Part shown: positions 1 through 64,000 of the stretch, in pieces
Position numbering within the stretch: position 1 is the first letter of the stretch
Layout: each line of letters begins with the position of its first letter
DNA from: Fistulifera solaris
Taxonomy: Eukaryota
Assembly (NCBI GenBank): GCA_030295235.1
Contig: AP026126.1
Coordinates: 1,550,001-1,614,000 of the forward strand
Direction of reading: 5' to 3'
Length of the DNA: 64,000 nucleotides
Translations under genes and position numbers: made by a program
The notes under the pieces: generated by a model
What the model was told of the DNA's origin: nothing
Database searches by the model: none
Seen by the model: only the letters and a program-made list of their open reading frames with translations

Positions 1-327
1 AGTCCGTGGGGAATGAAGAAAAATGCTGAAATCTGGAATGGGCGATTCGCTCAGGTGAGTTTGCTTCGTGCTCTAATTCAAATATAATCCGAAGTCGACC
101 GTTTAACGTTTCTTTATTCCTTCGACGATTTGTCTATTTTCTTTCAGATGGCTTTCGTTATCGTTTTCCTTCAAGAACTCGTACAGGGTAAAGGAGTATT
201 TGAGGGACTTGCCCAAGGCGACCCCGTGAACTTTGCTGTTTTGGGAATCTTTGGTTTTTCTCTAGTAGGCCTGACCGCGTGGCTGGCGATTCAAGGTGAT
301 GATGATTTCGTTGCTCGGGAAATGTAA
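1..327 (+). CDS. 3' part of an LHC-like (SEP/LIL, two-helix) chlorophyll-binding stress protein; 5' end outside window; intron 55-147
   Basis: Frame 1 reads ...KNAEIWNGRFAQ, then a GTGAGT...TTTCAG intron, then MAFVIVFLQELVQGKG. This reconstructs the LHC motif ExxNGRxAM followed by E-x-x-x-G-K-G and a second TM helix. Confidence 0.8.
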
Positions 328-1188
328 CTGGGCACGCTATATATACTTGAATCAGTTACTTAAACCATGCATTGAATATTGCTGAAGCTACTGTAACTAT
401 ACAATGCCTATCGATTAAGTACGACTAATAACTGTCACAAGTTTGAATCCGTTCAATTTCCAGCCACCCTTCCCTCCTTGCAACTTGGTATCTCCTTGTC
501 ATGAAAAGATTATCTTTTCCGTTTCATCATAGAACCTAATTTTTGAGTTTACATGCTAAGTGGGGGTTGCCGTGACGCTCTATTGCTTGTCCTTGCGTGC
601 GCTCCGTCGTCCCAATCAACAATTCTTTGTTCGGGTCGTTTGGAAAACTCAGCGGTTACTGAGATTGGTGGGCGTCACCAGAATTTTTTACTCGATCATT
701 GAACACATCCACAAAAAGATGCAGCTTGATGCTCATCATTTGCCATGCCGGAAGCACACGTTAAGCGAGATGACGACAATGCTCTGTCAAAGTGGCCATC
801 AATCCAAACTAGACTGTCATTTAGTAAAAGCTTTGAGGTTCGTTTTGTTTCTGCAATCTAGGTTTGCCAAAACTTCTGACGTGAAGCCGTGGGATCTCGA
901 CCTTCGAGCTTGATCTCGAACATTCAACTTTAAGGTTTCACTTAATCCGAAAAAGAACATTTTTACCTCCAACTCCCACTACCATTGCAAGGAACGGAAT
1001 CCGGCTTCCAAGGCGATTACTCCGTATTAGTAACGTTACCCTCAGGGCTCATCAAGGCTCTAGACTCGAGAATTAAGGCAAAAATCAGCGGGAGATACGG
1101 ACCCAGTAAATCATTTTATAGTTTAAAAACAAACTTTTCGTGTTTTGCTTTCCATACCCCTTCGTCTTTGGGCTCTAGCTAGACCTAG

Positions 1189-2121
1189 TACCAGGTAGAC
1201 AACTAGACAATCATTACCCCTGAGCCCTGAGTCATGATGAGGAGTGGTCATGAGTCATGAGTTATGAGCAATCATAGTCATAGCTGGTCTCGGGTCATCA
1301 GTCTTCAGTCATCAGTCATCATTCATCATTGCTTTTCTGCTAAGTTACCTGGTATAAGTTTTTTAATCGTCAGAATCTAATCTTGACATTCGACTGAATT
1401 TTCCATTTTTCATTCACATATATTTCAGTCTGACACTTCTCTGAGTAAGCTTTGGTTTTAACTCTCTAGCCTTAGTGCGCTAGAAGAGGGCCAGTCCAGA
1501 GCCCGTTTCCCAATGAGGGGGGTTCCGTTGCTTTTGCTATTATTTACTATTTGTGACTTGTGTGTTTTCCGTTTCGATGTTTCTTTTCGATGACAAGAGA
1601 TGACCATTGACAATTGACAATTGACAATGACTTGATGGCCTATACCAGATACCAGAAACAGAAACGGAGTACTAGGTAGCAGGTAGCGTAATGATCACTC
1701 TATATACCTGGTGCCTACAAAACAATATAAAGTAGTTATTCTTAGTACTTTGTAAATTGGACATTGGACACAGGACAAAGTAGTTAATTGTTAATTCGAT
1801 CTGGGGCAAAGGCCCAAGCGGAAACATTGGTCATTACTACTCCTCTTTATTATGGTAGTGTACCGCGGAGGAAGGAGAATTTATTATTATTTATTGTTAT
1901 TTACCAGGTAATACTTATTACAATTACTAATTACTTATTTCCAGGTACCCAACGAGAATATCGAAACGCGAAACGGGAAAGCAAGGCGAGAGAGGAACGA
2001 ATAACGACGAACGACGCCTCTCATTCTCTCATTACCAGGTACCTAGCAACTACAAGTAACAACGAAACGCACAAAACCCTGTTCTATGCTTGAGCTCGTT
2101 GGTCTTCGTTCTTCGGTCTTT
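1189..2121. repeat. Intergenic cluster of short tandem duplications, mostly 7-bp period, with TACCWGGTA palindromes
   Basis: CCCTGAG x2 (1218), GTCATGA x2-3 (1247), GTCATCA-like x5 (1294), TGACAAT x3-4 (1601), TACCAGA x2 (1643), AGGTAGC x2 (1674), ATTGGAC x2 (1756), AATTACT x2 (1922), AACGACG x2 (2003). Confidence 0.75.
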
Positions 2122-2391
2122 GGGCTGCTTTATGCTTTTTTTGATGCGGCGATGTTGATGTTGAACATAAGCGGTGAAACTGTGACTTATCCATGGTCAC
2201 TGGAAACTTTAACGAGGAGTCCTTCCTTGCTTGTCACTTTTGTAATGTTTTTCTCGGTGTTGTATTCTTCACTCGTCCCTGATCGTACTTCAAAAAAGAA
2301 AAAAACAAGCAAAGCTACGAAACATTCTTTCATAATTGCAGATGTGCTCTCACTTTCATGCACCTCTTAGCTTCAAATTGACTAAAGCAAG

Positions 2392-3537
2392 ATGAGCGTA
2401 GTAGACACGACTCATGTTCAAATGTGGCCACGCAACATCGCGCATCATGTGGCGGAATGTATTTTCCGAGATGTTCAAGATATTGTTCGAAGAAGTCGTT
2501 TGAATCGAAATCTGACAGCTTTGATTGAACATCGTGAGTTGACACATATCAGAAATTTAGGGCAAGGTGCATTCTCTCATGTGAGGCTCGTATATTACCA
2601 AGGCCGAGCTTTTGCGATGAAGCACTTACGCCAAGACTTATTGAACAGACCATCCGAGTTCCGACAAGCAGCAAGTGAACTAGCCGTCGAAGGACACATG
2701 CTCGCATCTCTGTCCCACCCTAATCTGATCAAACTTCACGGATGGGCAGCTAATGGTGTCGCTTCATTCGCCAAGGGGTACCACGATAGTTTTTTCCTCC
2801 TTTTGGACCCCCTCGAAGAGACTTTGGAGGACCGTATTGAAACATGGAAACAAATCCGTCAATTTGGCACTGCTGTGCAACGTCAGGAGATGTATACACA
2901 ACAACTACGGGCCTGTGAGCAGATAGCATCGGTCTTGTGCTATTTGCATGAAAATGATATCATTTACCGTGATTTGAAACCGAGCAACTTGGGATTTTGT
3001 CGAAAAGAAATCAAGCTTTATGACCTTGGACTGAGTCGTGAGCTTCCCTATCCAGATACGCGCCAATCATTTCAAATGTCGGGAAGAGTCGGAACTCAAC
3101 GGTATATGGCTCCGGAAGTTGCGTGTCACGAAGCTTACAACGTTTCCGCAGATGTTTATTCATGGGCCATGGTTTGTTACGAGATTCTTACTTTAGAGAG
3201 ACCCTACGACCGCTTCAGCCGCGAAATGCACGACACTCTTGTGTGCAAACAGGGTGTTCGGCCCGACTGGCCGCCTATGAGTCCAGAGTATTGGTATTTA
3301 CAGAATATCATCACCTCTGCCTGGAATCAGACACCTTGCCTTCGTCCTTGTCTGGCAAATATCTGCCACCATCTGTCACAAGAGCATGATCGCGCTTATT
3401 TGCAATTGCGGGCGGAGAGCAAAACAATCATCTCTCTCGACGAATTCTCATATCGTAAAGCTCCAATAAGAAGCGTTTCAGAATCCACAGACATATCATT
3501 AATGTCAACAGAGACCGGGTTGTATCGTGTCTTTTAG
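2392..3537 (+). CDS. Ser/Thr (TKL-like) protein kinase, diatom-expanded type
   Basis: LGQGAFSHV glycine loop, AMK lysine, YRDLKPSN catalytic loop, DLG (DFG variant), GTQRYMAPE, DVYSW. Confidence 0.92.
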   Translation: MSVVDTTHVQMWPRNIAHHVAECIFRDVQDIVRRSRLNRNLTALIEHRELTHIRNLGQGAFSHVRLVYYQGRAFAMKHLRQDLLNRPSEFRQAASELAVEGHMLASLSHPNLIKLHGWAANGVASFAKGYHDSFFLLLDPLEETLEDRIETWKQIRQFGTAVQRQEMYTQQLRACEQIASVLCYLHENDIIYRDLKPSNLGFCRKEIKLYDLGLSRELPYPDTRQSFQMSGRVGTQRYMAPEVACHEAYNVSADVYSWAMVCYEILTLERPYDRFSREMHDTLVCKQGVRPDWPPMSPEYWYLQNIITSAWNQTPCLRPCLANICHHLSQEHDRAYLQLRAESKTIISLDEFSYRKAPIRSVSESTDISLMSTETGLYRVF

Positions 3538-3939
3538 ATGGGATTGCAGGCCGTTTCGTATTGCTAATCTGTAGATACGTATTTCAAAGACAACATTTTT
3601 AAAATAATAATCGAACGATCTTTTCATAAGATACCACTTGAGAAAATTCTGTTAACTGAATTGCTAATTATTATTATCGCATTTTACATGTTGCTTTTCT
3701 AGAGTAGTCGTATTTTTGACGGCGCCTTAGCTAGGGAGAGTCTCACAAAATCATCCAGACCTAGCCCCACCGTTCGGTATCCAAACAAATGGAACACTGT
3801 GCACAGTGCGACACATCCAAATCGACAACAAACGGCACCTCACCGTTGCACGAAACAAACAACAACAACCTACTATCACTATTCATTATCCTATTATAGT
3901 ATCGGTCGTATTTATTTCATCTTTATTTATTCACCGGAA

Positions 3940-4553
3940 ATGGTTTCTCACTCGCTAGCTGCCGCGAAACGTTTGCGCAAAGAGCTGCAAGTCTTGCAAA
4001 AGTCTCCTGACGACGCCGACATTCTGCTAGAACATAATCCTGACAATTTACTGCAATGGAAAGCATGGATTCGCGGACCTGTAGAAACTCCCTATGAAGG
4101 AGGGGATTTTGAACTAGACATTCGTTGCGGAACCGATTACCCTCTCGCTCCCCCCTTCTATCAAATTCGTAACGAAAGTGAGTGTGGTCATCGAACACGG
4201 ATTTTTTTGTTATATCTTTCGTCCTTGTCTTGATGCTGACGTTTTTTTCTTTCTAACAATTCCGGTAATACCAGATTTTTCATCCTAACGTTCATTTTCG
4301 GACCGGTGATATTTGTCTCGATATTTTAAAGAAAGAATGGAGTCCTGCTTGGGGCTTGCAAGCAGCATGTCGCGCCGTTTTGGCTCTGCTGAGCGATCCA
4401 GACCCGGATCGTCCTCTGAACTGCGATGCTGGGAATATGCTGCGTGGAAATGCTGATGTAATGGCTTATGAGGATACAGCCGCTTTTTATACGGTCGAGA
4501 ATGCTCAGTTTCTGTCGTGGCCAGTGAAAGCAGAATCGAAGAAAAAGTCATGA
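3940..4553 (+). CDS. PEX4: Peroxisomal ubiquitin-conjugating enzyme E2 (PEX4); intron 4178-4274; apparent 1-bp indel in C-run 4150-4155
   Basis: KRLRKEL...GPVETPYEGG...YPLAPP[S]IKFVTK joined to IFHPNVHFRTGDICLDILKKEWSPAWGLQAACRAVLALLSDPDPDRPLNCDAGNMLR. The HPNVHF, WSPAW and PLNCDxGN motifs are typical of the PEX4 subfamily. Confidence 0.85.
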
Positions 4554-5437
4554 TTCGACGCGTGTACTTAAATTTCAGGACACTTGTTTTAGTATATTCA
4601 ATGCACATCGCGGGAACCCCGGCTTTGTTTGATATGAGCAATATCAAGTATCATGAATTGAATCATTCTATCTTCAATGAATTGAGCTCTTAGTAATTTG
4701 TCGTCATGATGAATTATCCTTTATTGTTGATTGCGAGCAGTCGCAGCTGTTATTGTTCAAAGGTCTTTGAAACATGCAATACTATGATTATCCTGATTTT
4801 ATTTGTTTCTCCATTGTGTTAGTAGTAGTTCGAAGAACAAACAGACGTGTGACAGGGTGCTGAAGACAATATAATCCGACTATTTCTCTATCGTCTCAGA
4901 CTAATTCGTGAATATAATAATTCACGATGTGTTCTTTCCCTTCTCATCGTATCTGTATGGTTGTCATTGAAACATGTCTTGGTGATTTTTTTTCGAAAAT
5001 TGTCGGGATGGATGAAAAAGTGAGACAAGCCAGCTGAGTCGAGTCGTCGAGTCGCAGAGTGTGAGTCCCATGTCGGACGTCGGACGTCCACGTCTGAACG
5101 AAAGGTGCGCACTTTCCCCTGTTCCAACGGACATGGAGACAGGTACAAAGAGTAAGCAACCCTCTCTCGCGAAAAGGCATCCGTGGCAAAGACAAGCGAA
5201 AAAATCCACGCAAAAGTGACGTTGCACTCTTGTGAGCCACCAAATTTTAGTACGCCGGTAAAGAAATAGGTTATGAGCTATTTAGCTCTGCAGGCATCCA
5301 TCCATTTCGTCGCGGTTCGTTGAGCGTCGACTTGCGTCGTCGCGTATGCATCGCGTTGAATCTACGATTCCGCGCTATTTTGGCGGCTCCGCAATCGTTT
5401 CATAGTTTCGTTCAAGAACCAAACGTTAGATTTCACC

Positions 5438-6795
5438 ATGTCGAAAGAACACTTGTCAGTAGTTGTTTGCGGTCACGTCGATGCCGGAAAGTCGACCACT
5501 TGCGGTCACTTGATTTTCAAGTGCGGAGGTATCCCGGAGCGTGAGATGAAGAAGCTCCAGGACCTCGCTGAAGAGAAGGGAAAGGCCTCCTTCGGTTTCG
5601 CTTACTACCTTGATACATGCAAGGAGGAACGTGAGCGTGGTGTCACCATTCAGTGCAACACCAAGGAGTTTTTCACTGAGAAGTACCACTACACCATTGT
5701 CGATGCCCCCGGTCACAAGGATTACATCAAGAACATGATCACCGGTTCCGCCACCGCTGATGTCGGTTTGTTGCTCGTCCCCGCCGAGAAGGGTGGTTTC
5801 GAGGCTGCCATTGCTAAGGCTGACCCCAAGATGGGTGTTGAGGAAGGACAGACTCGTCAGCATGCCCGTCTTCTCTACCTCCTCGGTGTTGACCAACTCA
5901 TCGTTGGTATCAACAAGATGGACTCGTGCAACTGGTCCGAGGAACGTTTCAACGAAATTAAGGAGGAGTTCATTAAGATGCTTCAGCTCATTGGTTTCAA
6001 GCCCAAGAAGGTCCCCTTCATCCCTTACTCTGGATTCAACGGAGACAACTTGGTTGCCAAGTCCGATAAGTGCCCCTGGTACAAGGGATGGGAAGCCAAC
6101 CGATCCCCCAAGGAAAAGATCACTGGTTTCACCCTTGTTGAGTGCTTGGACAACTTCATCGTCCCCCCTCAGCGATTCCCTGACCTTCCGGTCCGTCTCC
6201 CCATTTCCAACATCTACAACATTAAGGGTGTTGGTCAGATCATCTGCGGTACCGTCGAACAGGGAACTCTCAAGCCCGGTGATATTGTTGGTATCGTCCC
6301 CTCGGGTCTCAAGGGAAAGAAGATCTTCTCCATCGAACAGCACCGTAAGACCCTCGAATCCGCTGGACCCGGTAACTCCGTTGGTCTATCCATCAAGGGT
6401 ATTGCCAAGGATGAGAAGGTCAACCCAGGTGACATTATCTACGTCGAGAAGGAGGGTGAACTCAAGCCCGTCAAGACCTTCTGTGCACTTGTTGCCGTTC
6501 AGGAGCACCCTGGTGTCCTCAAGCCCGGTTACGCCCCCGTTGTCTTTTGCCGTACCGCCAAGGTTGCGTGCAAGATGACCAAGATCTTGTGGAAGCAGTC
6601 CAAGAAGACCGGTGGAACCAAGGTCGACAACCCCCGGATCTTTCCCAGTTCGAGTCCGCCGAGGTTGAATTCGAGCCCACTGCTCCTCTTTTCGTTGAGC
6701 CTTTCGAGACATGCGCGGCTCTCGGACGTATTGCTGTGATGGATTCCAACCGACTGAAGATGCTTGGAAAGGTCACCAGTGTGTCCAACGCATAA
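5438..6795 (+). CDS. EFL: Elongation factor-like GTPase (EFL); apparent 1-bp deletion in C-run 6631-6635, true C-terminus in the 6547-6795 frame
   Basis: [42 protein letters not shown]-type insertion [26 protein letters not shown]-terminus [18 protein letters not shown]. Strong C/T-ending codon bias as in highly expressed genes. Confidence 0.9.
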
Positions 6796-6947
6796 TAATA
6801 GGTTACAATGAAAAAGCTGAATACTAAGAATCTTGTGTATCCTATTCATTTTGAAGTGAATGTCAGTAGTCCTATTAGCATGTCACAAATCGACAACGAT
6901 TATGCGCACTTAGTTTAATATAAACATTAACAAAGCAACAACATACT

Positions 6948-8283
6948 TTAACCCCAGCTTTCGTTAGTCATTGCCGTCGAGCTAGTGCAGCTCGACGACG
7001 TCCGACTAGGAGCTTGTCGACCCGCTCGATCATGTTGTGATGCCCTCTGTTGAAACTGGTTGCTTTTCATGAGCTCCAGAACCAGCTGCATTTGCTGATG
7101 TTCAAGAATTTGCACATCATGACGCACCGCTGCGATGGATGGCCTCATGTGTGGCATCTGATGCCACGCCTGTTGTAAAATGGCTTGAAAGGGAGTAGCC
7201 ACGAAGCCGCCATGGTGATTCAATGGAGGCCGTGCCCCCATTCCACAGACCATTTGAGAATGCATGTCACGGGTCCAGCCCGAAAAAGGCTTAGTGAGTG
7301 CCATTATCTCGTAAGCCACCATGGCCCAGGAATATACATCCGCAGCGACATTGTAAGGCTGGAGACAAGCGACTTCGACGGCCATATATCGGAGAGTACC
7401 GATTTTACCAGACATGAGGAAAGGTTCATCGAGTGATGGAGTAGGAAGTTCCCGGCTCAGACCAAAATCGAAAAGTTGAACACGGTTGTTCAAAAAGCCA
7501 ATGTTGCTTGCTGAACGAGAGAGATTTGCGGTGAGTTTCATTTGATAGTTCAAGAAAAGACGTTCGTTTTGTAAAAAAAACTTACGTTTGAGATCACGAT
7601 ATATTACGCGGTGTTCGTGAAGATAGGCAAGGGCAGACGCGATCTCCCCCACAAATGCGTAGCTTTTCCAGATACATTTCTTCTTGGTGTTTGATGTGAA
7701 ACAAGTGAATTTCTGTTGCCATTTGATCCAAAGGACTGTTATAACCCGGATTGATCCGCCTCCAGAAGTCTAGGATGCCATATTGCAGCGGTCGGGAGAC
7801 GGCTTGATTGATGGTACGACTTTGCGTTTCCCACTTTTCCAGCCGTTGCTCTAGAGTCTCATCTAAACAATCCAAGAGCAAGAAGAAACTGTCGTTTCGA
7901 CCTTGAGCAAAAGAATGAACGCCGCTGACTGCCCAGCCTCTAATTGTGATGATATTTGGGTGATCAAACGCTGCTAGCATATGCGCTTCCAAGGCAAGTT
8001 CACCAGCGGCAAGACGAAAGTTTTCTGGTTGATCCAATAACTCTCGCTTGAGATATTTGATCGCTACTCTGCGTCCTCCACCCAATTGCACTTCGTGTAC
8101 TTCGGAGAAGGAACCGGCTCCTAGTAATTTACCTATTTGGATGTCTTTTTTTTCAACGAGAGCGATGCAATTGTTTTTGCGAGCCAGTCGACTGGTGCGG
8201 ATCATGGCCTCGACATCGGCGCGAATGCTTTCCGAGACTCTTCGTGTGATTTGTTTTGGCCAAGGCGGCTCCATGGTGCTCAT
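6948..8283 (-). CDS. Ser/Thr (TKL-like) kinase, paralog of 2392-3537; intron 7511-7585; apparent indel at C-run 7646-7650
   Basis: LGAGSFSEV, VAIK, YRDLK|PSNIG (rebuilt across a GTAAG...TTCAG intron), DFGLSREL, GTLRYMAVE. Shares WP...DV..I.R.SRL, ELAxExHMLA and DSFFLLLD blocks with the first kinase. Confidence 0.88.
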
Positions 8284-8924
8284 TTAGAACTTTTGTCCAA
8301 GCGGATCAAAGATGATGCGACGATTGTTTGCAGCAACAAATAGTAGATAATAAAGGCTCTCATGGTCTCGCATCATTTATTTTTTTCATTATTTTGTGGT
8401 TTCATGATTACATTTTCGAACTATGCGACCAAAAGTACAAGGGGGAGGAACTTTTCGCACACCAAGGAGTCATAAGGAACACTACTGTACTGTTGAACCG
8501 GGACACAAAAGAGAGAGGCATAAACAAAACGCTCAGGGCCATTGTGACCTCAATTGCGCAGTACTGAGCTCATGTTTGGCAGTCTTGCACCTACATCGGC
8601 TTTTATGCGAACTCCAGCCATGCTAAACATCAAAAGCACGCCTTGTGGAATGATCAGTTTCGATTCAATAACTGATCAAGTCAACATTTCAAAAGTGGTG
8701 TGGTTCCGCTTTCAACGTCGTGTAATCGCTTAAGGATTTTGGGACTTGTGGTTGGTCCATTTGATTTGGAAGTTGTTCGCCTTTCTCATAAACTTAATGA
8801 CTTTTGGAACGCCGTGTGGCTTATTAGTGAAACCAATCATAGATCGTTTGATTTTTAGAATGGTTTACTACTATGGCAGCATTTGAAACCAGCACTTATC
8901 AAGAGCAATGCTGTTTCTTACGCA

Positions 8925-9762
8925 CTAATCCGCAACAGTGCGAGAAGTCTGATACAAGCTTACCATTGCTTCAACCCACATTAGTCCATTTACAGCCTTC
9001 GACGGAAGCCAGGGCTTGGTGTCCCAGTTAGGAAGAGACCAGTGGATCGCTGGGAGCAAAAACAGAGCATTTCGGAGAAGTTGTAATCGAAGGTGGGTTT
9101 TCTTTTTTCCGTTTTCTCTTCACTTTGAAGGACCGAGCATTGGGCTGCATCGGCAAGAATGTAAAGCAACCAGAAGCGGCAGCTGATGGCAGAAAATTTT
9201 GATGCTTTTTGAGAAACATCGGGTGTCTGCATACGCGTTGGAAGCATCCAAAGAACATAAGCTACCATTTCGAGAGGATAATACCCGATCATACTCCACG
9301 AAAGGCAGCGTCCCATCCACGTCGTAAATTTTGGCCGGCTCAACGAAACACTAGTCCAGCTTCCAGTTATTGCGGCTTCTACAGCCGTTGGCAGTTCTAA
9401 CAAACGCGTCGCGTAACGGGCAAAGCTCAATTCTGTCGAAAGTTTGGACAATGCTGCCGATGCTGTTGCTTTCTTCGCATCGAGTGCTACAGTAGAGGCC
9501 AACCACAGAGTCCACTGAAGTGCTTTGAGGAGTCTATCCTGATGGAAAGGCGACGTCTGCAAAAACCGCACATAGAACTTTAGCCACCGCAGGAGGACAT
9601 CCTTGTATTTCTGAAGTACCGTCGGTATCGTAAGCAATGTAGGGGCTGCTTTTCTTTTGACTGCGGATCGTCGTCTTCGTCGCTTGACGCAGCAATCAAC
9701 AACGGGTCGGTGGAAGAATCATCGTCAACGACGGTGTCCTTCTTTGTGTCCCCATCACCCAT
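8925..9762 (-). CDS. PEX11: Peroxisomal membrane protein, PEX11 family; split by about two apparent indels
   Basis: QDRLLKALQW, LS..LSFARYATRL, YYPLEMVAY, KFSAISCRFW and, in the shifted frame, LPAIHWSLP are PEX11 (gamma-like) motifs. Stop TAG at 8925-8927. Confidence 0.7.
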
Positions 9763-10566
9763 ACTACGTTTGTGCATCTTTGACCGTCTTCTGTGAAATC
9801 AAATGCATATCATTAGTCGGTGGTTTGACATTGAAAGTCCAGTCGACATGAATATGATGCTCGGTCCAGAAAAGAAATGAGAAGCGCGTCGATGACACCT
9901 CGTCCTCGGTCGTCTGCCCTCGGACAATTTGTCTCGTGACCGAATTATCTAGTCATGAGTCGTCGTAATAGAAATTCACACATTGACACAATAAAGATAA
10001 AAAATAACGCGATAGAAAACATTGGTAAGTCTTCTCGAACCGCTGCTAGCAATCATCAATTTAACGAGATCATCAGCAAAGTAACAATCGGTTGGTCAGG
10101 CATGGATGCAGAAGCAGAATAACGCTTCATTGAAAAATGATGAGTTCGGTCAATTATTTCCGGGACTGGATTTCAATTGAGGAGGAGTGTCGCCTACACT
10201 TCTGAAGATAGTGAAACCTCACCGTGTCACACTGTCCTATGTACCAGTACCTTGAAACTTGAAACGCTTGAGTGGCCATCTGAGTATCATTATCATGCCG
10301 ACTGTGTTGTAAATAGCTTTCGCCGTTCGTCGCGTACGGTACTCATATTTAGACCAATTTTTGATTATTTAGACGATTTGTCGAGTACCTGAGGTCATAG
10401 TTGATTGTAGTGCGTCTTGACCAAGACCGTGTATCTCACATCTTCCATCCTACCGGCGTTCTGCACGAAAAAAAAGAGGGGAAACGTCCTTTTACAAGGC
10501 AAACGCTTCTCTCTTGCGCCCTGCAACCAGACAAAGAATCTATAAATACTTCATGGAAAGAGGAAT

Positions 10567-13500
10567 ATGGTGATCCCAATGAGACCGGGCTCTAGAGGAG
10601 TATCCTCGAGGCCGCCCTTGTATTCACAACTATTTCATGCCAGGAATCGGACGGATTTGATTGATTTGACCAGTATGGAAGAAGAAGCCGCACCAGATGA
10701 AAGTAGAGGGTGTGTCGCGTTCAGTCAAGACGCAGTGGAAACCGTTCGGGAAGACTCACGCCGTTTATCCTGGACTGGTGGTTATCCTTCGGAAATTCAC
10801 GTCACATCCCCCCGAGAGAATCTTTCTTGCGCACAACCTCGGAAAGCAGGAAGCCCGCGCATTGACAACAGCGATATACAGTCGCATGGGCATAACGCAC
10901 AGAGAACGGAATATGGATGGTCAGCTCATGATTATCCCTCCGTTGTGAATGTGACCGTCATTGATGATGTTTCAGAAATGGGTTTTCAAAGCCAGAATGG
11001 AGATCAGATGAGTGCTAAAGAGAGTGTTGCATCGAGACCAATAGTCGTGCGCTCTCAGGCCTATTTTCAGAACCAGCAAAGTAAGCCTACATCTGGTGAA
11101 TCGCATATAACAGCTGGCGATATGCTCTCAAGAATGAAAGCAATAACAAATCGTATGAAAGCAGAGTCTTTGATTGTAAGAGGAATTGGTGTTGAAAATG
11201 GTCAAACACAGTCGCAAACTTCGTCCACTGTTGTGACGGGCCATGCTATTGTTGACGGCACGGAAATTCGTCGCGATCATCGCGATGACTTACCTCTGGA
11301 GGTAAACATCAAAGAAAGGAATGATCCCCGAGATGGAGTTCATGTGGTTCCGCCTACTTATAATGCAGTAAAGAGTATTGATACCATTCCCGGGGAAGTC
11401 AATGTATCATTGAATACGAGCACTGCGTTGAGTTATGCTCAAGCAATCTATCAACCAAGCGATATTGTGTGCGGAGACGGTGGCAAAGAAAGCCAGGAAA
11501 TTGAGGACTCGAGAGATCTACAGACTTCTCGGTCGTCGCAATCCTCCCGATCTTCTAAATCAGCGTTTCTACGATCTTTGAGTCGTCGACTAAGTGAAAA
11601 GTTGAAACGCAACGGCACAGCTAGTAAAGGCTTTGAGTCACTGACACAATCACTCAGTGAACCATTTGTCGCTCCTGCGGCAGAGCAGGCTGTTCGTGTC
11701 CGAGATATTGAATCACTAGGCTTGGGCAGTCCCGAAATCATCGACCTTAACGATTATGAAGATAACAACGCTCCGCTTACAAAAGCCGAGTCCGCACCAA
11801 CGGGTGTGGTGGAGAGCAAAAACGAAATGGTGTACGATCGCGACGATAATCCGCCGGCACAAGAAAGCGACGATCAGGCTGCTACAGCAGAGGATCCGGT
11901 AACGAAGAAACCGAGCGAGTTGGTCGAAGAAAAAAGTGACTGCGTCGAAGCGACAGAAAATATTGAAGTAAAGCCTGCTGACGGGGGCACTGAAAAAGAG
12001 TGCAACGAAGTCAATGGTTGTGACATTGGAGACGAAAAATCTCTCGACGTTGACCCTGATGCTTCCGAATCAGATACGAAAACCATTACTCCTATTGCTC
12101 GCGGTAGAGAGCGCTCCCGTTTGTCAAGAGCTACCCGCAAAAGAAAAATTACGGGACGCTCATTTTCGAGTTCTCGGGACATGAATCCTTTGGCAACAAT
12201 TCAGGGAGCGGTTCCCATCTCAGTCACAAACACAGAGAAAGACGCCAACAAGATCAATTCCAAAGATCTCCTGGATCAATTCAATTATCTGAAGACTGAA
12301 GAGCTTTTTATTGAAAAAACGTCGGAAGAAAAGACTCATCCCAACAAGGAAGTCACATTCGACGTACTTAGTCATGCTGATCGTGAAGAATCGCAGAATC
12401 ACAACGCGAATGTAAACAGCAAAAAAAACGATTGTAGCCATTCCGAGCGAAAGAAAAGACACAGAAGATTTTATTACTTTTGATTCGAGTACCTTTAACA
12501 AGAATGACGATCACTTTCCGAACGTCAAAAAGACGAATGTTTAAAAGACGAATGCTTAAAAGGTCGAAAAACTCAGCCTCGCTCATTGAAACTCAATGCG
12601 AGTGACTATGAAATGACGTCAAGTGGAAGTTCAACATGCGAAGTGGAAGTCGAGGATCTGTACGTCAGTTCAAGTAATTCCGACGAAGGAAAAGCGACTA
12701 GAGCCGCTTCGATGAAGAATCTCATACAAGGCCGTTCGTCCGAAGAAGGGGGAAGATATGGGCTCAGTCTTGTACACAAACTCGTCTGAGTCAGACCTGG
12801 AGCCAGATTACGATATTTACGATCAATGTGTAATGCCTTTTATTCCAAGCTTTCTAGACACAGCTTGTGCCTGGCTTGATGGTGAAGACTATGGAATACG
12901 CCCTCAGCAAGCAGCTCAATCGCGCCTATATAAACTCCAGAAAAACAAAAACAAGAAGATTATTGGACAGAGAACGAACAGCGACAAGAACAGTCGATCC
13001 GAGAACAAGACGAGTAGTAACTCGAAGGGTGCGAAGAACTTAAATTTACGCGAAGTATCAAGATTCGCAAGGCCAAGAAAAATGGTTGATCCCAAGACGG
13101 AAGTAAGACAAATCAAAGGCAAATCCAACAAATCGCCGCAAACAACATTACCACGACATCAAGCGTCAGCTATAGAGTCACAAACAAAGGATGTCGGTGA
13201 GGGAGGTGACCAGTCGGTGGGCAGAGACGAGTTGAAGCCGGAACAACTGAACAACGCTGTTGAGCCAGTTCGTTTCACTTTTTCAGATGGCAAGAGGAAA
13301 ACGAAACCGTCCGAAGAGAGTGCCAGTCCTTCTGATACTCTTGAACTAAAAACTCTCAAACGAAATCCATCCTTTGAACCTCAACCTACAAGTCCGACGG
13401 ACGAGAGAAATGAAAATACCCAAATGGATGTGCGAGGAGGCCAAGAATCGCCATTTCGCAAGAAGCTCCAAGAAAGGATGGAAAGTATCAAGTGTCGCGA

Positions 13501-14366
13501 TCCGATAGGGGATGGAGAAAAGTCTTTTGTATCAAACAACAACTCCAAATCAAAAATCTCTTCGCATCTTTCCAAACAGCAGTCGCCGTTGCGCGTACCC
13601 CAGGATCCTCCTCCTAGTCTTTCACCAAAGGCACTTCAATCGAGCGACGTTCTGCGTTCACCAAAGCAAGCTGAGATAGTTAAGATAAGTCCCAAAACGA
13701 AGCCCAGTGAAGAAGAGAGAATAAGTTCAGTAAACATGCATGCTAGCCGCTCCAGCCATTTGCCCGGAACGGCATCATCTCCCTGTTCAGGACAAGCAAA
13801 TGGCTACGTTCCGAGACGGCAGACTAATTGTAACCGAAGCGCTCCCCACTTCTCATACGAAAACAAATCGGCAGATTGGAAGCTACAGAGAGTCTTTACA
13901 ATCTCCTCCTCAAGGGGCCAGCAACGAACGCCCGTTTGATGAGTTTGCTCCAAATAAAAGCAAAGTTGCCGACGCGTGTATCGGTGACAAGCTTCGCGAT
14001 CAGAACTCCAAGACTCTTACGAGTGCAGCTGGTGGCCCGGAAACATTGCAGGGCATTCGGGCACGGCGTCGCTTGATAGAGCAAAAGCAATATGCCTCAT
14101 CGTCACGCAATCGTACTTTATACCAAGAACGTCACGACAAACTGGTCGCTCAGGAGCAAACACTTAGGGCTGGTAAAGCAAACCAATCTGACTCCGTCTC
14201 ACCTCGAACGTCTAGCGAGCACAGGGAGGACGAGCAAGCAAAAGGAAGGCAAGCTCGTTCTCGATCACCTTCCAATCGCAATGAAAGGGCCGCGTACAGC
14301 AATGCAACGCTACTAGCAAGAATGGGCAGGAGAATTCGACAGAGTGCGAGGCACCTATCGATATAA
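10567..14366 (+). CDS. Large low-complexity/disordered hypothetical protein; ORFs 10567-12483, 12586-12789, 12758-13939 and 13740-14366 probably one gene broken by indels or introns
   Basis: Consecutive same-strand ORFs with continuous S/E/K/R-rich composition; breaks near A-runs (e.g. 12421-12428). No recognisable domain. Confidence 0.55.
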
Positions 14367-14380
14367 TTGATGTAGAGTTG

Positions 14381-14672
14381 ATGGCTTCCTTTGCGGAAAT
14401 AATTGAGAACGAGCGAAATGCAGCCCTAGAGCTTGTGGAAAAGCTTCGTCAACGCGCTTCTTCACTGCAAAAGCGCCACAGGGTTCGCAATCGGCATCCT
14501 CAAAACAACGACGGATTTCAAGAACAAGACATACCCTTTAACGATTCTGGCACTTCAAGTCGTAGACAGGAATGGGAAGGACATGGTTATAGCATATCAG
14601 CAGCGTAAGAATTCTTACAATAATAATCATCAATCATACAATTCTGATATTGTGAATGGAGACAGTGGATAG
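14381..14672 (+). CDS. Short hypothetical coiled-coil protein, or terminal part of the upstream gene
   Basis: MASFAEIIENERNAALELVEKLRQRA has helical/coiled-coil character; an overlapping frame continues to 14672. Confidence 0.3.
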
Positions 14673-14737
14673 GAGGGAGCGTTCAACGGACAATTGTCAT
14701 AAAAGTAGGTAACAGACAACTTTATTTATCGATACCA

Positions 14738-16015
14738 TCACTCTATCTTTCGGGTGGAAATACCCGTCGGTGTAGGAGGAACGCGAAGGGTTCCCCAAAA
14801 TGCGTCACAAAACGTAAATATTTGCCCGTAGTTGTAGATGTAATGAGTGTGGTGCATCGTGTGATACTTCGATCCCATGATGGGGTCAATATTCCAATCC
14901 ATAGCATCATGGATGTAGGTCGCCCAGACCGCGGTGAAGAACAGCAATATCAAATGTGTGAGATAGTGGCAAGGGCAAACCAATCCTGCTAAAACATACG
15001 GCGATGCTTGAAGCATCCCATCCAATGGATGGAACGCAATACTCGCCCACGGCGTCAACGTTTCCGCTTTATTGTATTTGTGATGCGGCATATGGACATG
15101 CTTGTATAACCACTTGTTTGTATGCAGAGTTCGGTGAACCCAGTAAATACCAATTTCCACCATGGCCATGTAAAGCAGAAAGTAAAAAGCATACCAGCCC
15201 CAACCTCCGATCTCTTGCACCGTGAAGTAACTGGCGGTAAAGCCCTTTTCAATGAGAAATTCGTCAATCACGGGCAGCATGACATAGATAATCATACTGG
15301 TTTGCGCCATAACAATTTGATCCAGTATAGTCGCCAAAGAGGGACGCTTACGCTTCGCAAATATTTCCTCCGATATGGGATGAATGTAGCAAAAGTAGTG
15401 AAAGACCGAGGCCGTGCCATAGTAAACAATGATCCCCGCAATCAAGTTGCGTAAATAGCACAAAAGATAATGAGACCACTCCAATGAATTTGAAACATAA
15501 GGCACCAGCTCTTGGGTAAGTCGAGCGGAAAAGGCAGTGGGTAGGAAAATGGAATTGAGATAAGCATTTAGATTGCGGCAGGGCTGCTGGAGTGGCTCGT
15601 TGTCAAGGAATGCCGCGTAGATGGATGAATAGGAAACGCCATTGTGAATGAACTCTGTTTCGGGTGTCGCTATACGCTCTAACCATTTAACACCAGGAAA
15701 CGGAACTGATTATTGTCAACGAAAATGCATAGCATAAACGAAGGAAAAAGGCCAAAATTCCCAAAACAAAAACAGAATGTGAGAAAAGGTCGATGTAAAT
15801 TCCCGAAAAGTCGATCAGAATTCTTTTCAGTCCTAGATGCCTCGGATTCGCATTTCGCACATACCATCGGCCGGCAAATTCATCAAATCAGAGAGCCATG
15901 GTGTTACTTGGATGAGGTCGGCCAGTATATTCTGTTCAAACAAAGCTGCTGCGACAAGACTAGTTACACTGGCAAGCGTGAAAACCTGCAGTGATCGTCG
16001 AATGCGAATCATCAT
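14738..16015 (-). CDS. ERG3: Sterol C5-desaturase (ERG3/SC5D/DWF7-like fatty-acid hydroxylase family); intron 15706-15864
   Basis: His boxes HRTLH, HMPHH, HTMHH; TPWASIAFHPLDGMLQ; YNYGQ. Upstream exon 16015-15865 joins in phase 1 across a GTATGT...AATCAG intron. Confidence 0.88.
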
Positions 16016-16523
16016 GGTTTCACTTGGCAGTCAATGAACACCGAGTTCGGTTTCGGGTTGTTTCTTACAATGCCAATAGAGAAAGGGCGAGGCGTTGTGT
16101 TTAGTGCGAGTTGCGTGCGGTCGTGGTCCTGCGGTCCATGCTTGAATTCTGTGCGACCACGCCCCTCCACGGACGAAACGTCTTTCCGGCACTGATTGTT
16201 TAGAAGCGTGACCGAAATTGATTATCAACGGAAATGGTGCAATTCGATCATCCTTTGTGCAGCTACTACGTACCAACATTTGTGTCCTACCGGTGTGTCT
16301 TATAGTGCGTAAATAATAATAGTGTACACCCGACGAGAGGGGGAAAAGGATAGGGCTAAGAACTTTCTGTTCTGTTCCATTTCCGAGGTTCGCCGAAACG
16401 ACCGTCTCCGTTTCGGCAAAAAAAAGAAATCCGAGACACGAGACACCATTCCGTCATTGAAAGCAATTGTAGGGATTCTAATTCACCAATTTCGCTTTAC
16501 AACTCTTGATCGTAAGGCGGAAC

Positions 16524-17143
16524 ATGCGTGCACCAATGAAAACGTTTCTTGTTTGGAGCCCACTGCTCCTGTGCTTTGTTTTGAAGGCGCAAGCCTTTCA
16601 ACATTGTGGTTTCGTTCAAACTTTGAGAACTTTTTCGACGGCCCGGCCCGTGTCATTCACGGTTTCGGATCTTGAATTGGATGACTACCGTGATTATGAA
16701 ACAGTAAAAAGCCATCTGGTCCATTCGAAACATGCAGAACAAATTGCTGGGGTGTACAGAATTCTGAGCAAGACGCAATATGTAAACTTTTGACGTCGGT
16801 GGGAACGAACAAAATCGTTGTACTGAAAATATTCGCTCCTTGGTGCCGCGCTTGCAAGGCTCTGGCGCCCAAGTTCTCGCAAATAACCCAAGATGAGAAA
16901 TACAACAACAACTTGCCCATTGTTTGGGCCGAATTGAGTGTACAGTACAACAAAGAACTTGTCGTCGATGAACTCGCGGTAGACGCCCTTCCTACGGTAC
17001 AATTTTATGTGGATGGAAGACTCGAAGATAGCTTTGCGTGTGGGCCGACCAAGCGTGTGTTACTCAAGCGCAGACTCGCCCAGATGATCAATGCCAACGT
17101 CGACGCGCAAACACGACAACTTAAACTACGCTCCTCAGCCTAG
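16524..17143 (+). CDS. Plastid-targeted thioredoxin-like protein (WCRAC); apparent indel at T-run 16788-16791
   Basis: Signal peptide ending AQA-F plus transit-like segment; VVLKIFAPWCRACK; cis-Pro motif ALPTVQFY; FACGP. Confidence 0.8.
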
Positions 17144-17981
17144 TTGTTCACGCCCCTTTCAACTGCTATAGCAATTTACTTTTAGATTTTAAACTGACGA
17201 CCACGAAGCTTTTGTAGACTATTTGATTCATTTTGTGAGATCTTGAGTTCAATCGCCAGATTCATTTCAACCATTTTCTGTGATTTTAGCATCCCCTGCG
17301 GATAGTTTTATCGCACTCCTCTAGGTTAGACTTGCGCACAGATAGACGAGAGAGTCAAAAATTATCTTGATTTTCCGATGATTTCACTCCTGGCGACAAC
17401 TGTTCAAGTCACAGAAGGGTCAAAAACATAAAACCAGCTGTCGACGTCAGCATTGTGACCGTTGACCGTTGTGTCGCTTTGAAGATTTGAAGTAGGCATA
17501 CGGTACACAAACGACAATCGATCGAAGTCCACACTACTTTTGGTAGGATACTTGAGAGAGGAATGCTTTTCTTTACCCTAGCTGGTAGTACCCTTCCACG
17601 TAAGCAAGTAGGCTCACGTAGTACGATTAACGCATGGTGTTTCGGCAGACAGACGTGTTCGGGTACCGTTCACCCACGAAACAAGCACTCCTATTACCGG
17701 TACTCATACTGCGGAGTTGTTCGTGGAGGAGAGGCGAACGTTTAACCAAGAAGTCTTTTCCCTATTTTTTGGGCGATGCTTCACCTCCATCAGTCTCTCT
17801 CTTTGGCATTACCTCCAATCTTTGTTTCTCTTTGCTTTTCCAACGAAAGCTTGGCTGTACTTCATAGCGCGCCCTAAAGCCGTTCAAGGTGATCTATTGA
17901 TTTAAACGCACCTCTATCGGCCAAAGTTTCTCTTTGCAAAGCAACACAAATTGATCCTGTTGAAAAGACCGTTACAACAAT

Positions 17982-19960
17982 ATGCGTCTCGCTTGCTATT
18001 ATTCACTTTTGCTAGCAAGTACTTCCGTATGGTCTTTTTCGGTCACACGAAGTCCTGTATTCTCTGCTATCGCACCTCATCGCCCGCATTCTTTAACCTC
18101 GTCGTCCCTACATCCGTATACGTCATTGGCTGTCTCGACGTCGTCGCATCCGAGTTCGACGTTCGCTCCGGAACTGGGCAGTGACGGTCTGTTTCATTTA
18201 CAAAACAAAGAGCAGCATGCGGAGCTCATGAAATCAGTCGGACAGGACAAGATTGTCGTACTGAAAGTCTACGCTCCCTGGTGCCGAGCTTGTAAGGCTC
18301 TCGAAGCAAAATTTTTACAAGTTCGACACGACCCGAAATATAGTAACCTTCCAATTGTCTGGGCGGATTTAACAATTCAACACAACAAGGAATTTATCAA
18401 GCAGTTGGGTGTGCTGGCGTTACCTACGGTTCAGTTTTATGTACAGGGTCGTCTGATTGATACATTCGCTTGCGGTCCATCGAAAGTGCCGATATTGAAA
18501 CGTAAACTTGCTTCGACAGTCAATAAGCACGTCGATCCAGCTACGATGCAGTTGAAACCTTTAGATATGAGTGCAATAGAGCTATCATATCAAGAGGGCA
18601 GCTATGAGGGAGTTGATATGGACTCGGAGCAAGCAGACGACGTAACAGTGACGACTCCGGCAGCAACCAGTCCCAAGGCTTTGTTGAAATCACCCTACCG
18701 ACCTGCACCCGCGGCTTTTGCAAAAGTCGATCTCGATGCTGAACTATCAGCTGAAGATCGCAAACACATGGAATCAATCCCATACTTTTCGGAACTTTCT
18801 CTGGCAGATCGTGACGAGGTTGCGGAAAAAGCAACCCTGGTCACTTTTGCACCAGGCAGTATCATTCTCCGAGAAGGAACACCTGGCAATTCCTTCTATA
18901 TGCTCAGCTCAGGATCCGTGGAAATTTGTCAAGCTGCGACGTATTTATCTGATCCGCTCGTTTCACCACCTCCTTCCTATCTAGGAACGGTCATTAACGT
19001 TCTAGAAAATCCAGGAGACTACTTTGGCGAACGAGCCTTGCTAACTGGTGAGCCACGCGCTGCAAGTATTCGAGCAAGCGACCAAGAGACAAAAGTGTGG
19101 GTATGGGACAAAAGGATTTTCCAGCTAGTTCGGTTTTATCAGGACGAACAAAGTTCGCCTCAGCGCGCAACGTTTCAGTGGACGACAAGTACGGTCTCAG
19201 TGTCGTTTCGTTGCAATCCGATACCGCCGATTGGCAACAGCGTACTGTCAACGTTGCCAATCAGGTACGTGGAAGCACAAACTCGCCCTACATTATTCGC
19301 GGAGTAGATACAGATGATGATGTAGAATACGATGAAGAGGTGCTGACAAGCTCATCGAATGAATTTGCGGTGAAAAGAAGCGACGAAGTCATTTTGTCAC
19401 TGTTGTCGAAGTTCAAGATGGTGCGCTCGATACGCAATTGTTTGAACTATTTAGTTAAAACACGGGCGACCTGGGGTGATTCAGGGAATCGCATACGGCG
19501 CTCTTTGTTAGTGTCGCGACTGACGCCTGCACAGCGGGCCGAATTCGCGGAGGCTTTTGAATTTTCGGATGCCAACGGCGACGGGCAGATTGAACTGCAG
19601 GAATTGAAGCGAATTGTTTACAGCATGAACAGTGGAGAAGAGGGAGAAAACGAAGCATTGGACCAGGAATTGCAAGTCGCAATTGAAAGAAACAGCGCAG
19701 GACCGGCCGTGTTAGATTATACCGATTTTATGGGCATCATGGCAGAATCTGAATTTTACTTCCTTTTCAACGACATTTTTGCTTCGCTCGATACGAACAA
19801 TTCTGGTTATGTGAAAGCGATGGACCTCGATCGAGTACTATCTGGAGTCCGCGATCTGATCAGTGATGACCGAAACAGTATCATTGACGTGGAAGATCAA
19901 GACATGCTGATCGACTACGAGCAATTTACACGCATGTTACTAGGTACAAGTCTGCAATGA
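17982..19960 (+). CDS. Plastid-targeted multidomain protein: thioredoxin (WCRAC) + cyclic-nucleotide-binding domain + EF-hands; apparent 1-bp deletion at A-run 19110-19113
   Basis: Signal peptide ending VWS-F plus S/T-rich transit peptide; WCRAC at 18279-18293; cNMP domain IPYFSEL...IILREG..GNSFYMLSSGSVEI...GDYFGERALLTGEPRAASI; EF loops DANGDGQIELQE (19568) and DTNNSGYVKAMD (19790). Confidence 0.82.
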
Positions 19961-20405
19961 GGTACATGACGTATCGTGTTGAAGAACTACCACATCTTTG
20001 GCAATGAGGCACATGTCACATTTTCCCACTTAACAACGACGCACGCCGCTTGCAAACATTAATCAATACAAAGCGCTCTTTCATATCATCGAACGTCTTT
20101 GAATCTAGATAATTGGAACCATCAATGAGACCCGTAGGCCTCGGACTCGAAGGGAGTTAAGAAATACCGGTAGACGTAAATCCTTGGAACTGGGATGAAA
20201 TATTGAAACTTGGAACCCTTTCTCAGTACCGGAACGACGTGATGTCCTTTATTCATTCGTGTGCTTCGATGACGTATAGTCCAGTACTGTTTGCCCCCAG
20301 TGAAAAAGGACGCGAAATGAAGAAACAAACGTTTGCCTCGTTTTTGGGTTGCAACTTTTATTACAGTATTATTTATTTATTTGTCATTGATTACTTGTGA
20401 AACCG

Positions 20406-21155
20406 ATGAGCATCATGAAAGCATCATCTACAATTATTTGTCTCTACTTTCTAGTGGCACCTACTTCGTGGGCTTGGGTGAATCATCCCAAAACAGGCAG
20501 TCAAGTACCTGTAGTTCGATCGTCGTTCAACACGAAATCTTCCCCCACGCGCTTGAATGGATTCTTGGAAGACATTTTCAGCAAGGCGCAATCTTTCGGA
20601 AAGAAAAACGTCGTGGAAGCTATTGAACCTCCCCAATACGACCCTGTTACGATTGAACCTGACTTTCGTGTCGCGGCTTTGTTCTTAGGGTCTGGCATCC
20701 TCTTGGACACCATCCCTTACATTCAGTTGACGCTCGGCCCTCTTGTCACGCTTTTGGGACTCCTCTTTCTGGTGCAAACATTTCGCATTCGTTTTGTTCT
20801 TAATGAAGACAATGCTTTGGAACTACTAACCGTGAATCCCTTTACCGGCGAGACGAAGGATTCGGGAGAGAACGTCGTGGTGGGCGGAGCCAATGTTTGG
20901 GCGACTTCGTCAATTGTGAACTACGACTTCTTTCCTCCTATCGACAGTTCCCCAGTTGGACCTATTCTGGTGTATTTTAAGGAGACGCAAACACCTTCCG
21001 AAACTTGGAATCAAGGTCCTGGTGCCAAAGCCAATGATCCGGAGAAAATTGCGGCTGGCGAAGCTGTAGCTGGACAAGTGCATTTCTTCCCGGCCGTTTG
21101 CAAGTCAGAGCAGCTGCGGGACGAGTTTGTGAAGCGACAGGTTGCTAAGCTTTAG
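20406..21155 (+). CDS. Plastid membrane protein, DUF3119 family
   Basis: Bipartite presequence (SWA-W); two TM helices; LFLVQTFRIRF, GENVVVGGAN, PILVYFKETQT and GQVHFFP match my memory of the cyanobacterial/plastid DUF3119 family. Confidence 0.72.
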   Translation: MSIMKASSTIICLYFLVAPTSWAWVNHPKTGSQVPVVRSSFNTKSSPTRLNGFLEDIFSKAQSFGKKNVVEAIEPPQYDPVTIEPDFRVAALFLGSGILLDTIPYIQLTLGPLVTLLGLLFLVQTFRIRFVLNEDNALELLTVNPFTGETKDSGENVVVGGANVWATSSIVNYDFFPPIDSSPVGPILVYFKETQTPSETWNQGPGAKANDPEKIAAGEAVAGQVHFFPAVCKSEQLRDEFVKRQVAKL

Positions 21156-21553
21156 TTGAAAGGCATTGCGTCTATTTTCTTTAGAAGCTTTTTGGTGCGA
21201 ATGAATAGAACTAGGGTAAAATTGAATGGCGCACCGGTATCCATATTGAGTACTCAATACTATCTTGTATGCGATTTCGGAGAATTATGTCGTTTGATAA
21301 CTAATGCATCACATTTTGGACAGTGACGATTGTGAACCGGTTGCGTGGAAGTGACACTTTTCCAGCTGCCGGAGGGTTGCCAATGGTGGCGAAGGGAAGA
21401 TCCATCAAAAGGTTCTTCTTCTCTCTGTCGCGGTCGTGAAGATGCAATAACTGCGCTATTGCACTTTTTATAATCGCCCTGTTTCATTGCTGTTATCATC
21501 CATTCCGCACAAAGTGAATTTGATAAGCAAGCGACATAAGATTATTGCTCAAA

Positions 21554-24500
21554 ATGTCATCGGCACGCCAATTATTGACACACTTGTATCGATACCGCAG
21601 CAAGACATTATTGATACGAAGCACACAACGATGGAAGAGTAGTACGGCGGCTGCCACACTTCATGAGCATGAAACGTTTTTGACCGGAACCAGCTCACTC
21701 TATGCAGAGCAAATGTACGAATCGTATTTAAGTAATCCGGAGAATGTCTCACCCTCTTGGCGCAAGTACTTTGAAAACTTGGAATCGGGGGTGCCGTACA
21801 ATGCCTCCGATTTCTCTTCACCGACGGCCGCTACGCGCAGTAAAGCAGCCGTCACGCAACCAGCACCGGATTTAGGAGCCCCTTCCGATTCGTTGGGTGT
21901 GGCGCACTTGATTAGAGCCTATCAAGCGAACGGTCACATGGCCGCCCGCTTGGATCCTCTGGGCGTCCACGCCCCGGAAGCCTTTCCCTGTCGACCTTCT
22001 AATTTAATGGATCTGAGTCCCTACGGAGGATACCCTCCCGAGCTCACACCCGAGTATCACGGATTTACGGAAGCGGATTTGGATCGGAAAATGAATTTCC
22101 GCGGAACGAGTTCGGGAGGTAACAAAGGATACTTGGAAGATTTGGCGAATAGTCCCAACAAAGTGACGTTGCGAATGATTCTGAACGAGCTTCGAAAGAC
22201 CTATTGTGGTTCTCTTGGCGTGGAATATATTCATATCGGTAATCAGGACAAGATGAACTGGATTCGTGAGCGGATTGAGAACCCTCGTTGGAATAAGTAC
22301 GATAAGGAGAAGAAGCAACACATCTACGAACGACTGTGTTTTGCTGACTTTTTCGAAAATTTTCTGGCTCAAAAATTCAACACGACAAAGCGCTTTGGTC
22401 TCGATGGTGGAGAAGCTATTGTGCCGGGTTTGAAGGACGCAATTGATCGTGCCAGTGAATTGGGCGCGCATTCATTCGTCATCGGTATGCCTCATCGTGG
22501 TCGATTAAATGTGCTCGCCAACGTCATGCGCAAGCCCATGCCCTTGATCTTTTCCGAGTTCCAAGGGACGCATTACGATGTGAAAGATCATTTTGATGAT
22601 AGCGACAAAGAACGCACATGGGGAATTTCAGGAGATGTCAAGTATCACTTGGGTTCGTCCATGGATCGCACCTATCCCGACGGTCGTAAGATTCATTTGA
22701 GCTTGGTTGCAAATCCATCACATTTGGAATGTGTGAATCCGGTTGTAAGTATTGATGAAGACTGCCAGTCTGGCGTTAAGAATTGTTTCAAGATGATCAT
22801 CTTATACTATTTCATCAATAGGTGGCAGGAAAAACGCGTGCGAAGCAATACTATTGCGGTAACACGGCTGATGATAAGAGAAATTGCGTTCCTATTCTTC
22901 TGCACGGTGATGCGGCGTTTGCGGGACAAGGAGTTGTGTATGAGACAATGCAGCTTGCGAATGTTCCTGACTTTAACGTTGGAGGCACGATTCACGTCGT
23001 TGTTAACAATCAGATTGGTTTTACCACCAATCCTGTTCATTCGAGAAGTACGCCTTACTGCTCAGATATTGGCAAAGCTTTCGGCTGTCCTATCTTTCAT
23101 TGCAATGGAGATGATCCACTAGCAGTGTCGGCTGCTCTTGAAACGGCAGTTGAGTATCGCCATGAATGGGGAGGCGATGTCATCATCGACATGATCTGTT
23201 ACCGACGAAATGGACACAACGAATTGGATCAACCTGCATTCACTCAGCCAAAACTCTATCAAGCGATTTCAAAGCACCCCTCAACATTGAAAATTTTCGA
23301 AAAGAAACTGCTCGATGAAGGTACACTTACTCAGGAAGAATGTGATGAGATCAAGAAGTACGTTCAAGACAACTACGAGAAAGATTTCGAAGCCAGCAAG
23401 ACATACCGCAAGAGCGAAACTGACTGGTTAAGTAGCCGCTGGTCTGGATTCAAGGGACCTTCGCAGCTAAGTCGTATTCGTCAAACTGGAGTTGAAATTG
23501 AAACGCTACGAAAGATTGGTATTGGTGCTGGAACCGTTCCGGAAGGATTTAAGCTCCATAGACAAATGGAAAAGATCTTTAAAGCCCGACGAGAAATGGC
23601 AGAGAAAGGCGAAGGAATCGACTGGGGCACTGCGGAAGCTATGGCTTTTGGATCTCTGCTTATCGAAGGCAACCATGTCCGGATTACCGGGCAAGATGTG
23701 CAGCGTGGTACATTTAGTCACCGTCACGCAGTCGTGATAGATCAAAAGACCGAGCAAGAGTATGCCCCTTTGAATCACTTGGCACAGGAGACGGACCCAG
23801 GTGCACCGATGGAGGTTTTATCTAGAAAGGACACGCAGGCTGGGTTCACATGCCGAAACTCTATTCTCAGTGAATTTGCTGTCCTTGGTTTCGAGCATGG
23901 ATACAGTCTTGAAAACCCAAATGCTTTGATTCTATGGGAAGCCCAGTTTGGTGACTTTGTAAATGGTGCCCAAGTCATGATTGATCAGTTCATCAGTGCG
24001 GGTGAAGATAAGTGGTTGCGTCAAAGCGGCCTCGTGATGCTACTTCCTCATGGGTACGACGGACAAGGGGCAGAACATTCGTCCTGTCGCCTAGAGCGCT
24101 TTCTGCAGCAAGTCGATGAAGACATCCATTATGTTCCTCGCCTAGCTCATGATGAACGCATGCAAATCCAGCGATGCAACTGGCAAGTTGTAAACTGCAC
24201 GACGCCAGCCAACTATTTTCACGTCCTTCGTCGTCAAATCCATCGTGATTTCCGCAAGCCACTCATTGTAGCAGCGCCCAAGAACCTGCTGCGCCACAAG
24301 CGTTGCGTGAGTACGTTAGAGGATATGGGACCTGGAACCATGTTCCGATATGTATACGACGAAGTTGATGAGTCCATCAACGCGAATGCTGAAAATGTTA
24401 CCAAAGTTGTATTCTGTACCGGTCAGATCTACTATGAGCTATTGGCAGAGAGAGAAAACCGTGGGGTGAATGACGTGGCTCTTGTCCGTATAGAGCAATT

Positions 24501-24786
24501 GGCCCCATTCCCATTTGACCATGTTGCAGAGAACGTCAAACGTTATCCCAATGCGGAGGTTGTATGGGCGCAACATGAGCCTAAAAACATGGGTGCTTAC
24601 AACTATTGCAATCCACGCATCATGACTGCGACGCGAGTGTTGAATGAGAATGAAAAGCGAGCTCGATATGTAGGTCGAAAAGTCAGCGCTGCACCGGCAA
24701 CCGGTATGACTAAGATCCACCAGATGGAGCACCAAGCCATTCTTAACGGCGTATTCGGAGAGAAAAATGCCACCGATAAGATGTAG
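21554..24786 (+). CDS. OGDH: 2-oxoglutarate dehydrogenase E1 component, mitochondrial; intron 22745-22821
   Basis: Mitochondrial presequence; KRFGLDGGE, GMPHRGRLNVL, GDVKYHLG, ANPSHLE, HGDAAFAGQG (TPP-binding), WEAQFGDF, LLPHGYDGQGAEHSS. Confidence 0.97.
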
Positions 24787-25000
24787 AAAACGTTGTGAAT
24801 TTCAAACTGTACTTAGGTTGAGATGGATCATAGAATGATAAGGATTAAGAACGGTTGTAAGAAACAACGCATCGATGGTCTCTCTAAGTATCTTTATCAA
24901 CTACCGGTCTGTGAATAGTATTAGTGAACGAATTCCATAGTCTAGATAATGACGGTCCCTTGATTAGGATAATAGTTTAATTTCCGGGACTGATTCTCGG

Positions 25001-25984
25001 TTGAATCGGAGAGAGAGAGTCGTCTACAATTTACGCAATATTGTGTACGACACTGCGCTCGTATACCAAGTAGCATTCATCTTTCAAAATTTTCAAAATT
25101 TTCTTGCAGCCTTACAATTAACTCTTATTGATACCATTACCGAGACAAATGCGTCCGAATCTATTATTCTTTTGCTCTGTATATCCTTCCTCGAAGCGGC
25201 CGTGCGGCTGCCGAAGTTTGACCTTGGCGGCAGCGACAAACAAAGGATCAAACTTGACCTCGCTGGTCGAATGATGACAATCATTGTCGGTCCACCCAAG
25301 CCGTCTGAATCGTCAAGAGGTCCTCTCGTTGAAATAGAAGACCTTCCTGTCTCGGCTGCTATTGCTGCGGATTTTGATTTGAGTCAGCAAATAAGACCAG
25401 TGAAATGGTTGGGAATCGTTTGCTGGGCACCGAAACGAGAGCCCCGGATGATTGCCATGGTAGAACGCGACAAAGACGGCAGCAGAGCTGTGCAAGTGCA
25501 AGCTCCTTTGAGAAAAAAGTTTTCTTGCCATGCTCGTTATGCCGATAATCAACCTGCGGAAATCACTCTGAAAGTGGCTCCTCATTCACGACTTCGAACG
25601 GAGTGGTGCTTTGTCGATACACCTTCTTTTCCAAAGGCTTCCAGCGAAACAAACCCAAATTGGTGGATCCCCGATGTATCAGTTTCAGCGACAGGGCGCC
25701 TGAATTCCAATTGGCAGACTTGTGCTTACGACCGTGACAGTCGAAATGTTCAACTAAGACTCACGGTACGAAGAAACTTGGGATGGACGTTTTTGGGAAG
25801 GAACTTCCACGAGTCACCCGAGACATGGTGCTCTTTCCAAATAGATGGATCTTATCATCCGATGTACGCTACAAGTGCTATATTGTCAGGACAAGTAGAA
25901 GATGTATCATCGTGGGGATTGTGTTTGCGACACTTTGTCGCATCCAGTCGGATGTGGCCTGCCTCTCTACGATGGAAACCCTGA
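25001..25984 (+). CDS. Hypothetical protein; start uncertain
   Basis: 327-codon ORF with globular-looking C-terminal half (NWWIPDVSVSATG); no family recognised. Confidence 0.45.
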   Translation: MNRRERVVYNLRNIVYDTALVYQVAFIFQNFQNFLAALQLTLIDTITETNASESIILLLCISFLEAAVRLPKFDLGGSDKQRIKLDLAGRMMTIIVGPPKPSESSRGPLVEIEDLPVSAAIAADFDLSQQIRPVKWLGIVCWAPKREPRMIAMVERDKDGSRAVQVQAPLRKKFSCHARYADNQPAEITLKVAPHSRLRTEWCFVDTPSFPKASSETNPNWWIPDVSVSATGRLNSNWQTCAYDRDSRNVQLRLTVRRNLGWTFLGRNFHESPETWCSFQIDGSYHPMYATSAILSGQVEDVSSWGLCLRHFVASSRMWPASLRWKP

Positions 25985-26023
25985 AAATTGTCATAATTAA
26001 TTGTCTTTGGTGCTACTTTTATA

Positions 26024-26998
26024 TCACCTGCTGTCGTATCTTTGCTTTGATTCGGCGAGCTGTTCGAGAAACCAGTTTGAATTCTGTAGAGGCGCCAAGG
26101 TCCGAACAGGCATCAGATGGACGCCTTCTTCGGGACACGGCACAAATTTGTCATGTTTCCGAACTCCCGCGATGCTATAGTTGGGTAGCATTGGAAAAAT
26201 ATTATCATCGAAAAGAACATGATACTCTTCATGGCTGTCCCAGACGGGTTTACCTCCTTCGGGACGAAAGCCGTGCTTCTCCCAGTGGTGATAATCATCC
26301 TGAATACCACAAATCGCAAATTGTCGTAAATGCTGTAAAACTTGCTCGTCGCCTTTTGCCACAACTTCACCCTTATTAGTTTTTAATCCAAAGATATCAT
26401 TTTCCCAGTAGCCCTTCAAAAATTGGTCGGGGCGATTCCAAACAAACGGCTCGTGAACAAAATCCGGATAGCTTGGATGTTTTCCTTGCGCAAAGGCCGT
26501 GACGGCTTCTGCAATGTAAGCTAAATCATGTCCCATTGTTCGAAAAACTAGGCGTACGGGCGTCGCATGAGACGACAGAGCCAACAAGGTGGCAAACAGG
26601 GCCGGTAAAACATGCGCGAAACATCCTTCGCTGGGCGGAACCGCAAGTTGGCTTATCGCCGATCGATACACGGCACCATCGTGATGTAAGAATGTCTTGG
26701 ATTTGTGTTTGAACGCTGTTCGGTAATACGGAGCCGCATTCGGGGGCCATGACGACTCGAGCCACAAAGCGGGGGTGCCTTCAGTACTCTGCAAAGGAAC
26801 TCCATTCCACCAATGTGTCGGTACAAAGCTCGCTATGTCGGCAACACTATCCGGCACGTGAACAAAGGCCGATTTGGCAATGATTTTATGCCAGCAGTCC
26901 TCCACAGAATCGCCTCCAGCGATATCTCCTAGTAAAATTGTCTCGTTAATGTCAAAATGAACCACAATGGGCCGGCTTGTGACAAAAATAGATTTCAT
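26024..26998 (-). CDS. Conserved hypothetical protein with HAD-like fold
   Basis: N-terminal IVVHFDINETI (DxN motif), LVFRTMGHD, GIQDDY, GKPVW and HVLFDDNI follow HAD motif I-IV spacing. Confidence 0.6.
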   Translation of the reverse strand: MKSIFVTSRPIVVHFDINETILLGDIAGGDSVEDCWHKIIAKSAFVHVPDSVADIASFVPTHWWNGVPLQSTEGTPALWLESSWPPNAAPYYRTAFKHKSKTFLHHDGAVYRSAISQLAVPPSEGCFAHVLPALFATLLALSSHATPVRLVFRTMGHDLAYIAEAVTAFAQGKHPSYPDFVHEPFVWNRPDQFLKGYWENDIFGLKTNKGEVVAKGDEQVLQHLRQFAICGIQDDYHHWEKHGFRPEGGKPVWDSHEEYHVLFDDNIFPMLPNYSIAGVRKHDKFVPCPEEGVHLMPVRTLAPLQNSNWFLEQLAESKQRYDSR

Positions 26999-27581
26999 CT
27001 TACGCAACTTGAATGACAGCGTTTCTTCGTGTCTACAGGTCCTACTGATTGTGATGCATTGATTAAGTCGATGAGTACTCCGTTATTTACAATGAAGATT
27101 AGCTTGCATAATGAATTTGAGAAAAAAATGCAACGAGAAGTAATACTCCACTCATGATTCAAGACTGACAGCCAGTCTTGCCAAAGCTATTGTTAATAGC
27201 AAAGTCAACGATCTTGGTAATCTTCGGCGCTGTTCATCGAGCAATACATTGCATGGCTAGCTAAAATAGATTTTAGCAGCAACTACGACATCTATTTGCG
27301 AGAATGGTTGATGATAGCCTGTGCAATAAACGCAGAACAGTTAGTGTATATTTTTTCTGACGACTCGTGACTGCAATGCAGTCGTGGTAATTTTGAGAAG
27401 TACGTAGTACTCCGTAGTAATTTGAAGGCAGCTGCATTCAAAGTTCCCTCCAATTGTTCGGGAGTTTCTTATTTTGTCGTTTAAAAGATTGCATTTGTCA
27501 TCATTACTACGTATTAACAATTATCCTCCATTTCTTCGCATTATAATCATTGATTATTGTCACAATATCGCAATCGGCTTC

Positions 27582-28650
27582 ATGTTGCGACAAGCGCTCC
27601 GAATTCGCGGTTCGTGGCGATCATCATTCGTTCCTCGTCACGTTCGATCGTTTGGATCTACGTCTCCTGCGCCCAAGGATCATGACGATGACAAAGGGAA
27701 TAATCGCTGGACGAATCAACAAGAATTTTTAACAAAAGATCTCATGAACAAGTCATTGTTGGGAGTCGGTCAAGTCATTTTCCTCAACAATCCTCAATCC
27801 GGTATGATTCTTCTCGGCGCACTGGCTTACGGAAACCCCTTTCTGGCCTCCATGGCAACATTCGGAAGTATTGTCAGCACCTCCACGGCTCATTTCGCGG
27901 GTCTCGATCGCGATAAACTACAAGCGGGTCTGTATGGATACAATGGTTGCTTGGTGGGCTGTGCCAGTGCCGTTTTTGTCGATCAGGCGTTCCTCGCTAC
28001 CACGGTCGGAGCACTCCTGTGTCCGTTTGTCGGCGTGGCCTTGGACAAGGGCGTACGTACGACGCCGCAGTGGACACTGGCATTCAATTGTGTGACGCTT
28101 TCCATGTTATTACGAACCAAGCCACTGCAAGTCGCTGGTAGTGACGGAGATACGAGTGTCGTCGAGACGGTGTCTGTTTCCGTCATGAATTTGTTGTCGG
28201 GTCCACTCAAGGGTATTTCGCAGATTTTTGTCGTGGAATCTTCATTATCTGGCTTGGCAATCCTCGGAGGAATTGCTTTGTATTCGCCACTACTCGCCGC
28301 GCACGCAATCATGGGGTCGACGGTGGGGACTCTGACCGGTGCAGTTTTGTCGGCTCCGAGTCCGGAATTGGCCATGGGTTTGTGGGGATTCAACTCCGCT
28401 CTCACCAGTATGGCCATTGGGGTCTTTTTTTGTTCCGAGTCGAGAATCGACCGTCTTGTCAGTGGGTGGTGCTGTCGCTACGGCTGTATTATTCGGAGCA
28501 ATGAAGACGGTCATGGGGGATGCTCTGGGAGCTCCAGCCTTGACATTGCCGTTTTGTGCAACCGCAACGGGTTGTTATTGGCTTTCAGGGAATGTTCCTG
28601 GCTTGATGTTGGCAAAGGATCCTCATTCTCCAGAGAAGAATAAGCTGTAA
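27582..28650 (+). CDS. Urea transporter, UT/SLC14 channel family, with putative mitochondrial presequence; apparent extra T in run 28425-28431
   Basis: Duplicated UT signatures GVGQVIFLNNP / GISQIFVVES and GLYGYNGCLVG / GLWGFNSALT; PQWTLAF / PALTLPF; N-terminus MLRQALRIRGSWRSSFVPRHVRSF. Confidence 0.88.
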
Positions 28651-28814
28651 AAGTAAATTGACAAGTCATTTCAATCAAATGTGATTCTACACTTAGAATA
28701 ATATCTACGTAAGAGTAGATCGAGGGATACGCGAATACAACATCGCATTCAAAGGACCGCAAGCATGCTTTGAAAGAATCCCCGATGTGGCGAGGATCAA
28801 TCACTCAAACAATT

Positions 28815-29422
28815 TCAGCGGTCCCCACGGAGTTTCTGCAAAGCGCACTGACGAAGGCGAAAGCGCATCTTGGTAGCGTTTTTGAAATGGCTAATCTTTA
28901 CGGCAGGACTCGAAAACAAATCCAATTCACACGGATGAATAGGAGAATAGTTGTAGATGTCGATCTCCTTCGCCAGACGGTATCGCATGCGGCGTGAAAG
29001 GCTGGGACTCAATAGCTGTTCGAGAAGAGCGCAACGATCCGCATCCATTTTTCGCAATTTGACGGACTTTGGTTTGTCTTTTTTGGCTTTCTGACGATTG
29101 CCTTCCGCCAGCTTCCCGTCGCGCTTTGCAAAGAATCTTGATGCATGTGATTTGAAGTCTTGCTGGACGATGGGAGAAACAATCGTGGGGAGGTCCGCCA
29201 TGCTGGAAGGATACAGAAAAACAATGATGGGTCTCGGGTAGCGGTACTTCAACAATACGAATTCAAAGGCTCTCGACAGAAGGCTTTGATTAGTCGAAGC
29301 TGCTTTGCTGTGCAATTACGAATGACTGCGCTTGAAAATGAATTCATGGCCCTCGATGTGTTGGGATCCTTCATTTCCAACTTGAAAACGTTTTGTTTTC
29401 TCCCTTCTCGATCGGCATCCAT
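28815..29422 (-). CDS. Basic hypothetical protein; structure uncertain
   Basis: Overlapping minus-strand ORFs (29249-29452, 28815-29315); K/R-rich; no domain recognised. Confidence 0.35.
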
Positions 29423-29970
29423 CTTGTTGGAAATCCTAAGAAATTGATCCAATCCTCTCTATAGATCGTAGAGTAAACATTTTGGCGAGGACGTGACGGG
29501 CGTGTCTGAATGTCGCAATACCTAGTATCCATAATTGCTGTTATATATACACGAAGAAAGCATTTCGTGTCGTACCAGGTATCTTACAGGAAAATTCCTA
29601 ACAAAAATGGTTCGCGGTCGCGCGCGCTCCGGCCACCAGAACCGTTCGAAAATACACTCTTCGACTGTGTAGTACCAAACTCAAAACATGCCGCACGCGG
29701 CCCTTCGTGACAAACCGACTGCGCAGCGCACCCCGCCCCCGTCAGCGACGGGAAAATAAAACGAAAGGAAAGAAGCAACTTATTGACTTGTTGGAGCTGG
29801 AATACAGCAACCGTTCATTCATACGAAATTATAGTAGTAGTCATCAATCAGACGAAGGATTATTGCGACATCTTCAAAAAATACGCGGTCAATAGGGACA
29901 CAAGGCGACAAACGAATCATCATCGGCATTTCCTGGTGAATACTTTTGTCAACCATCTTCATTTGCCAAA

Positions 29971-32643
29971 ATGGGCAACCAACCTTCTTCTCAGCAATCA
30001 GAGTCATACGTTGGTGAATCTTCAAAAAGTAGCGAAGGAACGCCTATCCCTCCGACTGCAAGAGATGATAAGGAACGCTTTCGCTCTTTTCCTGGGTCAG
30101 CGCTCTTGGAGAAAACATTTTGCGGAAGTATCGACACGACAGATCCATCCGAATACCAGAACCAGTCCATTGCAACTCGCCTCCTGCACAAAGCCGATGT
30201 CATGTGTATACGATCACCGAGAAATTACGACGTCGGCTCGCCGGTGAATCAATGGGTAGACGAAGATAATGATATAGTACTCGAACACAGTGGCAAGAAA
30301 CCATCGATTTCATCGGCACTTTTGGCCAGGGCGTTGGTAAACGAAGTAACCGACAATCCAAAAACAATGAATCCTGCACAAATGGCTGCTCGTGAGAGAA
30401 AACTTTTAAAAGCACAGCAAGCAGCTCGAAATGGGCCGGCGATGCACAAGCCGATCGGAAAGATCGGTGCGGGGGTCGGTCCGCCCAGTGTTCTCAACAG
30501 TGTCGCGTACGCATTGACGGGTCAGAATAGCATGCTATGTATTGGAAATAGTCAGGTGGTGGATGATGTTGTCGTGAGTAGTGCCTTGCAAGATGCGTTC
30601 GGTGAACACGGGGGAAGATCAGGGGCAGGTGAAGGCAGCCATTTGGCGCTGGAAGAAGCCTTGCACGATAAAAGTCTGTTCGTTGTTACGATTGCGTTAT
30701 GCCTGAGCCGTCGTTCCGAGGATGTAGGACATCCAGATTCTATTACTCGACAAAGTGCTTTTGATTTCAATGAGGTGCAAGATCGAGAATACAAGTATGT
30801 CAGCTCAACGGATGCTATGGGCTGGCGTGCTGGCGGGGGTGAAAGGGGAGGACCGACAAAAATACCAGGGACATCCAATCTGTCACCAGCACAACCAGAA
30901 CCAGGCGTGGTGAAGAAGCCTCATCGTGATGATCTTCATTTGCCCATAATACATTTGGACTGTGGATCTGCTGAAGGTGTTGACCAAGTAATTCATTCGT
31001 TGGCGAGCGGAGATATATTTATACCACACATGGCGGTCCTACCAGATTCGTTGGCAGTGCACGGGAGCCCTCTGCCGGATTTAATGTTGAGATGGCAATG
31101 CGACCGAAACGAGGATGTTCCAGTTGATGAGTGGCACAATTGGTGCCTGGAGTTCATTCACAACCAAATATACGAATATTTTCATCAAACAACCGTTCGG
31201 CCGATATGGATGCCTCGACCTTTTAATGTTACACTGGCAAAGGCGGTGCGATGGAGAACTGTGAAACATATGAATCGTTATTTTAGTCTGACTGAACAAG
31301 TGCTGGAACGTTGGAGAGAAAACGGTCCTCAATATTTGGACCCACATTCTTCTAATTCAGGCGGAGGCCCTTCGGCAGATGAAATCGCTCGCCCGCATGG
31401 TATTTACCTATGGCGAAGAGTCAACGGTGTAACACAACCAACAAACTACTTCGCGCCGAATTTTGACCCTCCATACACTACGAAAATGACGAGGTGCTTA
31501 CTTGAAACGGTATTATCGAAGAGCTGGGATTCCCAGCGACGAGAGTGGTCAAACCGTCCTCTTCCAGTCATTCTTTCTCCCACTGGTTTATTACAGGCTG
31601 CATGTGGGTGCACAGAAGTCGGTGGATTCGTCGCACAAGAAGTGACCAACAAGTCTTCACCCACCGTTCCGGCTTCATTTTCCTCAAAGTCAATGCCTCA
31701 AGTCAAGCCTCTTTCTTCTCCATTGACGGAACACTCAAGTGAGACACATAGATCGGATGGCATCGCCGACGAGAAGAAAAACGACGACATTCCACTATCA
31801 GAGGAAGTTGTATCTATTTCAAGAAAATCCCAGCCCAGGCAATCCCTTTCCAGTACATTAGACGAACCTGATGTCTCGGGCAATTTTTCTGTAGCACCAT
31901 CGGGCACGACTGTAATGCACCGAAACCTTTCTCACCAACAAGTTGAAATCACGGACAAGCGTTTGTTCTCTGACGATGATTGGGACGCAGCTCACACACA
32001 AGTGGCAGATCCGCCAGGAGAGAAGGTATGTATTGTTAAAGATTTGCACTGAAGTTTCTTTTGTTGCGTAGCTTAACATTGCGTGTTTTACTCATTGCAG
32101 GTTACGGCGAGTCCACAGGGTCATACAAGCTTCCAAAGTGAATTTCCCTCAGGCCAAATGAAAGCAAAAGATTTTCGGTTGAGCGGAGCGAAAGAGGCCA
32201 ACGGGTCTCTCCGTAAGTCTTCACACTACAAGATGCAGCTGAGCCCTCCTGGACAAAGTTACAATCAAGCTGTTTCACCGAAAGTGGATTCTAGTGATTC
32301 TTATAGTTCCTTGGCTTATTCTGTCGGCAACTCATCGGGCCACACAGGCATCGTATCTGGGTATACATCAAATATCGGTCAGTATTACGCAGATACACCT
32401 CCATCACGGAGGTCATCGGCGCTGGCTAAGTCTATATCATCAGAAGAGGAATACTCTATTCAGGAGTCCAGCAGTAGCTTGTCCGTTGTTCCTACCGATG
32501 AAGAGCTATATGCTATAGGGTGGGCAAAAGCTTTGGATCCAAAGAGTGGAAATTTCTACTATTTCACACTGGACCGGAAGAAAATCATGTGGGACAACCC
32601 GCTACCCAGGATGTCTGTCAGGGGAAGTATCAGAGGTGTATAG
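29971..32643 (+). CDS. Hypothetical protein with predicted N-myristoylation site and C-terminal WW domain; intron 32026-32100
   Basis: MGNQPSS N-terminus; in-phase GTATG...TTGCAG intron; C-terminal GWAKALDPKSGNFYYF.LDRKKIMWDNP matches the WW consensus. Confidence 0.8.
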
Positions 32644-32821
32644 TGTCGCCTACTCGTGGCAGTTATGTAAAGGTATAAATTTATTGTAAAGACTGTCAAG
32701 TTTTGTGTCTAGTTTCCCTTATCGTTCGCGTGAAAGCGCTTAAACGTTTTCAATCGTTTTATGCGGCTGTTGCACCCAAACTTAACTTCTAGCTGACACC
32801 TACACTTCTCGCAGTAATTCA

Positions 32822-33340
32822 TCAAGACGGTTTGCTCTCGAAGTTGATTGCAATGGTATTGTTCTTTACATCTCTCTGAACAACGACAATAATGTTTTCA
32901 TAGTTTGGCGGAAGCCGACTAATTCCTGACAATGACTGATATATGTCTTCTGGTAATCTATCATGTCCGAATTGTCGGGATAAATCAGAGTTTATCTTTA
33001 CGTCGTCCTCGCATGGGCCAGACGTCTCTGTATTATTTTGGTAGGGGCTAATGGTGTTTTCATGTTGTTGCTCTGGAACGGCCTTTCCAAGGAACGAGCG
33101 GCTCTTTGGGGCGTATCTATTCAGAATAAGTTTCTCCTCCACATCCCTTCTATTGTTGTTTGATTGCCCTATTACTGAACGCTCCTCGTCACTAGGTAAG
33201 TAAAGGCTTCTCTGTTTGGGACGAGTTGTAGCTTTTGAATTCACATCGTTCTCCGCGCTTTCTCCTCCGCTGCCGCAAGTGAACAAGTTCGCGACCTGTT
33301 GTAATTCGGGCAGCTCGAAAGTGTGCCATATTCCTGTCAT
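32822..33340 (-). CDS. Hypothetical protein
   Basis: ORF of about 170 codons between identified genes; no domain. Confidence 0.45.
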   Translation of the reverse strand: MTGIWHTFELPELQQVANLFTCGSGGESAENDVNSKATTRPKQRSLYLPSDEERSVIGQSNNNRRDVEEKLILNRYAPKSRSFLGKAVPEQQHENTISPYQNNTETSGPCEDDVKINSDLSRQFGHDRLPEDIYQSLSGISRLPPNYENIIVVVQRDVKNNTIAINFESKPS

Positions 33341-33770
33341 AATCTTCACTTAATTTAAAGTCTAAAACGCGGTTCATATAACGGAATATTTCTTCGATTT
33401 ATTGTCGTGTCGTTCCTCTTTTTTTACTGAAAGCCAATTGCGCAACTTAAGAGGCAGGCTGTCTCCTTTTCATGGAGCAATTTGTGACGAAGATAAGGTA
33501 CAGAGGCGAGCGAGATGCCGCGAACGGACGTTACATAGGAGAGTTTTTCCTATTGGCGAGAAATACTACGATGACAACTAGCCGTTGATTATCCAAACGG
33601 TATTCAAAAGTACTAAGATCAGACAGACGTTGATTTCGCTGATCGAAACAACAAAATACTCGGTATTTTGGACGAAAAAACTGTGGGAGAGAACAACAAC
33701 CATCGGCCGCCTTCGCCTTTAGATCCGTAGTTACTATTATCAATTTTCAGCAGTCGATTCAATCTTACCA

Positions 33771-35988
33771 ATGAAGCTGGGTTCAAGGAAGAAGCTTTTA
33801 GGAGCTGTCCTCTTTCGGATGAGTAAGAAACGGCATGAACGGGGTTCGCAAGCGAGAAGCCATGAATGCCAATCAAGAGATGAAGTTTCTACATCGGAAG
33901 ACAGACTCTCCATTGACGATGGCCATCGAAATCTTTCAAGGGAAAGGGAAAATGCGGAAGGAAGGCACATGTCCGCAAAGGAGCAACAGCTGAAAAAATA
34001 TCGCATAAACGTCGTAAAGTCGCCCTGTAATTTAGACGACGACGACGACAGAAACGAAAATCGCGACGAGCGAGTGAGCAAGGACAAAGGGCTGCACACT
34101 AGTAGACCTATAAGATCTTCGAATAGTCCACAACGATCTGAGCACAATTTACGAATTCAGCAATCAAGAGGAGACGAGAAACGAATTGACAAGGAGAAGT
34201 GGTCAAAGGCATCATCGTTTCCGTCTGATGGCCTATCAACTTCGAGGTCCACACAAGATGAAATTGGCTGCTTCACTAGTAGCAGTCGAAGTCAATATCA
34301 GGAAGAAAGAGATATATCTGTTGATGATGAGGAATTATCTTTTCGGGGCGGTTATCTGGGAAAGGACCCAAGAGGGTCTAACATAGCAGAATACGAAAAT
34401 TCCAGTGAAGGAGAATGCCCACACGAAGACGAAATACCGTCGAGAAGGATGAGAGCAACGAGAAGCATTTCTAAGAGAAAATGCAGTTCGACAGTGAAGC
34501 TCGTGAAGTACATGTCTCACCGTGAGGGGGGCTGAAAAAGGATTTGAGGTGTTGCTGGAAGATTTTCGCAAATTTGTTACTTATTGCACGGTTGACATAG
34601 GAGCGACAGAGAATAGAGCGAGCGAAGAATCAGCAAATCGAAACACAATATCAAATCGAGAATCACAGCAAGGTGCAACCGCAGGGAATGTTCTACAGAA
34701 AGAGACATCAGTTGACGACGATGATACAAGCTCAACTAGTACCAATTCAAACAATTCACGTCGCGTTCTCGTGGAAACAGTCTCATCATCGTCCTGTGTC
34801 GACAACGTTGCCGACGAAGAAAGCGAAAGCATAGCATCGGTAAAGTCCATGAAACTAGTAAAAGACGTACGCACCAGTAGCGCAAGTTCGATCAGAGGGG
34901 CGGCCCCAAGAGAGTCTTTGCCACCACCACAAGAAATTCAACTAGTAAATGTAAGTGTTGCGGTCATCTACTGGATAATAAAAACGTCAGAACGAAGCAA
35001 AGTCGATCTGATGACGGATCTGAGCGATTCAAAAGCGACATGATGAGGGTCCGCTCGGAATTATCTCGCTCCTCGTCAACAACTTCAGAAATTAAACGAA
35101 TGCTCGATCAAACCTCCCCTCAAAGCGAGATTTGCGCTCATGAGAAAAAGGGCCCGTCTCCATTGATAGTATCGTCGGGGGATGCACCATCTTCATCCTC
35201 GCCTGACACGCTCGCAGAGGCCTCGAAGCGAGTAGAAACAATCTCGGAAACCCCTATGAATATGTGCTTCAGCATGTTCTCCTCGTTTTCTACCAACAAA
35301 CACCCTGACACACAAAACAATCCGAGCGACGATGGAAAGGACGAAATATTGGAAAGCCAAGACTGTGTAGATCTAGGGAATGCAAGAAGCAATGAAGTCG
35401 AACAATCAAAAGGATATGCCACTAGAGGAGAGGAGAGGCAAGTCGTGCAATTATCGATAGTTACGGGGAAGACAACTCAGTCGCCGCTTCAACCTTAAAG
35501 CCCAACGTATCCGTAAAATCATCTGAAAGAGCATCCGAAACACCATTGAATATGTTATTTAATATGTTCTCTTCTTTTCAACGAAAAATAATTCGGAAAA
35601 GAAAGACGATGGTTTCGAAGATAAAGAGAACGTTGAAGCTCCGCAAGACAATCAAGAGAAAGACAGGGTTGAAGCCAGCAGACTCAATGAGATTGGATTT
35701 CTTGGAGAAGACATTAGGCGTGCAGCAAAAGAAAAGATGGTAGCTATAGGAAGAATTCCGGCTATTGCTCGTCCGCCCCTGCCCTGTTCGTCAAAGAAAC
35801 TAGCCTCTCGCTACGTTACTTACCCGGTAGAGAGAGTAGATTCGCATTCCACTTTGCGGTCTTGCCCTCCTCGACTGTCAAGTGACGTGTCTCATCATCA
35901 ATCAAAGAGAGCGAAATCGGTGCTAATACTATCGCCTTCTTCAATAAGCCAAAGGAACGACAACGGTTGGAATCGTTGCGAGGTGTAA
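33771..35988 (+). CDS. Low-complexity disordered protein; five consecutive ORFs probably one gene broken by indels
   Basis: Continuous S/E/R-rich composition; break at G-run 34526-34532; a peptide repeat shared between fragments. Confidence 0.5.
35244..35580 (+). repeat. Intragenic direct repeat (35244-35290 vs 35534-35580)
   Basis: Encodes SETPMNMCFSMFSSF and SETPLNMLFNMFSSF. Confidence 0.7.
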
Positions 35989-36208
35989 GTTGATACGCAA
36001 ATTACTCGAAAGGGGGGCTGCAGCCCCGCAAAACAATTCATAACCCTCTTATAATATGTCTGACACGATAAAAGTTTATTAATTGAACTTAATGCGTCAA
36101 GATTGTGAGTCTCTCTTCAACACCATTCATTGGCTCTCGCCATCTATACCATGCGTGATGACAATAATCGAATGATGATATCATTTTAAAAGTTAGTAAT
36201 GTACATTC

Positions 36209-36782
36209 TTAGACAACTTGTAATTGCTTAACTGCTTGCTCTTCATTTGACTGGTTCTGTGCCTGGGCATCAGTGATAACCGGCGGCTTGGAAAGCGTCA
36301 TCAAGAGCGCCCATGCGCAGGCGACTCCAAAAGTCATGAGAATGCTACTCAACGGAAGGCCGTATCGGACATCCGTAACAGTGCACGCCGAGCAAAAGCC
36401 CGCAAACACGCCAAGAGCGTAGAAGTATTCCAAATGTTCTTGCTTCCAAAGTGGAAGTAGCCAGACAGACCTTGTGTAGCGCCGTGAAGCTCAAGAAGGA
36501 GGTGATTCCGGTCGATCCACTCCATAGGAGAGCGAATGCTACAATCTGCAAGCGACCCCATGAAGCCAGTGAATACTGATGCATGAGGATATAGAAGCCT
36601 GCTACACTGAAGGTAATACCGATAAGGGCACCCATAATGAAGTGGGCAGCTTTCTGAAAGTAGCTGACTTGATTCGAGACGAAGACGGTGGGCTTTTGTT
36701 CGATCAGCGGGGTTTCGAGATCATTTTGCGAGTTGGCGCTGTCATCAAAGACAGCTGGACTGACGAACATACTGAAGCTCAT
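36209..36782 (-). CDS. Small multi-pass membrane protein (one copy of a 4-TM repeat); indel near 36435
   Basis: DLETPLI; GALIG; FALLWS; EYFYALGVFAG...TD. Similar to 41666-42748 and 52226-53245. Confidence 0.65.
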
Positions 36783-37384
36783 GGTTATTAACTGGAACGA
36801 ACGGTGAAGTGGTTTCGCTACGTGTTGTTTTGTGAAGGAGTTCTCTTCACTTGTGAAATGTGAAGGACAGAATTTCTTCGACCAGCAATCACCGGCGCGG
36901 CACTTGCGAGCCTGTCAGCCTTAAGTATTAGTTGAGAAAAGATATCACTATGATAATTTGTCGTCAAGAATTGTAGGTCGTCTTCGTTTTGCGAGAGTTT
37001 TGCCTTATGTAAAACACGTCCTCTGACTACATGCTTAAGTGAAATCATGAGAAAAATGCCGCGCTTCTGATTATAACGTCATGCTCGCTCGCGCGACATG
37101 TTTGTGCGTTTCTATGGTTAGCGAAGTGAGTGGAGAAGTCTTTGTGGTATTGATTCTTGATACTGAGTTATAAATATACTTAACGCTAATGCTGAAGGTT
37201 GATATTAAGCATGAACGACAAAAATGAAAACATGGACATCTCGCGAACATTTGACGACGATGATGCGTCGAATCATTTGAGTAAGAATACGCAATGTTCC
37301 ATAAACTAGATCATTAGTGTCCTTGCAAAGCTCAATAGCCCTTAATTCCGTTTCATAGCAAGAAATTAGAGTCACTCGTAAAGA

Positions 37385-38220
37385 ATGAGCGTCAAAGCAT
37401 CGCAATGGTCCGATCTTCCACGTCGACTCGCCACAATTTCCATTGGTGTTCCTATTCTCTGGATTGTCTGGTCCAGCGATAAATGGAGGGTAATTTTCTT
37501 TCACGGAACCCACTTGGCAATGTGTTGGGAATGGTTGAATCTATCTGGCTGTCATTGGAGCTTTCTTTTGCTTTCATTTGGTCTCTCATTACTGGCCGAC
37601 GAATTCTTTATCGCCGCCTTTGCTAGCACGATTGCTCTGCTCAGTATAATGACTGCAGCTATCCCAGTTTCACAAACAAAAGCGGACGCCTTAATAACGG
37701 GACTGATCCTCATTTGTCTGCCTTTTCGTTCCTGGAACAACTTGGCTGAGAGCAGCTTTCGGGACACGGTTTCTCTTCTTTTGACGGTGTGGAATTGCGA
37801 CACTGGTGCTTTAGTTGTAGGTCGTCTAACGAAATCGGCTGGGTGGCAAGTTTCGTCATTTTGGCTGCAACGGATATCTCCTAGTAAGTCGGTTGGTGGA
37901 CTGGTCGGAGGTTTGCTATTTGGAACATTGACCTTCTGGAGTCTGCCGTGGTTTTGGCAGCTGATGGAGACCTTACAATTGACCACGATTGTAGTGGGTC
38001 TGCCAGTAGAAAGTCAACCTTCCTGCTACGTCTTCAAACGGGTGCTTTACTGTCGCTAGCCGCTATTCTAGGTGATGCGTGGGAATCTACGATCAAAAGA
38101 CGATACGGAGTGAAGGATTCTGGGAAGTTGCTGCCAGGGCATGGCGGGGTCTTGGATCGCTTTGACTCGAGCTTAATTGCTGTAATGATCTACCCCTTAT
38201 TATTGGGTACGAAGAGTTAG
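37385..38220 (+). CDS. CDS: Phosphatidate cytidylyltransferase (CDP-DAG synthase, CdsA-type); indel near 37990
   Basis: VWNCDTGALVVGR, ISPSKSVGGLVGG, GDAWESTIKRRYGVKDSGKLLPGHGGVLDRFDS. Confidence 0.9.
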
Positions 38221-38397
38221 AAAACCGGTCGCCATGGCTGGTGATCCATCAAGTCAGTTTACACGTTATCATTCTTTTTGGTGAAGTGGCAACTCATAGA
38301 AATGACTTTTGTGATGTAATTCAGTAGGAACTTGGTATTGTTAACAATTTGATCTTGATTACAGCTTTTTAATTCGCACATTTCAAAAAAATCAGCC

Positions 38398-40034
38398 CTA
38401 CGCGAGAAGATTTGACACGGGAAAAGACAGTAAACTACCGCCGAGAAGTCCTAACGCCACAGTGAAAGTAAGAATTTCGGACATGCGCCGATTCGTATGA
38501 CTCTCGATATTGCCGTTCGAACTTGCTATCAAAGAAGGCGCATGGGCGAATGATACTGTCAAGAGCAATCCATTGGAAACGGAAAATGCCACCTGGACGA
38601 TGAAGGAATACAAATCGCTAGCAATGTGAAAGCGAGCGCCGTAAGATGAATCGCAAGACAGAAGGAGTGGAATAAAGGCAACGCGAAGAAGGGATGCGGT
38701 TACCAATCGATGCCGAAGAAACTCTAAATATCGTCCTGCCATGAGCCGTCCCATGAAATCTCCGATGTTGAAAATGAGAAACGTTATGGGTGTGTACAGA
38801 TCATTGGCCAATCGAATATGCGAATTACATCTCCATATACTTGTCAATTCCGACGTCCAACCCGGGAAAAGTGCTAGTGTGACAACGAATGTGGTAAATA
38901 TACAAGTAGTTGGTTCTCTGACGAGCCACAAAACTTGGGCGGCACTAATTGTCACCGACTCATTGATGCCTGCAACACTGTCACGAAGCAAACCATCTGC
39001 AGCACCATAAGAATTGTGCGATGACATGTCTAGTCGCTCGTCTCTAATTGAACGGTCTTGTGAATGATGGATTTCCTCTTCATCGTCATCGGCATTGGGA
39101 AGTAACTCTACCCCAATGCGCTGTGACTCTCGTTCAAAATCGGTAGTTGTAGAGGAGTAACTCTCGACCTCCAAGCGTAGAGCATCAATCATTGAATAGC
39201 CGATCACGCACATCACAAGAACGAGTGCAGTTACAAGGAAATAGATGAACATACCCCAGTCTATGGAATAATAGTTACCACATGACTGAGCCTCACCCAA
39301 AACGCGAGTGTCAAGGCTGATTTCTCCGTCCAAGGTATGGGAACAACTGTTTTCCAGTATTCATCGGGATTCTTGGAGATAGCAGCAGCAAAGTTGGCCA
39401 ACGAAACAGCTACACCACCCAAGGACTGGCCTTGTAGAAATGGACTCATCGCCCAGCCGGGACGAGTAAAAGTTGTTGCCGCTGCAACAACTCCCGCCGA
39501 TGCCACTACGTTAATGGCTCCTGATACAATCAAGCTGAATAAAGTCCATCCAGCGATACCCGTCATGGAGATCGAGGTGACCATGATAGCCTGTACAACG
39601 AATATCACGACGTACGTTACGAAAGGAACCAGTACGAACCAAAATTTCGATGTATTTTCGTCGCATGAATCTGACCTTTGATCGTTGGGCTCTTCCGTGA
39701 GTAATCGTCGATGTCGTGTTTGCTCCCACCACCACTGTGTTAATAGAATAATTCCCATCGAAACAACGGACGAGAGTGTGAAAAGCACCACAAAGGTTGA
39801 TTCCATATGAGCCATGCAGAAGCGCGCTTGAAAATAATCCTTTGCTGAAATGAAAGCATTCCAGGGCACGAGGACTCCGATTCCCAAGAGACAGAAAACT
39901 CCCCTCAATAGTGAAACAGGTTTTACCCATTGCGTCAGCAGGAAACGAGACGACTGTTGAATTCGTTCTGTCGGAGCAAACGATGACCCCGATATTGTCG
40001 TATCTTCATGATGATTGTTGTCATCGCTAGACAT
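38398..40034 (-). CDS. ENT: Equilibrative nucleoside transporter (ENT/SLC29); indel near 39345
   Basis: LLGIGVLVPWNAFISAKDYF, GQSLGG, FVVTLALFPG, FLIFNIGDFMGR, SNGLL, GLLGGSLLS. Confidence 0.88.
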
Positions 40035-40688
40035 ATTCAAGAATTTTTCTTGGATTTTAAAAATGGTCAGGGCATGTTGGTGTTCATATAATGTTGTTGA
40101 CAACCGTAAAGCGAAATAATCGGAAAAGGAGCAGCACTCGCCTATCACTCAGACTAGGGATGAAGCTTGAAAAGAAGGTAACTTCAGCTGGCTTTGTGTT
40201 CTACCAGGTAAACGAGAGGAACATGTAGAGCTCAGGGTAAGTCGAAACGTTACCCTTCTGATCAAGATAATTCCTCTTGGTTCGTGGACTTATGCTTTGT
40301 TATTGTCTATGTGATCGTTTGATGTTGCATGTTGCCTAAACCTCTACTGTGGAAGCGTCTCAGTAAAAAGTGGAAGTTGTGCAAGCAAGGCTGGCGAAAG
40401 GGAGGGGTTTTTACATAGCAGCTATACTTTTCAACGCCGTCGAATTTTTGGTACTATGTCATAGTATCCATAGATCTATCTATGTGATTAAAACGCGAGC
40501 CGCTCAAAGGTCGCCCGCAGGCCCATAAATAATTTTGATCAATTAACTGGAGACAAAAGACACCGGTGTCCCGCTCCACGCAAAATCCACAACAACGATG
40601 GATTTTGGAAACGACGATAAATGAGAAGTGTTCATCGATATTACTCCAGAGTACAAAACGAACAACTAGCAACTTAATAAATTATCGG

Positions 40689-41060
40689 ATGGCTCCAAAG
40701 TGCCGAGAGTATCGATTAGAAACAGATGAATTAGCGGATGAACACGATTCTCGCGGACCAGCAGTAGTACACGGCTTAGTTTACTCGAGTAACAGCGATA
40801 ACCGGCTTCCAACCGTCGGCATGTTCGAATGGGAGACCGAAGACGACGAGAGGAGCCGGATGATTTCGTCTGTCTGCTCGAAAGCTCCCTCCAGAGTCAG
40901 CGATCATAGCTCGATCGCCAAATCGTCGAGCGAGGATATAGCCGAGACACGAAAATGTCCTGACCAGGTGATCAACGAGCAGTCAAAATGGCACTTTACG
41001 TTTCCTCTTCTCGACTGTTTTTTCGACATGCCGTGTTGTGCTCGTTATTCAAGCCCATGA
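40689..41060 (+). CDS. Short hypothetical protein with Cys-rich C-terminus
   Basis: ATG at 40689; acidic and S-rich; ends FPLLDCFFDMPCCARYSSP. Confidence 0.4.
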   Translation: MAPKCREYRLETDELADEHDSRGPAVVHGLVYSSNSDNRLPTVGMFEWETEDDERSRMISSVCSKAPSRVSDHSSIAKSSSEDIAETRKCPDQVINEQSKWHFTFPLLDCFFDMPCCARYSSP

Positions 41061-41665
41061 ATACCTTCCGCGCTTTCATTCGACTTCATCACTACTTGAT
41101 AATTTGACTACAAATCGAAACGATCATCAAATCGACAAGAGCATCGGCATCATTTCCATTCACATACCCGTACAAAAAATCCACCGCTAGTTTCTGTCAT
41201 TATTATTTCCTTGGATATCGGCGCTTGATAAGTATCATGATGCTCAGCGTGCAATCCTTGCTCATCGTCCTCCGTAGGAAATGAATGATACTAAACCCCT
41301 TTTAGTCCTACCAAAATGACCGATTTTTTTTCTCCGTTGTAACCGATCTACATCCATGCCGAAATAGAGAGTTGAAACGATGAACTACTTTGTAGCTCTC
41401 TAGAGAGATTGGTGGTTCACGTCCTTCACAGGTTCACAGGCCATAGCTAATACGGAGTAGTAATAGCTACCTTAGTTGGTCTGAAAGTCGCCCGTTTTTA
41501 GTCGCAGTCACAGTCACAGAGCCGAAACGTGATCCGTTTTTCCATCCTTTTTTCTGAAATGGATCTGTCCGTTCCAACGCACACATGCCAAAAAATGGAA
41601 CAGATGTGTCTGGATTTGTATCCGCCCTCGCATAAAAGCTGGAGATTACTCGATCGAACCGTACG

Positions 41666-42748
41666 ATGGTGTTACCTAAAACAAAAAAGGGGGAGGAATC
41701 CTTGAATGGGGGAGGAGAAACAAGAAAATCCAAGGGCGTTGACGATGATGATGATGATGATGAGGTTCAAAGAATTACTAGAATGATGAGTGAAGAGGCC
41801 GTGCTAACTAGTTGCAAACGTTACAGTCTTATTCTCGGAGCAGTAATCGGATGCTTCATACAACTATCTTGTATGGGGGCTTTCTTTGTCTATTCAAAGC
41901 TGGCACAAGGGCATCACTATTCTATGTGGGCTTTCAGCCTGATATGGTCGGCGTTCACCAGTTTAATCGGCCTCGGAATCATGATTATTCTTTCAGTAAT
42001 GTTTCGACGTGTTTCGTCGAATGAGAACGTATTGTTGCATTTGGAGCTTTATGTCTCCTCTGGTGCTGTCATCGGAGTTTGCTTCACTTGGCTTGTAAAG
42101 AATATCTGCATGGGAGTACCAGATCTTGTGTGGCAGTCATTACTGTCAATCACCTTGACAATATGTTACATTGTTGTGGCGAAACAGCTGGTTTACTATT
42201 CCGCACAAGACGAAGATACTAGTGAAGCGAACGATCTGGCGAAGCCCCTCCTCGAGAATCGGACAATTACAAGCAAAAATGACTTGTGGAAGACCCGACG
42301 TCTCGGCTACACTTTGGGCTCTTTCATTGGGTGCTTCGTCCAAACAAGCTCCTTGGCAGCACACCACATGTTTCTACAGTATCGCGATGTACTGATGCAG
42401 GCGTCAGGGCTTGGCGATTTTGCGATCGTATTGATTTGCCTCGCATGGGACATTGTGATTTGTTGTCTAGGGGTGGCCGCCCTTCTTCTTGTGCGAAAAG
42501 TAACCCATCGTCTACGCGTGCACTCGCCGACAGACGAAGAAAACAGACACTTGTTTCTGTTTGAGGCATGCTATTGTACGGGGGCTCTGTTCGGTGTTAA
42601 TGTTTGTTGGATGGCCACCGACATGATTTTGGGACTTCACGACTTGCTCTACAAAACTCTCGTGACTTTGACGATGTCGCTGCTAATTTACTTATGGAAT
42701 CAAAGAGCAGAAGCAAGTGAAGAATCTTATGAGAATCAAGAAGTTTAA
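41666..42748 (+). CDS. Multi-pass membrane protein with an internally duplicated 4-TM repeat, unrecognised family
   Basis: Repeat 1: LGAVIGCFIQLS..FSLIWS..LELYVSSGAVIGVCFTW. Repeat 2: LGSFIGCFVQTS..CLAWD..FEACYCTGALFGVNVCW. Linker NDLAKPLL. Confidence 0.75.
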   Translation: MVLPKTKKGEESLNGGGETRKSKGVDDDDDDDEVQRITRMMSEEAVLTSCKRYSLILGAVIGCFIQLSCMGAFFVYSKLAQGHHYSMWAFSLIWSAFTSLIGLGIMIILSVMFRRVSSNENVLLHLELYVSSGAVIGVCFTWLVKNICMGVPDLVWQSLLSITLTICYIVVAKQLVYYSAQDEDTSEANDLAKPLLENRTITSKNDLWKTRRLGYTLGSFIGCFVQTSSLAAHHMFLQYRDVLMQASGLGDFAIVLICLAWDIVICCLGVAALLLVRKVTHRLRVHSPTDEENRHLFLFEACYCTGALFGVNVCWMATDMILGLHDLLYKTLVTLTMSLLIYLWNQRAEASEESYENQEV

Positions 42749-42839
42749 ATCCGTTGCATATTAAAATACCAAACATTTCTAGAATATCCCGCCCCTTACA
42801 ATAAAATTTGACATACATTGTCTTTCCAGCAACAAGTTA

Positions 42840-43664
42840 CTACAAAGCAATTGGAACCACACTACTATACCCTCCATCTACGTAGACCGTTTGCCCTGTC
42901 ACGCCTGTCGAATCGGAGAGCCAGCTAACCACATTAGCTACTTCCTCGGCGCTGACATTCCGTCGCAACGGTGACGTGTCTTTCACGGCCTGTTGCAGCG
43001 TACTAAAGTTCCGAATCCCACCGCGAGCTGCTGCAGTAGCAATCGGACCAGCGGATACGGCGTTGACGTGCAGTTGATGCGTGGGTCCATACTCCAATGC
43101 GAGCCCTCGTACCATGGCTTCTAAAGCAGCCTTGGCTGGACCCATGGACTGATAGTTCGGAACCGCCCGGACGGCTCCCAGGTAAGTCAAGGCAACGAGT
43201 GACGAATGGTTACCCGTCATACCAATATCTGGTTTATGGATCAAATCCTGTTCTGCCAGCTCTCTGGTCAACTGTAAGAAAGAATAAGCCGAGATATGTA
43301 GTGCTTGTGAAAAGACCGGCCAACTCGATTGCGAAAGGCGGGGTTCCTGCATATCAGCGTACGCTATACTATGTACAACCGCGTCAAACGACCGATGATC
43401 TGTCAGAAGAGATGGTACATCAACTTGCAGTAATTGCGGGATAGCATCGTTGCATTCCACATTACAGGAAACTGCCCCCAGTATCCGACCAAACGAAGAA
43501 CTGCCCTTCTGTTCGATCAATTTCTGCACAGTTTTCTCAAAGCGAGCCGATTGGTAGGTGAGGATACAATCATAATTTCGACTCAGAAAAGACTGCACAC
43601 AAGCCCAAGCAATTGAGCGTTGATTTGCGACGCCCATGATGAGGGCCAATTTTCGCGATGTCAT
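42840..43664 (-). CDS. fabI: Enoyl-ACP reductase, bacterial FabI type (SDR), intronless
   Basis: LIMGVANQRSIAW, VHSIAYA, ISAYSF, LTYLGA..VPNYQSMGPAKAALEA (Y-x6-K), VNAVSAGPI, TGQTVYVDGG. Confidence 0.88.
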   Translation of the reverse strand: MTSRKLALIMGVANQRSIAWACVQSFLSRNYDCILTYQSARFEKTVQKLIEQKGSSSFGRILGAVSCNVECNDAIPQLLQVDVPSLLTDHRSFDAVVHSIAYADMQEPRLSQSSWPVFSQALHISAYSFLQLTRELAEQDLIHKPDIGMTGNHSSLVALTYLGAVRAVPNYQSMGPAKAALEAMVRGLALEYGPTHQLHVNAVSAGPIATAAARGGIRNFSTLQQAVKDTSPLRRNVSAEEVANVVSWLSDSTGVTGQTVYVDGGYSSVVPIAL

Positions 43665-44350
43665 GCTTTTCGGTTCGATCCGAAGAATCGATCCTACTTT
43701 TATGTTTCAAGTTCTGAAAAGGCTTGCGTTACAGTGATTCATGAAGTTACTACTAGCTCTTCAATCTTCGTCAATAAAGATATCAGTATCATTCACACTC
43801 TTTCTCATTGCAGGTTTGTGGCATTTCATTCGCATTCACTCTTCATTCACCATATTTCGCAAAATGCATTCATGACTCACTCTGAGAATCAGGTCGTGGT
43901 CCCATGAGAGAGCGAGAACCAACTGTTGGACCTCATTCGTGATTCATGACTGAGATGCAGTCGTGGGGTAATACCGACAACACTTTGGGTATACAGTAAA
44001 TACCCATTGGCACGATCCGAAAGGCTTTTCGAAGTGAAGATCTAAATAACTCATCATCATCCTCTTTAAATAAAAGAATTACTCGGAGTACGTGAGAATT
44101 CTTCGGTCAATTCTGCGCCATCCAGATGCAGCCCATTTACCCGGGTTTTACGTTTGCGTCGTAGGGAAATTATTTATCGACAAAGACGGGTACCCGGATA
44201 TTGTTTTTTACCGCCATTTACTCGGTATATTTTTTTTATACAAGAGACTCATCCCTCCCCTTGCTTTGTTATTTCTTCGGTCTACCACACCATCGAGTCA
44301 AAGTGATTCTTTAATAATCCTGTCAAACGCTCCCGCAACAACGGCCCACA

Positions 44351-45527
44351 ATGCGTTCCATGGCAGTAGCGACAGCAAGAAGATTACAACTTCGACACCA
44401 GAGACTGACAATTCGGCCATTTACGGCAGAGCAACGGACTGATTCATCAGCGACCGAAGATGCCAAGAGACGACAATCCGAAGCAAAGTTAGAAGCCAGG
44501 TTTCTGACCGCAAATAAATTCACTGACTTGCCCGACCCCCAGAAAGAAAAAGGCACTACAACAACTACAACTACGTTTACAGGAACTGCACAAAGCCGGA
44601 AATGCTCGAGCAGCGCTCAAAGTTGCCGAAGAGCTACACCAAGAGACAGAAAAACATCTCGGTGCGCATCATCCGGCCACGGCTTCCGCACGCTCGAATA
44701 TTGGGTTACAGCTCAAGCTCCTGGGAAAATGGAACGACAGTCGTAAACAATACGAACAGGCACTGAAAATTTATCGCGCGACGGTGGGTCATGATCACGC
44801 GAGCACTGCTTCCGTTCATCACAATTGGGGAACACTGTTGCGCACGCAACTGCATCTGGACGATTCTCTGAGTGCAACGGACCGCTTAAGTGTTTTGGAA
44901 ATGTCATTGGAGCACTTGGAAAAGGCGTACAAAATTCGATTGGCGGAATTGGGAGCCGAACATCCTCATACCGTGGCAAGTCGGTCGGGATGGGGCGCAT
45001 CGTTAGCGTCGCAAATATTGCAGAATTACAAACAGACAACTAAAGGGGTGTACCGTTCTATGGTTCCAGAAGAAGTGACGACCAATGGCTGGGATGCTGC
45101 AGAAGAGCACTTGCGACAAGCGTACGTCACAGCTCTGGCGAATCCACGAGGACGTGGATTGCAAAATCAAAAGACGCGCGCCAAGACAAAACGACAAAAG
45201 CCGACACAACAACAACAACTCACCACGATACAGACCTTATCGGCGGCTTCGGCCGGACAAAACCTAGCCCTCGTGTTGAAAGCACGAGCGGCGGTCTCGG
45301 GTGACAACGAACGACTGAACGAAGCGCGCGATTTGTACCGGCAGGTCCTACAAGTGCGAGAGAAGCTATTGCCAGCGGACCACCCCGATTTGTATGCGAC
45401 CAAATTTAGCTTGGCTGAACTATTACAAGCACAAGGTGACGAAGAAGCTGCCAATGCGATACGGCAGGAAATTGTGGATACTTATGACCCGCCAGAATAT
45501 GACGAGAATGACAAGAGTGCGACATGA
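44351..45527 (+). CDS. TPR-repeat protein (kinesin-light-chain-like TPRs) with probable mitochondrial presequence; broken by indels
   Basis: R-rich N-terminus; repeats GHDHASTASVHHNWG, LGAEHPHTVASRSGWG, LPADHPDLYATKFSLAELL. Confidence 0.7.
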
Positions 45528-45615
45528 TAAAAGAGTTAATGATGAAAAATAAAAGCTACATAGACCTAAAGTATAAACTTTTTAATAATGTGCCGTGCGA
45601 GAGTAAACATCCTAA

Positions 45616-47488
45616 TTAGTCACTGCCCGTTTGTTCCTTGCGTGCGATCTTGCGTGGTGGCAAAGCGATTGGCGGAGCACGAACCGATGCGCCTTCCTGC
45701 ACACCCCGTTGGTATTCGATCATGTAATCTAACGCGCCGCATTGACTCGCGAGCAAAGTAGCAACGGCTTCTGTTTGGGCGTGAGTTAGCGCTCCAATGC
45801 GACCCTTTCCACGTGTTCTCAATACATCATTCAAGACCGGGTCTGTGTCCTCGAGAGGAGGGCACTCTAAGCTGATACGTACCCGTATTTGCACCGGGAA
45901 GGGTGAGGACGTGGCCTTAGGGTTCTTGGAAAATGCAGTCGGCTCAATATTCATCCGTGCTGGTGTGAGGGCTTCAAAGATTCCAAAAAGTAACCGGTCA
46001 GTCACATTGAACAAGAATATGGTTGCACCAGGCTGGATGTTGGAAGCTGCTGCTTTCATATGAGCCGGAAGTCCAAATATACCCCGTCCCAAACATTCGT
46101 CCATAGTATCGGAACTGCAACCAAATATAAAGCCAGGACCAGGCATTGTTGGCCAGGCAAGTTCCTCTTCCCCGGGAGCCTTAAAGTCGAGCAAGTTTTC
46201 CGGTGGATCTGCTTCGCCAGTCCACGACTCATAAAGCGTCACTAGCGGAGCATTCCAAATTGCTTTCATCAGGGATTCACCAGTCTTCCAAGACATGTCT
46301 TGACAGTATTGCGTGGTGCTTGTTGGAAGAAGAAGATCAGGCGCAACTTCGAGAGCTGTTTCAATGGAGAGCTCTGTCGTCCGGTACCAGTCGACCTGAA
46401 TTCGATAGCTGAAGCTCGCCTCACCGTGGTCAGCTGACTTATGATAAACGGCAGCAGATTTCAGCATTGCGGCACCTTGAATATGCCGGCTGTCGCTCAC
46501 AGTAAAGAACAACATGACTTGCGTCTTGGCTTCAAACAACTCATTCAGTTTCGCAGCATGTTTGTGCTGGACATACCATTCACCACGAACCGTACTAAGT
46601 GCCAAGTCGCGTTGCGTTGCCGCCCTCACAATGAAAAACGATGCTTCTGAAGGCTCCAGGATCGGAATAGGCTTTCCTCCGCCACTTGCACCTCCTTCAT
46701 AGTACTCAATCGTTGTTTGGTCGACATTTGAAAACAAGTCCTCCGAGATCTCATTTGTCAGTGTTTCCGGCTCTTGTGTTTTCTTTGGGAACTGACGTAA
46801 CTCGGCTTCACCGTGAGCGAAGTGACAGCTGTCACCTATACGATTGATAAGAAAGGATCGGTTCAGAGCTGTAAGGGACACAATTCGCGGAAGCGTCGAG
46901 TAGCACAAAACTTACCGAAAGGACATTCACCGGCCATGAAATGCTTACAGAGACTAATCTTATAAAATTCATTTGGTTTTGGTGCAGGTCGACGGGCTAC
47001 CTCCTTGTTATTTGCTTGCATCTGTGTCAGTCCGACAGAAAAATCCGCCACTAACGGTAGATCTTCTCGTGGTCGTTTGGTGTGCTTGTAGCGACAAAAG
47101 GGCCATGAATGCAAAATCCAGATCTGTAAAAAGCGCATTCCATTCGGTTCTCTTCACTGATGTGACGAAACGGACAATCTTTGATTTTACAGCGATCGCC
47201 GTGACGGCAGATAGGCATTTTACTTAGATCGTATTGATGCAAAAATTCGCACGCCGCTCCTTTCATGCAAAGATCTCGTAGCCAATGACGACACACTACT
47301 GTACGAAGACGAGGATCATGCTTTGCACTCGTCAACACGGGTTCCTCGTCGGCATTCTCGTCCGCAAAAACCGAGCCCGTTTTTCGGTAGGGTAACGGAT
47401 CGAGCGTTTCCGGAATTCCATGTTCGAGTGCATAGTTTTCAAAGTCGTATTCAATCGTATTTGCGGTAATAAAGTCTTCTGTTAGCAT
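45616..47488 (-). CDS. CPSF30: CPSF30/CPSF4-like protein: three CCCH fingers + extra CCCH + YTH + DCD domain; intron 46836-46915; indel near 47097
   Basis: TVVCRHWLRDLCMKGAACEFLHQYDLSKMPIC; ECAFYRSGFCIHGPFCRYKH; CKHFMAGECPFG|DSCHFAHG; YTH-like FFIV...SxxRGEW..Q...KLNELF....VMLFFTV..SRHIQGAA; DCD-like GFIFGCSSDTMDECLGRGIFGLP...IQPGATIFLFN...LFGIFEA...FPVQIR. Confidence 0.85.
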
Positions 47489-47941
47489 CTTAAGATTCTA
47501 TCTGAATGAGAATTAATAACATTAAATAACAAAACAAATGAATACAGACAAATGCGAATGAATTTTTGTTATAAAGGTGAAGTCGTCAAAAACACAACCA
47601 CACAAATCACGATCATGGATCTCAAGAAGGTAAAGAACAACACCCGGGATTCCAACGTGGTCCCCCACCGTAGTACTAACCGGGCCTGACGATGCTTAAC
47701 TTCGCTGAGCAGACGGGAAGCGGTGCTGTCATCGAAGTATGGTCGTTCCTTCTTGTGAGGAGCAAAAGTAATTTATTATTAACTTTGTATAATACGACTC
47801 AGCTCCTAAATGCAATATCTGAGTTCTTGCCACTTGACACATATTTTGTTAGAGATTACGTTTTCGTTGACCCATAAGAATCTAGCCCTATGTTGCTATT
47901 TCGCTTTCAATAGCTTTCAACTATGTAGTATCTTAGTGTTA

Positions 47942-48938
47942 TTATCTCCGGTTATCGGGCGTGAAACTCATGTCTGCTAGTTCCAAAACCGTGGGCAGAT
48001 TTTGAATGGCCGTAAGGTACTCGAGATCATCTTCGTTCGTCTGGAAGATTTGATTCACCGAATGTTTAAACATCGGAATTATGGATGCTAACGGCTTTGT
48101 GGATGAATCGTCTTCGAACGCTGTCCCCCATCCACTTTCCTGCAGTTTGCCAAAGAAAAAACCCAAGGCGTCGCTTTCTGCGTCTTTCATCACTGGACTT
48201 TCCATTATATCCCACATTTCGTCAAACAGATGCGATCTTTCGTCACTGAAACCGTAGGCAGCAGGTGACATAATGAAGCGCAATAAGCTCCGTTTCCGTT
48301 TGGTTCCTTCTACTTGTTGTCGTATCGAAAATATCATCGCCCCGACGTCTTGTTTCGAGAAGCACTGTCGAACATCGGTATCTCCGCAATCAAATACAGC
48401 GCGTTCGACAGTGCGGATCAATGACACAATCCCAGTTTCAAAAAAAGAACTCGTACGTTTGACGTAATGCAAGTTGATGTTCCGAGGAACCTTTTTCCGG
48501 CCGCCGACTTGCCAAATAGTGAATTTGTACCGTCAACGTTAGCGATAATAGGGTATAAGAGTACAACGTTACCAGAAGACGAGTCAAGAAACGAGTGTGC
48601 AATACCTCCCATAATTCGTCTTGCTTTGCGGAATCGCCTGAATCAGCTCGTAATGCCTTCAACGCCTGTGTCGGTTCCTTGGTGGGAATTCGTTCTTCGA
48701 CAATTGTTCGAATGGTGGGTAAGAAACGACACAGCGTTCGCCTGACATCCATACGACAATTCCGCAAGCGAGTACGTCGGCCCTTCCAGTCATCTGTTTT
48801 CGTGTTATTGCTCGCACTACAATATTGATTCCAGGCCCAAGATCCCAACTGATACGCGCTGTAGGCCACCGCTGCCGTTGTCACGATGTTCGACATTGCA
48901 AATCTCCCCCTTCGTTTTTGCTGTTGCTCGTTTTCCAT
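47942..48938 (-). CDS. PEX3: Peroxin 3; apparent indel at A-run 48440-48446
   Basis: Basic N-terminus plus hydrophobic anchor; KQDELWEVL...FLTRLLVTLYSYTLL...VQIHYL; E.WDIMESP; KPLASIIP. Confidence 0.78.
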
Positions 48939-49332
48939 GATTTAATAATAATAAAGTGAGAAAGATCATGTAATACCGGGCAGCTACACGATATGGTTTT
49001 GTTTATAGAAAAAATAAGAGACGATTAGCGATAAGGTCGCTGCGACGACAAGGAAAAAACGAAAAACCTCGTCCGTTTCATAGGGTACTACCAGGTACTA
49101 CCGTAGCCGGTCTACCGGTAGGTTTGTGACGTATCGTATCGGTACTTAAGGGTAGTTTCATACATATTTCAGACTGTACCGTATACTCGCCCAAGTGTAC
49201 ACAATAACGTATGATGGACTGACGGTAATATGTTGTCACCGCGAGCCGCGAGCATCGATAGCATTTTTTTTCAGACAAAGAATGGGCCTCATTGTCACGC
49301 AATAGGTAATAGAAATAGGACACAAACACATC

Positions 49333-52099
49333 ATGCTCCGAAGGAGCGGAGAAACGGACCGAAAGGCAACACTATTCACTCCGGGAAGTCAGCGTAAGAG
49401 CCGATTGCGACGGAAAGCAAACGATGAAGAGATTGGACTGGTCACAACACCGTCGGACGTCGTAGAAAAGACGCCGTCCGCATCCGTCTCGCGACCCAAG
49501 AAAGTAGTCCGTCGGAAGACTAGTAATCCCACTAGGTCGAATGAGAGTATCTTGTCCATGACTTTCGCGATATTGACTCTGGTTTGTTGCTTTGCTTCAA
49601 TTATGACGGTCATGCTCTTTCTGTTAATGCACATCGAGACTCCAGATCTGCAAATGAAGGACTTATTGTATCAAGGCGAACACAGTCTTAAAGGAGTATT
49701 ACAGCGCAAAGAAAAGCAGTTAGTGGATGCCACCCAAAGCTTACTGGGTCATTCGCCGGGACTGCAGCGTGATATTCATTCAGGCCATGCCGTGCAAACC
49801 ATTCGGAAGGATGAGTCAAATGTTATTGATATGCGCGAATTGAATTATCAATTGCCATTTTCGAATGAGGATGGCGGTGTTTGGAAACAAGGTTGGGATG
49901 TTCAACCTGTTCTAGTTGATGCGGAGCACCCTTTGACGGTCTACGTCATTCCTCATAGCCATTGCGATCCGGGTTGGCTGAAAACATTTGATCAGTATTT
50001 TCAATCGCAAACCAAAAGCATCATTACCACTGTAGTGGATGCACTTGCCAAAGATAAGCGAAGAAAATTCATCTGGGCTGAAATATCATATTTTGCCTGG
50101 TGGTGGGAGGAACAAAATGAAAGTACACGACAACTGGTCAAACGGTTATTGAACGAAGGGCAACTGGAGTTTGTGACGGGCGGTTGGGTACAGCCAGACG
50201 AAGCCAATTCGGAATTGTATGCTATGGAAATACAGTTGCAGGAAGGACATACGTGGATTCGAGAGAACATAGGCGAGGAAGCTATCCCGAAATACGCATG
50301 GTCGATCGATCCCTTTGGTTATTCATCGTCGGCCGCTTGGCTCTGGCAAAAATACGGCTTTCGCGCCATGCTGATCCAGCGAGTGCATTATGCTATTAAA
50401 AAAGAGCTGGCTCGAAAGAAGCACCTTGAATTTTACTGGAGGCAAACGTGGGACGAGCATGGTGAGCACGATATTTTTACTCACGTCATGCCATTCTTCA
50501 GTTATGATATTCCGCATACTTGTGGACCCGACCCGTCTGTGTGCTGTCAATTTGACTTTAAGAGGGGGGAGAGGGCAATGTCCTTGGCGTAAGGATCCCA
50601 TTAGAGTGACGACTGAAAATGTTGCAGAGCGAGCTATGCTCCTTTGGGATCAATACAAGAAAAAAGCGGCTCTTTACCGCTCGAACACGGTGCTCGTACC
50701 TCTTGGTGACGACTTTCGTTATCAAACAGCCAAAGAAGCGGAAAGCCAATACGAAAATTACCAAATAATCTTCGACTATCTTAACAAGAATGTTCCCGGG
50801 GCCCACGTTCAGTTCGGAACTCTTTCTGACTACTTCAAAGACGTCATGGGTACTTTCGACACACCGTTGCTCAAGGGCTCATTTTTTACCTATGCTGATG
50901 TGAATGAAGATTACTGGTCTGGCTATTTCACTAGTCGTGCGTTTGATAAGGCACTCGATCGACAATTGGAGAGAGTGTTGTACGCTGCTGAAAGTATGGG
51001 AGGTTCATCGCATGAGTTACGTGGTCCTCGTCGTGAGCTGGCTTTGTTTCAGCACCATGACGGTGTAACAGGAACGGCGAAGACTAAGGTCGTGGAAGAC
51101 TATGCTCGAAGAATGTTTGGTGCCATCAATGAGACGCATGAGTGGATGTTAGCTTTCATCAAGAAATCTCAGACCACGTCGGTGAGCCGCTTTGGTGAGA
51201 CTTTGAAACCTTGCATATCTGCAAGTGAAGCACGCGATTTAAGCATAAATCATTGTTCCGGAGAAGTGCTCTTATACAATCCATTGGAATCTCCGCAGCG
51301 ATGTGCAGACACAACGATAGCAGGACGGTCATTTGCTTTAGGGTTCATACCTTGCGAAATTCCAGGAAATGTTGCTGGATCAAATACCGTCATTGAATTT
51401 GATCCCAAGACAGGGCTAATGACTGCTCCGTTTAAAGAACAATGGATGCTATGGAAAGTTAAAAGTGGAGGGGCGTATCTTTTCGTTCCAGGTACCCAAA
51501 TCCCTTACGATATGAAGAACATTACTGTCGAGAAAGAGGGCTTCGTAATCAATACAGAGAAGTGGAAACGATTCATAGTAGAAAAGGAAGTTCCCTCTGA
51601 ATATGGGACAAATGCCATCGTTATTGACTTCGTCTACGAAGTTAGCGTCGATATTGACAACGAAGAGTGGTTTGTTCGTTTTGGCGCCGATATTCAGAAC
51701 AATGGCTACTTTCACACGGATTTGAACGGCTTCAATTTTGATACACATCGTTTCAGATCTGACATGCCCATTCAAAGTCAAGTATTCCCAATGCCGACGT
51801 TAGCAAGCATCGACGACGACAACATGCGGCTAACAATCATATCGACGCACGCGCAGGGTACGGCATCTCTGGAAGATGGAACGATTGATGTATGGTTGGA
51901 CCGAAGACTACGACAAGACGATAACCGTGGGTTGGGGCAAGGCGTGCAAGATAACCGACTAACTCGGACGCGTTTTCGTGTCATTCTTGAATCAGGTGGC
52001 CATGACCACGCTGCCGAGTTTGACGTGAGCCCACTCGTCCGACGAATGTGGGATGAACTTCAGCATCCTCTTGAAATGTTTGGCCAAGTAACTTCGTAA
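49333..52099 (+). CDS. Golgi alpha-mannosidase II (GH38), type II membrane protein; indel at G-run 50564-50569
   Basis: N-terminal TM; GVWKQGW, PHSHCDPGWLKTF, FIWAEISY, WSIDPFGYS, HTCGPDPSVCCQFDF, VPLGDDF, LFQHHDGVTGT. Confidence 0.93.
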
Positions 52100-52225
52100 A
52101 ATTTTGTTGCGTGTCGACGTCCCGATCAAATCAAACCTATCCGTGGGATAAAGTTACTGCAACGTTGAGACTGCGTTGGCCTTATTAACACTTTATCTAG
52201 GCGTTGTATTTTTATCGGAGATCTT

Positions 52226-53245
52226 TTACGGCTCAAGAAATTCTTGGTCCGGCATCTCATCGCTACAGACTCGTTTTCTGGTACTGCAAGCTAGCACACA
52301 GGAAATTATCGAAGCCAAAGCAGAAATCACCCTTCCCGTCTTTTCCGCGAATACTCCCAAAAGTATCAGGACGATAAACATTCCAATCAGTATAGATTGC
52401 ATGTAATACGAATCTACCGAAAGCATAAGTTTCTTATGCTGTGACAGATTAGTAAGTTGATCTCTTGTCACGATCTGTCGCGTGCCCCACAATCCCAGTG
52501 TCGTGACTGAAACTGTTATGAAACACCAGAGGAGCAATAACGGTGGCGCTGACGTACACTTTTCATTGCTAGTACCGAGATGAAGCTCCATTAAAATGGG
52601 GAGCACGAAGAGTTGAGTGGTAGCACCGGTTAAAAGTCCTGACAAAGCTGCAATCATTCGATAGGTATTATGAAGAGATGCATCTATTGAGTCCGTGCAG
52701 TCGACGTCGCCGCGAAGACGCCGAACGCGAGCTGACGACTGAGATTGATTGAGCACAAACGCACAAAAAGATCCGTAGACAGTTAGTGTAGCCCCAACAA
52801 TCAGCGAACTTTGATGTGGTGTTGTCGTTGTATCAATCAACAACCACGTCATGGCCAGGGCTGATAACGCTCCTGCAATGTTGTAAGCCTCCATCTGAAA
52901 CAAAATTTCATCACGAGTGTTTGAGCGACGCAGGAAATATTTCTGCGCCGAAATGCCGACGAAAACTGCAATCAAAGTCAGAAAGCTCCATTCCAAGGAG
53001 AATACAATGATGGATGGGGTTGAACTGTTCAGGATACTGCCATCCCATTGAAGAATGTAAAGAAGAATTTGACTCGAGACAGCTAATATGGAGCCAGAAA
53101 TGAAGGATGCAATTTTGATAGTGGTGATGAACCTGGTTCTAGTCATTTCTTGATCGTGTGTCGACAAAAGCGGTTGCATAACTGCAACGTCTTCGCGAAT
53201 CATCTCCTCAATGAGAGGAGAGGATGTTGTCCATGGTTCTCTCAT
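52226..53245 (-). CDS. Multi-pass membrane protein with two diverged copies of the same 4-TM repeat as 41666-42748
   Basis: PLI and PLL motifs at the N-terminus; SGSILAVSSQ..IVFSLEWS..QMEAYNIAGAL...TW..D; second repeat SGLLTGATTQ..LLWC..VDSYYMQS.LIG. Confidence 0.7.
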   Translation of the reverse strand: MREPWTTSSPLIEEMIREDVAVMQPLLSTHDQEMTRTRFITTIKIASFISGSILAVSSQILLYILQWDGSILNSSTPSIIVFSLEWSFLTLIAVFVGISAQKYFLRRSNTRDEILFQMEAYNIAGALSALAMTWLLIDTTTTPHQSSLIVGATLTVYGSFCAFVLNQSQSSARVRRLRGDVDCTDSIDASLHNTYRMIAALSGLLTGATTQLFVLPILMELHLGTSNEKCTSAPPLLLLWCFITVSVTTLGLWGTRQIVTRDQLTNLSQHKKLMLSVDSYYMQSILIGMFIVLILLGVFAEKTGRVISALASIISCVLACSTRKRVCSDEMPDQEFLEP

Positions 53246-53275
53246 TGTCGCTCATAAGACGGAACGCATTGCATG

Positions 53276-53277
<2 letters not shown>

Positions 53278-53306
<29 letters not shown>
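53278..53306. repeat. (TC)n/(GA)n microsatellite, about 14 units
   Basis: tctctc... run directly upstream of the minus-strand ATG at 53245. Confidence 0.95.
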
Positions 53307-53308
<2 letters not shown>

Positions 53309-54549
53309 TTCCGAGTTTTCTCGAAGGGGAGCGAAAAAAAGTGAATTACCACGAACGCCTTTGAACTTCGCTTGGAACAATAATTAGGACATTTCGGAGT
53401 TGAACTCGAGGACTTGGAGAAGATGTTTCACATTTATAAGTAGAGTTTTGAATGAGGAAAAATAGTGCTGCTCCGACATTTTCAAAAAAAACGCTCCATC
53501 ACGCCTCACGCCACAACAAAACGCCAATCATCACACAGGGAAAATTCGAAGATCTCTGTGCTTGGCACGGCAGTATTGCAAGGTAATAGGCCTAAAACAA
53601 ACAAAAGCAATACAATTGTACATCACGAACGTAATTTTTCATTGGTGGTATAAGAGATTGAAGCTCACGGGGAATGTTTTTTTATAATAAACGCATTTCG
53701 TTTCTCGAAACTGAATTGGAACAAAAGTATTGTTTTGTCTTTGTTTTCTTAATCTGATTATTTCTTCAATTCCATGTTCCTCGGTTCTCGCGGTTTTCCA
53801 TGATTGGGGTGTCAAATTAATATCAGTTCTTTGTCGTCTTTTTCCTGTCGGAGACAGCGAACTAATGTTCCCAAGGGCGCCAATTGTAACTAGTAGCCAT
53901 ACATAAGCCAGATAATCAGATAATTTTCCAACGACACTATAAACGTTGTGAACCAGCACAGAGTGGCTATCACTCGAGGGAGTTATGTCCCTAGCGTTAA
54001 CTTGTATTGCCTACCAAGGCAAAGTTCTCCGAATAATTGTCTCTTCACTGCCTCGGTGTCGCCGCTGCTGAGAAATCGTTACACATCTAATGTCTAATGA
54101 CATGGTGCTAACTGAAGCGTCCATTTTACTATTTTACCTGAGGGGAAGAAAACTGTAAAAGGGTGTGTGGGTTGTGTATATTGTGTGTTGTGTGCTTCTT
54201 CTTTCTCCAACCTAATGTTGTGTTGGTGGACTGCTGCCTACAATTTAAGTAATACAAAAGATCTCATTTAGGCGATTCGAAAGTAAGTTTGGGCGCAAAA
54301 AAATTTATTTAGGCACCTTTCGATCATTTGTCTTTAAATACAATTATGAACATGAATAGCGTATACAACGAAGCAGTTTTTGAATTAATGATTTTGAAAA
54401 ATATCCAGCGCGGGCCGCTACTATTCCAGCTTGCGCGAAATGTCACGCCTCCGTCACGTCTCTCACTTTTTGGAAAACACACTCGAACCGAATAAAAAAA
54501 ATCATCCATCAATTCTCGCGGAACCCCTATCCAATTCATTTACGCTAAC

Positions 54550-55928
54550 ATGAAGATTATTTCTCTATTATCGCTTATCTTGATTGCTCCAGTGTTCTCC
54601 TACGAGAGCCGCGTTCTGGGCGATATCGAAATGCGTTTGGGCAGCACTTCGTCGTCGGACAAAAATGAACTGGTAAGAGACGCCTGAGTTGTTGCTGATC
54701 GGCTCATACTAAGCATTGTGGTGGCGACCAGTTGACTAGCACTACTTGGCGCTTGACATGGTGGATGTTGTGGTTTATTCCTCGTGGGTGATTGCTCACT
54801 TGTGTCTTTCAATTTCATTTATCTAATTATGCCACATGAATTGTTTTCTTCAATCAGCTATTTGAGATACTTACACTAACTGTAGGTTTCCTCGACGACA
54901 AACTTAGTCGGAGTTTCGCTGACGATAGCAGAGTTGAGTTCGATAAAGTTAGTCTATCTGCCATGTCATACGATATCACAGAGGTAAACGATGGGTATGT
55001 AGCGTCAATGACGCTCACCGGTCGTGCCTTTTTTATCGAGGGAACCTCTCCTTCACAGCAAGCAGTTATTGACTTGATAGCACAAATCTTTCAGGAGGAA
55101 AATCAAGACTATCTCGCGTCTCTTATGGTCTCCAGCAACCTATTCCTACAAGATACTCAGTATGCAATTGTGCGAGTGGATGGCAATGTGGTATCAGAGA
55201 ACCGTGGGCAAGTGGGCAATAACACCTTCAGCATGGAATCGTGGGTTGTTCTGCTTGTCGGGGGTGTTACTGGCTTTCTTGTTGTTTTGACGGTTTGTCT
55301 TTTGTGGTATTGTTGCTCTTACGTGAGCTCAGAGGAGCCAGACGCTGTTGTCCGCAAGACCCCTTCAAAAGCAACCAAAAATACTACCGAAGAGGACGAG
55401 TCGCTCAACGAACAATCACAAACGCCTTCTCCAGTGCGGAGCATTTCATCGCAAGATTCTTCCGTATTCACTTACAACCCCAAGTCCTCCAAATCTGTTG
55501 ATTCCAAGACATTCGGTTCATTCTTGACTAACAACACCGGCAACGAAATCGACGTTGAAGCCTGGCAGAAAGGATCTAAGGTTCCCAAGGACAATTCAAT
55601 CTTTGGAAATGATATTTCTGCAATTGAGAATAAGAAAGATTTGTCTTTGATTGAAGAGGGCAGCGACGAAGAAAATACGCCTGATAAACGCCGACCGGGT
55701 GCATCGTACCTAACCAAGTATCCGCAGGGAAACCTGCAAGCAGCACGACAATCTGCCGGATCTCAAATCAACAGCATCAGACAATCATCTTCCTCGTCTT
55801 TATCGATTTCGTCTTCGTCGTCCCGTGCAAATAAGAGATGGAACATCGACCTGGAAGCCGACGCCGAGGAGCTCATAAATGATCTCAAGGATCTTAGCGT
55901 GCAGATCAATCGATACAGGAATGCCTAG
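54550..55928 (+). CDS. Type I membrane protein (signal peptide, lumenal domain, TM, S-rich cytosolic tail); intron 54673-54857
   Basis: MKIISLLSLILIAPVFS signal peptide; phase-0 GTAAGA...ATCAG intron rejoins the 54963 frame; TM WVVLLVGG...LLWYCC. Confidence 0.75.
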
Positions 55929-56391
55929 TCCTTCTTTAAATTGTTCTTTTTTATAAATCATCACAGTTTACACCTTGTTTTGTATGTGTACTATATTCCA
56001 TTCGAACTAAGATAACTGAGAATCATTGTACTGCTACCATACGTAGAGCATGGAGCTACATCTCACTAAGGTTAAGAATCGTCATCGTGTTATACGGCAC
56101 TCGACGTTGTATTTATTCGACAGGAGTCGACTTATCCATACATACATACATGTATACAAACCAGCATTACTTAGGATATGTGACGTAGCTGTATTTGCGT
56201 AAACCCGTTCCGTTGATAAATTGCATCTATGTATAACATTCCTTTATGCCGCGAACAGGCTATGAACGCGTGCCCACCTTCACCTTTTCACCTCTGCCTT
56301 TTACAAGGTACATTGTACTGATCCGTGTTGCCTTTCCTAGTGAATGATCAAGCTTCATCTTTCATCAAGCCAACATTTTCTAACTTAACAA

Positions 56392-59329
56392 ATGAAAGTC
56401 AACGTTGTGACAGCGCTTACTGCAGGGTTTGCGTCCGTGTTGGGTGAGACTCAGAAAAGTGCCTTGTATCCACTGAAGCAGCGCCTAGATCAAGCTGCAA
56501 CGACCACCAGATTCAACAGGACAGATCTTCCAATTTATGAAATATCATATTCGGAAGACAGCAGCCCAAAGCTCCTTTCCCATTTCATTATCGCTCTTTT
56601 TGAAACCGATGGACAGCTTCCATTCTATCCCTCACTCTTCAACGTTGAGATGGCAGTGCAAGCTTTCGTTGAAGCGGAACTCAATTTTGTCTACGCTCCT
56701 TTCAGCCTTATCAAGGACGTGCATGCAAAGGTTGTTTCCCAGAAGAATACAGCTTCAACGCGCAATATGCGATCCTTACAGATGCGTGGTAGCGAGCTCG
56801 AGATGGAACTCAACGTGACGTTCGCGAACGAGCCATCGCCTGACATATCTGATGTTGACTTAGCGCTAAAGAATGCGATGGAAAATATGACTTACTTTCT
56901 GACTAATCTAACAAAACGAGCAGAAGGAGACCGAGAGCTAGAAAATGTGCACTCTGCATTCCGTCTGGAAATATCAGACGCCAATCCGATCCAAGAGCCA
57001 ACTGACGAAGTTGGCGGGACCGAACCGGAGGCAAAATCAAGCAATATTAGATTTATTATCCCTCTTGTTTGCGCCTTCTGTGCCGCGACGCTTTTGATTG
57101 GCCTGTTTGCTGTCCGTCGACAGCGTACTTCAATGATCAGGGAGGCTCGAGCCCGCGGATACGTTGGCGACGATGGAAACTTATATTGGGATGATGAAAG
57201 TGGCATATTCAGTTTTGAAACAGCCCTGCTCGAAACTCCCCATGAAAAAAATCTTCCAATGAAGACGTGGATTTCTGAAGGTGGTGGCATGTCAAAAGAT
57301 CTTCGTTATGGTGACGAAGACATGGGGGAAAATAGGTCTCGTTTTGGATCTCATGATGAGAGCTCGTACCAATTCACTGAGATTGCTCTCGATTCTCCCA
57401 ACCGAGGCTCTGTCATAACATCATCCATTCGCAAACATGAGTATGACACGAGCGACAAGATCAAGTCGACGAATCCAGTAGAGCCCCCACGATACGACGT
57501 TCCTGTTACGAAGAACGGACCCCGCTCGGTTTTCAGACTATTGCCAAGCCGTCCCTTTAGCGCAACTCAAACAGACAATCCTTTGACAAATACAAATGAC
57601 AACTCGTCTATTTTCCAGGCGTTGCCTCAAGTCGCTCTTGCGGTACAAATGGGTCCGACAGAGAAAGCTATCACGCCTGATTCATGCACATCATCTGTTT
57701 TTACTTTCTCCGACGAGGACGAAGGGCTCCGAGAGAATGACGTCCGCAACGACGTCATGGATAGTGTCGGCAACATTGAAGGCGTCTATCAAGCAAACTG
57801 GCAGCGTCGAAACATAGGCAATTCGGAGCACAATGTCAAGGCAGTCGACTCGTTCGATCATTTCCAAACAGACAATGCTCCTAGGAAAGAAGATCTTTCA
57901 CTATCGGGAGAACTAATTGGTCTCTCGGTTGCCGGTGTTCAGTCTAGGGATGATGTAACCTCCCAAGGTCGATCCAGAGTAAACCGTTTGATGAGGAAAG
58001 TCCCCCAAGAGACCAACTAGATGCTTTCGTTGATTCGGGATCGCATTTTCCAAGCGAGCAACCGCTACCTGAGTTGCCATCATCATCAATTATCAACCAG
58101 CGAAAGAGCATGAGCGACTCTAAGATCAGGCGAGAAAAAAAGCCCATTACCCTGCGTCCCAAGAGCTTTAGTGATTCGAAGCCGAGAAGTCGCTTATCCG
58201 GAAATTCCTATGATTGGGAAAGCGAGGACCCAACGGGCGCGAAGATGAACCTATCGCACAGTACAAACGGTTATTACGATTGGGGAGTAACACTTCGCCC
58301 AGTTAGAAGTCCATTGCAGTTCCAGAATGAATCGAGCACGCCGAATGGTGAGACCCGAAGCAGTAACGTCTACGTCAAAGATACGCCCAAAGATGGTACA
58401 GACCGTAAAAACTTCGATGCTCTTTGGGAGAATGATGAAGTGAGTTTCGTACACAAGATCGGTAGGCGCCACACAAAGTCAACGGTTGCGGATGGAACGA
58501 CTAATTATCAGAGCGAAGCCATGGATCCTACAGACTGGTCGGTTTCAACGGGAGAAGATGGAAGTTGCGCTTCGACTGAAGTAGCTGACACGACCCCTCA
58601 GACATCTGGAAAAAGAAAAGAAACTTCCTTTCCGGCTTCTTTTCCGGCTCGAAACAGAAAAGCATTGACCACCTCCAAGCCGCTAAGGCCCCTGTTAGTG
58701 TCGAGCAATCGCCGGAGTCGACAGCAACTGACGAGCAACTCGCCGAGGCAGAAGCAGAGTCACACAAGCAGCAGCTCATCAGTGATCTTGGTTGGCTAGA
58801 AGACAGAATTGCATCATCACATGGCGCTCTTGTGTCGTCGCCGGACTCTCAGGTCAACTCCACCGATCGCGAAAGTTCCCATCAACTTGGCAATGAAAGA
58901 CGCACTCTGTTACAGTCTAGCAAGGGCGATTCGATTTTAGAAGACTCACTTTCCTTTCCTTCCGGAGACCAGAGCCGATCGTTCTTTGGATCGTCTCTCG
59001 ACACTACAGCAGATCTATTGAGCCCTGGTGCCGAAAACAGCTCAGATTTGAAGGGATTGCAAAGTATTCTCTGCCGTGACTGCTTTGCACCGCCTGGCAA
59101 ACTGAAGATTATAATTCAGTCCACCAAGAACGGCCCTGCTATCCACACTGTGAAGGCTGATAGCGCTTTGACAGGCCATATCTTTCCTGGTGATTTGATT
59201 GTCAGCGTGGATGACGTTGACACACGATCTTTCACAGCAGAGCAGGTAATGAAGATGATGACTGAGAGGGCGCGTTACGAAAGAAAGATAACGGTGTTGC
59301 ATTTCGATAAGACGGAAGACTTGTATTAG
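56392..59329 (+). CDS. Type I membrane protein with long disordered tail and C-terminal PDZ domain; three ORFs probably one gene
   Basis: Signal-like N-terminus; TM FIIPLVCAFCAATLLIGLFAV followed by RRQR; terminal APPGKLKIII...GPAIHTVK..S.L.G.IFPGDLIVSVDDVDTR matches PDZ. Confidence 0.7.
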
Positions 59330-60104
59330 TGCGACGAATCAGTTTACGCGTAGCAGCCATAGATGGCGCTGGTAACAAGAGACGCAGCAATGAAGCAATG
59401 AACCAAGTCAACTTAAATGTTATATAATTTCATTTAAAATAGTCTCGTTTTTGGTAGATGCTTTTAGTTGCGTTTGGTTGCCTGTTACCATTTAGGCGGA
59501 GATGGGAATTGAGCGATTCACAAAGCTAGAGTCATCTGCTCTCGCTACCCTCCCTAGTCAAGTCAATCTCCCATTTTGAAATTTACTGTTACCATAAGTA
59601 CGCAGTTCTTCCTTCAGCACGTCTCCCATCCATACTTTGTAATGGTTCATTGCGTGCAACCGGGACTTGACAGGGGCCGCAAATCAGTGGGCAAATGGGG
59701 AAAGAGTGAAGCGAGCAAAAAGATAACTTTGGCTTATAGTTTGGTTCTTGGTGGTTCGTTCATTCCTTAATACGTAAAAGTGAGAAACAATCAGAATGTC
59801 GGGTGACAAGCTACTTGTACACCAGTCAGGGTTTTTAGCTGTCGCGTACTCCATAGTGGAGTCTTGCAAAACAAGGTGAAGGGTCACAAGTTACAGTCAT
59901 TTTCATAAATCCCAAGAACGATTATTTGCCGGTTCCTCACAAAACACAAAATCCTTCGGATCATTCGTCCACTGGTGAAGCTGGACGAGGAACAAGAAAA
60001 ATAATTCAGACCTGGCAAAGGGCTGCACCTCCTTCTCTTGTGTCACATTCTCGGTCGGCATCGACTCGATTGCTCACAAAACTTCCGAAATTTTAACTTT
60101 CATC

Positions 60105-63100
60105 ATGACTGACTCGCAATCTACCAATTCAGCATCGAACAATCTAATCAACGACGATGTGATTCTTCGACAGCTACTCAAGGAACTTCCCGGAGTAAAA
60201 ACACAATTCCAGTTCAAAGGATGGCAAAAGTCATTCTTGGATCGTTATCATTATCTTTTGAGCGAAGAGGGCGTCGCCAAGGCCAGCGAAACGTACGATG
60301 AATTCCAAAAACTGGTGTTGAAGCTCATGAAGCAGATTCTGGCCTTGAAAGAATACTACGACAAGGGCGAGGTAAAACCAGAGCGAACTTCGGTGAAAGC
60401 ACTCTCTTGTATACAAGAATTGTCGAAGCAGATCATCGCAGTTACGGATGAACAAGTAAAGATGGTCCCTGGGACCGGTCAAAGAGAAAAAAGAAGCCGG
60501 ATATACAAAGTTCATGATGGGTGCTGTTCTGGTGAAAGACAACTTCAAGCAACACGGTCGTCTAGTCATGTGCGCCGAGTCGCTGGCTCGTTTCCACAAG
60601 AAAATGTCCGAATGTATCAACGACCGATTTGTGTTGGAGACAATGGAGAATTTTGGTTGGAAGCTCCAGCTTTTCTGTGATATCATGTCGGATTTAGGTC
60701 TTTACCAAGCCATGACAAAGAGTCAAGAGTTGGTTCCAGTGCCCGAGCCGCTCATTGTGATTGCTACGGAGCAAGTTTCAAACAAAGAAGAGAACCCTTT
60801 TCCAGTCAATGTATCTGAAACGGCAATTGTCATATCACCGGCCGTTGTTGAAAAGAAGCAGAGTCGTCGAGTCTGACACTGGGGGATGTCGCTGTGGAAG
60901 CGCCAATTGAAGATGAAGGACTAGATGAACATCATGCTACTAGCACATCGACTGTTAATGACATGGATGAAGAGGCACTTCGTCCCAAAATAATGCCAGG
61001 GAAACTTTCGAGTCCAATCAAATGTGAAAAGGTCGTAGCTTCAAAGACCAAGCCGGGGAGGTTGGTGATTCACGAATATCAGCCAGCACCGAGACCTGGG
61101 CTCATCGACTCACCCCGGAGAAGATTAAGAAAGTTACAGCGCTTCTATCCGAATAAACAAACAGGCAGACGCTCGGCTCCTCGAAAGCCTATCAAAATGG
61201 ATATGAGCTCCGACGATGAGTCGGAATACAGTCAATCGTCCTCCAGCGAAACAGTTAAGACTGTTCATTCCGAAGACGCAGATTACATTATGGGGATAAG
61301 CCAAGTTGACAAAACACCTACAGAAATAGAGAAATCTCCTTCGCATTCGAGAAAAGAAACGAGCGGAATGGACCTGGAAAAGTATCTCCCGAAGTCGAAA
61401 CGGCGCAGCCCAAATAATATAGTTCGCGATAAATGTGCGACGAATGCGCTAGGCGCTGATTTTGAAGACATCTCTGAGTACAGTCAATCGTCCTCCAGTG
61501 AAACAGTCATGACAGTTCAGACGGATGATGCAAATCACATTTTTGGCGACAATCGGTCCCAAAAAATATCGCCCAAGATAGAGGGCAAACTAAAAGGTGC
61601 TACCTCTTTGAGCCAAACAAATGAGATGGGATCAACTACCTCTCTGTCAGATTATCTTTCGCCATCCTCGGAATCAAAACGACAACCAAGAAATAGGCAA
61701 GCACCAGCACCTGCCTTAAGCTCCGAACATGCACGCGTAACTAATGAAGGGCCGCCTAATTCACCTAATGAAGAGATGGCGCGAAATGGAGTTGGACCAT
61801 CAAAAGCGAAGCATTTGATGCCAGGGCCCCCAGTCAAATCCAGCCAGGAATATTTCAGATAGAATGAACCAGACTTCAGAGAAACCGAAAGAGAGGGAAA
61901 TAGCATTGATCAAGGACGAACCGCAAAACCAGGGCAGAAATCCGTCAAGCAAATCGCAGCTGCTCGGGAGTGGAGACAGTACGCCAATTCTCGGCAAAGG
62001 AGATGAAAGCATAACTAGGAATAATGGGGGAAGGAACGCTGTGAAACATGAGCCATCTCCCTTTCCAGAAGATCTAGAGTCGGAAAAGCACGATGACAAC
62101 AAACACGTCCATGGACAGGGGAAATCAAAAACAGTTCCACAACGTAAACAAAAGTCAGACCCGCAGAGTCCCGCATTTGCTTCTAGTCCACGTAACGTTA
62201 CTACACCAAAAATGGAGAGTAAGAAGGATGTTCGAGACGGAGACACCGCTGAGAACCGGCCGGAAAGTTCTGGAACAGGCAAAACCAAGAAGCGCAACGA
62301 CCAACGTGAAACAGACTTACAGAACAGTGACACGAGCAAGAAATCTGACATAAAAACCGAGCGCTCTCCATCGCAGCCCCCTAGAAAGGTAAAGGAAAAG
62401 CCGGATATTGCTGACGATTCGCAGCCGTTGACCCAGAAGCCCAAAGCAACGGCGAAAATCCCCCCGCCGTCACCGCGATCCACAAAAACGACAATAAAGA
62501 AACTGCAGCCAAAAGTACTGACCTTGGTCAAATGAAGCAGAAACATGGGGGCGACAGCGAAAGGAAAAACTTAGAGACGATTATAGTTGTCGCTGCCGAA
62601 GAGTCTTATCCGTCATCCCCTGAGAGAAAGCAACTGGCAGCCCAGGTTCTGCAACATGTCCTTTCCTGTCTTACAGCTCGGGAATTCGTTCTAGGAGACG
62701 AAGTTTATAAGCACAACGTCCATGTTGTCAAAACACGAGAAGATTTCGGCAACGCCGATGCTTCAGGTGAAGGAACTTTACTGAGAAGAAATGTTTTGTT
62801 AGATACTGTGATGGCCGCCGCTGACTGCTACGTAGTGATTTCACCTGATCACAATTACTCTATCCCACTGATGAGACAATTCGATAAACAGGCCTATATT
62901 GCAAAGTGCGCTGGAATCGTGAATTATTCCTCCAATCCATGGTGCGAAATGCGCGGTGCCGTCGCCATCTCAATGATGTGCCACGAACTGGGTTGCCTTC
63001 CTGTATCTTCATTCTGTTGTATTCCTGAAGCCAGTGAGCTTGCTGGAAGAGGAAGAATAGAAAAAGACAATGATTTCGCTCCACAGCTACCACAAATGCT

Positions 63101-63167
63101 GAATGAATTAGAGTGGACAGCAGTTGCCTTTAAAAAGCAGCGCTCTATCGTAGGAGTTCCATTCTAA
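60105..63167 (+). CDS. Large protein: helical N-domain, disordered middle, C-terminal NAD(P)H-dependent FMN-reductase/flavodoxin-like domain (62532-63167); fusion inferred across indels
   Basis: ADCYVVISPDHNYSIP, KCAGIVNYSSNPW, ELGCLPVS and LNELEW resemble FMN_red proteins; adjacent ORFs abut with frame changes. Confidence 0.55.
61221..61548 (+). repeat. Intragenic direct repeat of about 75 bp (61221-61296 vs 61473-61548)
   Basis: Encodes SEYSQSSSSETVKTVHSEDADYIMG and SEYSQSSSSETVMTVQTDDANHIFG. Confidence 0.8.
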
Positions 63168-63252
63168 AGCTCTGTCAATTTTTGTAAGAAAATATAATAT
63201 ATACGTGAGTTTTTAACTCTGACATGAGACTTCTATGTAATCGGCACCAACT

Positions 63253-64000
63253 TTATCCCAAAAGACTCAGTTTGCCTTCTAGTTGCAAAAGCGCTGGGAA
63301 TACCTCAACGCGTTCTTGAACAATGTTCCGTAGTGTCTGAAGCTGCTCGGGAGATCTAATCCGCCCAGTTCGTAGTAAAATCGATAACCAGGTACTGCAC
63401 AGATATTCGGCACGACTTGGTTTCAAGGCAAGTCTACTGGTCAAAGCAGTCAAAAGTACAGATAGCAAGTCTGAGGCCATCGTCCCACACGTAGTCTCAA
63501 TGACTTTTGCGTCCTTGACACTCAAAGCCAGTTCTAGCAACCCATCGTCTCCAGATTGTAAGGCTTGCTGCAAAAGCTGAGACAATGATTCCGTTGTAGC
63601 CTTTTTCGGTTGAAAAGAAGACGCCAAATCACCACCATCCACGTCCATATTCTCGGATTCATTTTCTCTTTCCGACCCTTCATCGTCCTCGTCGAGTACT
63701 TTTTGTAGTTGCTCTAATCTTTCGGCGATCGTAGGGCCCTCTTCCTCCTCCTCGTCATTTTCGCCTTCGCCTTCCTCGATTTTTTGTCGTTTTGCTGACA
63801 CTTCTTTTATTTGACGAGCGTCGCCTCCGGCTTGTCCAGGACCCAAAACCACTGCTTTTCTTTTTTCTCTTGCGACTGGGTCGTCAACATCCATTATTTT
63901 AGTTTCTTCCCAGTTGACAACAAACGTTTCGTCAGATGCCGACGCACTATCAAGGTCGAGTCTCCGAACTTGAAGAATTCCTTTCTGCATAATGGCCCAA
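63253..64000 (-). CDS. 3' part of an SSU-processome protein with Utp12/Dip2 C-terminal domain (UTP5/WDR43-like); 5' end outside window
   Basis: TIAERL...ATTESLSQLLQQALQSGDDGLLELAL...IETT...RL..KPSRA..L..WL..LL...ERV..FPALLQLEGKL. Confidence 0.72.
   Translation of the reverse strand, partial: WAIMQKGILQVRRLDLDSASASDETFVVNWEETKIMDVDDPVAREKRKAVVLGPGQAGGDARQIKEVSAKRQKIEEGEGENDEEEEEGPTIAERLEQLQKVLDEDDEGSERENESENMDVDGGDLASSFQPKKATTESLSQLLQQALQSGDDGLLELALSVKDAKVIETTCGTMASDLLSVLLTALTSRLALKPSRAEYLCSTWLSILLRTGRIRSPEQLQTLRNIVQERVEVFPALLQLEGKLSLLG

What the first reader, a model, noticed from the sequence alone, without database searches (positions are those of the whole stretch)
17982..19960. Plastid-targeted thioredoxin-cNMP-binding-EF-hand fusion: a possible single-protein integrator of redox, cAMP and Ca2+
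Seen in sequence: a bipartite presequence (VWS-F), an intact CxxC thioredoxin (WCRAC), a cNMP domain with a complete phosphate-binding cassette (FGERALL...PRAASI) and a calmodulin-like C-terminus with one canonical and one near-canonical EF loop. The cNMP and EF parts join if one A is restored in the 19110-19113 run, giving ...WVWDKKDFPAS..., which completes the hinge helix. Established knowledge: R-A-A in the cassette is the cAMP-preferring signature (PKA-R-like; PKG has R-T-A), and cAMP, stromal Ca2+ and thioredoxins have each been implicated in regulating diatom carbon concentration and photosynthesis. Inference: a Trx whose activity or targets are gated by cAMP and Ca2+ inside the plastid. 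I know of no characterised protein with this architecture.
Basis: partly seen in the sequence, partly recalled or inferred. Interest (0 to 1): 0.85.

Follow-up and report, generated by a model that had tools for sequence, protein, structure and literature searches.

The report
Diatom thioredoxin fused to signal sensors
One unbroken diatom gene encodes a probably plastid-bound thioredoxin joined to a cyclic-nucleotide-binding domain and calcium-binding EF-hands, a widely conserved but unstudied protein that could tie three signalling systems together; the apparent break in the gene is a sequencing slip.

Summary
Window 17982..19960 (+) is one intronless gene. Its two reading frames match residues 1-377 and 378-659 of the deposited Fistulifera solaris protein GAX19322.1 letter for letter. 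The frame break in the A run at 19110-19113 is an assembly undercall: in 4 of 4 sequencing runs (one study) every contig across it carries a fifth A.

The protein has a signal peptide with F at +1, an S/T-rich transit-like stretch, a thioredoxin domain (WCRAC), a cyclic-nucleotide-binding domain with an almost invariant phosphate-binding cassette, a conserved helix, and a four-EF-hand calmodulin-like domain.

The architecture is not unique to this genome. It occurs across pennate and centric diatoms, in a pelagophyte and in a dictyochophyte.

I found no paper on it. The closest characterised analogue is Chlamydomonas calredoxin.

Plastid targeting, ligand binding and gating of the thioredoxin are inferred, not shown. 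A stand-alone paralogue of the thioredoxin lies directly upstream.

Verdict: a real gene, already deposited as a hypothetical protein, functionally unstudied. It is a new variant of the calcium-sensor-thioredoxin kind. Interest is moderate to high.

The parts
17982..19960 (+). Whole coding sequence of the 659-aa Trx-CNB-EF-hand protein (stop at 19958-19960). Intronless. The window lacks one A of the true sequence.
   Evidence: no joints; extra A in 4 of 4 runs; both frames identical to P0001 = GAX19322.1.
17982..18035 (+). Signal-peptide-like N-terminus, aa 1-18, ending ...SVWS with F19 at +1.
   Evidence: Rule taken from passages of PMC4329603. Heuristic only.
18036..18158 (+). Transit-peptide-like stretch, aa 19-59. 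S/T-rich, poorly conserved, pLDDT below 50.
   Evidence: (across relatives: median length 63 aa, S+T 0.27, D+E 0.09).
18159..18551 (+). Thioredoxin-fold domain, aa 60-190.
   Evidence: PF00085; best solved relatives are PDI a-type domains, E 4e-12; pLDDT 88-97 per 10-residue block.
18279..18293 (+). Active-site motif W-C-R-A-C (C101, C104).
   Evidence: W, both C and the A are each 99 of 99; R 65 and K 34 of 99.
18471..18473 (+). Invariant third cysteine C164, in F-x-C-G-P-S-K.
   Evidence: 99 of 99.
18552..18728 (+). Variable, disordered linker, aa 191-249.
   Evidence: (pLDDT below 50 at 202-232 and 236-242).
18729..19120 (+). Cyclic-nucleotide-binding (CNB) domain, aa 250-380.
   Evidence: PF00027; PKG and PKA-R; Foldseek best E 2.1e-09 to PKG/PKA CNB domains.
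19023..19073 (+). Phosphate-binding cassette F-G-E-R-A-L-L-T-G-E-P-R-A-A-S-I-R, aa 348-364.
   Evidence: F, G, E, R each 99/99; E357 99/99; R359 95/99; A361 99/99; S362 98/99.
19110..19113 (+). A run with 4 A in the window and 5 A in the reads. This is the apparent frameshift.
19118..19315 (+). Diatom-specific conserved segment after the CNB domain, aa 380-445 (F-P-x-S-S-x-L-S-G, N-D-K-Y-G, R-G-S-x-N-x-P, G-V-D).
   Evidence: L386, Y404, R430, G431, S432 invariant in 99; pLDDT 60-80. Absent from the non-diatom members.
19379..19462 (+). Long basic amphipathic 'junction' helix, aa 467-494, with C487.
   Evidence: helix, pLDDT about 90; C487 96/99. Conserved in non-diatom members too.
19481..19957 (+). 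Calmodulin-like domain with four EF-hand motifs, aa 501-659.
   Evidence: (aligns to whole calmodulin, E 1.8e-11).
19568..19603 (+). EF-hand 1 loop, canonical.
   Evidence: D at position 1 and E at position 12 are 99/99.
19790..19825 (+). EF-hand 3 loop. Near-canonical here; ligand position 3 is variable in relatives.
   Evidence: D1 98/99, G6 97/99, position 12 D 80 and E 17.
19886..19921 (+). EF-hand 4 loop, conserved but non-canonical (D/E at position 6).
16524..17143 (+). Tandem paralogue: a stand-alone thioredoxin of about 206 aa with the same active site and a presequence. It is split in the window by a T-run shift at 16788-16791.
   Evidence: (69/110 identical to the fusion's Trx domain).

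Best explanation
What it is. This is one intact, intronless nuclear gene of the diatom Fistulifera solaris (or a near-identical strain). The frame break is a homopolymer undercall of the assembly. The gene encodes a 659-aa precursor with a bipartite presequence that most likely takes it into the plastid stroma.

How the mature protein most likely works. It is a 'sensor-responder'. An atypical thioredoxin (WC[R/K]AC, with PDI-like flanks) is the output. Two input modules lie in the same chain: a cyclic-nucleotide-binding domain, and a calmodulin-like domain preceded by a basic helix.

Proposed mechanism (inferred):
- Ca2+ binds, chiefly at EF-hand 1. This changes how the helix plus EF-hand module packs against the thioredoxin domain, as in Chlamydomonas calredoxin and in the activation domain of calcium-dependent protein kinases.
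- cAMP or cGMP binds in the cassette and moves the conserved segment behind the CNB domain.
- Together these set the thiol-disulfide exchange activity, or the target choice, of the thioredoxin.

Shown: gene integrity, domain identity, constraint on the ligand and catalytic residues, and the phyletic spread.
Inferred: localisation, ligand binding, direction of control, and targets.
For: Integrity:
- The extra A is present in all contigs of 4 of 4 runs, from one study. No joints were seen.
- Both frames are identical to GAX19322.1.
- 31 of the 40 listed differences to the second gene copy fall on third codon positions, on both sides of the break (82 further differences were not listed).
- Against the homeologue GAX24580.1: Trx 127/131, CNB 131/131, junction helix 34/34, EF domain 158/159, but presequence only 50/59.

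Domains:
- Pfam.
- Solved relatives by sequence.
- Foldseek: the best 49 rows shown are nearly all PKG, PKA-R, HCN or CRP-type CNB domains.

Constraint in 99 relatives: CxxC 99/99, cis-Pro P148 99/99, F-G-E-R 99/99, R359 95/99, and EF1 positions 1 and 12 99/99.

Targeting: 113 of 118 complete N-termini show small-x-small | F/W/Y after a hydrophobic core (91 F, 12 W, 10 Y). Shuffles give a mean of 55.3 and a maximum of 70. According to passages of PMC4329603, F at +1 is crucial for diatom plastid import.

Architecture kept (my counts from the tables):
- About 111 of 120 listed hits and 119 of 120 carry Trx, cNMP and EF-hand Pfam hits.
- It is also present in a pelagophyte and in Octactis, a dictyochophyte.

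Inter-domain contact. Complex prediction with Trx 60-195 against helix plus EF 466-659, with 2 Ca riding along:
- Verdict 'weak support': score 0.53, best of 3 controls 0.02.
- The mark was reached by 51 of 78 solved complexes and 2 of 108 mismatched pairs. At 0.60 or under it was reached by only 5 of those 78, and by all 4 mismatches that passed (of 180).
- The runs agree in at least 94% of contacts, and the partner's pLDDT is at least 70.
- The job is unlike the calibration, which had no ligand. A like complex (calredoxin) is solved, so the pass may come from memory.

C-terminal module: the best structural match is the Ca-loaded calmodulin-like domain of a Toxoplasma CDPK (3khe_B, Z 7.8, rmsd 3.7, 112 aligned residues).

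Analogue: calredoxin's thioredoxin activity depends on Ca2+, through contacts between its CaM and Trx domains (PMC4911631: abstract, passages).
Against: - No localisation, binding or activity data exist for any member.
- AlphaFold's full-length model gives pTM 0.41, so no confident domain packing. The complex score is only 'weak support'.
- The CDPK match is below the Z of about 8 that the tool says can arise from a common arrangement.
- The thioredoxin is atypical. An invariant Lys (K95, 99/99) sits where the aligned PDI domain has Glu, and where, from recall, thioredoxins have a buried Asp. Ordinary reductase chemistry is therefore not assured.
- Only EF1 has conserved canonical ligands. EF3 position 3 is K/Q/R/Y in many relatives, and EF2 and EF4 are non-canonical.
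- Cyclic nucleotides inside a plastid stroma are, to my knowledge, not established.
- The runs laid are stored as contigs of a single study, their RNA/DNA nature is only guessed, and they may be the data behind the deposited protein.
Confidence: 0.6

Rival explanations
1. Same protein and place, but control runs the other way, or there is no gating. The Trx-fold domain with its extra conserved cysteines is a redox sensor or a dedicated oxidase. Its state would alter Ca2+ or cNMP binding or partner recruitment, or the three domains simply bring separate functions to one partner complex.
For: - Further cysteines are conserved outside the active site: C164 99/99, C316 88/99, C487 96/99 in the junction helix, and two more columns at 79 and 77 of 99.
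- K95 replaces the buried acid.
- The best solved relatives are PDI a-type domains, which act as oxidases and isomerases (the function is recalled).
- AlphaFold shows no confident packing.
Against: - The CxxC, cis-Pro and W are invariant, as in active thioredoxins.
- The calredoxin precedent has Ca2+ controlling the Trx (PMC4911631).
- C372 and C621 are not cysteines in this very protein.
Confidence: 0.15
2. It is not stromal. It would be a PDI-like, Ca2+-binding oxidoreductase of the endoplasmic reticulum, the chloroplast ER lumen or the periplastidal compartment.
For: - It has a signal-peptide-like N-terminus.
- The Trx domain is closest to PDI-family a domains, with the same Y/F-A-P-W-C-x-x-C-K frame.
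- EF-hand proteins are common in the Ca2+-rich ER (recalled).
Against: - An aromatic residue at +1 occurs in 113 of 118 relatives. This is the feature that the ASAFind authors call crucial for plastid import (PMC4329603 passages).
- An S/T-rich, low-acid stretch of median length 63 aa follows.
- The C-terminus ...LLGTSLQ carries no KDEL-type signal (the motif is recalled).
- A cNMP sensor in a secretory lumen would be stranger still.
Confidence: 0.1
3. The CNB domain is not a cAMP/cGMP receptor. It would bind another ligand, or act only as a structural or dimerisation module.
For: - CNB folds bind other ligands in some families (recalled).
- The Octactis member has R-W-C and one MMETSP member R-V-V instead of R-A-A.
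- There is a 15-20 aa insertion of low confidence inside the barrel (pLDDT 61 for residues 321-330).
Against: - In diatoms the residues that, from recall, hold the ribose and phosphate in PKA are almost invariant: G349, E350 and R351 at 99/99, R359 at 95/99, A361 at 99/99.
- The domain scores E 1e-19 to 1e-15 against cGMP- and cAMP-binding domains of PKG and PKA-R.
Confidence: 0.1
4. The frameshift is real in this genome. The locus would then be two genes (Trx-CNB, and an EF-hand protein starting at M 19103) or a fresh pseudogene.
For: - The window itself has 4 A, and both partial ORFs are open.
- A few database entries hold only Trx+CNB (for example P0008 and P0099).
Against: - All contigs in 4 of 4 runs have 5 A, including one identical to the window over 388 bases.
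- The deposited genome-derived protein reads through.
- F-P-x-S-S-x-L-S-G across the join is conserved (F380 92/99, P381 98/99, L386 99/99).
- A second homopolymer shift lies in the neighbouring gene 2.3 kb upstream, which points to a systematic assembly error.
Confidence: 0.03

Closest known systems
Calredoxin (CRX) of Chlamydomonas reinhardtii (PMC4911631, PMC10602609)
   Same: One chloroplast polypeptide combines EF-hands with a thioredoxin domain. In CRX, Ca2+ binding switches Trx activity through contacts between the two domains (abstracts; passages). It is the best functional model for this protein.
   Different: - In CRX the CaM part precedes the Trx (Ca ligands at residues 123-163, active-site Cys 238 and 241). 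Here the Trx comes first and the EF-hands last.
- CRX has no CNB domain.
- The active site here is WC[R/K]AC.
- CRX is not among the best 60 solved sequences for either domain.
An independent fusion is likely, not an orthologue.
CNB domains of PKA regulatory subunits and of PKG (for example 4rz7, 1rgs, 4ku8)
   Same: Same fold and the same cassette pattern G-E ... R-A (E 1.3e-19 to 2e-15).
   Different: - There is no kinase, dimerisation or inhibitor segment.
- There is a single CNB domain, with a diatom-specific insertion in the barrel.
- The conserved segment behind the barrel is mostly non-helical in the model, instead of a clear B/C helix lid.
Activation domain of calcium-dependent protein kinases (junction helix plus calmodulin-like domain; 3khe, 3pm8)
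   Same: A long helix is followed by four EF-hand motifs. It is the top structural match (Z 7.8 for 3khe_B, 5.9 for 3pm8_B).
   Different: There is no kinase domain. The Z scores lie in the range the tool calls possibly a common arrangement. Only EF1 is canonical across the family.
PDI a-type domains and atypical plastid thioredoxins (Arabidopsis Trx-like 2-1, 6lyx)
   Same: Thioredoxin fold with a CxxC motif. The A-P-W-C-x-x-C-K frame matches PDI (3idv_A E 4.1e-12; 6lyx_A E 9.4e-08).
   Different: - The dipeptide between the cysteines is R/K-A, not G-H or (from recall) R-K.
- A Lys stands in place of the buried Glu/Asp.
- There is an invariant third Cys.
No subfamily assignment could be made.
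GAX19322.1, hypothetical protein FisN_4Lh098 of Fistulifera solaris, and its homeologue GAX24580.1
   Same: GAX19322.1 is the same protein, letter for letter.
   Different: It is deposited without function. Relatives are auto-named 'calmodulin' or 'cyclic nucleotide-binding protein'.

Membership tests
Thioredoxin fold (PF00085) | Profile match above the curated cut-off | tested here: met
   45.4 bits against a cut-off of 23.5.
Thioredoxin fold (PF00085) | CxxC active site preceded by Trp, and the cis-Pro loop | tested here: met
   W100, C101, C104 and P148 are each 99 of 99.
Thioredoxin fold (PF00085) | Buried acidic residue before the active site (Asp in thioredoxin from recall; Glu in the aligned PDI domain) | tested here: not met
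   the alignment puts K95 opposite Glu of 3idv_A. K95 is 99 of 99.
Thioredoxin fold (PF00085) | Disulfide oxidoreductase activity | not testable with these tools
   Needs an insulin or DTNB reduction assay, or an oxidase assay.
Cyclic-nucleotide-binding domain (PF00027) | Profile match and beta-barrel fold | tested here: met
   55.8 bits against a cut-off of 27.5. Foldseek E 2.1e-09, TM (target) 0.6-0.8 to PKG/PKA CNB domains.
Cyclic-nucleotide-binding domain (PF00027) | Phosphate-binding cassette with G-E and R-A/T | tested here: met
   G349, E350 99/99; R359 95/99; A360 96/99.
Cyclic-nucleotide-binding domain (PF00027) | Binds cAMP or cGMP, and which of the two | not testable with these tools
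   The R-A-A rule is recalled. The closest solved relatives include both PKG and PKA-R.
EF-hand / calmodulin-like domain | Profile matches and a canonical 12-residue loop | tested here: met
   EF-hand_1, 39 bits against a cut-off of 25.4. EF1 D1 and E12 are 99/99.
EF-hand / calmodulin-like domain | Four EF-hand motifs in two pairs | tested here: met
   aligns over calmodulin residues 13-167; four helix-loop-helix units. EF2 and EF4 have non-canonical loops.
Calredoxin | EF-hands and a Trx domain in one chloroplast protein | tested here: inconclusive
   Both are present in one chain. The chloroplast location is only predicted.
Calredoxin | Domain order CaM then Trx, and no other domain | tested here: not met
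   Here the order is Trx, CNB, EF-hands. CRX residue numbers come from passages.
Calredoxin | Ca2+-dependent Trx activity | not testable with these tools
   The complex prediction gave weak support only.
Diatom bipartite plastid presequence (ASAFAP type) | Signal peptide followed by F/W/Y at +1 | tested here: met
   Here ...VWS|F. In relatives 113 of 118, against a shuffle mean of 55.3. This used my own heuristic, not SignalP or ASAFind.
Diatom bipartite plastid presequence (ASAFAP type) | Transit peptide rich in hydroxylated residues, with net positive charge | tested here: inconclusive
   median S+T 0.27, D+E 0.09, K+R 0.08, so about neutral by this crude cut, which may include mature residues.
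Calcium-dependent protein kinase | Kinase domain before the junction helix | tested here: not met
   No kinase family among the Pfam matches.

The most novel reading that the evidence does not exclude
Ochrophyte plastids contain a dedicated cyclic-nucleotide receptor. This protein would be the first known stromal effector of cAMP or cGMP. It would read cyclic nucleotide, stromal Ca2+ and thiol redox state in one chain and pass the result on by disulfide exchange to photosynthetic or carbon-concentrating targets. That would imply cyclic-nucleotide signalling operates inside a secondary plastid.
Probability: 0.3. Interest if true: 0.8.

Novelty: new variant of a known kind. Interest (0 to 1): 0.6.

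Why it matters
Diatom plastids show stromal Ca2+ signals under high light and oxidative stress, yet few decoders are named (PMC11663583; listing, passages). cAMP reports CO2 level to diatom gene expression, and thioredoxins regulate two pyrenoid carbonic anhydrases (PMC7378808 passages). How these signals act inside the plastid is open.

A conserved, probably plastid-targeted protein that joins sensors for two of these messengers to a thioredoxin is a concrete, knock-out-ready candidate. It is kept across diatoms and into pelagophytes and dictyochophytes. The stand-alone paralogue next door offers a natural control that lacks the sensor modules.

Tried and rejected
- Whole genome: none is held for this window, so paralogues, cyclases and phosphodiesterases could not be sought.
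- Sequencing runs: no RNA holder is listed. The four runs laid are contigs guessed to be RNA, so expression is not shown.
- Intron instead of a frameshift: I considered the GTACGT at 19265 as a splice donor. I rejected it because the reads show no joint, and the deposited protein and all relatives read through at the A run.
- ESM Atlas: no usable hit by features, and structure rows all below TM 0.36 by query.
- Foldseek with the whole model returned CNB domains only. This says nothing about the other parts.
- Sequence search of solved structures: calredoxin did not appear among the 60 rows shown for the Trx part or for the EF part. No conclusion follows.
- Thalassiosira plastid-fraction proteome supplement (PMC6683858): the active-site motif was not found in the first 2.0 of 4.0 million characters that could be opened. 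No conclusion follows.
- Supplements of PMC5462543 (ochrophyte plastid proteome) could not be read. They may list this family.
- Literature searches on cAMP, cyclase and plastid returned noise. The motif search for WCRAC/WCKAC gave only unrelated words.
- Earlier findings of this scan: nothing.
- Trx subfamily: no stand-alone named relative outside this group emerged (13 hits among 21 candidates, all of this group).
Full report
**The observation**

On the + strand, an ORF runs from the ATG at 17982 to 19307 (441 aa). A second ORF in another frame runs from 19103 to the stop at 19958-19960 (285 aa). Pfam finds three kinds of domain, all above their curated cut-offs:
- Thioredoxin: aa 80-163, E 8.5e-12.
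- cNMP_binding: aa 287-381, E 4.7e-15.
- In the second ORF, EF-hand_1 (aa 147-174, E 3.7e-10) and EF-hand_7 (2 stretches).

These are WCRAC (18279-18293), the cassette FGERALLTGEPRAASIR (19023-19073), a canonical EF loop (19568-19603) and a near-canonical one (19790-19825).

**The frame break**

The window has four A at 19110-19113. The best database hit, P0001, is 659 aa long. It is GAX19322.1, 'hypothetical protein FisN_4Lh098' of Fistulifera solaris.

A script shows that the upstream frame equals P0001 residues 1-377, and the downstream frame equals residues 378-659, without a single difference.

I laid four public runs (one study, stored as contigs, guessed to be RNA) on 17900-20050:
- An A is 'put in behind 19109' in all four runs, with depth carrying it equal to total depth.
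- Two kinds of contig span 18860-19246. One has 0 other letters, the other 25. Both are 388 letters long over 387 window positions.
- No joint (intron) was reported.

The 25-mismatch contig fits the second gene copy, GAX24580.1 (FisN_4Hh098, 658 aa).

Of the 40 differences listed between the copies, 31 lie on third codon positions. This counts each side of the break in its own frame; 82 more differences were not listed.

The break is therefore an assembly undercall in a homopolymer. It is not a pseudogene and not a gene boundary.

I first suspected an intron, because of a GTACGT at 19265. I dropped this idea for the same reasons.

A second shift of the same kind sits in the next gene upstream (see 'Context' below).

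**Family and spread**

- A search with the first ORF gave 312 proteins at E <= 0.001 among 8000 scored candidates. Of the 120 listed, by my count about 111 carry Trx, cNMP and EF-hand Pfam hits together.
- A search with a centric-diatom member (P0105) gave 518 proteins, and 119 of the 120 listed have all three.
- Every organism name the sources give is a diatom, with two exceptions. The pennate names are Amphora, Nitzschia, Pseudo-nitzschia, Cylindrotheca, Epithemia and Mayamaea. The centric names are Extubocellulus, Eucampia, Skeletonema, Cyclotella, Cyclostephanos, Thalassiosira, Conticribra and Chaetoceros.
- The exceptions are Durinskia (from recall, a dinoflagellate with a diatom endosymbiont) and one Alexandrium-labelled transcript that is 56% identical to a diatom protein.
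- An exhaustive profile-free scan of 1.84 billion cluster representatives found 80 at E <= 1e-30.
- Looking up ten of the more distant representatives named two non-diatoms: Octactis speculum (a dictyochophyte, P0297) and Pelagophyceae sp. CCMP2097 (KAJ1454801.1, P0395). Pfam confirms Trx + cNMP + EF-hands in both, and in two unnamed relatives.

The architecture is thus old within ochrophytes. I did not test other algal groups.

**Anatomy**

All counts are from 99 aligned relatives (alignment A2). These are 99 of the 120 listed hits; I left out 21 short, partial or near-duplicate rows.

(a) Presequence.
- Residues 1-18 are hydrophobic and end ...SVWS, with F19 next.
- Among the 235 proteins then held, 231 have the active-site motif. 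Of these, 130 start with M and have at least 45 residues ahead of the mature domain, and 118 of those have a hydrophobic core.
- 113 of the 118 then show small-x-small | F/W/Y (91 F, 12 W, 10 Y). Shuffled segments give a mean of 55.3 and a maximum of 70.
- The ASAFind paper states that F at +1 is crucial for diatom plastid import (PMC4329603 passages).
- This used my heuristic, not SignalP or ASAFind.
- The next 40 or so residues are S/T-rich, variable, and modelled as disordered.

(b) Thioredoxin domain (aa 60-190).
- A98, P99, W100, C101, A103, C104 and the cis-Pro P148 are each 99/99. Residue 102 is R in 65 and K in 34.
- The best solved relatives by sequence are PDI-family a domains (3idv_A, E 4.1e-12), which share Y-A-P-W-C-x-x-C-K. 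Arabidopsis Trx-like 2-1 scores 9.4e-08.
- Two features are unusual. An invariant Lys (K95) stands where the aligned PDI has Glu. An invariant third cysteine (C164) sits in F-x-C-G-P-S-K.

(c) A variable disordered linker (aa 191-249).

(d) CNB domain (aa 250-380).
- F348, G349, E350, R351 and E357 are 99/99. R359 is 95/99, A360 96/99, A361 99/99 and S362 98/99.
- The closest solved sequences are apicomplexan PKG (E 1.3e-19) and PKA-R (about 2e-15). Foldseek agrees.

The pelagophyte and dictyochophyte members lack these motifs.

(f) An acidic disordered stretch, then a long basic helix (aa 467-494) carrying C487 (96/99), then the EF-hand domain (aa 501-659).
- The EF-hand domain aligns over the whole of calmodulin (E 1.8e-11).
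- EF1 is canonical and conserved (positions 1 and 12 are 99/99).
- EF3 keeps D1, G6 and D/E12, but position 3 varies.
- EF2 and EF4 are non-canonical.

**Structure predictions**

- Full length: mean pLDDT 78.8, but pTM 0.41. The domains are confident and their mutual arrangement is not.
- Residues 440-659 alone: pLDDT 84.5, pTM 0.76.
- The best match among 48,161 solved chains is the Ca-loaded calmodulin-like domain of a Toxoplasma CDPK (3khe_B: Z 7.8, rmsd 3.7, 112 aligned residues). A Plasmodium CDPK activation domain scores Z 5.9. The tool warns that Z below about 8 can reflect a common arrangement.
- A complex prediction set the Trx domain (60-195) against helix plus EF-hands (466-659), with two Ca riding along:
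  - Verdict 'weak support': score 0.53, best of 3 controls 0.02.
  - The mark was reached by 51 of 78 solved complexes and 2 of 108 mismatched pairs. At 0.60 or under it was reached by only 5 of those 78, and by all 4 passing mismatches of 180.
  - The runs agree in at least 94% of contacts, and the partner's pLDDT is at least 70.
  - The job differs from the calibration. It could also echo the solved calredoxin structure.

**How it most likely works**

Shown:
- One intact gene.
- Three recognisable modules whose catalytic or ligand-holding residues are almost invariant across diatoms.
- Variable linkers.
- Both homeologues kept, with CNB 131/131, helix 34/34 and EF 158/159 identical.

Inferred:
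- The precursor enters the plastid stroma.
- Ca2+ (mainly at EF1) and a cyclic nucleotide bind their modules.
- These events change how the helix plus EF module and the segment behind the CNB domain sit on the thioredoxin. This sets its disulfide-exchange activity or its choice of targets.

The model for this is calredoxin, where Ca2+ binding to the CaM part enables Trx activity through an inter-domain path (PMC4911631 abstract and passages; PMC13351737 passages).

Which nucleotide binds is open. R-A-A as a cAMP mark is a recalled rule with known exceptions.

The PDI-like frame, the Lys for the buried acid and the extra cysteines leave room for an oxidising or sensing role rather than a plain reductase.

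**Comparison with what is known**

- No paper held all of thioredoxin, cyclic nucleotide-binding, EF-hand and diatom.
- A looser search gave nothing on this protein.
- The accession numbers appear in no paper.
- The active-site motif appears in no relevant paper.
- A 2020 review says that most diatom thioredoxins have WCGPC and that few targets are known (PMC7378808 passages).
- A 2024 paper on diatom stromal Ca2+ names KEA3 and DSP proteins as EF-hand candidates, not this family (PMC11663583 passages).

The library lacks most subscription journals and the supplements of several papers, so an earlier mention cannot be excluded.

The protein is not a calredoxin: the domain order is reversed, there is an extra domain, and it did not appear among the 60 solved sequences shown for either domain. 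It is not a PKA-R, PKG or CDPK either, because it has no kinase or docking parts. It works most like calredoxin with a second input added.

**Context**

Directly upstream on the same strand, 16524..17143 encodes a stand-alone thioredoxin of about 206 aa.
- It has its own signal-like N-terminus (...KAQA|F), the same A-P-W-C-R-A-C-K frame and F-A-C-G-P-T-K.
- It is 69/110 identical to the fusion's Trx domain.
- In the window it is split by a shift in a T run (16788-16791).
- In a tree of 44 hand-picked Trx domains (115 columns), the four non-diatom fusions form one side of a branch (support 100/99).
- This stand-alone group of five (96/87) sits among pennate fusion domains. That suggests a partial tandem duplicate of the fusion gene, though the deeper forks are open and the alignment is short.

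**Verdict**

The gene is already deposited as a hypothetical protein, and the family is large, so this is not a one-off.

No member has been studied. A conserved plastid-type presequence on a cyclic-nucleotide-binding protein is notable.

I rate it a new variant of a known kind (a calcium-sensor thioredoxin), with interest 0.6.

Noticed in passing
window 16524-17143 (+): Stand-alone thioredoxin paralogue (about 206 aa) in tandem with the fusion gene. It has the same WCRAC active site, the same third Cys and a ...KAQA|F presequence, and is 69/110 identical to the fusion's Trx domain. The tree places it among pennate fusion domains, so it may be a partial duplicate.
   Followed up: partly
window 16788-16791: Second one-base shift in a homopolymer (4 T where relatives need 5). 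It splits the upstream thioredoxin gene into ORFs 16482..16793 and 16700..17143. Two such shifts within 2.4 kb suggest systematic homopolymer undercalls in this assembly. No reads were laid on it.
   Followed up: partly
window 21527-24786 (+), intron 22745-22821: The 2-oxoglutarate dehydrogenase E1 gene lies in two overlapping frames. Homology to human OGDH stops at residue 257 in one frame and resumes at residue 257 in the other. The gap is a 77-base GTAAGT...AG intron, not an error.
   Followed up: yes
window 20406-21155 (+): The next gene downstream encodes a DUF3119 protein (E 4.7e-19). Its hydrophobic N-terminus ends ...TSWA|W, so it may be another plastid-targeted protein.
   Followed up: no
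window 14738-15709 (-): ORF with a fatty acid hydroxylase domain (PF04116, E 1.6e-21).
   Followed up: no
P0001 residues 164, 316, 487 (window 18471-18473, 18927-18929, 19439-19441): Cysteines outside the active site are conserved across 99 relatives: C164 99/99, C316 88/99, C487 96/99. Two further columns (372 and 621) are Cys in 79 and 77 of 99, but not in this protein. They hint at intramolecular redox chemistry and remain unexplained.
   Followed up: partly
P0184 and P0063: Family members are labelled Alexandrium tamarense and Durinskia. The first is 56% identical to a centric-diatom protein and may be diatom contamination of a dinoflagellate transcriptome. The second fits a diatom endosymbiont.
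   Followed up: no
P0297 and P0302: In the dictyochophyte member and in one unnamed member, the cassette reads R-W-C and R-V-V instead of R-A-A. The Trx and EF parts stay intact. This may mean loss or change of ligand binding outside diatoms.
   Followed up: no

What the first reader, a model, noticed from the sequence alone, without database searches (positions are those of the whole stretch)
45616..47488. CPSF30 with an extra CCCH finger and tandem YTH + DCD domains
Seen in sequence: CPSF30 zinc fingers, a fourth TTP-like CCCH finger (YKISLC...HFAHG, split by an intron), a YTH-like domain and a C-terminal DCD (Dev_Cell_Death)-like domain. Established knowledge: CPSF30-YTH fusions link m6A to polyadenylation in plants and apicomplexans. 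The additional DCD domain is not part of the CPSF30-L architecture I know; from memory DCD is a PUA-like fold related to YTH/EVE, which needs checking. The YTH keeps the first cage Trp (GEW), but the second cage Trp position looks replaced (AAVYHK region). Inference: a dual modified-base reader on the diatom poly(A) machinery, possibly with DCD taking over or adding to the reader role. An unspliced form would stop soon after the zinc fingers, echoing the short and long CPSF30 isoforms of plants.
Basis: partly seen in the sequence, partly recalled or inferred. Interest (0 to 1): 0.75.

Follow-up and report, generated by a model that had tools for sequence, protein, structure and literature searches.

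The report
Diatom CPSF30 with YTH and DCD
This is a diatom's copy of the mRNA 3'-end factor CPSF30 carrying two extra pocket domains (YTH and DCD) of the kind that read chemically marked bases; the gene is real but already annotated, and this fusion was described from genome comparisons in 2020.

Summary
On the minus strand, 47488..45616 encodes a 597-residue protein: three CPSF30-type CCCH fingers, a fourth TTP-like finger split by an 80-nt GT-AG intron (46915..46836), a YTH domain (Pfam 5e-20) and a DCD domain (Pfam 4.6e-28). A predicted structure puts the DCD in the EVE/YTH (PUA-like) fold (Z 14.1 to an EVE protein).

It is not new. The model equals GenBank GAX19311.1 (Fistulifera solaris CPSF subunit 4) at 596 of 596 comparable residues. 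114 of 120 listed relatives, the named ones all diatoms, share the architecture. Bell, Wolf and Koonin (2020) described heterokont CPSF30 with YTH and DCD and proposed that the two domains read different marks.

- The window has a 1-nt frame break inside finger 3, which is probably a sequence error.
- The middle tryptophan of the m6A cage is absent in 0 of 101 close (diatom-type) and 0 of 23 distant relatives, while W, D and F of the pocket are kept.
- Diatom forms lack the KH domain of the published architecture.

The intron is lineage-specific, so the short/long isoform idea has no support from conservation. No function has been tested. This scan had not noted the gene before on other DNA.

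The parts
45616..47488 (-). Whole CPSF30-YTH-DCD gene: ATG 47488, stop 45618..45616, 597-residue model
   Evidence: The model is identical to GAX19311.1 at 596 of 596 comparable residues, with X at the frame break against G.
47237..47293 (-). CCCH finger 1 (C66..H84, C-x7-C-x5-C-x3-H), equivalent to human CPSF4 finger 2
   Evidence: Pfam zf_CCCH_4 and zf-CCCH. The family profile matches CPSF4 residues 63-145.
47162..47209 (-). CCCH finger 2 (C94..H109, C-x5-C-x4-C-x3-H), equivalent to human finger 3
   Evidence: and the sequence itself.
47082..47137 (-). CCCH finger 3 (C118..H136), equivalent to human finger 4, interrupted by the frame break
47100..47104 (-). Site of the 1-nt frame break: the Gly129 codon has only GG and is followed by CCC TTT TGT
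   Evidence: The window was compared with the 10 loci that cover the site, all in frame. GAX19311.1 has G here.
46813..46949 (-). Fourth, TTP-like CCCH finger (YKISLC...CHFAHG, C-x7-C-x5-C-x3-H), split by the intron
   Evidence: Pfam zf-CCCH at 2e-05 on the exon-1 part. The best solved relatives are tristetraprolin (2.8e-13) and TIS11d.
46836..46915 (-). 80-nt GT-AG intron; read through, it gives ...CPFGKFCATRRFRELCPLQL and then a stop
   Evidence: The spliced product equals GAX19311.1. The intron is absent at this site in 11 of 11 metagenome loci.
46258..46641 (-). YTH domain; pocket residues D268, W278 and F333 (protein numbering)
   Evidence: Pfam 5e-20. AtCPSF30 YTH (5zuu) matches at E 6e-14 by sequence and at 3.8e-11 by Foldseek.
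45760..46134 (-). DCD (Dev_Cell_Death) domain; conserved F445, F493, F504 and Q507
   Evidence: Pfam 4.6e-28. The model has pLDDT 92.7. It has the EVE/YTH fold at Z 9.2-14.1.
45655..45675 (-). C-terminal motif PPIALPP, invariant in 21 of 21 aligned diatom sequences
   Evidence: Invariant columns P387-P393.
47632..47750 (-). 5S rRNA gene 143 nt upstream of the ATG (a neighbour, not part of the gene)
   Evidence: Rfam RF00001, 100.6 bits.

Best explanation
This is the diatom orthologue of CPSF30 (CPSF4/Yth1), the zinc-finger subunit of the mRNA cleavage and polyadenylation factor. It is the long form typical of heterokonts.

Shown here: one gene encodes three CPSF30-type CCCH fingers (equivalent to human fingers 2-4), a fourth finger of tristetraprolin type, a YTH domain and a DCD domain. 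Both C-terminal domains have the PUA-like EVE/YTH fold. They are modelled as one confident unit joined by a conserved linker.

Inferred: fingers 1-3 do the usual CPSF30 work, that is poly(A)-signal RNA contact and Fip1 contact. The added arm (TTP-like finger, YTH, DCD) holds the 3'-end machinery on pre-mRNA that carries modified bases, and so biases poly(A) site choice or termination, as the YTH of Arabidopsis CPSF30-L and Toxoplasma CPSF4 does for m6A.

The YTH pocket is probably still in use, because W278, D268 and F333 are almost invariant in diatoms. It has a two-aromatic cage instead of three. The DCD pocket most likely reads a different mark; Bell et al. proposed m5C.

The frame break in finger 3 of this window is most likely a sequence error and not biology.
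For: - Identity. The family profile matches human CPSF4 fingers 2-4 at E 4e-35, yeast Yth1 at 1e-23 and AtCPSF30 YTH at 1e-31. The window model equals GAX19311.1, 'cleavage and polyadenylation specificity factor subunit 4 [Fistulifera solaris]', at 596 of 596 comparable residues.
- Architecture is conserved. 114 of 120 listed relatives carry zf-CCCH, YTH and DCD together; the other 6 are shorter (389-461 aa) and carry YTH and DCD only. Fifteen distant relatives have the same three families.
- Fold. The exon-2 model has pLDDT 87.9 and pTM 0.83. The DCD model has pLDDT 92.7. Its matches are the EVE protein PH1033 (Z 14.1), the Mmi1, TgCPSF4 and AtCPSF30 YTH domains (Z 11.3-12.5), the EVE restriction enzyme VcaM4I (11.6), THYN1 bound to 5mC DNA (9.7) and ASCH (9.2) (Foldseek).
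- Pocket residues among 101 close sequences: W 100, D 100, F 99 plus Y 2. In the DCD, F445 is F in 101 of 113 sequences, F493 is W or F in 106 of 113, F504 is F or Y in 100 of 113, and Q507 is kept in 113 of 113.
- The gene is under constraint. The window keeps 229 of 231 columns that are invariant in 20 other diatoms. The two misses are the X at the break and one K for R.
- Literature. The heterokont CPSF30-YTH-DCD proteins and the hypothesis of two marks are in PMC7641849 (passages read). The Phaeodactylum orthologue J50624 (Pt_CCCH12) is a highly nitrate-sensitive gene that its authors thought post-transcriptional (PMC6779911; passages read).
Against: - No binding, complex membership or expression was tested here, and I found none in print.
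- The middle cage tryptophan is absent. It corresponds to W428 of YTHDC1 and W465 of YTHDF1 (positions cited from PMC7384225). No Trp stands in that loop in 0 of 101 close and 0 of 23 distant relatives. The canonical SRD(G/C)QE motif reads TTQYCQD in the diatom sequences shown. m6A reading may therefore be weakened or lost.
- Whether diatom mRNA carries m6A or m5C, and whether diatoms have METTL3/14, was not settled by the papers I read.
- The window's own DNA does not give an open frame through finger 3.
- That this is the only CPSF30 of the organism could not be checked, because no genome is held. A search for short forms returned mostly fragments of the same family.
Confidence: 0.55

Rival explanations
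1. The YTH half is a degenerate reader, and the DCD is the only working modified-base pocket. It would couple a mark other than m6A (for example m5C) to polyadenylation.
For: No Trp stands at the second cage position in 0 of 124 family members. The SRD motif has diverged in diatoms. The DCD keeps three conserved aromatic positions and an invariant Gln in an EVE-like fold whose solved relatives bind 5mC or 5hmC (THYN1, VcaM4I).
Against: W278, D268 and F333 of the YTH pocket are kept in 99-100 of 101 close sequences. That would be odd for a dead pocket. The match between DCD aromatic positions and cage positions rests only on the order of secondary-structure elements. The profile-profile alignment of the two domains was not significant (E 0.33).
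Confidence: 0.15
2. Neither domain reads a modification. Both would serve as plain RNA-binding or protein-binding modules, as the Mmi1 YTH domain binds unmodified RNA.
For: Mmi1 YTH chains are among the best Foldseek matches of the DCD model. The YTH cage is incomplete. That Mmi1 binds unmodified RNA is recalled and comes from no call.
Against: Pocket-lining residues are among the most conserved positions of both domains. All solved close relatives of the fold with known ligands bind modified bases.
Confidence: 0.15
3. The window copy is a real frame-shifted allele or young pseudogene of one of the two F. solaris homeologues.
For: The DNA as given lacks one base in the Gly129 codon. The organism has a second copy, GAX24592.1, which differs from the window's model at 17 residues besides the break and could cover a loss.
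Against: The annotated protein GAX19311.1 is otherwise identical and has Gly at the break; skipping bases of the window's sequence cannot produce that (and the sequence). Two near-identical open-frame calls from other contigs read straight through the site. There is no other damage: 229 of 231 invariant columns are kept. The break sits in a C3/T4 run.
Confidence: 0.12
4. A programmed -1 ribosomal frameshift on C CCU UUU restores the finger.
For: The break creates a canonical X XXY YYZ heptamer in the incoming frame, and a -1 slip would give exactly ...HGPFCRYKH (sequence).
Against: The 106 nt downstream have no unusual structure: z = +1.0, and 175 of 200 shuffles fold at least as well. All 10 related loci are in frame without any slip. 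Deleting one base from GGN CCC TTT TGT makes the heptamer automatically.
Confidence: 0.02
5. The protein is a free-standing nitrate-responsive post-transcriptional regulator and not a CPSF subunit.
For: The Phaeodactylum orthologue was picked up as a highly nitrate-sensitive gene and listed among transcription factors as Pt_CCCH12 (PMC6779911). The TTP-like finger resembles mRNA-decay factors.
Against: Fingers 1-3 match CPSF4 and Yth1 far better than any other CCCH protein (4e-35). I saw no second CPSF30 candidate among the 61 short hits, though that search cannot exclude one.
Confidence: 0.08

Closest known systems
[quoted passage not shown]
   Same: The order is the same: CCCH fingers, then YTH, then DCD, in a CPSF30 orthologue. 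The proposed role is the same: two readers on the 3'-end machinery, with the DCD perhaps reading m5C.
   Different: The diatom form has no KH domain. Pfam finds none in the window, and none appears in the precomputed Pfam lists of the 120 listed relatives. KH is present in 8 of 15 distant Znf-YTH-DCD relatives. The passages I read give an oomycete example and do not use the word diatom. They do not discuss the cage residues or single out the TTP-like finger.
GenBank GAX19311.1 / UniRef100_A0A1Z5JZW4, CPSF subunit 4 of Fistulifera solaris
   Same: It is identical to the window's model at 596 of 596 comparable residues, with the same splice.
   Different: It has Gly at the position where the window's DNA lacks a base.
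Arabidopsis CPSF30-L (PDB 5zuu) and Toxoplasma CPSF4 (PDB 7ng2, 7nh2, 7njc)
   Same: Both have three CPSF30 fingers followed by a YTH domain. They are the closest solved YTH domains by sequence and by fold.
   Different: They have no DCD and no fourth TTP-like finger. The plant cage is W-W-Y (PMC7384225), whereas here it is W, no Trp, F.
Plant DCD/NRP proteins and prokaryotic DCD/EVE modules of restriction systems
   Same: They share Pfam family PF10539 and the PUA-like fold. The FGLP, LFLFN, PFPxQ(V/I)R and PPLE-like motifs are present (sequence; the motif names are recalled).
   Different: Here the domain is fused to an mRNA-processing factor. Position F493 is Trp in 62 of 91 more distant DCD sequences.
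Tristetraprolin / TIS11 tandem zinc fingers (PDB 1m9o, 1rgo)
   Same: They share the YK-x-x-LC lead-in, the C-x5-C-x3-H core and the FAHG..ELR tail. They are the best solved matches of finger 4.
   Different: There is a single finger here, not a tandem pair. The first spacing is C-x7-C and not C-x8-C.

Membership tests
CPSF30 / CPSF4 / Yth1 | Consecutive CCCH fingers homologous to human fingers 2-4 | tested here: met
   The family profile matches CPSF4 residues 63-145 at E 4e-35 and Yth1 at 1e-23.
CPSF30 / CPSF4 / Yth1 | Uninterrupted coding sequence in this window | tested here: not met
   One base is missing in the Gly129 codon of finger 3. The annotated protein of the species is intact.
CPSF30 / CPSF4 / Yth1 | Assembly into CPSF with CPSF160, WDR33 and Fip1 | not testable with these tools
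   This needs co-purification.
CPSF30-YTH long form (plant CPSF30-L, Toxoplasma CPSF4) | YTH domain C-terminal to the fingers | tested here: met
   Pfam 5e-20. 5zuu matches at E 6e-14 and at 3.8e-11 by Foldseek.
CPSF30-YTH long form (plant CPSF30-L, Toxoplasma CPSF4) | Three-residue cage W-W-(Y/L/W) | tested here: not met
   The first W and the third position (F) are present. No Trp stands in the beta4-beta5 loop in 0 of 101 close and 0 of 23 distant relatives (alignments to 5zuu and YTHDC2). This was tested by sequence alignment only.
CPSF30-YTH long form (plant CPSF30-L, Toxoplasma CPSF4) | Asp or Asn that hydrogen-bonds N1 of m6A | tested here: met
   Asp is present in 100 of 101 close sequences. 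It aligns with the second Asn of KSNNREN in 5zuu. The role of this residue is taken from PMC7384225.
Heterokont Znf-YTH-DCD-KH (Bell et al. 2020) | Fingers, YTH and DCD in this order | tested here: met
Heterokont Znf-YTH-DCD-KH (Bell et al. 2020) | C-terminal KH domain | tested here: not met
   Pfam finds no KH at E up to 0.1. Only about 45 residues follow the DCD. None of the 120 listed relatives has KH in its Pfam list.
DCD (Pfam PF10539) | Score above the curated cut-off | tested here: met
   98 bits against a cut-off of 27.8.
DCD (Pfam PF10539) | PUA-like (EVE/YTH/ASCH) fold | tested here: met
   Z 14.1 (rmsd 2.8, 124 aligned) to PH1033, and 15 chains at Z 8 or more, all EVE, YTH or ASCH.
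DCD (Pfam PF10539) | Binding of a modified base | not testable with these tools
   This needs binding assays. It is untested for any eukaryotic DCD in the papers I found (titles and abstracts).
TTP / TIS11 tandem zinc finger | Finger with YKxxLC lead-in and C-x5-C-x3-H | tested here: met
   1m9o at E 2.8e-13 and 1rgo at 1.9e-11.
TTP / TIS11 tandem zinc finger | Two such fingers in tandem with C-x8-C spacing | tested here: not met
   The sequence has one finger with C-x7-C spacing.
Programmed -1 frameshift site | Slippery heptamer plus a downstream structure, conserved in relatives | tested here: not met
   The heptamer is present. The downstream fold has z = +1.0. All 10 related loci are in frame.

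The most novel reading that the evidence does not exclude
In diatoms, and perhaps in all heterokonts with this protein, the YTH half has lost the middle tryptophan of the m6A cage. The DCD half keeps three conserved aromatic residues and an invariant glutamine. The DCD, and not the YTH, could therefore be the working reader. It would tie a mark other than m6A (such as m5C) to poly(A) site choice, possibly as part of the nitrate response seen for the Phaeodactylum orthologue.
Probability: 0.15. Interest if true: 0.7.

Novelty: already known. Interest (0 to 1): 0.33.

Why it matters
If the two pockets really read RNA marks, this protein would join two epitranscriptomic signals directly to mRNA 3'-end formation in a major group of marine primary producers. 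It would also be the first eukaryotic DCD domain with a defined ligand.

For this scan the practical result is more modest. The gene and its architecture are in public databases and in a 2020 comparative paper.

Four smaller points add something and are testable: the KH-less diatom form, the family-wide lack of the second cage tryptophan, the TTP-like finger, and the link between a published nitrate-sensitive 'transcription factor' (Pt_CCCH12) and CPSF30.

Tried and rejected
- Reads. The look-up of sequencing runs listed 7 runs. Four of them, from one study, hold half or more of the words. Splicing, expression and the frame break could therefore not be checked on reads.
- The window's own genome is not held. 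Paralogues and m6A/m5C writer genes could not be looked for.
- Programmed frameshift: rejected.
- Equivalence of YTH cage positions and DCD aromatic positions by profile-profile alignment: not significant. The global run gave nothing and the local run gave E 0.33. It stays an inference from the order of strands and helices.
- Literature on m6A writers in diatoms. Passages of PMC11312118 and PMC12695648 were read. They gave no clear statement for diatoms.
- Other searches. 'CPSF30, YTH, diatom' gave one plant review, seen as a listing only. 'CPSF30, YTH, stramenopiles' gave none. 'DCD domain, reader, RNA' from 2020 held 17 papers (13 listed), and by title and abstract none is an experiment on a eukaryotic DCD. 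'CCCH12/J50624' gave only Smith et al. 2019 as relevant.
- The three held supplementary files of Bell et al. contain diatom EVE proteins but no diatom CPSF30 entry under the four terms I searched.
- 5S rRNA next to the gene in relatives: none in 7 loci.
- The sigma-70 promoter and terminator scan is at chance level and is meaningless for a eukaryote.
- Earlier notes of this scan: none near the place and none holding all three words.
Full report
**What is there.**
The finding lies on the minus strand.
- The ATG is at 47488..47486. A frame opens from it that encodes MLTEDF...GFCIHGPF.
- Relatives continue with CRYKHTKRP..., which the window encodes in the -1 frame.
- That second frame runs to 46916, where a GTAAGT donor starts an 80-nt intron (46915..46836) ending in TATAG.
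- Exon 2 (46835..45619) is open to the stop at 45618..45616.
- Splicing restores ...YKISLCKHFMAGECPFG|DSCHFAHGE. The model is 597 residues long.

**Domains.**
- Pfam finds YTH (E 5e-20) and Dev_Cell_Death (E 4.6e-28) in the exon-2 frame, and CCCH fingers in both exon-1 frames. It finds no KH domain.
- A profile of 124 family members matches human CPSF4 fingers 2-4 (chain residues 63-145) at E 4e-35. It matches yeast Yth1 at 1e-23 and the Arabidopsis CPSF30 YTH domain at 1e-31. The first three fingers are therefore the CPSF30 core.
- The fourth finger, taken whole from the close relative P0002, matches tristetraprolin (E 2.8e-13) and TIS11d (1.9e-11) better than CPSF4's own fingers (1.6e-07). 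The match includes the YK-x-x-LC lead-in and the FAHG..ELR tail. It is a single finger with C-x7-C spacing.

**Folds.**
- AlphaFold2 on exon 2 with a 124-row alignment gave mean pLDDT 87.9 and pTM 0.83. The linker between the domains has pLDDT 89 or more.
- With the whole model, Foldseek finds the YTH domains of AtCPSF30 (3.8e-11), YTHDF and YTHDC.
- The DCD alone (pLDDT 92.7) was compared with about 48,000 representative solved chains. The scores were:
  - Z 14.1 (rmsd 2.8, 124 aligned) to the EVE protein PH1033;
  - Z 11.3-12.5 to the Mmi1, Toxoplasma CPSF4, YTHDC and AtCPSF30 YTH domains;
  - Z 11.6 to the EVE domain of the restriction enzyme VcaM4I;
  - Z 9.7 to THYN1 bound to 5mC DNA;
  - Z 9.2 to ASCH.
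  After these the scores fall to 7 and below (Foldseek agrees).

**It is already annotated and the kind is published.**
- The word-index search found 270 relatives among 7939 candidates. Of the 120 listed, 114 carry zf-CCCH, YTH and DCD. Six shorter ones carry only YTH and DCD. None lists KH.
- Named members are all diatoms: Phaeodactylum PHATRDRAFT_50624, Epithemia, Attheya, Nitzschia, Mayamaea, Seminavis, Chaetoceros and Eucampia. Several are complete MMETSP transcripts, so the three parts are one transcript there.
- The 90% cluster of the best hit contains two 597-residue Fistulifera solaris proteins named 'cleavage and polyadenylation specificity factor subunit 4'.
- The window's model equals GAX19311.1 at 596 of 596 comparable residues. 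It differs from the second copy, GAX24592.1, at 17 residues besides the break.
- Bell, Wolf and Koonin (2020; PMC7641849; passages read) classified DCD as PUA-like. [quoted passage not shown] They proposed that DCD and YTH read distinct marks, with m5C suggested for DCD.
- The word 'diatom' does not occur in their main text. The three held supplementary files showed no diatom CPSF30 under my four search terms. Diatoms are heterokonts, so I class the finding as already known.

**The frame break.**
- The window reads CAT GG- CCC TTT TGT. All 10 related metagenome loci that cover the site read CAY GGN CCN TTY TGY in one frame (11 loci were fetched, and one starts downstream of the site).
- GAX19311.1 has Gly there. 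No skipping of bases in the window's sequence could produce that protein (and the sequence).
- Two near-identical open-frame calls from other contigs (P0271, P0332) also read straight through.
- The window keeps 229 of 231 columns that are invariant in 20 other diatoms. The two misses are the break itself and one K for R.
- The break happens to create a C CCU UUU heptamer. The 106 nt downstream are not structured (z +1.0; 175 of 200 shuffles fold at least as well), and relatives need no slip.
- I read the break as a one-base error in a C3/T4 run. A real frame-shifted allele of one homeologue is the main alternative.

**The YTH pocket.**
- HMMER alignments to AtCPSF30 and YTHDC2 put W278 (GEW) on the first cage Trp. 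They put F333 on the third cage position (Tyr in the plant protein, Leu in YTHDC2). That position lies eight residues before the strand Trp in the chains aligned; that it does so in the other solved YTH families is recalled.
- The second cage Trp falls on His or Lys. Cage definitions are taken from PMC7384225 (passages read).
- Across alignment A2, 0 of 101 close sequences and 0 of 23 distant relatives have any Trp in that loop. Its length varies from 12 to 43 residues in the close set.
- In the close set W278 is kept in 100 of 101, D268 (the N1 hydrogen-bond position) in 100 of 101, and F333 in 99 of 101, with Tyr in the other 2. Seven distant relatives have Trp at the F333 position.
- The canonical SRD(G/C)QE motif is TTQYCQD in the window and similarly diverged in the four other diatoms shown. 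Four of the 16 distant relatives shown keep SRD.
The strong conservation of the remaining pocket residues argues that the pocket is still used.

**The DCD pocket.**
- Among 113 DCD sequences, F445 (the FGLP motif) is Phe in 101. F493 is Trp in 62 and Phe in 44. F504 is Phe in 59 and Tyr in 41. Q507 is invariant.
- By the order of strands and helices in the two models, these residues sit roughly where the three YTH cage residues sit.
- That equivalence is an inference. A profile-profile alignment of the two domains was not significant.

**Variants of the architecture.**
- I scanned 23 distant representatives. Fifteen have fingers, YTH and DCD, and 8 of those 15 add a C-terminal KH domain. One has YTH and DCD only. 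Seven have DCD without YTH, and one of these adds a NYN nuclease.
- Diatoms instead end in two helices and an invariant PPIALPP motif.

**The intron and the isoform idea.**
- Read through, the intron adds 19 residues and a stop, and it removes the last Cys and His of finger 4.
- The finger is encoded without interruption in 11 of 11 metagenome loci.
- The intron shows only in the window and in two Fistulifera-like open-frame calls that run from CPFG into KF....
- A regulated short form is therefore not a conserved feature, and nothing here supports it.

**Function.**
- No experiment on this protein family was found. The one relevant paper is Smith et al. 2019 (PMC6779911; passages read).
- In that paper the Phaeodactylum orthologue J50624, listed as transcription factor Pt_CCCH12, is the only annotated transcription factor in the highly nitrate-sensitive gene set. 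The authors judged it post-transcriptional. They did not call it CPSF30 and did not mention DCD.
- That Arabidopsis CPSF30-L affects nitrate signalling through poly(A) site choice is recalled and comes from no call. The parallel is only a lead.

**Surroundings.**
- A 5S rRNA gene lies 143 nt upstream on the same strand (47632..47750, 100.6 bits). No 5S gene was found in 7 related loci.
- A TPR_12 protein gene converges on the 3' end and stops at 45527, 88 nt from the CPSF30 stop codon.
- A Peroxin-3-like open frame lies further upstream on the minus strand.

**Verdict.**
Both the gene and its architecture are already known, and no function has been tested. The frame break is most likely an artefact. 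The points worth carrying forward are the incomplete YTH cage set against the well-kept DCD pocket, the missing KH domain, and the nitrate link.

Noticed in passing
window 47632-47750 (-): A complete 5S rRNA gene (Rfam 100.6 bits) lies 143 nt upstream of the CPSF30 start codon on the same strand. The Pol II promoter and 5' UTR must therefore fit into that gap or overlap the Pol III gene. No 5S gene was found in 7 related loci.
   Followed up: partly
window 47100-47104 (-): There is a one-base gap in the Gly129 codon of finger 3 relative to every relative and to the annotated protein of the species. This suggests the sequence version in the window may carry short-homopolymer indels elsewhere too.
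   Followed up: partly
window 44508-45527 (+): A TPR_12/TPR_10 protein frame of 339 codons converges on the CPSF30 gene. Only 88 nt separate the two stop codons, so the two 3' ends must lie very close together or overlap.
   Followed up: partly
window 48441-48941 (-): An open frame has a weak Peroxin-3 match (E 3.3e-08). It covers only the start of the 458-position profile, so it is probably one exon of a PEX3 gene.
   Followed up: no
window 45655-45675 (-): The C-terminal motif PPIALPP is invariant in 21 of 21 aligned diatom proteins. It follows two helices after the DCD, in the place where some non-diatom relatives have a KH domain. Its partner is unknown.
   Followed up: no
protein P0233: A 1128-residue relative has two DCD domains and a C-terminal NYN ribonuclease domain (E 7e-24). 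Other relatives have two to four DCD repeats. The NYN fusion hints that DCD acts on RNA.
   Followed up: no
proteins P0333 and P0336: Fistulifera solaris has two 597-residue copies that differ at 17 residues. None of the differences falls on W278, D268, F333, F445, F493, F504 or Q507. That this fits the two sub-genomes of this diatom is recalled.
   Followed up: partly
L004:2889-3001: In this relative the fourth finger is uninterrupted, but the frame leaves the conserved sequence right after CHFAHGE. An intron seems to sit just after the finger instead of inside it.
   Followed up: no
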